A DNA stretch of 64,000 nucleotides from Callorhinchus milii. Lineage: Eukaryota. The position numbers and the translations under genes are program-made. The DNA is taken from NCBI RefSeq assembly GCF_018977255.1, contig NW_024704744.1:17732001-17796000 (forward strand), written 5' to 3'. Below the pieces are notes generated by a model. It was not told where the DNA came from, ran no database searches, and saw nothing but the letters and a program-made list of their open reading frames with translations. Below are positions 1 through 64,000 of this stretch, piece by piece (the stretch's first letter is position 1; every line of letters begins with the position of its first letter).

Positions 1-544
1 ACATCTGCATGAAATTATTATCAAACTCCTTTCTGGAAAATGTTCTAATCTCTGTCTTTAAATTTGAGTCATGTTTGTTTAAATGATGAACTGTAATGAC
101 GACATCTCTGCATCAGATGAGTAAGTTCTAATTCTTGTACTTCTAATTAGTTATCGGCATTTTCGAACAGAACAGGAGGATGAAGAACTGCTGTTCTTCA
201 AACAAGGTTTGGAGAATCCCCTTCATGTATGTAAAGCCATTTTATCCATGATTCCTTCACATATTATTTTAAGTCAAAATCCATGTTTGTTTAAAGTACT
301 TGTTTAAAAAAAACCACATGTTTTCAGTCCACTTGCATCAGTTGAATCAGAAAACCAATGTATTTGAGAACTTGATGCATAGACTTGGGAGAAGAAAACA
401 GAGGATATATACAAATTTTTAGATATATATACACACAATTTATTTTGTATAACTATTAATTACTTTTGCATAATAAAATTTATTATATTAATTATAAAAT
501 ATGTAATGTCTACAATATTTAAATATTTAATATATAAAGAGAAT

Positions 545-632
545 AAGGAGTAGAGACTTGTGTGTAATATAACTACAAGAACAGACTAGATGGGCTGAAA
601 AGCTGTTGCCAAGCTGTAAAATTCTATGTAAT
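545..632 (+). mobile_element. CR1 LINE 3' tail remnant
   Basis: agactagatgggctgaaaagctgttgcc...aattctatgtaattc resembles the CR1 3' end (gatgggccgaatggcct...ttctatg) seen in better copies at 28330-28385 and 42200-42292. Confidence 0.55.
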
Positions 633-1034
633 TCAACGTAAATCAGTCATTTCACCCTTACAAATTTCACTGCTGAATTGACCACCAGAGGCCAGTACAG
701 ATGCAGATGCCCATAATGGGCAAGTTTGATACCTTAGCATTTGCTTTTAGAAACCGAGATAGTAATTTATATATTGTAGCTAGAATTATATAATCAGAGG
801 AATTTTTCTTCCATAAATGGGCCAGTTGTAAAGCTTTAATGGAATGTAAAGCAAGGAGTGCCATTATTGCTAAGTGTGGAACAGCTGTTGAGAGGGTGGA
901 TACAACAGCAAGAGCTGCTAGGTAATTAATAATCAGGCAACAAAATAATAATTGGCAACTGGTATGGTCCAGAGCTGCAGTCTGCCTGTTATGCTGTATT
1001 TTAATGACCCTAAGGCACAATCTGAAGGGTAGGA

Positions 1035-1205
1035 AGTTCTCTTGGTGTCCAGGTTTATAATCAGTTGGAGTCATTCAACTCATTGTGGTTTGTGGGATAT
1101 TACTAGCCCAGATTTGCTACCACATTTGCCTTCAAAGGAATTCATTAAGTGAAGCACTTTGAAATGTATCAACATAAAGCGGCCTATCAAATGCAAGCAT
1201 TATTG
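1035..1205 (+). mobile_element. Old DeuSINE (SacSINE1-like) 3' half
   Basis: gtttgtgggatattact...atttgctaccacatttgcct...gtgaagcactttgaaatg...tatcaaatgcaag matches the Deu domain and L2-type tail of other copies. Confidence 0.6.
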
Positions 1206-1396
1206 TAGAAAATGTACAAGCGTTCCCAAAGTGCACATTCTCAAACAGTGGTGCAATAAGGACCATATCAGCAGAAACCAATGAATCACGTTATCATTAA
1301 CCTCCAGGCACTAAACTGGTATACACGGACTTACCCTTGGGTTGCCACAAACTAGAAAATGTATTTTAATTAATTCAGTTCTCCCTGAGCCACTGA

Positions 1397-1674
1397 AATA
1401 ATAATAATAATAATAATAATAATCCTTGCATTTGATATAGCGTTTTTCACGTTGGGAGGACGTCCCAAAGCACTTCACAGAACACACTGTAAAGTGAATT
1501 GACTGTATATTTGTGGGCGAACGCGGCAGCCAATTGCGCACAGCAATGTCCCACAAACAGTCGTAGATTGAAAATGACCAATTTATTATTGTTTTGTTTT
1601 TTGAAGGGATTATTATTAGGCGTGTGGAGTAAGGAAACTTGCCCAAGGTTTCGCCCTGTCTGGAATTGAACTCA
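1397..1674 (-). mobile_element. Young tRNA-Ala/Deu SINE (family A), 5'-truncated within the tRNA head
   Basis: Near-identical to 23680-24003 and 41873-42197; (AAT)n tail at left; match ends just past the B-box (ggaattgaactc). Confidence 0.93.
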
Positions 1675-1964
1675 ATTGAATTGAATTGAAATGTTATGGT
1701 TGATACTAAAAGTACTTGCTAATTAGCTCAAAAACTAGGTAGTCCTGGATTTTATAGTCATGCAATTAGGTCTAAACTCAGTTTTAGGGTCTCCCCTCTT
1801 GCCAAGCAGAATCTAGGCTTTCCTGATGTGGATCCCAGCTCCAGAATAGACATTGAAGCACTGTAGGCATAAAAGCAGTTTAGTATTCAAATGTAAAATA
1901 CAATAAGCGTGAATTAGGTTGAATATGAAATTTAGATAAGAAATTATGTAAAATCAACCTAACC

Positions 1965-2135
1965 AGTATAGTGGAAGCTGCTTAAGTTGGACACATCACA
2001 TTGGGGGCTTCCTGCCCAGCAGAGGAGCAGCAGTCGCCACCTCCTCCCTCCCATTACCATTGTACGGGAGGGGGACCAATTAGTACAGCTCTGAGGTGTC
2101 AATCACTTTGGAGCAGCTGCCAATTGGTCCCATTC
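1965..2135 (+). mobile_element. Possible Tc1/pogo-like DNA transposon terminal fragment
   Basis: ta-tagtggaagctgcttaagttggacacatc resembles TA-CAGTGGA...TTAA..GGACAC pogo/Tigger-type termini; no clear partner TIR. Confidence 0.3.
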
Positions 2136-3644
2136 CTGGCCAAGAGAGGAGGCTGTATTGCACAGAAGGTGAGTTGATGGAAGGCATTTTGTAGAATTAA
2201 CTGGTATATTTAAAACAGGTACACCAGATAGATCCACCGGCATTTGATGATAAGATGAGTATATGTACACTTCATATCAGACAAATATCACACAATTATG
2301 AAACTTTTAATACAGTGGTTTGGAAACAGAAGCAGGTTTCTGTACCCAGATGACCAAAAATAGGAAGATTGATAAAGAGAACATTGAAGTAGGTTAAAAG
2401 CCAGGTTAAAGCATGTTTTTGCTACTCATGACCTCTTAGTAGATTTATTGCTGTAATTCTGGTGCTGGAGCAGTTAAACTCAAATGCTAAATGACCTACA
2501 CAGGAAGTGCAGAATTTCCCGGAGCTTCCAGATATGTGAAGAATAAGGTTTTATTTGAATGTATAAAAATGTCAGTACTTCAGCGATTTATAATCTAGTT
2601 TCTGCAGTTCACCCTCAAAGTGACCGCTCAAATAACAATGGGATACAACTGCTCAGAGCTCACTGCCATCCAATGCACAGGAAACTTAGCACTTCATCAT
2701 ATCTAGATCACTCCTATTTCACGTTAATGAAGGACAACACTCTGCACTGAAAGGAAACCTAGAGGACAATTTCTCTGAGCCTGTTGCCCAACCCTCCCCC
2801 ATGAGGTGTGTAATGAATATTTTCATTAAGTGCACAGGTAATAATTTGAAGTTTTATATTAAATTTTATGCAAAAATAGTTCACTTAAATTCAGGTCAAG
2901 CTCTAATTAGAATCAAGATATTTCTCACAAAATACAAAAAGGCTTTTTGCTTCCTCTTATTTTATTTGGAAGATAGTCCAGTTCATCTTATTCTGGATTT
3001 GCTTTCCTCCCTCTCCAGATCTTAATTAAAAACACTTCCCCTTGGGCTGAGAAATCTTATTCCAATATATTAACCTGTGTGTTCACTCCAAAAATCATGC
3101 TCTGTCCCTGTCCTTCCTATGCATATTCCCTGAAAAATATGCTGATAATGGGGCCTCCACTGTATGTGCAATATCTGCTCAAGTAAAAAAAACATTTTAT
3201 TTTCAATACTGGTATTTTGATATTGTGGTGAAAGAACTTATGGAATTATACAGCTTCTGATTGTTTAAAATTATACAGCAAAAAATGCACAAAGTATCTG
3301 GTATGTTAATCATTGCATGGGAAATGGAGAACTAAACCAGCACATTAAATACTTTTTTTTATTATTTAGTGTAGTTTTATTCATAACTACTTGGAGGAGC
3401 AAAACTGGGAGCAAAAGAACAACCGATCATCTGCTGGTGTTAGACTCGTTGAACATTTGCTCATCTCTGGCTGGGCGTCTTGCAAAGGTTTCAACCAACA
3501 GCTATGGTTGACAAATCAAAAAGCAGGTGGTAAGTGTACCGTCTACATGGATGCATCTTCAGGTACTTTGTAGGATGAAGATGATACATACAATCCTCCA
3601 TTTTGAAGGACAAACATACAATAGCATTTACAAATGTTTAGAGC

Positions 3645-3790
3645 ACAGAAGGAGGCCATTTGGTTTCTGCTAGTACTAGCTCCCCTGACTATCCTATTCC
3701 CATTCCTCATACCCTTTAATATTATGTTTCCTGAAGTATTTAGCCAATTCCTTTTTAACTGTGATTGTCGACTCAGCTTCAACAATACTT
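3645..3790 (-). mobile_element. CR1 LINE 3' end remnant
   Basis: gcacagaaggaggccatttgg...tatttagccaattccttttta is the reverse of a CR1 tail, as at 36553-36700. Confidence 0.6.
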
Positions 3791-4009
3791 TAGATGATCC
3801 TCTATTCACTAACCCAGACTTTGGTTTGAGGTATTGCTGCTTTATCGAACACTTAACTGAATCCACTTAACCTTGTAAGTTTTTAAAGGATTTGCAGTCT
3901 TCCTCTTATGTTATTCACTGAATTTGTGGTTCAGGAAAATTTAGTTTGGAATTATGCCATCTGAAACATTCCTTAAAAATGGACTTACTATCAAAATGCA
4001 GCCATGGCT

Positions 4010-4535
4010 TGGATGTGGGGAAGACAGTTGAGGTCAAACAAGACACCAAAGTTGTTCCTGACTGGCTTGGTGAGTTGAAGTGTGCAACCATGGAGGTTGA
4101 TGTTGCCAGAGCCTGAGTCTTGTTCACTGTAGGAAATTTGCCCTCATCCAGGACTTGATGTCCGACAGGCAGTCTGTCAGGACAACAGTGGTCCTGGAGT
4201 TGAGGGTGGAAGCAGAAAGATAGAGTTGGGTGTCATCGGCATACATGTGGAAGTTGACCCCATGTCTGCGGATGATGTCACCAAGGGGGAGCATGTAGAT
4301 ATTAAAGAGGAGAGGGCCAAGGACAGAGCCCTGGGGGATGCCAGACGGGCGCTGGAGGAGAAAACGTTAGAGGCAACAAAGTGAAGACGGTGAGAGAGAT
4401 AGGAATCGACCAGGCAACGGCAGGTCCGCGAAGATTAAGTAAAGAGGAGAGGCGGTGTATGAGGATGGAGTGGTCGACAGTGTTGAAGGCGGCAGAGGTC
4501 AAGAAGAACAAGGAGGCAGAGGGAGCCCTGATCAC
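4010..4535 (-). mobile_element. L2 LINE reverse transcriptase fragment (pseudogenised)
   Basis: Minus-strand translation with frameshifts: [63 protein letters not shown] (YADD motif), [10 protein letters not shown]. Confidence 0.92.
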
Positions 4536-6739
4536 AGATGTTCAGAATGTCATTAGTGACTTTAAAACACATATCTAAACACAAGATTATTATTGCAACC
4601 CTTGAGAAGGAATACAATCACCTCTATTGTCATGAGGAGTTTCTAATAGATCTTATAATAAAAACCTATCAACGATGCCTAATACTGCAATATCAGGGTA
4701 GTTCTCTTTTTCTTCTGAAATGACCATTGCTTAAGATCGCAATCTGATCCTTATAGAATGGGGAAGTTGCTTTAGGCTACATGAATGAGAATGAATTTGT
4801 TCAAAGTGCTTGTGAAATTGGGCCAGGAGCCAAAGACAAGTCTTTGATGGTGGGAATAAAGAAGATATAGAAGTAGCAGAGTTATATACACAGGAAGATT
4901 AGACAACATGTCTGACAAGCTTCTTTTTTAAGGTGACAGCGTGACTGATCCTCTCTCCTTTACAGTAATGGACTGAAGTTCAAAGTATACAGAGAATAAT
5001 AAATCAGGAATATTGATTACACATAAAATTTCATAATTTTAGTAACAGCAAAGTGTGCACGATTGAGGACAATTGGTTTTAAGCTTTTTGTGTGTTCGGA
5101 TGGGATTTCAATATAATCAGACTTGAAAGTATTCTGGAGAAGCTCAGAGAATACTTTCCTTGTGGAGCTCTGGATGCCATCATGTTAACAACATCAAAGG
5201 TTACCTTACAACAGTACTTTGAGGGTATAACCCTGACCAAATACAAGCCACGTTCGAGCTGAATTTAGAAACCTGAAGAATTTATACCTGGGAGCAAAAT
5301 TGTTGTAAGCCATGTTTAAAAATAAATCTTTTGAAACTCATTTCAACCGAAACAAGTGTTGACCAACTTTTCTCCAAGGAACAAGGGGAGCTTGCTGCTT
5401 CTTAGCTCTGGTAGTTCAGACTTCTCAAGTGTGTAACAGATCCCAACCACTGCCCCACGGAACAGTTAGTTACACAATATTAACCAGCAGCTGACTAACG
5501 GTCTTTGGATTCTACCAGATTATATCAAAATATATATTAGTTATAAAACCTCTAATCTGCACTGTGTTAAATCCATCAAACTTCGTAAGAGTCTCTTTAC
5601 AAATTTTAACTGCATGTTAAGAGACTGATTTGAGATATGCCGAGGTCTGTGGCCTGTGTTCTGATTACCCTGGTTTGCAGCTCAGCTAAAATCTAATATC
5701 AAGTCTCAAGTGAATTATGCAGCTGATTCAGATTGCTTCCTCTAACAGTCAAATTAAAGTAATGTGATGTGAAACTGTTCTTTCTCTCCTTATCCGTGAT
5801 CAGATTTAGTCTGATGCAACATCAATCTCTGTAGTAACTGCATTTTCAAAATGAAGATGTGAAAACAATTGCCTCCGCACCCAATGTGCAAGACTGAGAA
5901 GCTGCTGCCAGTATTAGCATGGCCAATAGATATTCAAACTTATTTAAAGACGTGTGCTTGAATAATAAGCCCACAGATTCAGGGAACAGTTAAAGGTAAT
6001 GCTGTAGTCTGCGTTTAAGATTTCCTGATGCTTCAAACAGATGGTTGACAATCATGATCTCTTAAAGAATCCATTATTCCAGCCCTGCTTCAGTGTGGTT
6101 ATTTAAATGCATAGCTACACAACTCACAACAGCAGGGTACTCATCTGCCTACAGTTAGTGGCTAAACGTCAACACAACATCAGAAGGGCAGACTAACAAG
6201 CCATTTTTAAAAAATGAGTTCTATTTCATCTGCTGCAAAGCAAAATGACCTTTCAAATTGCACTCTGGTGTATCAGACAATTTCTCTGCAGCACAAGTGC
6301 ATAGTGTGCATCATTCTTGAATAATGCATTAGGTTGTTACAGTACACAAAGCAAGGCTGCTAAATGCATATTTAAAAAGAGAATGCATCAGTCGCAGATT
6401 CTATTACTGTCCCATGCGGTAGTAATATGTTTCAGCACCAATATGATTAGAAGATAAGGAGAATCATTTGTCAATGGAGCATGTAATACATTTAGGGAAA
6501 AGTAGAATATGATGGGTTTTTGTCTACTCTGTGCTTTAATATGAACTCCCAAAACCAGTAATAGAAAATGAAATTTATAGCCCAAATTATTACCATACAG
6601 GAACTGTCCTGTGTCTATTTGCAATTGTTCATTTTTAAGCATAATTTGACAGAACTTAATTTTTTTCATCTATATGCATCCAGTTTATAAAATGATCAAT
6701 GCTGATTTGAACAATTTATTAAAGATCTATGGTTTCTAG

Positions 6740-7090
6740 AGAAACTGGGGCTCGGGAGATGTAAGAGATTGCCAATTTGCCTTCTCAACCCAAGACAAGG
6801 ATTTGAATCCAGCCCTTTATTGATGCGATGAAAGTCGTTTCTTCTCTGTGTTTACTGCGAGTCATATGAGATAAATTTGGAGTATTCTTAGCTCAATGTC
6901 CAATATATAGACTCACATCACACATACAGCCCTCAAATTGTCAGTCTCACCCAGAGGCACAAGTCAGACCTGAAAGTCAGCAATATCAGACTGTGCAGTA
7001 GAGGGAGCTCTTCTATGGCTAGACTAAGGTCAGTTGGGTAGAAGCTCTTATTCTGCATGTGGCCTGTGCCATTCCTGATCTGGAATACTG
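6740..7090 (+). mobile_element. Decayed LF-SINE-like tRNA-derived SINE
   Basis: Collinear blocks gaatccagccc, gaaagtc, catatgagataaatttgg, cacatcaca, ttgtcagtctca.ccagagg.acaag and tagagggagctc match the LF-SINE consensus as I recall it; not verified by alignment. Confidence 0.55.
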
Positions 7091-8289
7091 AAAAATACTT
7101 AAAGCTGAGGTTTGGCATTTGGTGAGAAGCTATTCCAATTTCTTGAACTAATATCCCTCACCTTGATGAGCTAGCAGGCTCACATACTCCCCGCCCCGCA
7201 CCACAATAATATCCTATGTTTCTGGATCCCAAACACTGGAATCAGTTGCAATTAATTTTACACCACATATTGTGTGCTACACATTTTTACAGACTGGTTT
7301 GGCCGTTTCCTTTGCTAGCTTCTTCTGCCAAACAAACTGTCTTTCTCCAAATCACAAATTCTTGCACAATATTTTTTAAAAAAGTGCATGCACCAATTCT
7401 TTCTCTTCGGCACGCTGCCTCTTGCTAAGTGACTGGCTCAGAACCAGCTGGCAGAGAACCACAGATCTGTTTTTTTTAAAAAATACACAGCAGTTGTTTG
7501 AATCAAGTGTAAGCGTAAAGAAAAAGTTTACGAAAATAAAACATTCACAACTGACAGATTTGGAAAGTGACAAGAGCATTTGTTTCCGTGTAGGGCTCGT
7601 TTACAGAGAAGCCCTAGTAAAGTCAAATTGAGCCAAAATAATTTTGAGACGACTTTAGAAAGAACGCAGCTGTTGTATAAGAGTCATGTGCTTGCTAAAT
7701 CCATTTGAAACGCTTGAAATTTTACACTGTCTGCTTCACTCAAACTAAGTGTGCCCAGTTACACGCAAGTCTCTCATTCTATCATTGATGCTCATCAAAG
7801 CTGAAATTCTATTTTATTATTTCTATTTCTGAATAGGTAAAATGAGCTCCCGTTTCTAACAATGTTCGTGTTCCATCTTCAACTGCTCATCACTTTGGGA
7901 CGTTGTACTGACGTGAAAGGTGCTGTATAAATGCAATATGTTGTTGATGTTCCATTCTCAATGTAACTTTTTTTAAAAAATAAAACTTATTTTCTATCTA
8001 TTCTTCAGAAATAAAATTAGGTTGAAAAGTCTCTTTGACCATTTTATCTCAGCCAATACTATCCCCACTGTGATTCCATTACAGCATCAGGCAGTTTCTT
8101 AAAAGGAGTCAACTATCTTAACCTTAGCCACACTTCCTGCTAACAGTTCCGGCCATTAACGAATAATAATCTTTGCATTTGAAATTGCGCCTTAACTTGT
8201 CGTCGAGACCATCTCAAATGCCTCACAGGTATTTTGAGGGCACAGATACCCTCTGTGTAAAGAAATACTAACTGATACACATTCTATAC

Positions 8290-8560
8290 TTAGCTTTCAC
8301 AACCTTGAGTATCTGAAATAATTTTCAGGGTCGATGCTCTCCATATACCGTACCATGAACAGCTTGACAAGTTCCTCTCTGAGAAGTCTCTTTTCAAGCT
8401 TTTCTAGCCATTCAACAACATGGAGACACATGGAATTTTAATTAGCTTGAAATGAGTCTGCAAAACCAGGTCATTTTAAGTCCGTTATGAACAGAAGAGG
8501 ACCTTGCAAGGACCACTGAAGCATCCCACTGAATACATCCATCCATTCAAACATAGATCA
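8290..8560 (-). mobile_element. Highly decayed CR1 ORF2 C-terminal fragment
   Basis: Minus frame LEKLEKRLLREELVKLFMVRYMESIDPENYF resembles CR1 SLEKRRLRGDLI.VFK...ID..YF. Confidence 0.55.
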
Positions 8561-9659
8561 AATTAAAACTATTTTCTGTTTTTCTCCCTTTAGCCAGTTA
8601 CAAATTTACATCCCTCATTTCTTCCCAGCAACTCTCTTGCAGGTGAAACATTAGAATAATTTTATGGCATTATGTTTTCATCCATTGAGTTCCAGAGAGC
8701 AGGGGCAAAAGAGCTCAAAGCCTGCTCTTTGATGGTGGGGGAAATAGGGTGGGGGACATGAAGCAGGACAATGAAGAAGTCTAATGGGTTATACCAGTTT
8801 CTCTATCAGTATTTCCATTCTCACTCATTCTAATATTGTCATGAAGTGATAACGTTCTCCTGACTCTGGCCTCAGTAACAAACCCTGACACATGTCATCG
8901 TCCCATTCTCATTGAATACCTCTTAATGAGAGGATTTCATACCAGATTTTGCCGTGACCTGTGATATTGGCCCAACTACATTAACCTAACAGGCAATAAT
9001 ACACAGAAAATAGCATAAAAACAAAAAGGGTAATTACCTTTTTTATTAGTCCCCGACCACTTCCCAAAGCACTTTGTAATATTTATATCATCCACTTGCT
9101 GGATTCTGCAAGTGAAAATAAAACACCATTAACTTAACTGAATTAAGGTCCTGCTGGAAAGGCATTTGTAAGCTGTTATCCATAGTTGTACTGATGAGTG
9201 CGGTTTCTAAAAAATCTAAATTTAGTGCACTTTATGAAAAATACAAATTTATTAATTTGAGGATCGTACATTGAATAAATATGTAAGGTCCAGTTATTTT
9301 TAAGGTTATTTAGAAGAGTAGTGTGCATTATAGGTATTGTTTGTAAATGGCAACTAGATAGATACTATTGCTGGTGAGCATCTACTGTTAGTAAATAGTA
9401 ACTAGAATAGTGTGTGCATGATGATATTATTTTACACGTTTCTACCGAAATAGTTTTATTTGCTGATGGTTTCACAACAAAACAAACCTCATAAGTTTCT
9501 TATAGAGTGCCATTATATTCTTGATAGATATGGTGCGAAGACAAAACACCAAGATTATAATGAAATGTTATTACACTAAGAATAATGAAGCATGTACACT
9601 CTGGAAAACATTATTCAACATACAGTATCAATTTTTTGGAAAAAAAAAGGTTATCTCCC

Positions 9660-9875
9660 ACAATGTAGGCAAATGCATAACATCACATGGTACTGAGCTG
9701 TGTAGCCCAGGAAGGTCCCATGACTCGCTGCTGAGGAAATTAATCTCAATCAGGTTTGAAGTAGAAACAATACAAGTGGCCTCATGATCATTCAGATTTG
9801 GATTACTAGGCAGGGTATCCACAAGTATGGATGCCAAGTGAGGACTGTATCAGGCTCCGACATCAGCAGCAATCT
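9660..9875 (+). mobile_element. Old SINE-like repeat (family C)
   Basis: aaatgca...tggtactgagc...ccaggaaggtccca...gaggactgtatcaggct is shared with 46085-46300 (+) and 62530-62650 (-). Confidence 0.5.
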
Positions 9876-9879
9876 AGTT

Positions 9880-10012
9880 CTTGGTCAGCCGGGTGTCCAG
9901 TACATGAGGAAACGCATCACCATGCTTATGAGTATCCAAACCAGACTGAGATTCACATGCATGCCATATGTAAAAGGCAATTTCCACATGTCTTGAATGC
10001 TCACTCTCTCCA
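9880..10012 (-). mobile_element. Family X retroposon, 3' fragment
   Basis: ttggtcagcc...catcaccatgcttatgagtatccaaaccagactgag matches the 3' end of family X copies at 50830 and 61420. Confidence 0.8.
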
Positions 10013-10020
10013 AATACTTA

Positions 10021-11002
10021 CCTGACCAACTGGTGACTAATCTTCTCGGGGGGGGAAGGGGGGGGGGGGGCAGAGAGGAGGTAAGTGGGGTCTCCTTGAA
10101 GCTGTACTGGCTCCAAGGTGATATGCTTGGCAATAGAATCAATCGTCAATCTCTGTAGCAGTCTCAGTAGATGGGTTCCTGAGCCAGATTGATCTGCAGT
10201 ATTCCAGGGTGCTGACGACTGATCAGCCTGCCTGGCTCATTGGCAGAATATGAAGATTCTTCCCTCTCAGCTACTTTTAACCCTGCAAGCCAAAGCCCTA
10301 AGAAGGGTAGTCCTAGCTGGACAAGCAACAGGAAGCTTGCCACACAGTGCTTTTAATGGCAAGTTATGCAGTTTGAACTGGTTAAACTGCAGCAGTACCC
10401 TCGACAAATATTCTGGGGCCCAAGACTTGGCTCTTACCAACCCACACCTCATACTGCCTGGAATTAGATCTGCAGGATGTGTCCCTCTGGGGAGAGATTG
10501 TATATTCCAAACACGACAATTTCCATGTGTAGGTGGAGTCCTGTAGCTCAGTGGTTAGAGCACTCGCTTTGCAAGTGAGGGACCTGAGTTCAATTCCAGG
10601 CAGCGCGAAACCTTGGGCAAGTTTCCTTACTCCACACAGAGCCTAATAATAATCCCTCCAAAAACCAAAAACAATAATAAATTGGTCATTTTCAATCCAC
10701 GACTGTTTGTGGGACATTGTTGTGCGCAATTGGCTGCCGCGTTCGCCCACAAATATACAGTCAATTCACTTTACAGTGTGTTCTGTGAAGCACTTTGGGA
10801 CATCCTCCCGACGTGAAAAGCGCTATATCAAATGCAAGGAATATATATATATATTATTCTGTGAAGCGCTTTGGGACGTCTAGAAGACGTGAAAAGTGCT
10901 ATATCAAATGCAAGGATTATTATTATTATTATTATTATTGTAGGTGGCATTCATAGAACTCAGTCTAGTTTGGATATTCTTAAGCATGATGACAGATGTC
11001 AG
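10021..11002 (+). mobile_element. Family X retroposon, near full length, interrupted by SINE A at 10535-10938
   Basis: Reverse complement aligns along its length with 35425-35998, 50830-51290 and 61420-61993 (e.g. ggtaagtggggtctcc, gcctggctcattggcag, taaccctgcaagccaaagcccta, tttggatattcttaagcatg). Confidence 0.88.
10535..10938 (+). mobile_element. Young tRNA-Ala/Deu SINE (family A), full length with two 3' tails
   Basis: A-box TAGCTCAGTGG, TGC anticodon loop, B-box GAGTTCAATTCC, Deu-like gtttgtgggacattg...aattggctgccgcgtt, (ATT)n tail; TSD TGTAGGT at 10528-10534 and 10939-10945. Confidence 0.95.
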
Positions 11003-11144
11003 AAATTATGCAACTCTAGAAAAGTATTAGGCACAGAAGGCGAGAGCCAGGATTTGTAGACCCAGAGTCTGCTTGAGTTTAAACATCTAAAACATTTAAA
11101 ACTCAAATGCTTGTCATTTGAGATCACGATCATGCAGGTTTCCC

Positions 11145-11375
11145 GCAGCTAGGATCACCTGATCAGGCTTTGCCTTGCAGGGTTAAAAGAAGCAGATTCG
11201 GAAGAATCCCTGTTCCCAGTATTTATCCTGATCCTCCTAAGTCCTACTGCTGAACCACATTGGCTGGTCTGGCAACAGCCTTGCCTTGGAGGAATCGGTG
11301 GCTTAGGAGCTGGCCAAACGAGACAGGCAGAAGGTTGCCAAGCATATCGGAGACCCCACTTATATGTCTATGTGG
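11145..11375 (-). mobile_element. Family X fragment (decayed)
   Basis: cagctaggatcacc...ggctttgccttgcagggttaa and ttgccaagcatat..ggagaccccactta match other X copies. Confidence 0.7.
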
Positions 11376-11758
11376 GTCCCCCCCGAAATGCAGTTGATCA
11401 ACTTGATGAACTGAAAGGACTGACTCTTTTTAAAGCGCATTTCATTGTCATTTTAGTCTGAATTTACAGACCCATAGCCACTATGTTATAATGGGGTATG
11501 AGTCATACCATATGACTAACATGAAACTGACTTTTTGAAGTCCAATGATAACTATATTTCAATGTACACTATAATTCGTCATTATCCATGAAGTAATTCT
11601 GTATAACATATTTTTAGAAAATCTATTTTGAAAAGTATTGCTTGACTTCTAAAAGGGATTGCTATTCTCAAAGCTCATATGGATTAAAACAAAACTTGGC
11701 TGGTGAGCAATCATAAACACATAAAAAGGACAGTTCTTGCAAAAAGCAATTTGATGTG

Positions 11759-12385
11759 CAACAACAACAACAACTTGGATTTATATAGCGCCCTCCACGC
11801 CGGACGGCGTCTCAAAGAGCACTTTACAGTTTAGGATCCCGGGACCGAGCCAAGGAGAGGGGTGGGAAGGTGACCAAAGGCACAGTCGAAAAGAAAGGTC
11901 TTCAGCAGAGACCTGAAAATGGGAAGGGAGGGAGCGAGACGAAGGGAGTGAGGAAGGCAGTTCCAGAGCTTCGGGGCGTAGTGGCTGAAGGCACGGCCGC
12001 CGAGGGTGGAGTGGAGGACTCGGGGGACAAGGAGGAGGCCAGACCCGGAGGAACACAGGCAACGGGTACTGTGCTGAGGAGGGAGGTCAGAGAGGTCGGG
12101 GGCTGCAGAGGAGTGCAGGGACTTGAATACGAGGGTGAGGATCTTGAAATCTATCCTCTCTGGGACAGGCAGCCAGTGCAGTCTGGCAAGGACTGGGGTG
12201 ATCGGGGAGCGGAGTTTCGTGCGGGTGAGAATGCGGGCGGCAGAGTTCTGAATGAGTTGAATGGTAGTGGAGGGGATACTGGCGAGGAGGACGTTGGAGT
12301 AGTCCAGCCGGGAGGTGACAAAGGCGTGGACCAGAGTTTCAGCGGCTTTTGGGGAGAGGTATTGGCGGAGACAAGCGATGCAGCA
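11759..12385 (-). mobile_element. L2 LINE 3' end (RT C-terminus, 3'UTR, (TTG)n tail), relatively young
   Basis: ORF 11831-12442 contains AETLVHAFVTSRLDYSN, IQNSAARILT, ITPVLARLHWLPVPERIDFKIL, GGRAFSHYAPKLWN and LKTFLF, typical of L2; tail gcgctatataaatccaag(ttg)n. Confidence 0.95.
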
Positions 12386-13499
12386 GTTTGTACCGAAAAC
12401 AATTCCATCCCTAAAGTGTTTACATTTATTATGGCCAAACAATTCAACAATTACAATTCTTTAAATAATTGTAGCTGAATATTCAGTTTCTTTAACAATT
12501 TACCTCTATCAATTTGTTCTCAGTGAAAATTAATTCCAGAGGGTAATGCTCAATGCACAGCAATATGCTAACTGTCAATTTCTATTTAAAAGTTAATTTG
12601 GAGAAGGTCATGTTTATTAGAAAACAGAAGGGTATTACAAACCCTCAAATAATGTAGAATAAGTAATTATACCAGCCTCCATATAGACATTTTTGAAATA
12701 TCATTTTTTTTTGACAGTGATTCAATGATTAACAATTGACTGGAGAAAACAAGCATTTATTATACCAAATCATCACCACAATTGAAAAATCAGCATCTCT
12801 CCTGCACTTTATCTTATTCTCTCTTTCATTGCTATTCTGTTCATGTGAACTGTGAAATGAAAAACACAAAAATGAAAAAAAAATCTTGGGTTCAGACAAA
12901 GGCAGCTGTTGGAACAATAGCAGTTTGATTTGACAGTGGGGATTTTTGGAACGGACCTCCACAAGTTTTTCCTGAGTATATAAAGCTTTTGAAGCTGCCT
13001 ACAAATGTGTACAGTACTGCAGGATCACACTGCTGATTGTGTACTATCCATGTTCTTTTTATTGTACTCCAGGTGTACTTAAAACGAAAATAACCCTTTC
13101 TTGTTCATTGGTCAAAATATTCCAGTCTCGGGCATGACAACCTAGAAGCAGTAGTCCTAAACCAATAATAAAGTGATGGCAGATGGCAGAAGTCATTCTT
13201 GTGTGGTCCACGCAACTAGCGTACAAAGAAGTCTAAAGCGGGGGCAGCTGAGCAGCTACACTGATAGTGTTGCGCTGACAACAAGAGGTCACAAATATAA
13301 ATAAAACTGAGTTGTCAGTAGAATTTCATTGCCATCAGTGGATGAATTTCACAAGCTCTCAATTCATGCACTAGATGGGAATACCAGACTATCCTATTCT
13401 CTTGAGCGAACAAAAAAAAATATTCTTTAGGACATTACCAGCATACATATTATGATAATTCACCTACAAAATACACAGTCCCTACACTTTACAGTACAC

Positions 13500-13795
13500 C
13501 TCATGCAGGAATGTGCTGCATTATCAGATGTGTTGTCCTTCAGATGAAACATTAAACTAAGATTCTGTCCAGATGGATGTTAGAGATCCCATCATATTTC
13601 GAAAAGAAAAGGAAATCTCTCCCAGTGTCCTGGCCAACAATGCCCCAAAATAAAATTGGTAATTTTCTCTGCCTATTTGTGTGACATTGATGTGCGTAAA
13701 TTGGCTGACGCGCGTTCGCTGACAAAGTATACAGTCACACCTTACAGTATATCCTACAAAGCACTTTGAGGCAATGTGATAAGATGCTCTATTAT
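13500..13795 (+). mobile_element. Old DeuSINE (SacSINE1-like, family B)
   Basis: gtgctgcatt.tcaga.gtg..gtccttcagatga, tcccagtgtcctggccaaca, tgtgcgtaaattggctg, aagcactttgag. Confidence 0.75.
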
Positions 13796-14469
13796 AATCC
13801 AATTTAATTTCCTCCAGTTTCTTCCCTCTGCGGATTTTCAAAATTGCTAAATCTATTTTATAGCTTTACCTTAAAACCTCATTGGGATAGCTATTTATTT
13901 TTCTCCTGAAACCCTTGGCAACCTTCCATGAACCCTAACATTCCCTGATGGAAAATCAGCACTCTCCAGCATTCTCTATTTCCTTGGTCTCTTTTTCCCT
14001 TGGACTCTTTTTGTTAAGCAGTGTAACTTATCTATGTTGGAAACATATCCAAATCCTCAAATTGTAAACATACAAAGCGAAAAGAATCCTGCTTGGTTTA
14101 TTCAGCAACATCCATCCTTTTCTGAAATACATGCAACACTAAAACTAATGCAATAGTTATCATTTTGTAGATGAAAAAGCAGGTAATAAACCCCGTTCTG
14201 GCCAAGGTTTAAAAAAAACTATCCCCATAGGCATTTGAGCAAAGCTGCAAGAGACTATTGTTTAAGGATATCAACTCAATAATTTAATATGTAATATTCC
14301 CTAAGTGAATTGGCATTGTATTTATTGCAAAAAATAAAATTACTTAATTTCAAATAGACATACCCGAGGCTCAAAACGCTTTAAGACCATGGTCTTAAAA
14401 CTTAATAATTTAATTTTGAAAAATTCTTCAATTCAATTTCAATTTGGAAGAAGCCTTTTGTTTATTAAT

Positions 14470-14832
14470 GGAGTTCTGTACCTTAGTGATTAGAGCATCG
14501 CCTCACAAGCGAGGAGCTGAGTTTGATTCCTGATAGGGCGAAATGTTGGACAGGTTTCCTTACTCTAAACGCCTCTGTTTACGTAGCAGTAACTAGGAAC
14601 CCAGTTGTTAGTCGATTGGCAGATAGCTTTTCCGGGGTAATAATTCATTCAAAATAAATAAAAATAATTTGGTCACTCAATCCAAGACTGTTTGTGAGAC
14701 ATTTCTGGGTGCGTTTCACCCACAAAATATACAGTCAATTCACTTTACAGTGTATTCTGTGAAGCGCTTTGAAATGTCTCAAAGACATGATAAGGCTCTA
14801 TATCAAATACAAGGATTACTATTATTATTACT
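14470..14832 (+). mobile_element. SINE family A, older long subfamily
   Basis: Diverged tRNA head plus an extra ~60-bp block (ctctgtttacgtagcagtaactaggaacccagttgttagtcgattgg), Deu domain and (ATT)n tail. Confidence 0.88.
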
Positions 14833-17299
14833 ATTTGAGAACAGTGGTTAAAAACTGCTTCCAAATTGAGACAATTTAAGACATTTACCAATTCTGGTAC
14901 AAGTTTAAGGAAAAGACGGCTGTCTTGGTTTGCTTGCAAACAATGGTGTGTGGAGGAAAGGGTGCAATCTTATAAATATATTGAGGTTGGGAAGGGGGAA
15001 TAATTTTTTATAGTCATGTTTTCATTTGTACAGCCAAGTTTCCCGTTTTGTTTTGTTTTATCCAGAAGTCTTTGCAAACCTCTGGGGGGAAATACAAAAG
15101 CTGTACACTATAGTTGCCAACTGCTCCTACTTCTTAGTCTGTTTTTACTTACATTAGTTGCATCCCATCTGTAATACACTTTGACTATTATAAGACTCTG
15201 CTTCCTCTTCTCTAAACAATAATGTGTTGGAAGTGTGTTGTCAGTAAAATAGCTATTTGCAAATGCAGATATACTCTAAGACCATTTAAGTTACTTGTTA
15301 ATATTGAATTTTCCCTGTGGTGGCTACTGAAAAGGAAGCAACTTTTTCACATACAATCCACATGCACCTCACAACCAATTGTGTGTTTATTTCTCCTCCC
15401 ATATACAGGGAAAGGAACTGGCATCTGATAGGGAATGACTCTTACATTGAATTCTGGTTAGCTGGAAGCATTGTTGCCACAGGACTGCATCCAATAAATT
15501 TATGTTACCTCAAAAAAGCTTTTTAAAAGGCTGCAGGACTAATACAAGCATAAAACCCTGATTCACAGTTCTGTAAAAGTTTGAGGATAATGTGTGGAGT
15601 CTGCCAGCAAGGAATAAATCTTCGACCTCCCATTTCTGGTGGAAGAGGAAATTAAATGCTTAAAAGGTAGCAACATTACATCCAATTTCTCAGTTCATTC
15701 AGCTCGGTGAATATTATTATTATAGCTTGATGAAGTTTGAATGTTCTACAAAATTCAGGCAAGTGCTGCAGTAGATTATACAGAAAGGTGCCTATTTTGA
15801 CAGCTGAGAGAACAGTTTGTACTTGAAACTATCAACAAGAAACTGACCTGTAAACTGACAGTAATTTTAATCTGCAAATAGAGTTCAACAGTTGGTAAAA
15901 AATATAACATCTGGTCTTCCGCTCAGCTTTTTTATGGCAGATGTCCAGGTTTCTCCAGAGGTTACTCTAGCAATGAGAAAGAGGAGTTTTACATACTCCA
16001 TCAACATGCCAGGTACTGCAGGCATTTCCCAATTCTAGCATTAGATATGTTTCCCTTCCTCCGCCACACACAAAAATGGGAAAATAAAATTACAAAAGCT
16101 TATGTAAGTTAATAAAATCATTAATGGGGATAGTGGTTGTCAGACCTTATCCATTTTATCTGTAAGCCCACGTATTTGTGGCAGACTGAGTAATAATGCA
16201 TGATGTACTGCACAATTGGTTATGAATAATGAAAGGCTGTATTCACAAAAATTCACACAATGTGTGGTGTAAGGGCTTCCATGCATGTAGGTCACTATGC
16301 CAAAAAACAGTAAACAGAACTTATGAATGCAGGCGAGCTGTCAAGAAAGAGTCTTGACTTTTTCCTGAACAAGTTACAAGATTAACAAAAAAAGGGCTAT
16401 ATTAACCCTTTGCGCGAGAACGGTTGTAACTACCTCTCCATGTGTATGAGCCACCTCATTATACAGTGGAGTAAAGGTCAAGTCACTTATCCAAAACTGT
16501 TACATTTTTTTCCTATCTGCTAATAGTGCTAGGTTATCAAAAGCTTGAAATGCAGTGTCAGCTAATGACGATGCCATTTTGATGTTCCTCTGCCACAGGG
16601 TCATGTTTGTACAGCTAAACCACCAGAGGCACATCATTTGCAGTGAACAGAAAGCTTGAACATTTGATTGAAGCACAGTCTCAAATGCTAACTCTATATA
16701 ACCATTCTTAAAATTGCTAAACTACAAGGCCACTTACAATTTAAAAAGAGAAATTTCAAATAATTGTAACGTGGCAATATAATTTGAATTTGATATAGCA
16801 CAATAGATAATTCACATCAGTAAAGTAACCAAAAGCAGTCGAAGATAAGTCCCTTATGGTGGATTTTGACAATAAGGAAGGGCAGGATGGATGGACTGTG
16901 GGATAGAGTGCCAGAGTGCCGGGACTGAAAGTTTCACCAGCCAATGGTGAGGTAGATTAGATGGAATCATTAAGCCGACTGGTATTTGCTGAGTGGAGGA
17001 AATGGAGAGAGAAAGAAGTTGTATTAATCCTACCTTAACATGAATCAGTACCTCCAGGAGAGGAGACAAGAAAATTGTGTGAATGTTTGCGTTTGTATTG
17101 GGGGGGGCAGGAAGAGGAGGAAAGAGAAAAGATGTATAATTTGTCAGCACTCTGACATAGCAGTGTTTTGTACTACAGTACAAAGTACTAATCCACAGGT
17201 TCACACCGCAAATCATGAGCTGCCAGCACAGCCAAGTTGTCAAAGGAAGGCAGTGAGTACAGAGGGTATTTATCATAAGAGAAGACAAGTTACACTGGA

Positions 17300-17786
17300 G
17301 TTATCTTGCATGCTGGTCAAGTACTCTGTTCCTCTGTTAGCAGTGGCAGCCATCGAAGAAGGTTGCTTAACCACCATTGGAAGCAGGATTGGAAAAAGGG
17401 GAAGATTTCTTCTTTTGGCAATGGTAGAGAAAAAGAGCAGGGGTGGGGGAGGATTCTTCCCATTTGGCTCGTGTTTACTCTACAAGCCATAATCCTAACG
17501 GGTAAGGGCTGGATAAACAGCGAGAAATTTGCTATGCAGTGCTGTCAATTGCTAGCTATACGGTTTTAAAGGGGTTAAACTGCAGCAATACTCCAATACA
17601 CATTGGGGTCCCCAAGCCTTAGCTTTTGCCAGTCTGTGCCTAATACTTTCTTGAAGAGTGTGCATTCCATTCCAATACATGGGAATTTCTATTGTTAGAT
17701 GACATGCACGGAAATCTGTTTGGTTTGGATACTCTTAAGCATTGGAATTCCCTATGTGTTAAACACCTGACTGACCAAAAAGAAAA
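17300..17786 (+). mobile_element. Family X retroposon copy with A-rich tail
   Basis: ggttaaactgcagca, ggtccccaagcctt and tttggtttggatactcttaagcat; ends ctgactgaccaaaaagaaaa. Confidence 0.8.
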
Positions 17787-18485
17787 GCACAAGGGAGACC
17801 ACTTTAGACTCTAAAAACTTGCTTATTTAAACAAAAATCAGACTAGTTGATGCTGATGTTCCTCGGAAATTTTAAACACAGAATAATTTTAGTGCCCTCC
17901 ACGCTAACAAGACTGTAATGGCCAGATTTTGTGAAGCTCACTCACTCACACGCCAATACTCACGATTCATTTCCCCAGAAGAGTTTGTGTAGTAACACAA
18001 AGTGTTGCTGTGGCCCTGCAGTTATATGCTCATTATTCATGCAACTCCTACAACTCCTATCCCTCCCCCTTCAGTGACAACTACAATTAGCAGACACTGC
18101 TATGAATGTCAATGATTATCCTACAGGTAAGTCTTGTGGAATTCGAGACAACTTACCCACTTCCAGGACAATTTTTCCTCTGTCCAATAGTGGAGCAGTC
18201 AAACTAAAAATCAAGTAGTAAATATGTCAATTGATGCTTGGATCTGATCCATTTTGGCTTTGGCCTGATCCTCAGTCTTTCTCGACACTCCAGTGATCAG
18301 GTAACTAATTAAGCTATCATTATACTTCCAAATAGCTCCATGTTAAATACAGAAGAACCCATTCACAAGGCACCTCTTATACTTGCTGGTTCATTCATAA
18401 GCCAGATGTCTCGTGACCTTGTGGTTGGCTTAAGTGCGTAATACAGACAGCTTTCTGCACGTGTGCTAAACACTTGCCAACTTGC

Positions 18486-18515
18486 AGGTTATCAGGTCAC
18501 TGACCTCACTTCCTG
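18486..18515. promoter_or_regulatory. Candidate nuclear-receptor element: perfect IR1 with overlapping DR2 and adjacent ETS site
   Basis: AGGTTA-tc-AGGTCA-c-TGACCT-CACTTCCTG; E-box CACGTG at 18458-18463; motif match only. Confidence 0.35.
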
Positions 18516-18904
18516 TATGCTGTGCTGGATCCCCACGTCTGCCTTGTAATGGGGTTCCACTATAACACACGGTCAAAAAATAGCTTACCAATTCATGATG
18601 TGCTGATTCTGTTAGGTGAAGTAATTCATTTAAACATCGCTTTCATCGGGGTATACCTCATATACTGAACCCAACTTCTTTCCAGCTTTCATTTAAAATA
18701 GCTGCAATGCTATTGTCAAACCAGCTTTGTGACAAGGAAATGCTCAACCCTTCTCTCTTTACACACTTAAGCATATAAATTAGGCTGTACTTGTAACCTA
18801 AGGCAAATCACACAGGTGTAGCTGAGTTTGGCAGTGCAGACTGGTCTTCCTGGCACTTTGATCTTCAACATCAAATCTAGTAGCTTCTTTTCCAATTTCT
18901 TTCA

Positions 18905-19325
18905 ATTTTACAGTATCTCAAAACACTTTAAAGACTGACTGGGAGATGGGGGAAGGCGTATTCAAGAAGATGGGATTTCGACAGGTTTTTGCACAGGGAG
19001 GTCGGTTGATTTCAGAAGAGAATTCCAAAGAAAAGTGTAAAGTGGCTGAAAGTTTACCCACTAAAAGTAGAGTTTAGTATATGAAGCAGGCCAGTTAGTG
19101 GTGCAGAGGGGGAAGCAGGACTGTAAAAGATTGCTGAGGTATGGTGCAGCCAGGCTTTGGAGTCATTTGAAGGCAAGAACGAGGATCATAGAGTCAATCT
19201 ACTGGGGGATAGGCTTGTAGAGCCCAGTTGAGGAGAGAATGTAGCATGTAGAGATCTGGCTAAACTGGAGCTTATGAAGGGTAGACCTGGGGGTCTGGCA
19301 AATAGGATGTTGGAGAACTCAAGTC
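18905..19325 (-). mobile_element. Old L2 3' fragment
   Basis: Similar to the reverse strand of other L2 copies (aattccaaag...tggctgaaag, aggcaagaacgaggat, aataggatgttggagaactcaagtct). Confidence 0.6.
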
Positions 19326-19732
19326 TGATACTCCTTTTTGACCACCCTCAGGTGTTTTTCTGCTTAGCTGTTGTAACAACGGAAATTGTTAGAATTCAAC
19401 CAAAGTCTAAAAATTACAGGAAAACAACTGCAAGTGTGGTGACACGCTTGTGCTGCAAATATCTTAGTTTATTTTCTACTATAGTTCCAGTTTTAAGAAT
19501 TTATTGTCTGATCACAATTAGCTATTACAATATAAACACATTAACAGGAAGGTGCTTTACCACACACTATGCCGGAAATTGGTCACTGAAAGGTGAATTG
19601 CTACAGCAAAAATGAATGCACTTTGTCTTCATAAACCAGGTCATTAGAAAGCGTGGAATATAATTAGTTGTTTTTATAGTTGTATAGTTATACATTTATA
19701 GAAAGCCTGCTATTAACAGCTAAAATCTAATA

Positions 19733-20130
19733 AACAACAAGATTCCATTTATAGAGCGCCTTTCACGTCAGGAGAACGTCCCAAGGCGCTGGACAGTTGG
19801 GTCAGGACCCGAGCAGGGGGGAAATGGTCAGGGTGAGGGGAGGGAGGGAGGGAGCGAGGAGGGGGTAGAGAGTCGAGAGGGGAGCTGAAGGCACGGTCAA
19901 AGAGAAAGGTCTTGGGACCGGTCTTGAAGGAGGAAAGGGAGGACGCAAGGCAAAGGCACTGGGGGATGGAGTTCCAGAGCCTGTGGGCTGAGAGGCTGAA
20001 GGCCCGGCCACCGATGGTAGGGCGGTTGGGGCGGGGGATGTGGAGCAGACCGGAGCCAGAGGAACGAAGGGTACGGGCAGGTAAGTAGGGGGATAGCAGG
20101 TCAGAGAGGTAGGAGGGAGCAAGGCCGTGG
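19733..20130 (-). mobile_element. L2 LINE 3' end
   Basis: Tail aacaacaag...ttatagagcgcctttcacgtcaggagaacgtccc; minus strand encodes GGRAFS and LWNS motifs with frameshifts. Confidence 0.9.
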
Positions 20131-21615
20131 TAATAAAAGTATCAACACTAATGTAGGTTATAGTATTTGGAACACAAGATGAATTTATGAGCTGGACTGG
20201 GTCTTATCTTAAAATAGGTCAGGAATCCAAACTCCACTTATGAACAATGTCATTTCTTCACGTGATGTTTCCTGGATACTCATTTTTTACTCCTTTACTA
20301 ATAGTGGTTTCTGTAGTTTTGTCCTCCCATAGGTTAAGCATGGTGCAAGTGTGGAACATGCTGACTAGTGCTCAGCTTGAGATACTTTTAATATTTGTCC
20401 AGTTTTACAAAATAGCCATTGAGGGTGCCAGACTGGACTTATTAGGATTCATAGAGAAGGAAGAGTCTCTGGGGGAGGGAGGGAAAGGTCAGCTTCCAGA
20501 CCTCGTTTGGTGTCATATAGATTGTGAAGAAATTAACTCAATGATTATCAGTAAACGAATTGCAAGTTGGTGTACAACTCAAGTAAATCAAATACAGTAA
20601 ATTTAGACTTTATGATTTAGAAACAAAAGTAAAAAATGCTTCAAGTTCAAAACCATTGAGTTTCACACCAATAATGAGACATGAAATGCTTTGTTAGCCA
20701 TTTAAGTGTACTCTTAATGATAGCAGTAGAAAATATGGCTGGACTGAAGTCTTGCTGAGACTTATTTTACTGTTGTGATATCCACTGTAAAATTTGTAAT
20801 GTAAGATTAAATCCACAATATATTTGCACAATATTGTACTTTAATACAATACCAAACACTCTGGGATGCTACCCTGCGTGAGGGTCTATATAAATGCAAG
20901 TTGTTATCGTTGTTAATACTTTAGTAAATAAGAGGAAAACAGCGAGCATTAAACAAGGTACAGCACCAAAGTAAGCTACTATTCTAATTAAACAATCGCT
21001 CCAAATATTGTAGAGCTTTTACAATAGCAATGCGGGTGTGAGAAGAGTATAATCCAACTGGAGCATTCAGATCACATCAAATCTCGGGTAAACCCCACAA
21101 ATACAACCAATATATTCACAAAAAAGCAGTTTACATGCAGATCTGAGAAACAAATGTGATGTAATAAAGCAGATGACAGATTTTAAAGTGCACAACAGGT
21201 TCTGCATGGAGATGATGTACCTGGAAATGCAGGGCACGGGCAACTATAAATTAATGGGTACAATCAACGACAACAACTAGATTACATTTGTATAGTGCCT
21301 TTCACGTCGGAAGGACGTCCCAAGGCGCTGGACAGTATACAGCATTTCAGATACAATCAAAGTTGTAAGATAAAACCCAAACTCAAGATGATTATACAAG
21401 CAAAATAACAAGTATTTAATTTCATCCCGCTGGTTCAGAGAAATCCCAATTGAGTTTTGCTGTTCTCATTACCTTCCATACCATCATTTTTTGTAATGGA
21501 TCTCTGTAACGCACACTAGGGAGAAAAAAAGGGCGTTCTACAAAATAAAATACACTTTCATTTTATGACTAAATGAGAGAATTGTGCTGAAAAACATCCC
21601 TTTTTCCATTTCAAA

Positions 21616-21680
21616 CTAGCTGTACCCGTTGCAGCTACGCTTGCAACCAAAGAATCCAATATGGAACGTAGATTCAGACA

Positions 21681-21713
<33 letters not shown>

Positions 21714-22332
21714 ACAGACAGATCCTTGAAAGGTTTGATTAGGCATCTTTATAATGATAAATATAAAGGTATAATTTATAATTTATATGAATAATTTATA
21801 ATCACTGGGATTTAAGCGCTCTGAGATGCCGTCCGGCGTGGAGGGCGCTATATAAATCCAAGCTGCTGTTGTTGGGTTTCCTCCCAATGTGAAAGGCACT
21901 TTAAAAATGTAATTCTGTTGTTTTTGCCGCAGCTTAGCTTCGTCTGTGTTCATTATTATTATTCCTGGCACCACTTGGCTACGTGCATGCTCTGTGATGC
22001 ACGATGCACAGGGCCGCGGTCAGCCGGCGCGGCCACCAGATGTAACTGCAGTGTGTGCGTACATACGTAGGTGCTCTGTGACGCATGATGCCACAGCGCC
22101 ACTTTGACTCACCAGATGTAACTGCAGTGAAAAACGTAAAACTGAAATACACTTTAGGCCATAACTCATGAACGATAGGAGATACCCGAAACAAACATGC
22201 CCGCGCCACTCCCAGATGCAACACCTTTCAGATGAGGTATAAATCATGTCTTTACGTGAATCGGTCATTGAGATCCTTCTTGAAGCACAAGCAGACAGAC
22301 AGACATTGTCGTTTTATTAGTATGAAGATAGA
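21616..22332 (-). mobile_element. Non-autonomous Helitron (717 bp)
   Basis: Minus strand reads A|TCTATCTTCATACTAATAAAACG...GTTGCAAGCGTAGCTGCAAC (hairpin)-GGGTACAGCTAG|T; no TSD; both ends homologous to 35999-36322. Confidence 0.85.
21677..21722 (+). repeat. (GGCA)n/(GACA)n microsatellite inside the Helitron
   Basis: gacagacaggcaggcaggcaggcaggcaggcaggcagacagacaga. Confidence 0.9.
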
Positions 22333-23679
22333 TATATTCATCCTGTTAGCTATTTTGCACAACACCCTTTAAGGTAATGCAAAATTTATATTGACCTCTA
22401 TTTTATAAAGGCATGTTAACAAGGATGTGCGTCATTTTAGTGGCTTCCTGCTACTGTCACTTTCAATTCCATGACCAGTGACAATAACAGGATTTTGTTC
22501 TCCTGCAAGAGGGAGGGTAAAATATTCATGAGAAAAATATTCAAGAATCATCACTGGTGACAAAATCCCTACAAAGTAAAAAAAATCAGTTACTGTAGTG
22601 TAATCACACCCGATTACACTAATCACTTAGCACTTCCACCCAACTGCTCGACAAACCAGAGAGAAACTAAGTGCACAATATACCTATGTGTGGGGAGGAA
22701 CTGTATGAAACAACAATAAGCAGGAGTTACATACACAACAAGGGTGGGGTGAATTAAAAGACAAACCTTTTAAAGGGTTAAGAGCACATCATAAAACACA
22801 TTTTGAAAATTGCAAATGGCTATTCTTTATAACTGGCCGCGTGTGTCAGTGTATGTGATAAAAGAAAGGGCTAGAATTGTCTGTTTATTAAGGGCCTTCA
22901 CTCCCTGAATACAGGCTTTTGTTGAGAATCTCTAAATCTTTCCTTACTGTGCAAAAATCTCATGATTGAAGAGGTTGTGGGTCTTAGGGAAAGAATACTT
23001 TGCCATTTATCTTTTTCTCTTCTCTAGTTGAGAAAGATTCACCAGGAACCACACAGAATAAATTTATTCTCACCCAATTTACCATCCTTTATTGTCCTCA
23101 AACATTACGGAGACTGCAAATTCACCTTTAGTTCTGGACCAGGTTATTTGCATATGCATCCAAAGTAGATTTGAAATCTCATGATCTGAGATGCATGATG
23201 ACTTGCAAGATGTAAAGCTAACTGGAAATAGCAGGACTGGGACTTCACCAAATCATGGTCACACATAATGATCTTCAAATGAACACATTCATCGGTGGCA
23301 GTGAGTTGAGACTAAGCACTGATACTGCTGTAACAATGGGAATTGGAAGAACAGTCAGTGTCTGCCCTCCTGTCAGCAGAGAAAACAGTGCTTCTCTTAG
23401 CATATTCAACCATCTTAGTTCTACAACTTCCAACAACAGTAACAACCAGATACTTAATTTGTTTCTTTTTGGAATAGTTAATTCAACACAGCAGAAACTG
23501 TTTTTGCTCGTGTTTATACACTGTGGGAGAATTTATTGTGCTCGAGGCTTGTGGATTGAAACATTGCTATAACTCTTAGTCCATGTTACTCACAGTCCAT
23601 GTCAAACAGTCAGTTTGTCTCTGTCTTGCCTCATTTACATAGGGACTGTCCTTGGAACCTAATCAACTGAAAACATTTT

Positions 23680-24003
23680 AATAATAATAATAATCCTTGC
23701 ATTTGATATAGCGCTTTTCACGTCGGGAGGACGTCCCAAAGCGCTTCACAGAACACACTGTAAAGTGAATTGACTGTATATTTGTGGGCGAACGCGGCAG
23801 CCAATTGCGCACAGCAATGTCCCACAAACAGTCATAGATTGAAAATGACCAATTTATTATTGTTTTTGGTTTTGGTTTTGGAGGGATTATTATTAGGTGT
23901 GTGGAGTAAGGAAACTTGCCCAAGGTTTCGTCCTGTGCCTGGAATTGAACTCAGGTCTCTCGCTTGCAAAGCGAGTGCTCTAACCACTGAGCTACAGGAG
24001 TCC
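23680..24003 (-). mobile_element. Young SINE family A, full length
   Basis: Near-identical to 41873-42197; intact A-box, B-box and CTCGC-TTTGCAA-GCGAG anticodon arm. Confidence 0.95.
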
Positions 24004-24369
24004 TGTAACATCCTCCTCAAAACCACTCCGCCATGAGCAACAACCTTCACACAAAAAAACTAACACCTTACACACCAGCAGACTGAAAGGAAAATAAACT
24101 ATTGTGAAAGGCTTATTGGTGTGTTTGAATCTTCTAACAGCACTGTAGACTTCAAAGAGTTGATGAAAGTGCAATAAACCTAATATTGTCACTTTAAAAA
24201 CTCATTGCTGTAATGTCAAAATTGAAATTATGTTGATTAGGTAAAATTGGAGTGTCTGAAATCTGTATCGGAAAAACCTAACAGGTGAAATATTGTATGT
24301 TTTTACATCAGCATTTAAAATGAACATGAGGGAGCATAATCAAGGGAAAAGAAAATTGAGAGGTATGGG

Positions 24370-24487
24370 AATGGGATAGGGAGAGGGGATTAAAGGGTGT
24401 AGGTTCATATAGTGTATAAACACCATCTTGGACAAATTGGGCTGAATGGCATGTTTCCATGCTGTACAGAATATGTAATTCTATGCA
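24370..24487 (+). mobile_element. CR1 3' tail remnant
   Basis: gggattaaaggg...ttgggctgaatggcatgtttccatgctgta...aattctatg. Confidence 0.6.
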
Positions 24488-24744
24488 ACTGTTTCATTCT
24501 ATGATTGAAGCCATACTCTATGACGACAGGTCACAGAAACAACTCCATCATATATAAAAAAGAGGTTTCTCCATTTGTAGCTAATGGCCTACAATCGTTT
24601 AACAGCAGGCTTGGCTTCTCCTCTGGAAACATGCAGTACATTGTGCAATTTATCAAACCACATCTGTTACTATTCTGCTCTGCATGTTCTGAGGATAAGC
24701 GTTTCCAAAAAATCACTTATGCAGTTTGTTAAATACACTGTGGA

Positions 24745-24960
24745 TTTCATAGAATCAGAAAGCTTACAACACAGGAGACCATTCGACCAACTGTGTCTGT
24801 TCTGATGTTACCACCCCTATGGGAACTACCTATTTTAATCCCATTCTCCTGCTCTTCCCTTTTATTATTTTTTGCCATACCTTCAACACTGTTTCTGAAT
24901 CAGCTTTAATAACCATTTGTAGTAGGGAATTCTATATTCTGACTGTCCTCTGTGTAAAAA
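24745..24960 (-). mobile_element. CR1 3' end remnant
   Basis: catagaatcagaaagcttacaacacaggagaccattcg...gaattctatattctgactgtcctctgtgtaaaaa. Confidence 0.65.
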
Positions 24961-25019
24961 CAAATTGCAGCCTTCTCCCTCTCCCTGCCCCCCAAAAAAA
25001 CAAAATAACAACAAATTAC

Positions 25020-25840
25020 ATTAATATAGCATCTGTCTTGTCGTGACGACCTCCCAAGGTGCTGGACATTCGAGGATTTGTACCTGAGCTGGGAGTTGGA
25101 TTTGGGGGAAGTGGGGAATGAGCGAAGACACGGTCAAAGAGGAAGAGCATAAGAAATAGGAGGAGTAAGCCATTCGGACCCTCGAGCCTGCCCCGCCATT
25201 TAATAAGATCATGGCTGATCTTCTAACCTAATTCCATTTATAATATAATAATACTTGCATTTGATATAGCGCTTTTCACGTCTTCTTAGACGTCTCAAAG
25301 CGCTTCACAGAATATGTTGTAAAGTGAATTGACTGTATATCTGTGGGCGAACGCGGCAGCCAATTGCGCACAGCAATGTCCCACAAACAGTCGTAGATTG
25401 AAAATGACCAATTTATTATTGTTTTGTTTTTGGAGGGATTATTATTAGGTGTGTGGAGTAAGGAAACTTGCCCAAGGTATCGCCCTGCCTGGAATTGAAC
25501 TCAGGTGTCTCGCTTGCAAGGCGAGTGCTCTAACCACTGAGCTATAGGACTCCATTTTATCCGCCCTTACCCCATATCCCTTAATCCCTTTAGTTTTTAA
25601 AAATCTATCGATCTCAGTCTTGAATATATTAGGACAACACCTCCAACAATATCTTGAATATCTTCCTTCTTGAAGGAAGATCTGGTGACAGATCTTGAAG
25701 GAGGCGAGAGAAGGGGCAATGTGAAGAGACTCTAGGATGGAGTTCCAGAGAGTGAGGGCAGAAAGGCTGGACACCCAAACACAGATTGTGGGGCAGGCAG
25801 CAACAGGACGTGAAGCAGGTTAGTGCCGGCAGAGCGGGTT
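25020..25840 (-). mobile_element. L2 3' end interrupted by a CR1 3' end (25148-25630), itself interrupted by SINE A (25241-25553)
   Basis: L2 tail at 25020-25145 resumes at 25655 (gatcttgaaggaggcgag...ggagttccagag); CR1 tail taagaaataggaggagtaagccattcg...atggctgatc resumes at 25554 (cccatatcccttaatccc). Confidence 0.8.
25241..25553 (-). mobile_element. Young SINE family A, full length
   Basis: Matches other family A copies; tail loop variant acgtctaagaagacgt. Confidence 0.95.
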
Positions 25841-25934
25841 ATATAATAATAATAATTCTTGCATTTGATATAGAGCCTGATAACGTCTTCGAGACATCAC
25901 AAAGTGCTTCACAAAATATACTGTAAAGTGAATT

Positions 25935-26242
25935 GGAGTCCTGTAGCTCAGTGGTTAGAGCACTCGCTTTGCAAGTGAGAGACCTGAGTTCAATTCCAGA
26001 CAGGGCGAAACCTTGGGCAAGTTTCCTTACTCCACACGCCTAATAATAATCCCTCCAAAACAAAACAATAATAAATTGGTCATTTTCAATCCACGACTGT
26101 TTGTGGGACATTGCTGTGCGCAATTGGCTGCCGCGTTCGCCCACAAATATACAGTCAATTCACTTTACAGTATATTCTGTGAAGCGCTTTGGGACGTCCT
26201 CCCGACGTGAAAAGCACTATATCAAATGCAAGGATTATTATT
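25935..26242 (+). mobile_element. Young SINE family A inserted in an antisense SINE tail (25845-25934 and 26243-26268)
   Basis: TSD AATT at 25931-25934 and 26243-26246; host reads ctgtaaagtg-aatt-gactgtatatt when rejoined. Confidence 0.93.
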
Positions 26243-27494
26243 AATTGACTGTATATTTTGGGGGCGAAAGGATCTCCCAAGGTGCTGGAAAGTTGAGTAA
26301 CTTTAGTTTTGGACAATATCTGCTTCAAAATAATAATAATCTTTACATTTGGTATAAAGCATCTCTCATCGTGAGGATGTCCCAAAGTGCTTTACACTGT
26401 AAAGTTTACAGGATATATTGTGAAATGCAGTGGCGATGCGTTTTGTGGATGAAAAAGAATTATTAGTGTTCAGGAGTATCTACTAAACTCAATACAGAAT
26501 TCATTATACAATACTGAATCCTCTTCAAAACAGTTATTTGGGCTTAATGTCTCAGGCCCCAAGTCATAGACGATGATAAAATGGCTAACATGCAGGTCAT
26601 CAGGTTGTCACTGAGGTCACTTCCTGCACATTTAAAGCACTGTTAGCCTCATTTGCTGCTGATTGCATCCACGTGTGTTATAACAGGATTAATGTCATCT
26701 ACAGTATAGAATTAATGGACATGAATTCCTAGATCAAACACCACTTTGTTGCAATCTTAACTATTCAGTTCATAATGTGCTTTTCCTTTATGTCACTTTT
26801 CTTCCTTTTATTAGCATCTGCTTTCTTTTGTGTATTAGGGCTTGATTATGGCTACTCAAGAGTTTTGACACACAAGGTAAAATGTGTGATGGTAAAAAAA
26901 TTACTTCTGTATATAAAATGTCTGTCTGCAATGAACCACCATCTGGTTTTGGTGCATTGCAGCTGTATGCTACAAACACACTAAGATCACGTACAGCACA
27001 GCTCAGTTTCTCACACTTCCTATACAGAAAGAGCCAGGAACTTAAAGTCTCATAACTGCCACAAGACCACAATGCAATTACGGGCAACGTCTAAAATCAG
27101 CTGCTAGCTGTGGGTCATCTGAAGAGCAGTTAAGGTCACGAATACCAAACAAGATAGCTACTACCCAGCACCTTATAAAGAAAGGATATTCCCTCGGTAC
27201 AGGTTAGACGTGCAGCTAATTGTATTTAAATTACAAGCATAATCTGATATGGTCACATTCTGGTCAGGTATTTATAATAGTTCATTACAATTTTGGCTTC
27301 AAATTAAAAAAAAGATCCTTAATCGTTCCAAAGGAAAGTGAAAATGCCATGTTTGAACGCAAAATTACAAATACTCTTATCTGTCCAAATCAGGTGTGCT
27401 TAGTCGTCCAAACATTTAGTGGGTTAGGGTTTATTTAGGCATTTAATAAACACAGGAATTCAGCACAATGAAAAATTTGACCATTTCTCCTCGT

Positions 27495-27849
27495 GGAGTC
27501 CTGGAGCTCAGTGGTTGGAGCACTTGCCTTGCAAGCGAGCGACCTGGGTTCGATTCCCGGCAGGGCAAAATGTTGGGTAAGTTTCCTTACTCCACACTTA
27601 CCTAGCAGTAAGTTGGAAACCAGTTGTTAGTCGATTGGTGGATTGCTTTTCTGGGTGTAATAGTTCCTTCAAAAAAAAATTGGTCACTTCAATCCATGAC
27701 TGTTTGTGGGACAATTGGCTGCCACGTTTTGCCCACAAAGTATACAATCAATTCACTTGACAGTATATTCTGTGAAGCACTTTTGAGACGCCTCAAAGAC
27801 GTGATAAAGCACTGTATCAAATGCAAGGATTATTGTAATGTTTATTATT
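27495..27849 (+). mobile_element. SINE family A, older long subfamily
   Basis: ggagtcctggagctcagtgg...gggttcgattcc head; extra block ttacctagcagtaagttggaaaccagttgttagtcgattgg; L2-type tail. Confidence 0.9.
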
Positions 27850-27994
27850 TAAATTAACCATTAAGCTTTCACTACATGTCACTAAACAGAGGTTGGAAGA
27901 ACAATACTTAATGTTGCTCTTTTCCTATATATCTCTCTACCCCACTCTCCACAGGTTGGCTCTGTTGAGATCCCGCAGGCCTCCACTTGTATCC

Positions 27995-28475
27995 ACCCAG
28001 ATGGTGGGTTCAAGCTCTATGTCAAGGCTTGAGCTGATATTCTAGGTTAGTCTGATACTTCAATTCTATATCGAGTACTATCGGGAAAGTTGCATTGTCA
28101 GAGGTGCTGTCTTTCGATAAGAAGTCAATTCAAGTTTCCATCTGTCTGTCTGAACAGAGTTTAAAAATCCCTCGTGAAAAGAGACAGGAGTTACATGAAA
28201 ATAATTGTTATATATAGTATTTTTATACTTATATACTGTATTTTATTTATATAGCTTGATTGGGGAAATGGCTGGTTAATGGGACTGAAAGCATTGATCT
28301 AAGAGAAGAGTGATGTGCAGTAACCCAGCACAGACACGATGGGCCAAATGGCCTTTGGTGCTGTAAATTTCTATGGTTTCTGTGATGACCTTTCACTACA
28401 CTTTACAGGAAATCCTGTGGAGCATTTTGAGACATTATTCCAACATGAAAGGGGCTATATCAACTGAAAGAATTA
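27995..28475 (+). mobile_element. Old DeuSINE (family B) with an internal CR1 tail (28255-28385)
   Basis: gtgggttcaag...ttgcattgtcagaggtgctgtctttcgat; CR1 tail cacgatgggccaaatggcct...ttctatggtttctgtg; SINE tail at 28390-28475. Confidence 0.6.
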
Positions 28476-29829
28476 TCATATCATTTAGAAAAGCATCTTT
28501 AGAGGTCAAAGATAACTATACCATTGAGGAGCCAAATATTTTGTGGAAGACAAAGTTGTAGCTTGTTTTCAGACAGTAGCAGCCTATTGGCATCATGCGG
28601 CGCCTTGGCTTGCCAACCAATTTGAGAATTTGATTCTACTGCTTTTATTTGTAACCCTTGTGCTCCATGCACCATGCATACAAGTGTGGGGTGGGGGGAA
28701 GAGAACATTTCCTCTCCTTACTTATTCTTCACATTTCAGTGTCAGATTCCTGTCTAAATCACTAGGAGACAATCTCTGTGTGAAGCTCAATGTGTTCTTT
28801 GAGGATTAGTTCACATGTGGACTCCATAATAAGGCAACTGTTACCACAAAGCAGTACAAAATTTTTACTGGCTCACTGGAAAAGGCACTGATTAAGCGCA
28901 GATGTGGAACATTGCTTTAACTCAAATAAATCCGCTGACCTGTGTTCGACACCTGAACAGCCTAAAGATACAAAATGAAAGGTGGGAACTTACAGAACAT
29001 GTTGCCCAACACATTTACATTTTACCCACTGAATTTTTGATAGTATCCTGATAATTACAAATTCCTACCATTTTTATCTCTCTCCTAAATCTACAATGCT
29101 AGGTTGCACAGCAATTTTGCTTACTTCAAGTGCATATGGCTTTGCTTCTTCGACTACCCATCACTGGTTTGCATTGTTTTTCATTTTTAAATTTCTCCAT
29201 TCACGCAAAGAGAAACAGAAGATGCCGAAGATGGAGGCAAACAGAAATTCAGCAGCACTGATACAATTTTTCACAGGCTTTAATGCATTTCACAGAATAC
29301 TCAAGATCTCTCCAGAGGGTTTAGTTTCCAAACCAGCATTCCTAACCCCAAATCTTCCTGAATATTTGAGCATGTTTTTTGTCATGTATGAAGTTCTCAA
29401 ATATTGTGTACTTCAACACAGTAAATCATATATTAACCATAGAAAGAACCTGCATTTTTATAGCACCGGATCACATGAAAACGTCAAAGTCGCTTCACAA
29501 ATTATTAATGTCAACTACAGTGATTGTTTTGAAGGCAAACGAGGCAAACACTTCAGCCAGCAAGGATCCTCAAACAGTGATAATGCAGCATTTTGATTAC
29601 ATACAGTACTGTAATCATTACATGTGTAAATCATTATGTTTAAATGTAAGACTATAACTGAGTTTTACTCTACAAAATATGCATTTATAGAAACATCAAG
29701 ACTACAATTCTGCTAGATAGATTTGGCAGTAAAGCCAAACATCCTGTTTTTTTATTGCTGCTCACACTGCTTGGACCCAGTCAACCAACGCCTCCAGGAC
29801 TCTTAATTTTCTCTCCTCATTGGTAAGTT

Positions 29830-30025
29830 TTATCCTGTTCATGTGCTTCCCATTCCTATTTTTAATTACAATATTCAATCCCTTGCATTTATCCTTATTG
29901 AACCCAATTTGAAAGTGGTCAGCCGAGGTGCATCCCTGTTGAACTCACTTTGTAAGATCATGGCTGCCTCATCTGATTCCACGGTTCTCCCTGAACCTGG
30001 AGCCGTGGCAAATTTAGCTATTTAC
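29830..30025 (-). mobile_element. Decayed CR1 RT fragment
   Basis: Minus strand AKFA...ESDEAA..LQSE.NR...FNKDKCK resembles the CR1 region after KFADD. Confidence 0.6.
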
Positions 30026-31429
30026 ACTGAATGTTTGAGTTGGGGCTTGGGGGGGGGTCAAGGAAAACAAACTAGTTTTGTTTATTGGTTTCCCAATTTC
30101 TTTATTGGTGTCAGTCCAGTATCCGATATGCAGCAATCCAATATCAACAGCAGAATTTAACTCTGATAGACATTTTGTAGTTTCACTGGATTAGATCATC
30201 CTCTTAAGTCCCCTTATCCCCACTACCCAAGATACATTACATCCCAGCAATCTCTGACCAAGAGAATAAACTGCTACCAAGGCCATTACTGCTCCCAACC
30301 ATCTCCCACTCAGCATCTTACATATACATGTCCCCTCAATACTGAAAACTCGGTATATTGTGAAGGGTGCAATTATGGGGTACAATGTTGCAACTAAATC
30401 ATGTATGAAGTAGCTATACTGACCACCTGTTGTGCATGTTATTGTAATTAGGCCATCTTAATTTGTCTTCAGTCCCACAGAGCTAACAGCAATCCATCAA
30501 GAAGTCCCTGTAGCTTTTTTGTACATTGAGGTTAATTTAAATTTCATGAGCTAACATCTGCAAGATGCAGTCTTCAGCAATAATCACTCTCTCCAACAGT
30601 ATTTACTGCTATGGATACAAAAGGATAATTCTTGGCTGCTAGCCTTATTATGATATACACAATCTAATACAATAGACAGCTTCTAACACGTACAATATGC
30701 TATTAGTTTTATTGAAAGCTTCAATGTGCCACCATTTCACAGTTCAAGACTCTTCAAATGCTTTCTCTCACTACTCCAAAGCCTAGCCACCCAAACACAC
30801 ACGAAGAGCAATGGATATGTGTAAAAAAAACAGACTGCTAAAACAGCTAAGTTACTCAAAACCTTCAAATGGTTGGAAATGGGGTTGAAAGTTGCACGGA
30901 TAGGCATAGGATAAACAACCTACGCTACAGAACACAATACTTATGGGGCTCGGATTGAACAGTAAGAATGATAGGCTGAAAGAATATCATGGATATCAAC
31001 TTTTGCGAAACTGGAGCATTTATCCCAAACATTGTTCGCTCAGAAAATGAAGTGGGTTTAAATTTAAATGGTCTGCAGAGACATGTGGCTTGATAGAGCA
31101 AACTGCCTCTTCTTCTTCTCACTGTTCCTTAATTTGATACACTAAGCCAGTGTTGATTTATGTTAGCCACATGAAATTGCATTTTTGATGAGTAATTAAA
31201 AAATGAGTAATAGATACCATTGATAGGCATGTGATTTCAATACTCAAGATTTCCATGGTGAATGCACGTGCATTTTGACCTTTTTGTGCTTTGTTGGTAC
31301 AATGGTAAAAGAAAGCAGCGTGTGCGTGCATTTTTGATCATTGTGTGAGCTTCACTTTCTTGGTTATCTGCTAAAATGGTGTGTAACATGGGTGAAACCG
31401 CTGGATTTCGGCACTGTGGAAACAGGAGA

Positions 31430-31731
31430 AGAGAGCTGTCAATCGCTCCAGGCTCCATTTCTCTACCCACCCTCTTCGTTCAGCCAGCTCATGTCTTCTG
31501 TATTTCCCCTGACTGGTCTGCTCCATCATCAGCTACCACATCCCAAATCTCTGGAACTCCCTGCCTCAATCTCTTTGCCTTACCCCCTCTTTACCCATCT
31601 TCAAATAGTAATATTTTCTTTTCGAGCCTATGGTTACCTCCATTTTAATTTTATGTCTCGACATCAAACCATTGTTCAGGGCTCAGTGACACTACCCCGC
31701 CTGAAGGGTGCTACATAAATGAGGTTGTTGT
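31430..31731 (+). mobile_element. Old L2 3' end
   Basis: ctctggaactccctgcctcaatctc (LWNSLPQS) and tail gacactaccccgcctgaagggtgctacataaatgaggttgttg. Confidence 0.7.
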
Positions 31732-34700
31732 ATTTCTGGTATCATGCATTCTTGCGTAATAACTATAGATGATTCTGCATTACCCTTCACTGGAATCACT
31801 ATTGAACCCACAAGCCAAGATTGAACACGAGTTGCCAGAGTAGCAATATTGTTAATCTGAAGTATAAGTTATTTTCTCACATTGAATGTAAAATACAAAT
31901 AATGTGGCATTTTAGGTTGAACGGAACCTCTACAGTACACATCAACTAACTGTGAAAAACAGAGGATATACAGTTGAGAGCCAATGAAATTCACTATTAA
32001 TTAAACAAGGATATATGGATGACTGTTTACCAAACTAATGAAGAAACAAACAATATGAAGATAACCACACTAAGTGCCAAAAGCAATTTATTACTTGATT
32101 TTGAAACAAAGCACACAAGACACCAGTAACGTCTTGAACATATTGAAATCTTTACGAAGGATGTGTTGAGCAACAATGAACATTAGGTCACATTGCACAT
32201 GTACATACGATTTATTCATAGCATATACAATGCAGCACAGACAGTCCAAACTGGTTCTCTACACAACAGTAGCTGTCTTTATTTTGCTCACTAGTTAATT
32301 ATCCTACATCAATTACAGTTACATTTCAGAGTACAAATGAATCAAAAACTCTTGTTCCATGCCAATTATTCCAAAAACAGTTCAATTTTATTTTAAGTTT
32401 ATAAATGAATTAAAATTCAGATCAGCATATTTTGCAGGTCTCTGGACTCAAAAGAAAGTCTAACATATCCTCCTCTTCTAAGTCTTTGAAACTGAAAACA
32501 TAAAAGCAACAGTAGTGTATAGTTCCCTTTCTTCTTCCCACACGTTTTTAACCGCCTTCCTGCAGGGGTTGTAATGTAATTCAAAGTATAATGGCAGCAC
32601 ACATTCTTACTTACAGTAGTTCCACTGTGCACCTTGAAATGAAAAATGGTTCTCATTTCACTGAAAGAGACTTTAAAACAAATACAAACAGTGATAATGA
32701 CTTGACGGTTTCTGTACACTGGTAATGTGAACAGCAGTTTAATTCTGCAGATAATCAAGTAACAAAACATTTTACCTTATACGGTCAAAGATGTAAGGAA
32801 GTTGCTAAGGCTGTTCATTTCCTTTCCAGTAAGATGAATTAAGCTACCGTATATCCATTTGTACTCACATCTCCCGCCACCTTCCCCTGCCCTCCCCCCA
32901 AGCCCAGCCAGGACCCACCAACTGTGCAAGCCTTACAACAGCTGAGGATTTTTTAAAAAATATATGAATCCATGTTCAATTACCTGATGAAATTAAACCA
33001 TTTCCATGACAACACTCAAAGAAAATAGTATTCATTTGATGGGGTGGGGGAATTGGAAATAAGAGTCTCTACTTGACGTTTCAATTGTTTGCTGAAAACT
33101 GTCTTACTTCAAACTAACAATCATCACTGATTTTTTCATCAAATGCCTTATTGAGGCCACTCCACACACAGCAACGTAAAGCAGCGAGACATGCATACAA
33201 GCATGCATACCATTTGCTTATGTATTCAGCAATTCATCTTTCATATCACATCTTTACATAATTCTGTATCTCAATATGCCTCCCACATATCCATCATTTA
33301 AATGCCAGCTCAGCTTGACCTAATCTACACAATTCAAGCTTCATTTCATATTTCCCTTGCAGTTACCGTTTTATTCATCTTCGGGAGAAAGTAACAGAAG
33401 AATAATTCTATGGTCATGGTTCACTGATAATGCCACTCAACAACCAGAACAAAACAACAATTGAAATGGGACAATCATCATTGTTGCATGAACAGAGAAA
33501 TACACAATATTGCTGTTAAACAACTGTACTACAGCTCTGCAGCTTTGTAATATAAAAATAACCAAATGCTTTTTTTAAAAAAATCTAATTAAAACAAAAC
33601 AAGATTTTCAGTGGAGAAAAAAATGCTGTCCGTTTCATCATACTCCTTTTTCAGAGATCATATTAGCTTCTGTCAAACCTTATCTTCTTATCAATTCTGA
33701 ACTAAATATTTAACTGATTCATGAATAGAGTATTCTTCCTGCAAATCGCACTGCTTCATTCTTGAATAATTTGTTCATCTGTCATTTTAATGAGTCTTTT
33801 CTCACCCTTGACTTTGACCAATCCAAGACACACACTAACCTTTAGTGAATACCATCCCTGGACACAGACCAACATTCAGGGAATAGTCTCAGCACCACAC
33901 TGGTCTGATGATGTAACACACACTCTACACTACACTACACTGGGTTTGTCAAAATAGGGACTTGGCTACAGATGGGTTCTATTGTTTGGAACTGGCATTG
34001 AAATAGGGATTTGCATAGAACTGACATGAAAAAAACGGCAGCATTTTGCTTGTGTATTCAGCAATTCATCATTCACATCATATCGTTATATAATTCTGTG
34101 TTGGTCTGAAAATGGGGATTGACATAGTATTCATGTAAAAAATGGCAGCATAACTGGATCAGTATTAGGACCTGGAGACTAAATAACACTTAGAAATGAC
34201 CACTCTACCTGTTAGGGCTTTGACTTGCAGGGTGAACAGGACTGGCCCTCAGTGACTGATCTGCCCTTCCATTCACTTTGATTCGAGAGAGAAGCAGTTT
34301 CACACATGAAAAAACGAATCACAAGCAGTCAGAGATAGGTTTTTTGTAGAAAGGCGAATACAATTAATTTACAAAAATACAAGAAAAACACATGGGCATT
34401 CAAACACTGTGGGCATTCAGAAACTGAAATCACAAACATAATTTGGAATTAGCTAAATGTCATTTGGAAAAAGGGCAACTTTTGGACTTGTTTTATCTGT
34501 ACACTCATGNAAAAAATATAAATGCACTGGTCAGAAATGCAACCATCTCCTTATTAATTTAAGGATTTTTAAGACTTAAAACTGTTACATTTTCACACAT
34601 AATGCACTTTTGTCCCCCAGTTCTGCAGATATTTGCCCGTAACATAATGCCAGACATTTTCCAACAGTAAAGTGAATATTATAAAAGAAAAATGACAATA

Positions 34701-35424
34701 ACCTTCATTAAGACTTATTCTCAAGCTAGGAATGCTAACAATCTACCACGGTTGTGCAGGCACAACTGCTGACTCACAAACGTCAAGCAGGGTTTAACCA
34801 AACGACATGTAGCACTTCCTCTTACCAGACCCAGAGGTTTTTTTAATGGAATTCCCTGCTTCGTTTGCTATGTAGAGAAGTGAAAAATAACACTGATTTG
34901 CTGCTCAAAGGAGTCCTTTAAATATCCACAAAATAGTTCTGCAAAATTTTTTTTTACAGTATAAGCCTCTTAAGTAGAACAAACCAAAGGCAAACAAACT
35001 GCTCTCAAAAGCCCATCATTCTTACTGAGAAACATGCCAGGGACATTCACTGATCGCAATAGTACATTCTGTAAATGTCCAAGAACTATCCAATCTTTAA
35101 CAAGTTAAAAAATAACCAGCATGTGAAATCCATTTGTACCACGGAACAAGTATATTTTGTACCTCAATATTTCAATATTCACCAATGATTAGCATTTTTA
35201 TTTCTTCAACTTTTTCCTCAACATCAGAAAATAAATGTTTAAGTAGTCCGAAAAATCACAACACTAATCTAAATGATACCTTGAGTAGAAACACAGTACA
35301 GTAGACAATCAACCCCATAAACCACACGGAGACCCGAAACTCTAAACACACAGACAACCTAATTATGCTCCTTTTAGGCCAAAAAGAAGTCCACTTCTTG
35401 ATCATGAAGAGCATTGTATTTGTC

Positions 35425-35998
35425 CATATGACACATGTGGAAACCTATCATAATGCTTAAGAGTATTCCAAACCATACAGATGGAGTTCCACATCTTTAT
35501 GTCACCTCTGCTTGAAACTTTCCTGTGTCATGGAATGGAATGCACTCTCTCTCCCTAGGCGCAGCTTGGCAAGAACCAAGGCTTGGGAATCCCAGAGTCC
35601 ACACTGTGGTACTGCTGGAGTTTAACCAGTTAAAAAACTTACCATTAGGAGCACTGCCTGGCAAGCTTCCCAATGAGCTAGGATCACCCTACCAATTACA
35701 GCTTTAACTTGCAAGATTACCAGGAGCTGAATGGAAAGGTTCTCTGCCTCCAGTGACCAGCCTACTCTTCCAATTCCTGTGAACAAGCCAGGCTAGCTGG
35801 TCTACCATTTGCTACGTCTTGAGCGATGGCAATATTACAGACCTGCCTGGTGCTGAGGAACCGGAGACCAAAACTGCGACAGAGGATCAACTTGATTCCA
35901 ATATTCCATTGCCAAGCATATGCAGCCAGTTCAGTCCAAAGGAAACCCTATTTGTTCTCACTCTCTCTCCTCCCCTGAGAACAGTCACTAGCTGGTCA
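35425..35998 (-). mobile_element. Family X retroposon, near full length
   Basis: atgcttaagagtattccaaacc, ccaaggcttggg, gtactgctggagtttaaccag, ctaggatcaccctacc, ttgccaagcatat, gtcactagctggtca. Confidence 0.85.
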
Positions 35999-36322
35999 TC
36001 TATCTTCTATACCAATTAAGACGTAATGTTTGTGTGTCTGTCTGTCTGCTAAGAACTCAATAACCGATTGATATGCAGACACGACTTATACCTCATCGGA
36101 AAGGTCTTGCATGCCGGAGTGTCACGGGCATATTTTTGATGGATCTGTCCTGTCGTTGATGAGCTATGACCTAAAGAAGCTCATCACACATGTATGGCAG
36201 TTTTGCTTAAGTATATACGCAGTGTCTATGGCATGTCAAATGGTTTGTGAATGGTATCACTGAAATCTACATTCCATATTGGATCCTTTGGTTGCAAGTG
36301 TAGCTGTAACGGGTACAGCTAG
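35999..36322 (+). mobile_element. Non-autonomous Helitron (324 bp, shorter relative of 21616-22332)
   Basis: A|TCTATCTTCTATACCAATTAAGACG...gttgcaagtgtagctgtaacgggtacagCTAG|T; shares ttatacctcatc.gaaagg and ttccatattggat.ctttggttgcaag with the other copy. Confidence 0.85.
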
Positions 36323-36474
36323 TTTAACATAACACAGCAGGTCTTGAGTTCTTATTAGGTAGAATCATGAAGCACCATTTACCTATCTGAAGCATATAAT
36401 GGGAACTATTTTTAGGATTCTATCAAGAATTTTCATATTATGACTTAAATAATGCATTCATGTCCAAATCCTAG

Positions 36475-36770
36475 GAACATAAGAATGTAGGAAGCGGAGT
36501 TGGCCCTTCAGCCACTTAGGCCTGTTCCATCATTCTATTAGATCATAGCTGATAGAATCATAGAATTATAGAATTATACAGCACAGAAGGAGGCCATTCG
36601 GCCCATCGTATCTGTACCGGCTCTTTGAAGAGCTATCCAAATCAATCCCACTCCCCCCGCTCTCTCCTCATAGGCCTGCAAACTAATTATCTAGCTCTCT
36701 CTAAAATTTGTCTGTACCTTAACTCTATTTGCCTGCCTTTTCTTCATAATCCCTTGATACCCTTAACTAA
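36475..36770 (-). mobile_element. Two nested CR1 3' tails
   Basis: Outer aacataagaa..taggaagcggagttggcc...agatcatagctgat resumes as ctgtaccttaactc...cccttgataccctt; inner (tagaatta)n cagcacagaaggaggccattcggccc at 36553-36700. Confidence 0.75.
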
Positions 36771-36787
36771 ACAAACTACTGTGGTTA

Positions 36788-37090
36788 ATAATAATATTTG
36801 ATGTAGCATCGTCCATGTCAGTAGGATGTCTCAAAGTGCTTCCAAGTGACCGTGTATGTTGTATGCAAATGCAGAAGCTGATTTGAGCACAGCAATGTCC
36901 TAAAAATAGCCATGAACTGAATGATCAATTTTATCATCAATTTGTTGGCCAGGACTCAAAGAGAAACGCCCTTCTCCTTTCAAATAATGCCATTGAATCT
37001 TTACCTAAAAAGCCCAAAGTGGGCTTTGGTTTAACATCTGAACTGAAAGATGGCATCTCCAACAATGCAGGACATACCCAGCACTGTATT
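36788..37090 (-). mobile_element. Old DeuSINE (family B)
   Basis: gcacagcaatgtcc, tgttggccaggac, ttggtttaacatc...gaaagatggcatctccaacaatgcag. Confidence 0.75.
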
Positions 37091-37605
37091 CTTTGTGAAG
37101 CACTTCAAGTGATTTCAACCTGGTAAAAAAAAGTGAATAAAATGTATGTTCTTTCTTCTGTGTCCAGGACCACTTTAACCATTAGTATTTTAGCTCACAG
37201 GATTTAAATCTCACAGATAACTACGAATGTAGCATTTAGAAGCTAACGGGAGACTGTTTAGCTATCGCACTAACTGCAAGAATTATGATAACAGAAGATT
37301 TAAGAATTTACCCCTCAGTATCACCAAATTAATAATGTAACAGAGCCTCTTTTATTAATAATCAAGCTCATCAGTTAATCAACACTTGAACAAAAAAATT
37401 TTAATTCAATAAATTAAACCAGATTTCAAAAGTCAGATGAGGTTTACTTTATAGGAAACATTGCATTTTATGTCAAACTTTAAATACATTTAAATAAAAC
37501 TTGAAGGCACATTGCCCTGGATTTATTATACTTTTTTAAAAAAAATTAGCACTAGGATTTCTATAAATAAAAGGAGAAACAACTTTTTAAAAAAATGTGT
37601 TAAGT

Positions 37606-38078
37606 CTGTCTCAGTTGGTAGCACCTGTAAATTCGAAGGTTGTGGGTTCAAACCCCGTGTCAGGCAGGTTTGAGTTCATAGTGACACTCCAATGCAATGC
37701 TGGAGAAGTGTTGCATTGTCACAGGTGACAACTCTGCATTTCATGTCCTCTGACTATTCAGCACCGTGGGACATCCTCCTGACATGAAAGGCGCTATGCA
37801 AATGTAATTTAGTACTGAATGAGATGTTAAACCAACATTAAACATCCAATGACACTATTCAAAAAGAGACGTGAATTTCTCCTGATGTCTTGGTCCATAA
37901 TCCCCAGATAGAATTAGTCATTTACTTCACTGGCTGTTTGTGAGACATTGTTGCGAGCCAACTGGTTGCAATATTCATCAACAAATACAGTTGCTATCCC
38001 TTACAGTAAATCCTATGAAGCACACTGAGACGTTTTAGTGGCATGATAAGGCACTAGAAATGCAAGGATGATCATTAT
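37606..38078 (+). mobile_element. Old DeuSINE (family B), near full length, with an L2 tail insert at ~37760-37810
   Basis: ctcagttggtagcac...gaaggttgtgggttcaa tRNA head, tgcattgtca, Deu gctgtttgtgagacattg, tail aaatgcaaggatgat. Confidence 0.8.
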
Positions 38079-39487
38079 AGCCTATTCAATTTTCAAATTA
38101 GCAGCAACATTTTCTTCCTGGCCTATATATAAAGAAACCATCAGCAGTCAAACATACCCAAAGAGAGCTTTCCTCTCTGCAGAACTGGAAGTGGTTTTTT
38201 CCTAATAACATTTCTTGAGGAAAAAAATGTAAATGGTAATATATAGAAGGACCACAATCTTCTACACTACCACTATTGTTTGACGGCTCTCTCCAAAACA
38301 ACTCAAGTATTGAATGTTTATGAATTCTCTTAGAGTTAACAAACTAAGCTGGTGCCAGTCTATAGTGAGCCCGATTAGTTAAGCTGATGTCATGCACATT
38401 CCTTGCTGCTAAGACAATTGAGATCACAAAGGCTACTTCAACACATCTGCCTTCAGGAGAAAGCACACGATCTCTACAACTAAACCAGCAATCCCAATCA
38501 GCCAACAGCAAGATGTGTTGTTCTTGGCATAAGGCTGATAAAACTCCTGTGGTTTAGAAGATTCAAAGTGCCCAAGTGCAACAAATACTCAAAATCTGCA
38601 CATTTGCCAACATGGAGCAAGTGGCTTCTAACCATGGGGATATTCCAAAGCGAGACAGAAACACGGGCCTCATACCCTGTCTCCCCTCATTAGCTCTTTA
38701 ACTGCTGCTACTTCATTACCTCTCTTTCCTGCCTAATGATCTAGTTTAGTGCAAATTGTCACTTATGGCCTTTTTACTTTGTCATGGCATGAAATTTTTA
38801 TACTCTTATTTTCCAACAGAGAATTGCTCATGGAAGCTATGAGTGGAAAACAAGGGGAGTAGAGTTTACCATCCCTCCAATTCCAGCTTTTCTAAAGCAT
38901 ATTCTAACGACGATGGAAACTGTTGCTTGCATTTTTTTTAATAGGCCTTTAAACACATGCTGCATTTTGGATTCATACAACCCTCTGGCATCTGTTACTC
39001 AACAGGTAATAAAAATGCTGTTAAACGGTACAATTTTCTTTAGTTCTCTTCCAAATTGGTTCCTCATTAGATCAGTTTTACTAGTACTACACGTACATAT
39101 ATTACAATCTCAAGACACGCTATCCACACTCAGGTTTCCACGTACTCATCAGAAGGCATTTGTGGAAGTCATCTGATTTGTCAGAATATGGAATTAATTG
39201 CTGTAAGACTGCTGCTTGAACAAAGTCGAGTGGGACATTTAAAAGGAAATTAGAGAAGTTACAGGTGTTGCAGACTTTTGATGGTTCTAAAGCATCTGTA
39301 CCCCTGATGTAGTTTAATCTCTCTATTGTACTTTGCATTTCAAATACATAGCTCTTTAATTGCCCTTTCAAGATGTCTGAGATCTTGAGACCTAGTTTAT
39401 TCTCAGCTTTCATCTTTACCCTAGGGATCAGCCATTTTGCTCTTCTCTATAAACAATTCTAGGACCTCGTAGGAGAGAAGCACGTGC

Positions 39488-39980
39488 TTTCAGTAGTATT
39501 GCATGATCCAGATGGTAGCATTCGTCTCTGTGAGTTCAAATCCTAGATCAGAACTTGAGCTCAAAGTCTCGTCTCCAGTAAAGTACTAGGGGAGCCCTGC
39601 ATGGTCAATTGTTTGAGATGTTAAAAAATACATCCCTTCTGACTGTTCTGATAAACATGGAAGATCCCATGGCACGAAAAGGCAGTCTCTCCTAGTTTTC
39701 CAACCAAAATTCCTCCAAAAAACCTGGTCATTTACCATATGACTTGTAGAGCATTGCTGGTTGCTGCATTTGCCTAAAAATGTAACCAGACTTGACAGTA
39801 ATTACTGTTATTCATTGATACATTAACATTATAGAAGCTATTAAAAATGCAAGTTGTTCTACTTCGTGACTAAGATTTTGTCCACAAAATACAGTCAGTC
39901 AACTTTACAGTGTATCCTGTGAGGCACTTTGAGACGCCTTGATGATATAAGGCATTATATCAAATGCAAGAATTATTACT
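39488..39980 (+). mobile_element. Old DeuSINE (family B) followed by a family A tail (39880-39980)
   Basis: gtgagttcaaatcc, aagatcccatggcac, ttgctgcatttgcct; then cacaaaatacagtc...tatatcaaatgcaag. Confidence 0.65.
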
Positions 39981-40124
39981 TCATGTCAACTCAACCAAAG
40001 ATATTACAAGCTTGGAGCAAATGTTAGAAATCATTAGTAATTCAGCATTGGTAAAAAAAATTCTACTCAGTTTACCATTTTTATCTTTTGATCTGCAGAG
40101 GTATCCCCCTTGAATGCCACACAA

Positions 40125-40530
40125 TTAGAATCATGGAAATTACAATATACAGGAGGGCATTTGGCCGAGTGAACCTAAAAACTGTTAATCCACTGGAGTG
40201 AATTACAATAATACTATTGCTTGCTCTTCCCTCTTATTCTTCCACTACAAATGTTTATCCAATTCCCATTAAATGATTTTGGTCTCAACTTCAATAGCCA
40301 CTTGTTGCAAAGTATTCCATATTCTACTAACACTTTGCCAGGAAAATGTACTGCTTTTGGTAACAATCCTGGCCCTTGTTACAACTTACTCTTGTTACAA
40401 ATTCACCAAATAGCTGGAAGAATAGTCTCACAATTTTAAAGACAATCATTAGATCTCTTCAAAGCATTCTCTGTTACAGCAGAAAGAAACCCAATTTTTT
40501 CAAGGTTATCCTCAAAACTACAACCCCTAA
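40125..40530 (-). mobile_element. Old CR1 3' fragment
   Basis: agaatcatggaaattacaa...ggcatttggcc, tttatccaattccc, attccatattcta, acaattttaaagacaatcattagatctc. Confidence 0.65.
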
Positions 40531-41019
40531 TTTCTGGTATCCAGAATTATCAGAAATAAAATGAAAACAGACAAATCACCCGAAAGAACCGAAAAAGGAA
40601 CTTACATTTAGATAGCACATTTCACGGAGGTAGCATCTCAGAGAGCTTAACATTGCATTTGACATAGCCGTTCATTATGAAGGATCATTCATGAAACATT
40701 AACAACAAGTAGCGCCTTTCACATTGGGAGGACTTTAACTTAATTTTCCTCTTTCAGATGACTTACCTCGTGCAAAATACAAGCATTTCTAGTTTCAGAC
40801 TTGTTTCTTTTATTAATCTCTGAGAACCGATAACTAGCTTATAAAGCATCTTGGGACGTCCTCCCAACGCGAAAGGTGCTATACAAATGTAATCTTGTTG
40901 TTGTTGTTGTAGTAAAGTGATACGATTACAAATCCTATATATTATTACAATGATTTGTTTTAGGTTTCAGCTGTGTAGTTTCAAAATCTAGCATTGCTGT
41001 AGCCGAGATACAAATCTAA

Positions 41020-42292
41020 AGATGATTGAGACGAGGACATAGAATTTAAAATATCTAAATTCGTGGATAATACTAAGCTAGGTGGGAGAGTAAGCTCTGA
41101 GGATGACACAAAAAGCTTGCAAAGGAATATGGATAGGCTAGGTGAGTGGGCAAGAAGGTGGCAGATATAACGTGGGGAAATGTGAAGTTATTCATCTAGG
41201 TAGTAAAAACAGAAAAGCAGATTATTTTCTGGAGGGGAGAGACTAGATAGTGTTAGTGTTCAAAGGGATTTGGGTGTCCTTGTACACCAGTCACAAAAAG
41301 TTAGTATGCAGGTACAGTAAGCAACTAGGAAGACTAATGGCATGTTGGCGTTTATTGCAAAAGGGTTAGAGTACAAGAGTAGGGAAGTCTTGCTGCAATT
41401 GTACAGGGCCTTGGTGAGACCGCACCTAGAATATTGTGAGCAGTTTTGGTCTTCTTATTTAAGAAAGGACATACTCGCCTAAGAGGGGGTGCAGCATAGA
41501 CTCACTAAGTTAGTTCCTGGGATGAGAGGGTTAACCTGAGGATAGGTTGAGTAAACTAGGCCTATATTTTCTAGAATACAGAAGAATTAGGGGTGATCTT
41601 ATAGAAACATATAAGATTCTTATGGGGCTTGACAGAGTAGACAGTGTGAGACTGTTTCCCTTGGTAGGAGAATCTAGAACTTGGGGTCACAGTCTTAAGA
41701 TTAAGGGTCAGCCCTTTCGAACAGAGTTGAGGAAACACTTCTTCACTCAGAGAGTAGTGAATTTATGGAATTCTCTATCCCAGAAGCCTGTAAATGCTCA
41801 TATTCAAGACTGAGATTGATAGATTTCTAAAGGATAGAGAGATTAAGGGATATGGGGATAAAACGGGCAGATAATAATAATAATAATAATCCTTGCATTT
41901 GATATAGCGCTTTTCACGTTGGGAGGACGTCCCAAAGCGCTTCACAGAATATACTGTAAAGTGAATTGACTGTATATTTGTGGGCGAACGCGGCAGCCAA
42001 TTGCGCACAGCAATGTCCCACAAACAGTCATGGATTGAAAATGACCAATTTATTATTGTTTTTGTTTTTTGGAGGGATTATTATTAGGCTCTGTGTGGAG
42101 TAAGGAAACTTGCCCAAGGTTTCGCCCTCTGCCTGGAATTGAACTCGGGTCTCTCACTTGCAAAGCGAGTGCTCTAACCACTGAGCTACAGGACTCCAGA
42201 TGGAGTTAGATTAGAAGATCAGCCGTGATCTTATTGAATGGCGGGGCAGGCTCGAATGGCCTACTCCTGCTCCTAATTCCTATGTTTCTATT
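41020..42292 (+). mobile_element. CR1 LINE (RT C-terminal half and 3'UTR) split by SINE A
   Basis: ISKFVDNTKLGG, YKSREVLLQLYRALVRPHLEYCEQFW, RRIRGDLIETYKIL, RKHFFTQRVVNLWNSL; 3'UTR gatcagccgtgatcttattgaatggcgg...tcctatgtttcta; in-frame stops. Confidence 0.95.
41873..42197 (-). mobile_element. Young SINE family A, full length
   Basis: TSD AGAT at 41869-41872 and 42198-42201; the host CR1 rejoins as gggc-agat-ggagttag. Confidence 0.95.
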
Positions 42293-42311
42293 TTCCTAAA
42301 TGCTAATTCAG

Positions 42312-42787
42312 GCACAAAGAGGAGGGTCTTGAAGAAGGCAAGGGAGGGGACAAGGCGGATGTACTGTGAGATGGAGTTCCAGAGGATGGGGGCAGAGAGA
42401 CTGAAGGCCCATCCACCAATGATGGAGAGGGCAAGGCAGGGAACGTGAAGTAGGCCGGAGATGGTTGGCGGAGGGAGCGGAGAGGTTGGTAGTGGGTTAG
42501 GAGGTCACAGAGGTAGGGGCGAGGCAGTGGGGGGCTTTAAAGTTGAGGACCAGGATGTTGAACTGTACCCTCTGAGTGATGGGGATCCAGTGAAGTCCGG
42601 CGAGGAAGGGGGTGATAGGGCCACGGAGCCTGGTGCGGGAGAGAACACGGGCTGCAGAGTTCTGAATGATCTGCTGCCTGTGGAGGGAGGAGTTGGGGAT
42701 GCCGACAGGCAGGGAGTTTGCGTAGTCGAGCCTGGATGTGAGTAACGCGTGGATAAGGGTTTTGGCGGCCTGCGGTGAGAGATGCAA
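42312..42787 (-). mobile_element. L2 RT C-terminal fragment
   Basis: ORF 42497-42787: AKTLIHALLTSRLDYANSL...IQNSAARVL...ITPFLAGLHWIPI. Confidence 0.92.
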
Positions 42788-45084
42788 CAGAAACTGGGGA
42801 TGTTCACACTAAAGAGAATGCTCTGGTGAGATCTTGATATCATCAAGATCCTAAAAGTTACAAATAAATGGAACCTAAATAATTTGTTTTTTTGTGGTCA
42901 AAAGTCTGGACCAAAAATCAAGCTCACTGACTTACTTGAGCTCAGAAATGGGAAAAGTGATTAAACACAGCGGTGAATATATGAAATAGACTAGCCAGAG
43001 AGGTGGGGTAGGTAGATTGTGTCAGCAAATGTACAAGAAATATAGATGCTATTTGCAAATTTAGGGAGTAACAAACATAATAACAATCCCACAAAATACA
43101 CAGTCAATCCACTTCACAGTATATCTTGTGAAGCACTTTGAGATGTCTTGACAACATGATAAAGTGCTATATCAAATACAAGGATCATCAGGTAGTAAAG
43201 AAATTTACAACATACTTTGTGTTGAAAGATTACAAATTTCTGTAAGACTGCTGTCAAGATCCAGAAAGAATCACCAGCCCACACAATATGAGGCTTAACA
43301 GTAGGAACTGAAATGTAAGCAAAGAATGAAGCCATCGCTGTCACACAGCCCATCTCTGATGGGATAAATCTAACTTGAATACCACACCACATTCTCCCCT
43401 TCAAAAGTTGCAAGAGATTTATCCAGCTTTAAGGGCGCCTGGACACTACCCCGCGTGAAGGGCACTATATAAATGCAAGTTGTTGTTGTAAGCATGGTCT
43501 CTGTCATTTGGAGCACTGTTCTCCATGTTGCAATGTTCTCCCAAATGCCTATAAAGAGATTGTCAATGACCTCAACATACTGCCACTTAAAAGCCTAAAA
43601 GCAAGACATTATTCAGAACAGGAAAAACAGCTGTGAGCAGAGTGATCTACACTGTGGGAGGGATGGGTTTACAGGTTTACATATTGGCGTTTCCTTTATC
43701 GTCAGATTATCAGCACCTACACATTAATAATTAATTATTTCTCTGAAAGCACGTTAATTCAGACTTACAAGTCATTCCATGTTGACCATAATCACCCAGT
43801 AATATTAAACCTCATTTCTAAATAAAGAAAAATAAGAGCCATTTTATTAATTTTAAAAATACATCAATTGAAATATACCTAAATTGCTTCTGAAAATATT
43901 ACAATGAAAGTTGTAAGGAGGATTAATTCATCAATGCATCAGATTTACAAGTCATTCCAAGCTGCTGAAATGAGTCAATCGTATCTAACACTCTACCTGG
44001 GAATCGGGGTCACACTGAGAGTGTATACCCAGAGTGGGTAGAAACACTCAGCAGTCATTAGTTACGCCTGACCACCTGCAAACCAGCCGCTCTGTAGGCG
44101 AGAGGAGTGCTTGAGGCATGCACTTAACAAGAGTAAAACTGCAGAGTGTGCACTTAACCAGAGGATTATAGCATCAACAACAACAACAAATTGCATTTAT
44201 ATTGAGCCTTTCACATCATGAGGACGTCCCAGCCACTGGATCAAGCCTCACCTAATGATTGCAGGGTTTTGGCCTCTACCATCCTTCTTGGTAACTTGTT
44301 CCAGTTGTTGATCATCCTCTGTATTAAAAACACTTCTTGATGTCAATCCTAAAATTGCCTTTGACAACTTTGAATTTGGGCTTTCTTATCTTGCTGCCTT
44401 GGTGTTTCAGAAAATACTGTTCAAGGTTTACTTTTTCTCGTTTCACTTAGCATCATACACATGTCTGGAAGATCCTTTCAGAGATGTCTCCATTCAACAT
44501 CAGAGTCCCAGCAGATCTAATCATTCCTTATCCCTCTATCACAGGAGTTCAGTCTCATTGTTCTTTTCTGCACTACATCTGGAGCCTGAGCAGTCAGACC
44601 CCTTGTTGCAGCAACAAGAACAAGTTGTACTGCAGGTGCCGCCCGATTACACTGCTTGATCAGAACTTCTGGGGATCAGGTTCAACGAAATCGTAGACCA
44701 CCAAGTCTCATCTTATTTACTGCAGTCTCACAGGGGGAGGGGAAGGGGTGAGCATTATACACTCAGTATTTCAGCTCACAGACTAGGTTGACACACTAGT
44801 GTAATATTCAACATGGTAAACAAAACATCAACTTACACTTAAGGTCCCCCTTAATTTCTATGGAGTTCTATTTTTACTTCCTGTAAAAAAAATGACCAGC
44901 CCAGGTGTATGCTCTATCAAACTCTGGGCTGGGGGAAAAAAAGAGAAACTTTTATATCATTACAATTTTGTGGGTCTGAAGGAGAATGAGAAGCACACAG
45001 AATGAGGATGCAATCTTTTATCTGGAACAATTCATTTGAAGTCCAAACCAGACAAATTGGTTAAAACTCTTCCTTTGGAGGGAC

Positions 45085-45647
45085 AGACTCGACAATGCTA
45101 ACTCCCTGGTCGCCAGGCTTCCCAACTCTTCCCTCCACAAGCTGCAGATTAATCAGAACTCTGCAGCTCGTGTCCTATCCCACACCAAGCTCTGTGAACT
45201 GATCACCCCCACAATTCCCAAATGCAATGGCTCCCCATCCCTCAGAGGATCGTGTTTACATTCCTCGTCCTCACTTTTAAAGCCCTCTACGATCTTGCTT
45301 GTTCCTACCTCTATTAACACCATACCAACCTGTCCTCTCCCTCCACTCAGTGGACACTGGCCAGCTTCACATCCCCTGCTCTGCCTGTCTATCATTGGTG
45401 GTCGGGCCATCAGCTTTTCTGCCCCGACCATCTGAAACTTTATCCCAGAATCCCACCATCTTGCCCCCCCCCACCATTGCCTCCTTCAAGGCTCATCTCA
45501 AGACTTTCTGCTTTGACCGTGCTTTTGGCCACCCTCCAACCCTCTTGATTCCAACCCCCAAGTCGGATGGAAACCTTTAACTGTCTAGAACCTCGGAACA
45601 TCCTTCCAACGTGAAAGGCGCTATATAAATGTAATTTTGCTGTTGCT
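45085..45647 (+). mobile_element. L2 3' end
   Basis: RLDNANSL, QLIQNSAARV-like and FKAHLKTF motifs; tail acgtgaaaggcgctatataaatg. Confidence 0.88.
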
Positions 45648-46084
45648 TAATTTTATAGTCGAAGGAGCTTAACCAAACTGAATTCCAAGTCAATAAAAGT
45701 TTATGGTATATTGAGACCTAAATGGAAATTAAACAGATTCAGCAAAATTCAGACAGTCTAATATTGGTGTACCAATAAACTACACAGGGCAAATGTGACC
45801 CAAATGGGAATGTGCTGCTTGAGATTCCAAGCCACAATTGCAACTGGCAATTTAGATCTGCAATTAATTATAGAAAATCCATATAATCCATTTCCCAGTA
45901 GCCAATGCTATAACATTTATTTTAACTGAGGCTTATAATCCATACCCTAAACAGATGGTTAGTAATAAGTATGAAACCTCCAGGCAATAATGAAGAGGAG
46001 ACAAATGCACAAAGCGCAATTTGTGATGGTGGAGCAACCAACTGGTTTCACTTAGACCAGATCATCAATTTTTTTTAAAAAATG

Positions 46085-46300
46085 TGGTTTGATCAGGAAG
46101 GTCCCAGATAAAATTCTTACATTGATTCAGAGTTAGCCAAACCCAAGTTAAGGGAAAATGTCAAAAAGTTTGGAAGAGGTAAAGCTTCACATCAATCATT
46201 ATCCACCACTTCTTGCTGCACATATCTGCAGATGTCAGTCAAGGACAGTATGGATTGGGCTTCACACCATACAAAGATTCATCATCATCACCAAGGCATG
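46085..46300 (+). mobile_element. Old SINE-like repeat (family C)
   Basis: caggaaggtcccag, gagttagc and aggacagtatggattgggct shared with the 9660 and 62530 copies. Confidence 0.45.
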
Positions 46301-46618
46301 CACATGGACAACTACAACTTTAGTGAGACACTGGAAACCACAACCAGCATCAGCCAATCCCTTCAGAAGAGAATAACAACAATACTTGCATTTGATACCG
46401 TGCTTATCATGTCAAAATATTTCAAAGTGCTTCACAGAATTTTACTGTAAAGTGATGTGAATGTGTATTCTTGCAGGCACATGCAGAAGCCAGTTTACAC
46501 GCAGCAACGTGCACTACCCTGGTTCAGTTGGTGGTACTCTAGCCTCTTGAATCAGCAGGTCGTGGGTTCAAACTGCACAACAGGACTTTAAACTCATATC
46601 AACTAAGCTGACACTCCA

Positions 46619-46995
46619 ATAATAATAAACATACAGTGCCGTATCACATCTTGGAGACGCCTCAAAGCACTTCACAGAATATACTGTAGAGTGAATTGAC
46701 TGTATATTTTGTGGGGGAATGTGGCATGCAAGTCCACACGGCAGTGTCTCACAAACAGTCATGGATTGAGTGACAAGTTTGTGGTCAAAATTATTTTTAA
46801 TTTTATTTTTTGGAGGGATAATTACCCCTGGAAAAGCATCCACCTATCAATTAACAACCAGGTTCCAACTTACTGCAAGGTAAACAGAAGCGTGTAGAGC
46901 AAGGAAACTTGCCCAATGTTTCGATCTTCCCAGGAATCAAACGCAGTCCTCTTGCTTGTGAGGCGAGTGCTCTAACCACTACACTACAGGACTCC
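46619..46995 (-). mobile_element. SINE family A long subfamily inserted in a family B head (46520-46618, 46996-47040)
   Basis: Reverse of ggagtcctgtag head plus the extra block ttacctt.cagtaagttggaacctgg; host ttcagttggtggtactct...gtgggttcaa...gctgacactcc. Confidence 0.85.
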
Positions 46996-47044
46996 ACTGC
47001 ACTATTGGTGGGCAATGTTGGACGTGCATTCCTTCAAATAACAA

Positions 47045-47450
47045 GATCTCCTTGTGAGCTTCCTGGTGATGAGCACAGTTCAGCATAAAATAAGTGAGAG
47101 CATTGCCACCATCTTGCTGTTCACAACTTGTTCACACATCCTTTCCCATTTGGTGATGGTTCCACCAACTGGAGGTGTGGAGCTTGAGCAGCAGCTGCTT
47201 ACCTCTCTGCATATCAGTCAAGGTTGATTCCAAGCCCTGGATATACAAACATGTGTTCACGAACTCAAACTCTGGGTAACACCTTCCAGCAGCTGTTATC
47301 CAAGTCTTACAGCTTCTTCATCATCTATCTGATTGACAACTGCCTTCAATGTGATAAAAAGCATTTTAGAGGACAGCTTGTGATGTGCCAGCCACCGTGA
47401 TGTTCTCGGGGTGCACGTGCAATGTTTCATACCAGGCTTACTCAGCACCA
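47045..47450 (-). pseudogene. Highly decayed non-LTR RT C-terminal fragment, RTE-like
   Basis: Frameshifted minus-strand peptides NITVAG, DDEEAVRL/ITAAGRCY, GLESTLT, AAQ..HL..V, ITKWER in the order expected for the RTE ORF tail. Confidence 0.4.
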
Positions 47451-49287
47451 GCTGCTTAATCCAATTCCTCATGTGAGGGGCTGAGGCAAATAAACAACAA
47501 TAACTTGCACTTATATAGCGTCCTCCACGCAGGATAGCATCTGAGCACTTAACAGTGGCACTGGAGTCTGACTCCGAGCCGGGAGTTGTAAACCAGATTG
47601 AAGAAACGTGCCACCAGTGAAGTTAACTCCACCCATTGGGGTACTCAACAACAACAAATTGCAATTATATGCTCAGCAACAGGTGAGTGAATGCCAAAGC
47701 CCTCCCTTTCTGCAGCTGCTTCCCAGTTTGCCATAAATTCACCTCATTATGGGATACTGTTGTGTGCAAATTAGCTGCCTCATTTGCCTACAGCATATAG
47801 TCAATGCACTTTACAGTATATCCTGTGAGGGGCTTCGAGATAGCCTCCCAAAGTGAAATAGCAAATGTAAGTATCATTATTATTTATTATAACAATTTCC
47901 TACAAGCAGTCCTGAAGTGACTGACAGCATGGTGTCAGTCATAACCTTCAGGACATTTCAGGCAAAACACTCATGGGAATGGAGGTTTTGCATTCAAAAC
48001 AGTTAACTGTATTGGCAGAAAATATATTTTGGCTAGATGCTTGAACAAAAACACCCAATGGTACACAACAAAAATTCTATTTAAAGCAGTGTTACAAATT
48101 AACACTAGTTATTAACTAGAAGATGCAGTAAAGTATAAAATACATAGTACTGTTATTTACTACCATCGTAAATCAGATTGAAGACTGAGAGCTCCTGCTT
48201 CAACCACAGAACTGGCCTGTGTTGTGAAGCGAATGATTAATCACAGATTGACATAATTGCTGAAAGCGAGTCTCCATCCAAATCCAAGAGAATTAAAGTA
48301 CAGTGCATTCCTCAGTTGGTTTCATCTGAAACTGAATGGTTCTAAAACAAATTGCCTGGAGACAAGGGTGTCTGGATATTAACAGAGTCTCACCTCGATG
48401 ATGAATCTAGCCAGAGTATTTGGTAACATACACTATGCTCAACAATGCGAGACAGCTGCAGTGCTGTCTTCCCGAACTTCAAAAATGCATATCATGTGTG
48501 AAGTACACCCACTAAGCACTCCCCATTGAAAGAAAACAGGATGGGGGGGGGGGAGGGAGAGGGGAGGGGGCAGAAAGAGGGAGGACACTTCTCAAAATTG
48601 GAAATTACTAGCTGTGTTAACTTTGGAATGTTTGTTCGTGCTAACAGCAGCAACACAAACGCTTAGAAAAGTAAAGCAACCATTTAATTCTGATTCAGAG
48701 TAACTCAAGGCATCCATTGAAAATAAATTCTTAGTATCTTGATATACCCAGGAGAATGTTCAAGGAAGGAGGAGTGTATTAAAAGTGTCTTTCATAATCC
48801 ATATTTTAAATGTTGCAGCTTCAATGTAAAAGAATTTAAACATTTTCTCTTGTTTAGCTGGTATTTTCAGGGATAAGCCATGGTCATCATATCTAATCTT
48901 CAGAATGTTAGTGCATACATTGCTATGAATTTCTGGATGATTACGTAAGCTGCCATCTACATGTTTGTTGTGTACTTTATACTCAAGTTACTATCTTTAC
49001 CAGACTTTTACAAAATAGCACGTTTCTGAAGGCAATGATTTGTTGTCTCAGAAGGCTTTTTGTCTCTTCAGTAACAAAAGGTGTGGTTACCAAGCAGCAG
49101 TTTCAGTTGTCCCAGAGAACTATTTTCCCACTGACGTAGGCTTTCTGACATATACAGCTGAAAGAGCTGGCCCAGAATAGATCTGACACCATGCTTTTAA
49201 TTTTATACTGGAGGACATCAATGTTGTCTGAGGCTTCCAAGCAGTATGACTTGGCCAGTTTTATTTAAATACACTTATGTTGAACAT

Positions 49288-49585
49288 AATAATACTTGCC
49301 ATTTGATGTAGCACTTTATCACATTGTTGAGACGTCTCAAAGTGCTTCACAAGATTTTACTCTTCAGTGCAGTGATGGCGTGTCTTGTCTATAGGCAAAA
49401 GTGACAACCAATTTAAGAACAGCAGTGGCCTACAAACTAGGAAGTAATAACCAATTTTATCTGGGGGATTGCTGCCCAGGACATTGGGAGAAACTTGCTC
49501 GTCTTGTCAAATAGTGCCATGGGATCCTTAACATTTATCTGAACAGACATACAGTACCTCCAAAGGACTACACTTCCGACATGAC
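49288..49585 (-). mobile_element. Old DeuSINE (family B)
   Basis: gagacgtctcaaagtgcttcac, gcccaggacattgggag, aaatagtgccatgggatc. Confidence 0.75.
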
Positions 49586-50829
49586 AGAGATAGGGTGTTA
49601 GTTCAATTTACAGCTGCAACGTAATCAATATTTGTGCCCAGGAAAGTTATGCTTTTTTTTATAAACACAAGCTTTCTTCCCTTTCCAACATTTCAGAATC
49701 TCCAAGGAGTATTACTACCGTTGTCTAACTAAATCCACTCATGTTAATTCAGTGATGAGCTACAATGCGTTTCTAGGTGATTCTTGCAATGGATTTTAGT
49801 CTTTATCTATTCAGAAATGGATTAAAAATCTGACTGCACACTGATTAATCTATAGGCCGCCTTCAGTTTCAGCTTGAATCTCAGGTTTTACTGATCTGCA
49901 ATACTAAAAACTAATTGCAGATCAATTTCAAATTTGATATTCCTCTATTCAAATTCAGGAGGCAATAAAGGAATAACACACACCTCTTATTTTTGTAGCC
50001 TTTTAACTAGTTGTTTTGGTTTTGTGCATTAGGTGACACAAAAGGCAATCTGGAGATTGCACTGTTTGATGCAGTTTCAAGAAGTATCTGAAGAATATTG
50101 AGTTGAAGCAGCTTCGTGCTCTTGACATAAACATGGATATGTGACTCAAGTATCAACAAATCTCTTAGCTCTTCTAATCAGAATTTGCTGCAAGACTGAC
50201 AACTCAGCTATTAGTTAGGTTAAACTGGGATTTAATTTGCAAGTTGGGTTAAAAACCCATGTGCACAATTTGTTGATAATGTACTTGTCTAGCACTAGAA
50301 GTGGTGGGCAATATTAGTTAATTTTAGCAGATTCCAGACTCCTTGACGTGATAGCACAATGCACATCAATCACTCCAGACTCACCCAAAACATCCACAGA
50401 GTGATTTTTTTTCTTTAATCTGAAGCTGGGCACAGCAAACCTATTACATGATACCAATGCAACAAACAGCCCTCAAATATAGAAATACATAGCAATGAAG
50501 AGCAAAGAGAACACATTACAACTGAAGGTACTCAAGTTAACTCAGATCTTTGTAAACCAGTAAACAAAAGCACAATTCAATCCAGCTACCACATACTTAG
50601 AAAGCCTGCATTTGCTGCTGCTGACCTTCAACCACACAGCATACAGTTCCAGCTGGATTCACTGAACAATTCAGTTACAATAATCTAGTGCAATTGTTAT
50701 TGATTATCTTAAACTGACAACAATATATTGAACTGTTAACATTTACACGGACCGTTTGCTCAAAATCACTTATTGGTTTCTGGCAATCATTTTCAACTTT
50801 CATTAGCTGTCAGCACTTGCATTCTGTAG

Positions 50830-51290
50830 TTTTTTTTGGTCAGTCGATTGTCTGACACATGAGGACACCCATCACGATACTTACGAGTAACCAAACCAAA
50901 CTGAGAAATTCCACCTACACTTGGAAATTCTAGAGATAAATTAGCGGAATGAAATATGCAGAGAATTTCTCCCTGGATGGACACATCCTGCTTACCTAAT
51001 TCCAGAATGTATTAGGCCAGAGCCAAGGCTTGGAGACCCCTGAATGAATGTTGGGGTACTGCTGGAGTCCAACCAGCTAAACCCCATAGACTGTCACTGA
51101 AAGCACTGCCTGGCAAGATTTCACTCTGCTTGTCTATTTAGGATCACCCTACCCATTAGGGCTTTGGCTTGCAGGGTTAACAGGAGCTGAGTGGGAAGTG
51201 TCCTTCCAAATCCTGCCAATGAGCCAGGCTGGCTGTGCTGCCGTCATCAGTGCTGTGGAATACTGCAGACCAGCCTGACTCTTGGAACTA
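50830..51290 (-). mobile_element. Family X retroposon, 5'-truncated, with poly(A)
   Basis: T-run then ggtcagtcgattgtctgac; ggtactgctggagtccaaccag, ggatcaccctacccattagggctttggcttgcagggttaacaggagctgagtggg, aatgagccaggctggctg. Confidence 0.88.
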
Positions 51291-51689
51291 AATAAATTTT
51301 CTCACCTCTATGTGTTTTGGAGCAGAACTGCATTAGTAGAGGTTCATCCTTTACATAGAGGTGGGTTAGGTGAAAGGTATTTAGGTGGATGTTAAAAGTC
51401 CTATGGCGATATTTAAACAGAAAAAGGAGATTCACGGAAGCATAGTTGCTGGGGGGCCCGAATCCATGCGTGTGTACACACGAGACTAATAGTTAGTGAT
51501 TCACCTTAACCTTTTCCCCATCTCTGAAGCATTAATTGGGGGGAAGAAACAGGAAAAACTGAACACTGCCTAGACAGAATCAGCAATGAATACATTTGAT
51601 GTAAACTTTTTTTGGGGGGAGTCAGTTGAACGTTGACACATGTACTCACGCCATGTTTACGAGTATGAAAACCAGGCAACAGTTCCATT

Positions 51690-51860
51690 CAGGCCTTCCT
51701 ACCTAAATCCGGAGTATTGGACACAGATTGGCAAGACCCAAAGCCTGGGGACCTCAGAGTCTGCATTGAGGAACTGCTGGAGTCTAACCAGCTAAACTGT
51801 ATATCTTGCCATTGAAGACACTTACTAGCAAGCCTCCTGCTTTGGATTGGATTATGGGGG
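51690..51860 (-). mobile_element. Family X internal fragment
   Basis: aagcctggggacc, actgctggagtctaaccagctaaac. Confidence 0.65.
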
Positions 51861-52924
51861 TGGCAGGGGCAGCATTATTTCTCCCAGAACTACTATTGGC
51901 ATTAAACCAGTTTAGATGCAACGTCACAAGAGTGGTTCAGATAACAAATGGTCTTCATCCATTTGATTTTAACCTGCTGGTATGCGGAGGTTTGGACTAA
52001 TAATCAAATAAAACTGTACTAAACCTGGGGCATAGTATTACTTTACCCTGCAGTATGTTTACAACACATTAAGCTTTACACTCCTCCAACTTAATCATTG
52101 CATCCTTTCCCCTCAACACAGACATTCGATTATGTCCAAAGACTGCAGCTACCCCCCTTTCCACCCCCTTCCCCTCCAGGCAACATGTATTTTCAAAGCT
52201 ACCAACGATTTTGAAAAATGGTTTCTGGAGAAAGCCTGGAGTACTTTCGACACAATCTAATCTATCCACAAGTTGACTGGACTGGACAGATTCAATATTT
52301 ACGCAGTGCGCAATCAATCAACACTTTGTATTATTAGTGGCTGTCTGGTTACATTGCAGCACATGCTGGACCACACACTTTCCTCTGTTTTTTAAAGAAA
52401 CATTATGTTTTATTACTGGAGACCAAACATCATCAGTAGAAAGAAAATTGCTGACCTGTTAACATCAGTTGTGAAAGCTAGCTTTGTTTTTGTGGTGCAT
52501 TTTGTGGCATATATGAGAGAGATTAATTTTTTGAACAAATAGTATCACAGTGAGTGTTATCGTTGTTCACAACTGTTATCATTAAAAGTTTTCAATCTGC
52601 AATTAAGAATCAAGCTGAGAGCATCTCGAAACAAAGGAGGCTCTGTCTGTGTTGAATAAAACGTTCTGTGGCACTGTTGCACTACAGTAACATTCATCAG
52701 TGCTGTGAATCAAGTTAGCCAGTAAACTTAATACATGAAGCAAATTCCAATTTATTGCTGTGATTTAACAAAATTATTCCTTCAATAAGTAAAGAATACA
52801 CATTTAAATATAAGCCAAATGTTTCCAATATCGCTCTCCATTTCTCCCCAAAAAGAAAAAAAAAATGGTTTATCCCCACCTTCTGACTATAACTTCTCTC
52901 TGCACATCCTCCTATGAATCAGAT

Positions 52925-53348
52925 ATAGAACTATAGACATTCAGAACAAGAAGGTCATTCCACACACTGTATCTGTATCGGCTCTTTTAAGAACAATTCT
53001 TTCAAGCCCCGCTATCTGCCCTTTCTCCATATCCCTGTAGTTTATAGTTTTTTTAGATATTCATCTAATTCCATTTTCAAAGCTTAATATGGATTCTGTC
53101 TTAACCACCGTTCCCGTCAGGACATTATTCCGTACCCTAATTACTCTGCGTGAAAAGAAATTCTCCTAACCTGCCCATTTCCTCATTTGTTAAAACCATC
53201 TTAAAACCTCCAGGCACTGACTCACCGAGCAGTGGAAATAATTTCTCACTGTGACTATTAAAACCCTTCATAATTTTAAAGATCACAATCAGGTCACTCA
53301 TCCACCTTCTTTGTAGCAATGGATAAAGTCCCAGTTCCTCAAGTTTCT
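52925..53348 (-). mobile_element. CR1 3' fragment
   Basis: Minus ORF LQRRWMSDLIVIFKIMKGFN...EKLFPL resembles CR1 RRLRGDLI.VFKIMKGFD; CR1 tail at left. Confidence 0.8.
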
Positions 53349-53629
53349 ACTTGAGGGGACTTGCACTTTGAGGGGGAAATTCCACTGCTCCACTATGCTG
53401 CATGCTAGTTAACATTATAAGAGAGGCATTGGTGCTCAAATATATTTTTCTCTTTGTCTTCCCCTCTTCCTCCACTTCCTTATAAAAGAAGAATATCCAT
53501 CTGTGGTGAAGCTCCACAAAATGACCAATCCAATAACTGGCAAGACTCAAACAGAGAAGCCAAATGTGAATAACGTTCCAACCACTTTGGATTATCTCAA
53601 CGGTCACCATTACAGTATCAGCTTTGTCA

Positions 53630-54490
53630 GACATCAAGTCCTGATGAGAGCTAACGTTCTACAGCTGAATGTCAACAAGACGGAGGCTCTCCTGATTGGC
53701 TCCCGTCAGCGCCTCCACACCTCAGGCACTGATAGCATCACCATCCATGGATGCACACTCCACCTTACTAAGCCAGTCCCGAAACCTTGGCATCTTGTTT
53801 GATCCTCAAGTGTCCTTTCTATCCCACATCGGTGCCATGATCCGCTCTGCCTCCCCCCACCTCCGCAGCATCACCCGGCTCCGCCACTGTCTCACACTGA
53901 AGGCCGCTAAGACCCTCATACACGCATTCATAACATCCAGCCTCGACTACGCAAACTCCCTACTTCTCGGCCTCCCCAAATCCTCTCTCCATAGGTTGCA
54001 GATCATCCAGAACTCTGCAACCCGTGCCCTCTCCCGTACCAGGCTCCACGACCCTATCACCCCCAGCCTCGTCCGACTCCACTGGCTTCCCATCACATAG
54101 AGGATACATTCCCATCACATAGAGGATACATTTCCTGGTCCTCACTTTCAAAGTCCTCGATGGCTTTGCTCTCCCCTACCTTTGCGACCTCCAAACACAC
54201 TCCAATCTGCCCGCTCCCTCTTCTCAGCAGGCTCCGGCCTGCTTCATGTGCCTCACTTCGCTCGCCCCACCATTGGCGGGCATGCCTTCAACCACTCTCC
54301 CCCACCCTCTGGAACTCCATCTTGCAGTCGTTCTGCTTCGCCCCCTCATTTGGCTCCTTCAAAACCCATCTCAAGACCCTCCTCTTCGACCATGCCTTCG
54401 GGCGCCCTCCTTCCCTCCCCGCCCTACACCCTCCCCTATCCCAAACCCCAGCTCGGGTCCGAAACACTGATTGTCCAGCATCTTGTTGTT
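53630..54490 (+). mobile_element. L2 RT C-terminal half and 3'UTR
   Basis: LQLNVNKTEALLIG, RNLGILFD, AKTLIHAFITSSLDYANSL, IQNSATR, LHWLPI, IGGHAF, LWNS, LKTLLF; internal 22-bp tandem duplication at 54087-54130. Confidence 0.95.
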
Positions 54491-55664
54491 ATTGGAAAAA
54501 ACATTAAATACAATTGCAGCACAAGTTCTCAATATTAAAAGAATACTTCAAGAGTTATATCCTAGAAGATTGTAAGCCAAGTAGTACATAAGGGAGTCTC
54601 AAAAGTACAGTTTAAAGTCAAAATGCTCTCTTAGCAACAAAATATTTAAAAAAAATTAACCCCTCTCCCCACCCAAATTCCTGCCAAGGCTCTGACCAGC
54701 CATTTGAAAAGGAATGGAAGATGGCCAGTTTTTCATAGGGCGAAAAACATATGTAAAACCATATTAGTAATCTTGTGGCTAAAGTGCTTAAAATCAAATG
54801 TTATCCATTTAAGGAGCAAGCTGTGGGGAAAATGCTATGCAATTCTTTCCTCTTAGGCCTTCAGAAGCAGATCGTTTAGCACATTTTCTTCAGGCGGCAT
54901 GAGCATCGCTCTTTCTCTGTGTCTCTGGAAATAGTAGCCCCAAAACTTAAGATTAACTCGTTCCTATTCCTATCTATGACAGCAGCATTGGCCGCTATCG
55001 TTTTCTGGCTTTGGGCTAGTTGAGCTCACAGGCACAGTCCAGCAATGTGGCTTTGACATCATCGTCTTGTATCCGCCCCAGAGTGGAAGGGAAGCTTCAC
55101 AGTCAAAAATATAATCAACAGCAAAGTCTGGGTTTGGCCAAATATGTCCAACAGAAAAAAACCTAGCAAATTCGGGAAGGCAGGTTGAACTAATTGCAGT
55201 GACTCCTCAATCTTCAGCCCAAAAATAAACCATACACTATCTGAAACCTACCTCATATGTAACAACCCCCACCCCACCATCACCCAGCTATGATATGTGC
55301 AACATTACTAGTCCTCATTCTTCTAGATTTTCACAGCTCAGTTGTCAATAAAAACACATTAAACATTATTGACCTTCTACAAGGAACAGTGAAAATTGGC
55401 AGGAGAAATGTTCAGAAGGGAACAAAAATGAATTCAGGAAGCACATTTAAAAAATGTACAGTGAGATTCGGGGACAAAAGGGAATAAGGTAAGCATAGGT
55501 CACTTTCCAAAAATAAAAACTTAATTTTAAAAATAGATTTATTTTAATGTGTATTTGAGTTGCTTCATTACAGCAACAGAGTATTGTTCAGACAGAGTTT
55601 TATGTTAAAGATGGGCAGAACTGTTCGATGGACAGAGAAAGGAATCTCCGTACACTCCCAGGCA

Positions 55665-55765
55665 AAAGGCCTTCTGACAAAAGGACCTGAAATGTTAACT
55701 CACTTTCCTCTTTCCATAGATGCTGCCTGACTTGCTGAGTGTTCCCAGAGACTTTGGTTTTTATA
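55665..55765 (+). mobile_element. Penelope-like element terminal remnant
   Basis: tctgacaaaagg-acctgaaatgttaact...tccatagatgctgcctgacttgctgagtgttcccag resembles the CTGAnGAAGG...GAAAC Penelope ends of fishes; a weaker copy lies at 40675-40800. Confidence 0.65.
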
Positions 55766-57335
55766 CCAATTGTTCTAAAATTGTTTTCAGCAAATGAGAA
55801 AGAGCTGAATAACCACAACAGTTGAAAGCGTCCTTCCAATGTCAAAGTACCAGAGGCTCATATTTTCACATTGCAGGTCAATTTCAGCAATGGATCATTT
55901 GCAAGCTCTTCTCCCATGGCTTTTCTCCGTTACCACAGGGTCGATCTCAGTCATATGTAAGCATAATGCTCAAAATATGAATAAAGCAAATTTCAGAATA
56001 CATAACTGTTTACAGATGGGTTTTCTTTCTTACCTGTATGATTGAATGTTTTTAACCTATGCCAAATTTGAAAAATAACATTGACTTCTTCATTTCAGAA
56101 TCAAGGACATGTTCCTTAGAAAAACAGATTGCCTTACACAATGAAACAAATCCTAGTGACACTTCAAAAATGTATAGATTAGAATACTTAAAGGTCAATC
56201 CAATTTAACAAGCTCAAGTCTGAAAATATTTCAATTTATAAAATATTTAAATACACGAATGGCAATCTGAATTAGTTTGTTAACTCTAGACAAAACTGCA
56301 ATCCTGAACAAGGTTATTTAACCAAAGGTCCTATTATTTTCTTCAAGCCAAAGGCACAGAAAATCACCATCATGCCCTTGCCGGCTCTGTAAGTGTTATC
56401 CATTTAGATCCACTGCCTTGTCATTCCCCTTTCCATTTATATTTTCCCTTTTCAAATATTTGCCTAAATGACCAACAACTTTATCATCCTGTTCATGAGT
56501 GTGAATAGAGGGGTCAGAAGAACCTGTCCAGATGTGCAAGCAGTATTCAAATATTGGGATGGATTTGGCTGATTTGAGGTTAACAGAAATTAAACGGTTG
56601 CTGAGGAAATGTTTTGCATGCAAAAAGGGATCTGATCTTCATGAAACAGCTTTAGAAATGAAGCAGATGTGAAAGTTCAAAATTAGGTCAAATGAAAGTG
56701 AGGCCAAGAATGTCAACAGAATAAGGCCTAAGAGCCAAGCCATCAAAAGTAAGAGGTGATAGCCATTGATTGAACTTACAACAGACCTGAATGTCCTCAC
56801 CATTTTGCTTACCATTTTAGTTTCTACACTTTATTGCTTTGGGACAAATTTTGCAATCCAATATTCTCATATCAAAATCCAAACATTTCCAGTTTGCAAA
56901 TATCAAATGTTGCACCTTAATAGGTACTGGGCTATCTTTCCCCATAGAGAATATTAAAGAGCTGGAATGACAAGATTCCTTTACTGCTAAGATCTATTGT
57001 TAACTAACAGATTCCAGAGTATCACTGACAACATATGTGCATAACTGAAATACATTTCTTTTAAATAATATGAAATACTCTTGCATCTGTTACACATCCA
57101 CTATGGTTATCTGATATTCTATGCAGCATGTATTGCATATGAAGTTATTAAATGGTTAGTTGATCCCCTTGTATTTTAAGACTGAAAGATTTGGAATTGC
57201 AGCTTATGTCAAAACAATTTACAGGCAATTACTGTCAAGTATAGGCAAATGCAGTAGCTTTCAAATTGTGATATGTTTTTTTTTAAACAGGCCGTGGTTT
57301 AATATCTCATCCTAAGTCGGCACCTTCAACTATGT

Positions 57336-57664
57336 GGAGTCCTGTAGCTCAGTGATTAGAGCACTCGCCTCGCAAGCGAGAGATCTGGGTTCAATTCCCG
57401 GCAGGGTGAAATCTTGGGCAAGTTTCCTTACTCCACATGCCTGATAATAATCCTTCAAGAAAAAAAAGAAAAAAATATATATAATTTGGCCACTCAATCC
57501 ACGACTGTTTGTGGGACACTGCCGTGCACAATTGGCTGCTGCATTTCACCCACGTATTCAATTGAGTACAGTCAATTCACTTTACAGTATATTCTGTGAA
57601 GCGCTTTGAGATGTCTAGAAGATGTGAAAAGCACTGTATAAAATGCAAGGATTATTATTATTAT
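57336..57664 (+). mobile_element. SINE family A (short subfamily) inserted in an antisense family B SINE (57285-57810)
   Basis: ggagtcctgtagctcagtg head, (ATT)n tail, short TGT(G) duplication; host ggtttaatatctcatcc...taactgagccaagctgac. Confidence 0.9.
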
Positions 57665-58321
57665 TGTGCTTCCAGGGTACTACATGAGATGTAAGCCTTG
57701 ATTATGAGCTTGAATGGGACCTGAACCCATAACTTATAGCAAGTTGAATGAACACCTCAAAGCAATCTTTAGCTGAGGGGTAAAAGTACAACTAACTGAG
57801 CCAAGCTGACGTTCAGAATTACAGCAAAATTAGAATGTGTATGCACATGCCATTTCACTTTCCAAATGAGCAGTGCTTGATACCTTCAGTAGCAGTATCA
57901 TACTCAGCATTCAGCTCTCAATGATTTACAAAGATAAAGGCATTATAAGGTTACTGTCTTTATAAAACAACCTGTTTAAAATTGAAAAGCTATTGTATTT
58001 CTTGTTGCTAAATAATTTGTAAACTACCATTTAAACTATTTTTCCAAATTTTTCAGCTTGCAATAGATATGGATTTTGACATAATTCCTAAACAGCATCA
58101 AATAGCAGAAATTGTTTCTATGAGAGCTAGCAAGTGCTTCCAGATGTCTGTGGACACAGTATTTCCAATAATTGCTAAACATTCTTTCCTTTCTGCTTGT
58201 GCAACAAGCCTCCTGCAAAGCTAAGACATACAACATTTCATAGGGTAGCTCCAAGAACTGCATATATTACTTTAACGTGTAGCTTTTATATTAAAAAAAT
58301 CAACGCAGTGAATAAGAGATA

Positions 58322-58700
58322 TAATAATCCTTGCGTTTGTCTTTCACATCAGGAAGATGCCTCAAGACATGTTATAGGATTTTACTTGCAGTGTAGTCAC
58401 TATATACCTGTAGGCAAACCAAGCAACAAATTTCTACACAGCAATGTCCACAAACGGCCATTAAGTGAATGACTAATTTAATCTAAGGGATTCTTAGCCA
58501 GGATAACCTTCTCTTTTGAAGTTGGGATGGGATCATGGGATCTTTATACATGAACGATAGCAGAACCTCAGTTTAACATCTCTTTTGAAGAATGACACTT
58601 TCGGCAATGCAGCATTCCCCTACGCTGGACTGGAGCATCAGCCTACATTACAAGCTTAAGTTTGGTTTTGAGGTTTGAACTCAACTTCTGACCCAGAGTT
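58322..58700 (-). mobile_element. Old DeuSINE (family B)
   Basis: cacagcaatgtccacaaac, catgggatcttt, ctcagtttaacatctc, aatgcagcattccc, ttctgacccagag. Confidence 0.75.
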
Positions 58701-58754
58701 CTGCAAATGGACAATGCATTCAGCCTTTTTCGTGCAGAAACATTTAACTCTTGG

Positions 58755-59070
58755 GGAAGGTTCTTCGCACTAAGCTCACATTAACACTGCAAGCCAAAGT
58801 CCTATGGGTAGTGTAATCCTAGCTGGACAAGGAGAGGGAACCTTACAAGACAATGGTTTCATTGAAGACTTTTGCTGATTAAAATCTAGCAGTACCCTAA
58901 TGCGCACTCTGGAGTCCCCAAGCCTTGGCTCTTACCAACCAAGTCTAAGACTCTCCAGAACACTCAGGAAAAGAGTGCGCATTTCATACGAGACATAGGG
59001 AAATTTCTATAAGCAGGTAGCATACAAATGTGGAACTCAGTATGGTTTGGATATCATTAAGCATGGTCTT
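58755..59070 (+). mobile_element. Family X fragment
   Basis: ctgcaagccaaagtccta, cctagctggacaag, agcagtaccc, ccccaagccttggctcttaccaacc, tggtttggatatcattaagcatg. Confidence 0.8.
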
Positions 59071-59384
59071 TCACCAATGTTTTATCAGCAATATTTTATT
59101 CCAAGATGTTAGATGACCATTCAATCACTGCAGGGTATACATCAATGTTTTACCTAGAGCTAACAAAAACAATGCTGTGTGAAAACAAGAAAATGGCAAA
59201 AACCCAAAAGATGCGATTGTGAACCTGAATCTATTGAGATTAGTGTGACAATTCAGTTCATTCAGCTAATTTTCAGTTATGTTAATACTTTTTGGAGCTT
59301 TAAGATGCATTTTTCCCCCTCCAATTTTACGTGATTGGTGCCACGTTTATGATGAGGTGTAGTTCCACAAGTATTACCCACCAC

Positions 59385-59745
59385 ACAACAACTTATATAG
59401 CATTTATATAGCCCCTTTCACATGGGGTAGCGCCTCAGAGCACTTATGAGTGGGGGAGCTTGACAGCGAGTGTGGGAAAATGAGAAAAGGTGACCATAGG
59501 CACGGTCAAAGATGAAAGTCTTCATATGCAACGGGCAAGAAGGAATTGATGCACAGAGTTCCCAAGTTTCGGAACCTAGTAATTGAAAACATGATCTCTA
59601 ATGGTGGAGCAGAGAACAGACGAGGGATGTGTAGAAGCCAGTGAGCAAAGGAGTGGATAGTGGAATGGGGTGTAAGCAGGTCACAGAGGTAGGAAGGTAC
59701 TAGGACATGAATTGATTCGTAAGTGTGAGGATCTTGAAAATGACC
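59385..59745 (-). mobile_element. Old L2 3' end
   Basis: catttatatagcccctttcacatggggtagcgcctc tail; aaggtgaccataggcacggtcaaag. Confidence 0.75.
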
Positions 59746-60550
59746 TTCATTAGCCAAACTGAAATACTTTCAAATAAGAAGACATTGAACATTGTTAAAC
59801 AATTCAACCATTGAGGCAATACACCCAAACCAATTTCAGTTCACAGCCAACTTTCTAGTACTTTGGTTCAAGGGGCTGAAAAACAGCATATCCCCCGGGA
59901 TAGACTTAGCAAGAGATTTGTGAATCACTGACAGACAGTATAAGGGTGTTAATCATCAGAGTAAGTTCCAAAAGACTGAAAGCAAACAAACAGAAGTCCT
60001 GTACTCAAGCAACAATTAGATCCAATAGCCTGATTTGAATAATTGAAAAACTGATGAGAGTCAATCAGAAAGAAAATGGAAGATTACTTATAAAAAAAGG
60101 GTTCAAAAGGGATAGATCGTGTCTGACCCATCTCAGATTTGTTTTCAAACAAAAGGTGACTTGCCAAATTGACTGCAGAAAGCAATATGATGATGCATCT
60201 AGACTTCTGAAAGGTATTCGACATACCTTCCACATGAGATGCCTTCAAAACAAGCTAGATAACAAGAAAAAGACACAGATTTGAAATTGATTGAAGGGAA
60301 GGAAGCAGAGAATAGTTGTTAGGGGAGGTTAGCTAGGTCAAATAGGGACAGGTATTAAGTGGCGTGCCTCAAGGGTCTGTACCGAGAATTGTATACATTA
60401 AGCACCTGGAATCACAGACTCAGTTCAAGGTAATTAAATTTGATGACACGAGGTTTGAGGGCAGGGAAAACATTGTGGAATCAGAAGAGGAAGTAAAGGT
60501 CTTAAAGAGAGTTTGATAAAATATGCATAAGAGCTGATGGTTGCATTTAA

Positions 60551-61340
60551 AATAATAATAATCCTTACATTTGACATATCAGGAGGTTGTCTCAAAGCAC
60601 TTCACAGGATTTATTGTATAGTGATAATATATTTTGTAGATGAACGCAATAGTCAATTTCCCACATCACTGTCTCACATACAGCCTTAAAGTAAATAAAC
60701 AATTTTATCTGGGGGAATCTTGGCCAGAACACCAGACGAAACTCCCTTTTCAAATTGTCATGGGATCCTTAATGTCCACCTAACCAGGCAGATAGGACCT
60801 TGGTTTAATGTCTCATCCAAAGGACGGCAGTATCAGTGCAATGCACCCAGCACCCCAGAGAGTGCTGCCATTCTTCAATAACAAGATTACATTTGTACAG
60901 CGCCTTTCACATTGGGAGGACGTCCCAAGGCGCTCAGATGAGACGCTAGCTGGAGTCCTGTCTGCCTGTTCAGACGGATGTTAAAAATCCCTTCAACAAA
61001 AAGAGAAGGGAGTATTTCCCTTGTATTCCCTGGCTAACTATCTCCTAATTAGAATTGGTCATTCACTACATGACTGTTTATAGATTACTGCTGGTGTAAA
61101 TTGGCCGTTGTGCTTGTCTGTAAAATACAGTCACTACACTTCACAGTAAAATCTTGTGAAGCGCTTTGAAATGTTTCGGCGACAATGTCATATCAAATGC
61201 AAGGATGATTATATTATAATGCAGTGCTCACCAGCACTGCATTGAAGTATCTGCCAAGACTGTGAGCTCAAAGTGATAGGGCACGAACCCCACAATCTTC
61301 TTACTCAGAGCCAAGAATTCTAACTGAGTCAGGCTGACAC
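60551..61340 (-). mobile_element. Family B DeuSINE (-) containing a family B DeuSINE (+, 60846-61217), which holds an L2 tail (-, 60878-60933)
   Basis: AATGCA duplicated at 60840-60845 and 61218-61223; outer head ends taactgagtcaggctgacac. Confidence 0.75.
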
Positions 61341-61419
61341 CTGAATTTGTACTGAACTTCATTTGTCAAAGTACTGCAACATAGGAAGCAAAAATAAGAG
61401 GCATACTTACTGCATGGAT

Positions 61420-61993
61420 TTTTTTTTTGGTCAGTCTGACAGATGCAGAAGCCCATTACCATACTTAAGAGTATCCAAACCAAATTGAGAGTTCCATGTA
61501 TCCTACCTACACATGGAAATTCCAGAGATAGACTGTTGGAATTAAATGCACACTCTCTCTGGAGGGATGCATCCTGCTTACGCAATTCCGGAAAGTATTA
61601 AGCGCTGGTTGGAGTGTGCAGAGTTGGAGTACTGTTGGAGTCTAACCAGTTAGAACCGCATAGTTTGCCAATGATATTGCTGTCCAGCAAGCTTTCTCAC
61701 TGCTTGTCCAGCTAGTATCACCCTACCCATTAAGACTTTGGTTTGCAAGGTTAATAGGAGCTGAGTGGGACGATTCCCTGCCCCCAATGCCTGGTCTACC
61801 CTTCCAGGTCCTGCCAATGAGCCAGGCTGGCTGTGCTTTCATCAGCAATGCCCTTGGAATACTGCAGACCCCTCCTGGCTCAGCAACCGGACATCCGAGA
61901 CTGCCACAGAGGTTTGGCTCGATTCTGACATTCTGCTTCCAGGCACGTCACCTTGGAGCCAGTTCAGCTCTAAGGAGACCCCACTTACCTCCC
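61420..61993 (-). mobile_element. Family X retroposon with poly(A) tail and 7-bp TSD
   Basis: CATGGAT at 61413-61419 and 61994-62000; T-run at 61420-61428; body matches the other X copies. Confidence 0.92.
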
Positions 61994-62529
61994 CATGGAT
62001 GGAATCAAACCTGAAAAGAGGGACCCTGAAAGAAATGCGAGGCTGCTGGTTGACTCACCATGTCAAAACAATGCAAGCAGCATTAAACAAGGCAAACAAG
62101 ATGATGATTGTCTGTACTGTCAATTCAGATGAGTTCAGATCTTCAGAAGTCATGTTCAAGCTGTACCATCCTCTGGTCAGGCTACATCTGGAGTCCATGT
62201 TCCCATCACAGAGACAATGTTCCCAATGTCAGAGGAATATGCTATAAGTATTCTTATAAGTAATCACGAGACAAATCAGGGTTCTTCAGCCTTGAAAATA
62301 AATGTCTCAGGATACTTTATACGACATACGTAAGATTTTAAATGGGATTGAGAAAATAAACTGCAAACAATACTTTCAGATATGCTAGAGCAACAGAACA
62401 TAGAGTGGTTATTCTCAAAGGATGAGATCAAATGGGACTAAAGCCCTTTTTCATCACACGAGACACCTTCCTGTGTGAAGGGTGCTACATACATGCAAGT
62501 TGTTGTTCAGCCAAATGAATCTGTATTGG

Positions 62530-62650
62530 GAGTCCAGAAACATCTTGCCTACTGCCACCCCAGTTGAGATCAGCTAACTTAGCACAGACCAGGAATCAAA
62601 CAGAGGATCATCTCAATTTGTGTGGCTCAGTTCCACACTGGACAATAAAT
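62530..62650 (-). mobile_element. Old SINE-like repeat (family C), 5' part
   Basis: cccagttgagatcagctaacttagcacagaccaggaatcaaac...tggctcagttccacactg; B-box-like gtttgattcc on the minus strand. Confidence 0.55.
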
Positions 62651-64000
62651 TTATTTATTGTGATTGCACGGTAAGCTCTCATTACTAATTTCTATCATAC
62701 ATTCCCAAGCTCAAGAAAAACTCTCGAATTAGAACCCTATGGCATCAATGAATTGTGCCTCATTGTTTGGCACAGAAAAACTAGTCATCATTACATTATG
62801 AGGGAGCTGTAGTAGGCAATAAATGCTGTAAAAATAATACATAGCTGTATCATAAATACTTCACATTCTGGACAGTCCTGTGGTTGACTGCATCTAAAAA
62901 CATCCATGTTCCATCAGACAACTGTTTTAATACTGCTCAGTCGGATGTGTTAGCAGCCAATAAAACAGAGACAGGATGGACAAGACACAAATAGTGTCAG
63001 TTTTTGCTCCAAAATAAATATTTGACTTGCATGTCTGAAACGCACAGTATAAATGTCACCCAACTGTTTATTAGTTATTCCTCTGTAGTGTGAGGCAAAA
63101 TAAAGTCTGAAGATTTTGTGATAAAACATTATGCAAGAGACCATTGAGCTAAGATTAGAGAATAAGAAGTCACCTCAGAACAGAAACGAGAACCCATCAC
63201 AGAACATAACTATTCAAGACAAGTTTTGAATATATCTTTTTTTAAATTCAAAAAATATTCCTTTGTGCATTGCATAAAATCAGGCTGTTTCTGTCCTTCA
63301 AGCTGTCTGTGCTATTGCTCCCAAATCACTGTTGGGTTAACAAGGACTGTATATTAGGACTTGCTGTAACAAAATAGCATCATTTCCAGAAGGAAGTACT
63401 GACAAACACTCACGAAAGGAGGTGAGGATTGTTCCATGCACTGCCTTACAAATGGGAGTCCAAAGTGATGTTATTGCCATCGTATAAGAGATTGCCATAG
63501 CTCTGATGGAACATGCTTTCACATTTTCTGATGCCTGGGTGGATTGGGGGGGAAGAGTGGAAGTTGTTTCAGAATATGCCATTGGTTGAGATGTCATATC
63601 CATGTATTTAATTTACCACAAAGGCAAAGCTGGAGTTATCTACTTGGAGATGCTGTAAAAACTAAGCAATATAAATGCATATCTCTATTTTAACTGCAGC
63701 TGTGCAAGTTCCACCGAGCAAAAGTACAAGGTACAAAGTGGTCCCACCCCAAGGCTGAATAGATTATAGTGCACTGTTTAAGTCTTCGCTTATATGGTAT
63801 ACAATCTACAATAAAACTGTAATAAAGACAGGACTACCCAATAATTAGATCAGTTGAAGTGAAAGTAATTTTGCAATCTATTCAATGCCACAGAATATCT
63901 AATGCCTAACCCCTCAGCATGTAGATAATGAACTACAAATGAGGCATTTGATGTAAAACAAACCTGTTCTATAGAGTATTCCATAAAGAATAAAGCCCAA

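What the first reader, a model, noticed from the sequence alone, without database searches (positions are those of the whole stretch)
61413..62000. Unassigned ~600-bp poly(A) retroposon (family X) with a 7-bp TSD, no tRNA head and no ORF
Seen: related copies or fragments at 9880, 10021, 11145, 17300, 34200, 35425, 50830, 51690, 58755 and 61420, about 10 in 64 kb. This copy ends in an A-run, is flanked by CATGGAT on both sides, and splits a CR1 reading frame (HTYCMD|GIK). That pattern fits insertion by target-primed reverse transcription. I see no A/B box, 5S or 7SL similarity, AATAAA or coding remnant. The two longest copies start at the same motif (TGACCARCTRGTGACT), followed by a G-rich tract. 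Inference: an abundant ancient SINE of unknown RNA origin, or the orphan 3'UTR of a LINE. I do not recognise it, but it may already be catalogued.
Basis: partly seen in the sequence, partly recalled or inferred. Interest (0 to 1): 0.72.

Follow-up and report, generated by a model that had tools for sequence, protein, structure and literature searches.

The report
Old LINE tail with tRNA-like arm
This repeat is the dead, front-shortened tail of a roughly 5-kb jumping gene (a LINE), and nearly half of it is decayed protein code rather than a new SINE; its tail shares a small tRNA-like RNA hairpin with distant, mostly unnamed relatives from environmental samples, a hairpin that likely helped the RNA get copied or survive.

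Summary
The repeat, A-tail, 7-bp TSD and split CR1-type frame are real. 'No ORF' and 'SINE of unknown origin' are wrong. Walking upstream in the genome joins family X to endonuclease, RT and CCHC coding remnants (at least 5.1 kb, one ORF); 8 copies carry ORF plus tail inside one TSD. The true 3' UTR is ~320 nt. About 2% of sampled DNA; all copies seen are broken. The RT is 43-47% identical to a large lineage of single-ORF LINEs, mostly unnamed metagenome records (named hosts: a red alga, a chytrid, a microsporidian), and 24-33% to the host's CR1/L2. The scan found this LINE link before on other DNA (e1-9087923). Not in the notes I was shown: six of six fetched relatives that share the C-terminal domain also share a UUUUA + 5-bp T-arm-like hairpin with compensatory changes, closed by a covarying stem around two U-runs just before the A-tail. 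Its function is untested. Clade name and horizontal transfer are unresolved.

The parts
61420..61993 (-). Focal copy: 5'-truncated 3' end of an APE-RT-CCHC LINE (subfamily S1, about 10% from consensus outside CpG)
61994..62000 (+). TSD copy at the element's 5' junction (CATGGAT); its TCCATG on the element strand resembles the element's own TCCTTG before the G-run (possible microhomology, inferred)
61413..61419 (+). TSD copy after the A-tail (CATGGAT)
61723..61993 (-). Decayed coding remnant: C-terminal domain after the CCHC motif (EVSGVSLELNWLQG... then a frameshift ...QSLNG*), stop TAG at 61725-61723
   Evidence: this copy alone scores only 2.3 bits, the family consensus 36.6 bits
61721..61741 (-). 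ORF-end hairpin motif (GCC-NAN-GCC..GGY-AN-GG), matched by pattern in 5 of 6 relatives
61651..61661 (-). 5' strand of the closing stem plus first U-run and A (decayed in this copy)
61634..61650 (-). T-arm-like hairpin (5-bp stem, 7-nt loop UUAGACU); 3 of 5 pairs left in this copy
61443..61454 (-). GGG, second U-run and 3' strand of the closing stem (decayed)
61430..61440 (-). Terminal hairpin remnant GTCAG..CTGAC (loop mostly deleted here)
61420..61428 (-). A9 tail
61378..62051 (+). Older CR1-type coding remnant split by the insertion (aligned part 61378-61419 and 62001-62051)
   Evidence: CR1 label from recalled motifs
47041..47746 (-).
10022..11005 (+).
9878..11366 (-). Older family copy in two halves (9878-10011 and 11012-11366), interrupted by the 10022 copy
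17450..17783 (+). Family copy (S2)
34193..34271 (-). Family fragment
35427..36007 (-).
50830..51288 (-). Family copy (S2) with A-tail
51621..51841 (-). Family fragment
58759..59069 (+). Family fragment (S2)

Best explanation
Family X is the 3' end (last ~90 codons, ~320-nt UTR and A-tail) of a now broken, at least 5.1-kb single-ORF LINE encoding an AP endonuclease, reverse transcriptase and CCHC motif, and this copy was likely made when the element's own enzyme nicked a CR1-type relic and copied its RNA from the A-tail but stopped after ~575 nt. Shown: ORF-to-tail continuity, ragged 5' ends, 7-13-bp TSDs, A-tails, two subfamilies that differ at third codon positions, kinship with an environmental single-ORF LINE lineage, and a covarying T-arm-like hairpin in the UTR shared with that lineage. 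Inferred: target-primed reverse transcription; that the excess of 5' ends near the G-run comes from RT stalling or microhomology at stable hairpins; that the T-arm/U-run domain is a cis signal for the element's protein or a poly(A)-protecting fold.
For: Upstream walk: first-look candidates fall 13,216 > 3,466 > 538 > 143 > 43 > 16 > 9. 28 of 30 loci found with the coding C-terminus continue into family X (includes the query locus and one near-duplicate pair). Pfam RVT_1 above cut-off in 3 of 11 natural open stretches. Single copies L091, L092, L094 span endonuclease end or RT through to the tail. 8 of 16 TSD-bracketed copies contain ORF and tail, e.g. L091 with a 10-bp TSD. 28 of 30 unselected motif copies extend 8 to 200+ nt upstream, 26 by 17 nt or more; null 7 of 150 reach 8 nt. 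Profile of 162 relatives' post-CCHC tails hits the family consensus at 36.6 bits, E 6e-12; 22 of 110 copies reach 8 bits, 0 reversed. 6 of 6 subfamily-diagnostic sites in this part are third positions, 5 synonymous, 1 E to D. RT core 43-47% to relatives, 24-33% to own CR1/L2; nests in a 63-row group, SH-aLRT 96, quick tree. Hairpin: 35 of 35 cells paired, 3 of 5 pairs change on both sides, 0 of 500 shuffles; pattern found in 6 of 6 loci with the C-terminal domain and 0 of 71 without.
Against: No intact or full-length copy was found; the ORF rests on a script consensus that still had frameshifts, and its first ~1,000 nt has 2-13-fold cover and no assigned 5' end. 5' ends are not evenly spread: 20 of 33 at risk end in consensus 4374-4613 against 23 of 110 further 3' (p 5e-5; bins chosen after seeing the data, BLAST ends also break at the G-run). 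62 of 78 intact-tail copies show no TSD of 7 bp or more. The focal copy alone gives no significant protein score (2.3 bits) and folds no better than shuffles (z -1.47). The RNA motif was defined by eye on the same 7 sequences; three AT-rich relatives with 3' ends (L298-L300) lack it. The lineage's N-terminal domain matches the family only weakly (best E 0.03).
Confidence: 0.93

Rival explanations
1. Besides the LINE, a short non-autonomous derivative (about 600-650 nt, starting near the G-run) amplified on its own as a SINE-like element.
For: Excess of 5' ends at consensus 4374-4613; only 7 of 51 fragments in 800 kb of unselected DNA start upstream of 4440; both long window copies start at the motif.
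Against: Ends in the hotspot are ragged: TSD-defined starts at 4476, 4500, 4506, 4507, 4508, 4509, 4521; 28 of 30 motif copies continue; no shared other head upstream; no convincing diagnostic base between hotspot and ORF-linked copies (7 weak hits in about 3,270 tests); S1 and S2 both have ORF-linked members.
Confidence: 0.06
2. The family is a SINE or ncRNA retrocopy of unknown RNA origin with no coding ancestry.
For: No Rfam or tRNA match; consensus folds strongly (z -6.1).
Against: Its first ~270-290 nt encode the LINE's C-terminal domain; it is continuous with RT and endonuclease remnants.
Confidence: 0.01
3. Sub-question, origin: the LINE entered this fish lineage by horizontal transfer from a microbial eukaryote (for example a parasite), rather than being inherited from early animals and lost or decayed elsewhere.
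For: Nearest proteins are environmental or from a red alga, a chytrid and a microsporidian; no animal-labelled protein above about 35%; family nests inside the lineage in the quick tree.
Against: Best identity is only 47% and the tree is star-like with no supported sister (87 with P0218); most relatives have no host label and could be animal; decayed copies in other vertebrates would not appear in protein collections; no other vertebrate genome could be searched.
Confidence: 0.3
4. Sub-question, RNA domain: the two U-runs closed by a G-C-rich stem form an ENE-like triple helix with the poly(A) tail; the alternative is that the domain is simply a recognition handle for the element's RT.
For: Closing stem pairs better within than across species (sum 32, 2 of 720 permutations as high); it lies 20-30 nt before the A-tail; ENEs are U-rich internal loops next to G-C pairs and occur in transposons (PMC7583470, PMC12501189, passages read).
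Against: No simple upper stem: a multi-branch insert of 125-240 nt separates the U-runs; the stem is only 3 bp by the strict rule in L294 and L306; the second U-run is only 3 nt in family X; nothing was assayed.
Confidence: 0.25

Closest known systems
Unnamed single-ORF APE-RT-CCHC LINE lineage of environmental records (P0001-P0260; loci L293-L297, L306); named hosts Galdieria yellowstonensis (P0243), Amphiamblys sp. (P0365, P0419), Batrachochytrium salamandrivorans (P0366 and others)
   Same: Domain order, RT 38-47% identity, CCHC followed by an LLGG..RFL tail domain, ORF ending in ..NG* with a hairpin, short UTR with T-arm-like hairpin, A-tail.
   Different: Here it is in a vertebrate genome at about 2% of sampled DNA, all copies decayed and mostly 5'-truncated; no close relative (none above 47%).
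RTE-group LINEs (RTE-X / Proto2 labels)
   Same: APE plus RT architecture and about 5 kb length (RTE-X mean 4,937 bp in PMC10294476, passages read); a Batrachochytrium paper labels some chytrid LINEs LINE/RTE-X (PMC9926174, passages read); RT motifs resemble RTE-X as I recall them.
   Different: No named RTE-X or Proto2 sequence was available for a tree; it is not shown that the chytrid proteins hit here belong to the RTE-X-labelled families.
L1/Tx1-group LINEs
   Same: Poly(A) tail, 7-13-bp TSDs, APE-RT-CCHC order, heavy 5' truncation; human L1 ORF2p is the best solved-structure match to relative P0036 (E 7e-26; the PDB holds only L1 and R2 for comparison).
   Different: No separate ORF1 seen; lineage-specific C-terminal domain; structured conserved 3' UTR.
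Stringent-type LINE 3' stem-loops, and transposon ENEs (Evade/Copia93, KSHV PAN)
   Same: Conserved, covarying RNA structure just before the 3' tail (PMC3747384, PMC7583470, PMC12501189; passages read).
   Different: Here the conserved core is a tRNA T-arm mimic after a U-run inside a multi-branch domain; no Rfam family matches at its cut-off.

Membership tests
APE-type LINE (non-LTR retrotransposon) | Reverse transcriptase domain linked to the repeat | tested here: met
   Pfam RVT_1 above cut-off in 3 natural stretches; linked in single copies
APE-type LINE (non-LTR retrotransposon) | N-terminal AP endonuclease | tested here: met
   WNVNS, QET, GDWN, SDHW motifs in order; consensus aligns at 33-39% to the endonuclease region of relatives, most of which carry PF03372
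APE-type LINE (non-LTR retrotransposon) | 3' A-tail, TSDs, variable 5' truncation | tested here: met
APE-type LINE (non-LTR retrotransposon) | Intact, active full-length copy | tested here: not met
   Longest natural open stretch in the ORF frame 221 aa among fetched loci; lowest divergence 5.9%; only the best 40 candidates per search were scored
SINE (tRNA, 5S or 7SL head) | Pol III RNA-derived head | tested here: not met
   the 5' part is protein code
SINE (tRNA, 5S or 7SL head) | Fixed 5' end, no extension into an ORF | tested here: not met
   28 of 30 extend upstream
CR1 or L2 clade | RT groups with CR1/L2 | tested here: not met
   24-33% identity to own-genome remnants and separate branch, SH-aLRT 99, quick tree; remnant labels recalled from motifs
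RTE-X / Proto2 / L1-Tx1 / Vingi clades | RT phylogeny with named reference elements | not testable with these tools
   No Repbase, Dfam or RTclass1 references held; PMC2829327 not held
Environmental single-ORF LINE lineage (unnamed) | RT nests in the lineage | tested here: met
   (quick tree only; careful search did not finish)
Environmental single-ORF LINE lineage (unnamed) | Post-CCHC C-terminal domain | tested here: met
   36.6 bits, E 6e-12
Environmental single-ORF LINE lineage (unnamed) | Short N-terminal domain before the endonuclease | tested here: inconclusive
   Right place and frame but best E 0.03; Atlas gave no family
ENE stability element | U-rich internal loop next to G-C pairs | tested here: inconclusive
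   Lower stem and two U-runs present; no simple upper stem
ENE stability element | Triple helix with poly(A) and RNA stabilisation | not testable with these tools
   needs melting, probing or reporter assay

The most novel reading that the evidence does not exclude
An unnamed LINE clade of microbial eukaryotes jumped into a cartilaginous-fish lineage, filled about 2% of the genome and died, and the clade carries a cross-kingdom conserved 3' RNA domain, a tRNA T-arm mimic set in a U-rich internal loop, that clamps the poly(A) tail or docks the reverse transcriptase.
Probability: 0.2. Interest if true: 0.7.

Novelty: new member of a known kind. Interest (0 to 1): 0.4.

Why it matters
Two things remain of interest. 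About 2% of sampled DNA of a vertebrate comes from a LINE lineage whose named relatives are a red alga, a chytrid and a microsporidian, which makes a horizontal-transfer question testable. And the lineage keeps a covarying T-arm-like RNA hairpin at RT identities near 40%, with intact-looking elements (L294-L296) on which 3'-end recognition or poly(A) protection in LINEs could be assayed.

Tried and rejected
2) Tandem repeat, tRNA, Rfam family or ribozyme in the element or its 5' part: none at cut-off (a 25.7-bit R2 element hit on L297 is below its 38-bit cut-off). 3) A different shared head upstream of hotspot copies: none. 4) Unconstrained TSD search was noisy and was replaced by a position-constrained one. 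5) Viral collection: no relatives; the hairpin pattern found 16 stretches, mostly tRNA T-arms, none with the LINE ORF. 6) Sequencing runs: only organism A holds the locus; no RNA holder listed; contigs of X1 and X3 span both junctions and no empty-site joint is among those shown, 81 joints not shown. 7) Atlas gave RT/endonuclease clusters without taxa. 8) Careful tree did not finish in two runs. 9) Literature: 10 searches listed no paper naming this family, this lineage or a T-arm motif in a LINE tail; Repbase, Dfam, PMC2829327 and PMC4864102 could not be read, no supplements were opened, so it may be catalogued. 10) Sequence look-ups in earlier findings returned nothing.

Full report
Observation. 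The element is on the minus strand at 61420-61993, with A9 at 61420-61428 and CATGGAT on both sides. Removing the element and one TSD restores an ungapped frame that aligns to another LINE remnant (31 aa, 39%, E 1e-5), which fixes the duplication at 7 bp. There is no tRNA, 5S, 7SL or other Rfam match and no AATAAA. In 800 kb of unselected DNA from five contigs there are 51 fragments covering 1.97%, roughly 60,000 genome-wide if these blocks are typical.

It is the end of a LINE. The first genome search gave 13,216 candidates with ragged 5' ends, some running upstream. Six further searches walked 5': 3,466, 538, 143, 43, 16 and 9 candidates, the usual truncation gradient. 28 of 30 loci found with the upstream piece continue into family X. 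The upstream DNA is a decayed ORF with AP-endonuclease motifs, RT (Pfam RVT_1 above cut-off in 3 of 11 natural open stretches) and CCHC, at least 5.1 kb in all. A position-constrained test finds TSDs of 7-13 bp in 16 of 78 intact-tail copies against 1.2% of shuffled pairs; 8 of the 16 hold ORF and tail in one insertion, such as L091 with a 10-bp TSD around 3 kb of element. No intact copy was seen; ORF-linked copies are a median 10.5% from consensus, unselected ones 19.8%, this copy 10.2%.

Family X is itself partly coding. That was wrong: relatives have about 127 residues after the CCHC, and a profile of 162 such tails hits the other frame of the family consensus at 36.6 bits, E 6e-12; 22 of 110 copies reach 8 bits, none reversed. 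The motif reads D-Q-L-V-T and the G-tract L-L-G-G-E. The stop lies at window 61725-61723, leaving a UTR of about 320 nt. Two subfamilies exist; both have ORF-linked members, and all six diagnostic sites in this part are third codon positions, five synonymous. The focal copy alone scores only 2.3 bits and has a frameshift.

No fixed 5' end. The motif has 554 exact matches against 9 for the control. Of the first 30, 28 extend upstream by 8 to 200+ nt. There is still an excess of 5' ends around the G-run (20 of 33 against 23 of 110, p 5e-5, bins chosen post hoc), where the consensus folds into stable hairpins (z -3.8; whole 3' part z -6.1; ORF control -0.19). Stalling or microhomology there is my inference; a separately amplified short form has no support from diagnostic bases.

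Relatives. The RT core is 43-47% identical to a large set of 1,200-1,500-aa single-ORF proteins, nearly all from unnamed metagenome contigs, and 24-33% to the genome's own CR1- and L2-type remnants. In a quick tree (71 rows; the careful search did not finish) it lies within a 63-row group at SH-aLRT 96 with no firm sister. Named hosts are Galdieria, Amphiamblys and Batrachochytrium salamandrivorans; matching contigs in bacterial MAGs are most likely misbinned eukaryotic DNA (inference). A paper on that chytrid labels some LINEs RTE-X (PMC9926174, passages), a lead only. No named reference sequences were available, so the clade is unassigned. Horizontal transfer is possible but not shown.

A conserved RNA element. 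Six fetched relatives share with family X a U-run, an A, and a 5-bp hairpin with a 7-nt U-N-N-N-A-C/A-U loop, the shape of a tRNA T-arm. All 35 cells pair, 3 of 5 pairs change on both sides, 0 of 500 shuffles and no slid control match it. The pattern was drawn from these sequences, but its distribution is independent: among 77 loci (395 kb, both strands) it occurs in exactly the six that carry the C-terminal domain; three AT-rich relatives lack both. In 864 kb of the own genome it has 6 hits inside the family and 5 outside. A stem before the first U-run pairs with the sequence after a second U-run 20-30 nt before the A-tail, better within than across species (2 of 720 permutations), though only 3 bp in two of six. 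This recalls ENE elements (PMC7583470, PMC12501189; passages) and stringent LINE 3' stem-loops (PMC3747384; passages), but it lacks a simple upper stem and matches no Rfam family. Function is untested.

Prior knowledge. Earlier scan notes on other DNA of this genome reached 'old LINE tail' several times, and e1-9087923 linked family X to this lineage; I saw them after my own walk and tested the link. Ten paper searches listed nothing that names the family or the hairpin; passages of PMC13343379, PMC9004415, PMC10294476 and PMC4350176 did not describe it. Repbase and Dfam could not be checked.

Verdict. Real repeat, ordinary mechanism, SINE reading refuted. New member of a known kind; interest 0.4, carried by the odd lineage and the shared RNA element.

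Noticed in passing
L127, L140, L143, L145, L150, L165 and others: Long copies very often have clean internal deletions of 200-3,900 nt: 64 rows, 56 distinct after removing overlapping loci, no breakpoint shared between independent loci, about half with a few bases of overlap. Template jumping during copying or later deletion cannot be told apart here.
   Followed up: partly
window 9878-11366: Three-layer nest: a minus-strand family copy interrupted by a plus-strand copy, itself interrupted by a young tRNA-Ala SINE (about 10534-10938) with TSD GTAGGTGG. With the focal insertion this gives the order CR1-type relic, this LINE, tRNA SINE.
   Followed up: partly
window 10538, 23930, 25481, 25938, 27497, 42124, 57338: Seven tRNA-Ala-headed SINE copies, the best pairs 90-96% alike, with TTA-repeat tails; probably the host's known tRNA SINE (recalled, not tested).
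   Followed up: no
L294-L306: Intact-looking eukaryotic-type LINEs with A-tails sit on short contigs inside bacterial and archaeal MAGs used as species representatives; likely binning contamination.
   Followed up: no
L294:4380-4410, L295, L296, L297, L306; window 61721-61741: A second small conserved hairpin (GCC-NAN-GCC..GGY-AN-GG) overlaps the last codons or the stop of the ORF in family X and 5 of 6 relatives.
   Followed up: partly
L055/L057, L068/L069, L071/L072, L161/L162: Pairs of loci 97-99.8% identical over flanks as well, on different contigs or 12-25 kb apart: segmental duplications or assembly duplicates.
   Followed up: no
L044, L050, L110, L171: Family segments in opposite orientation next to ORF-bearing copies, some possibly 5' inversions formed at insertion.
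   Followed up: no
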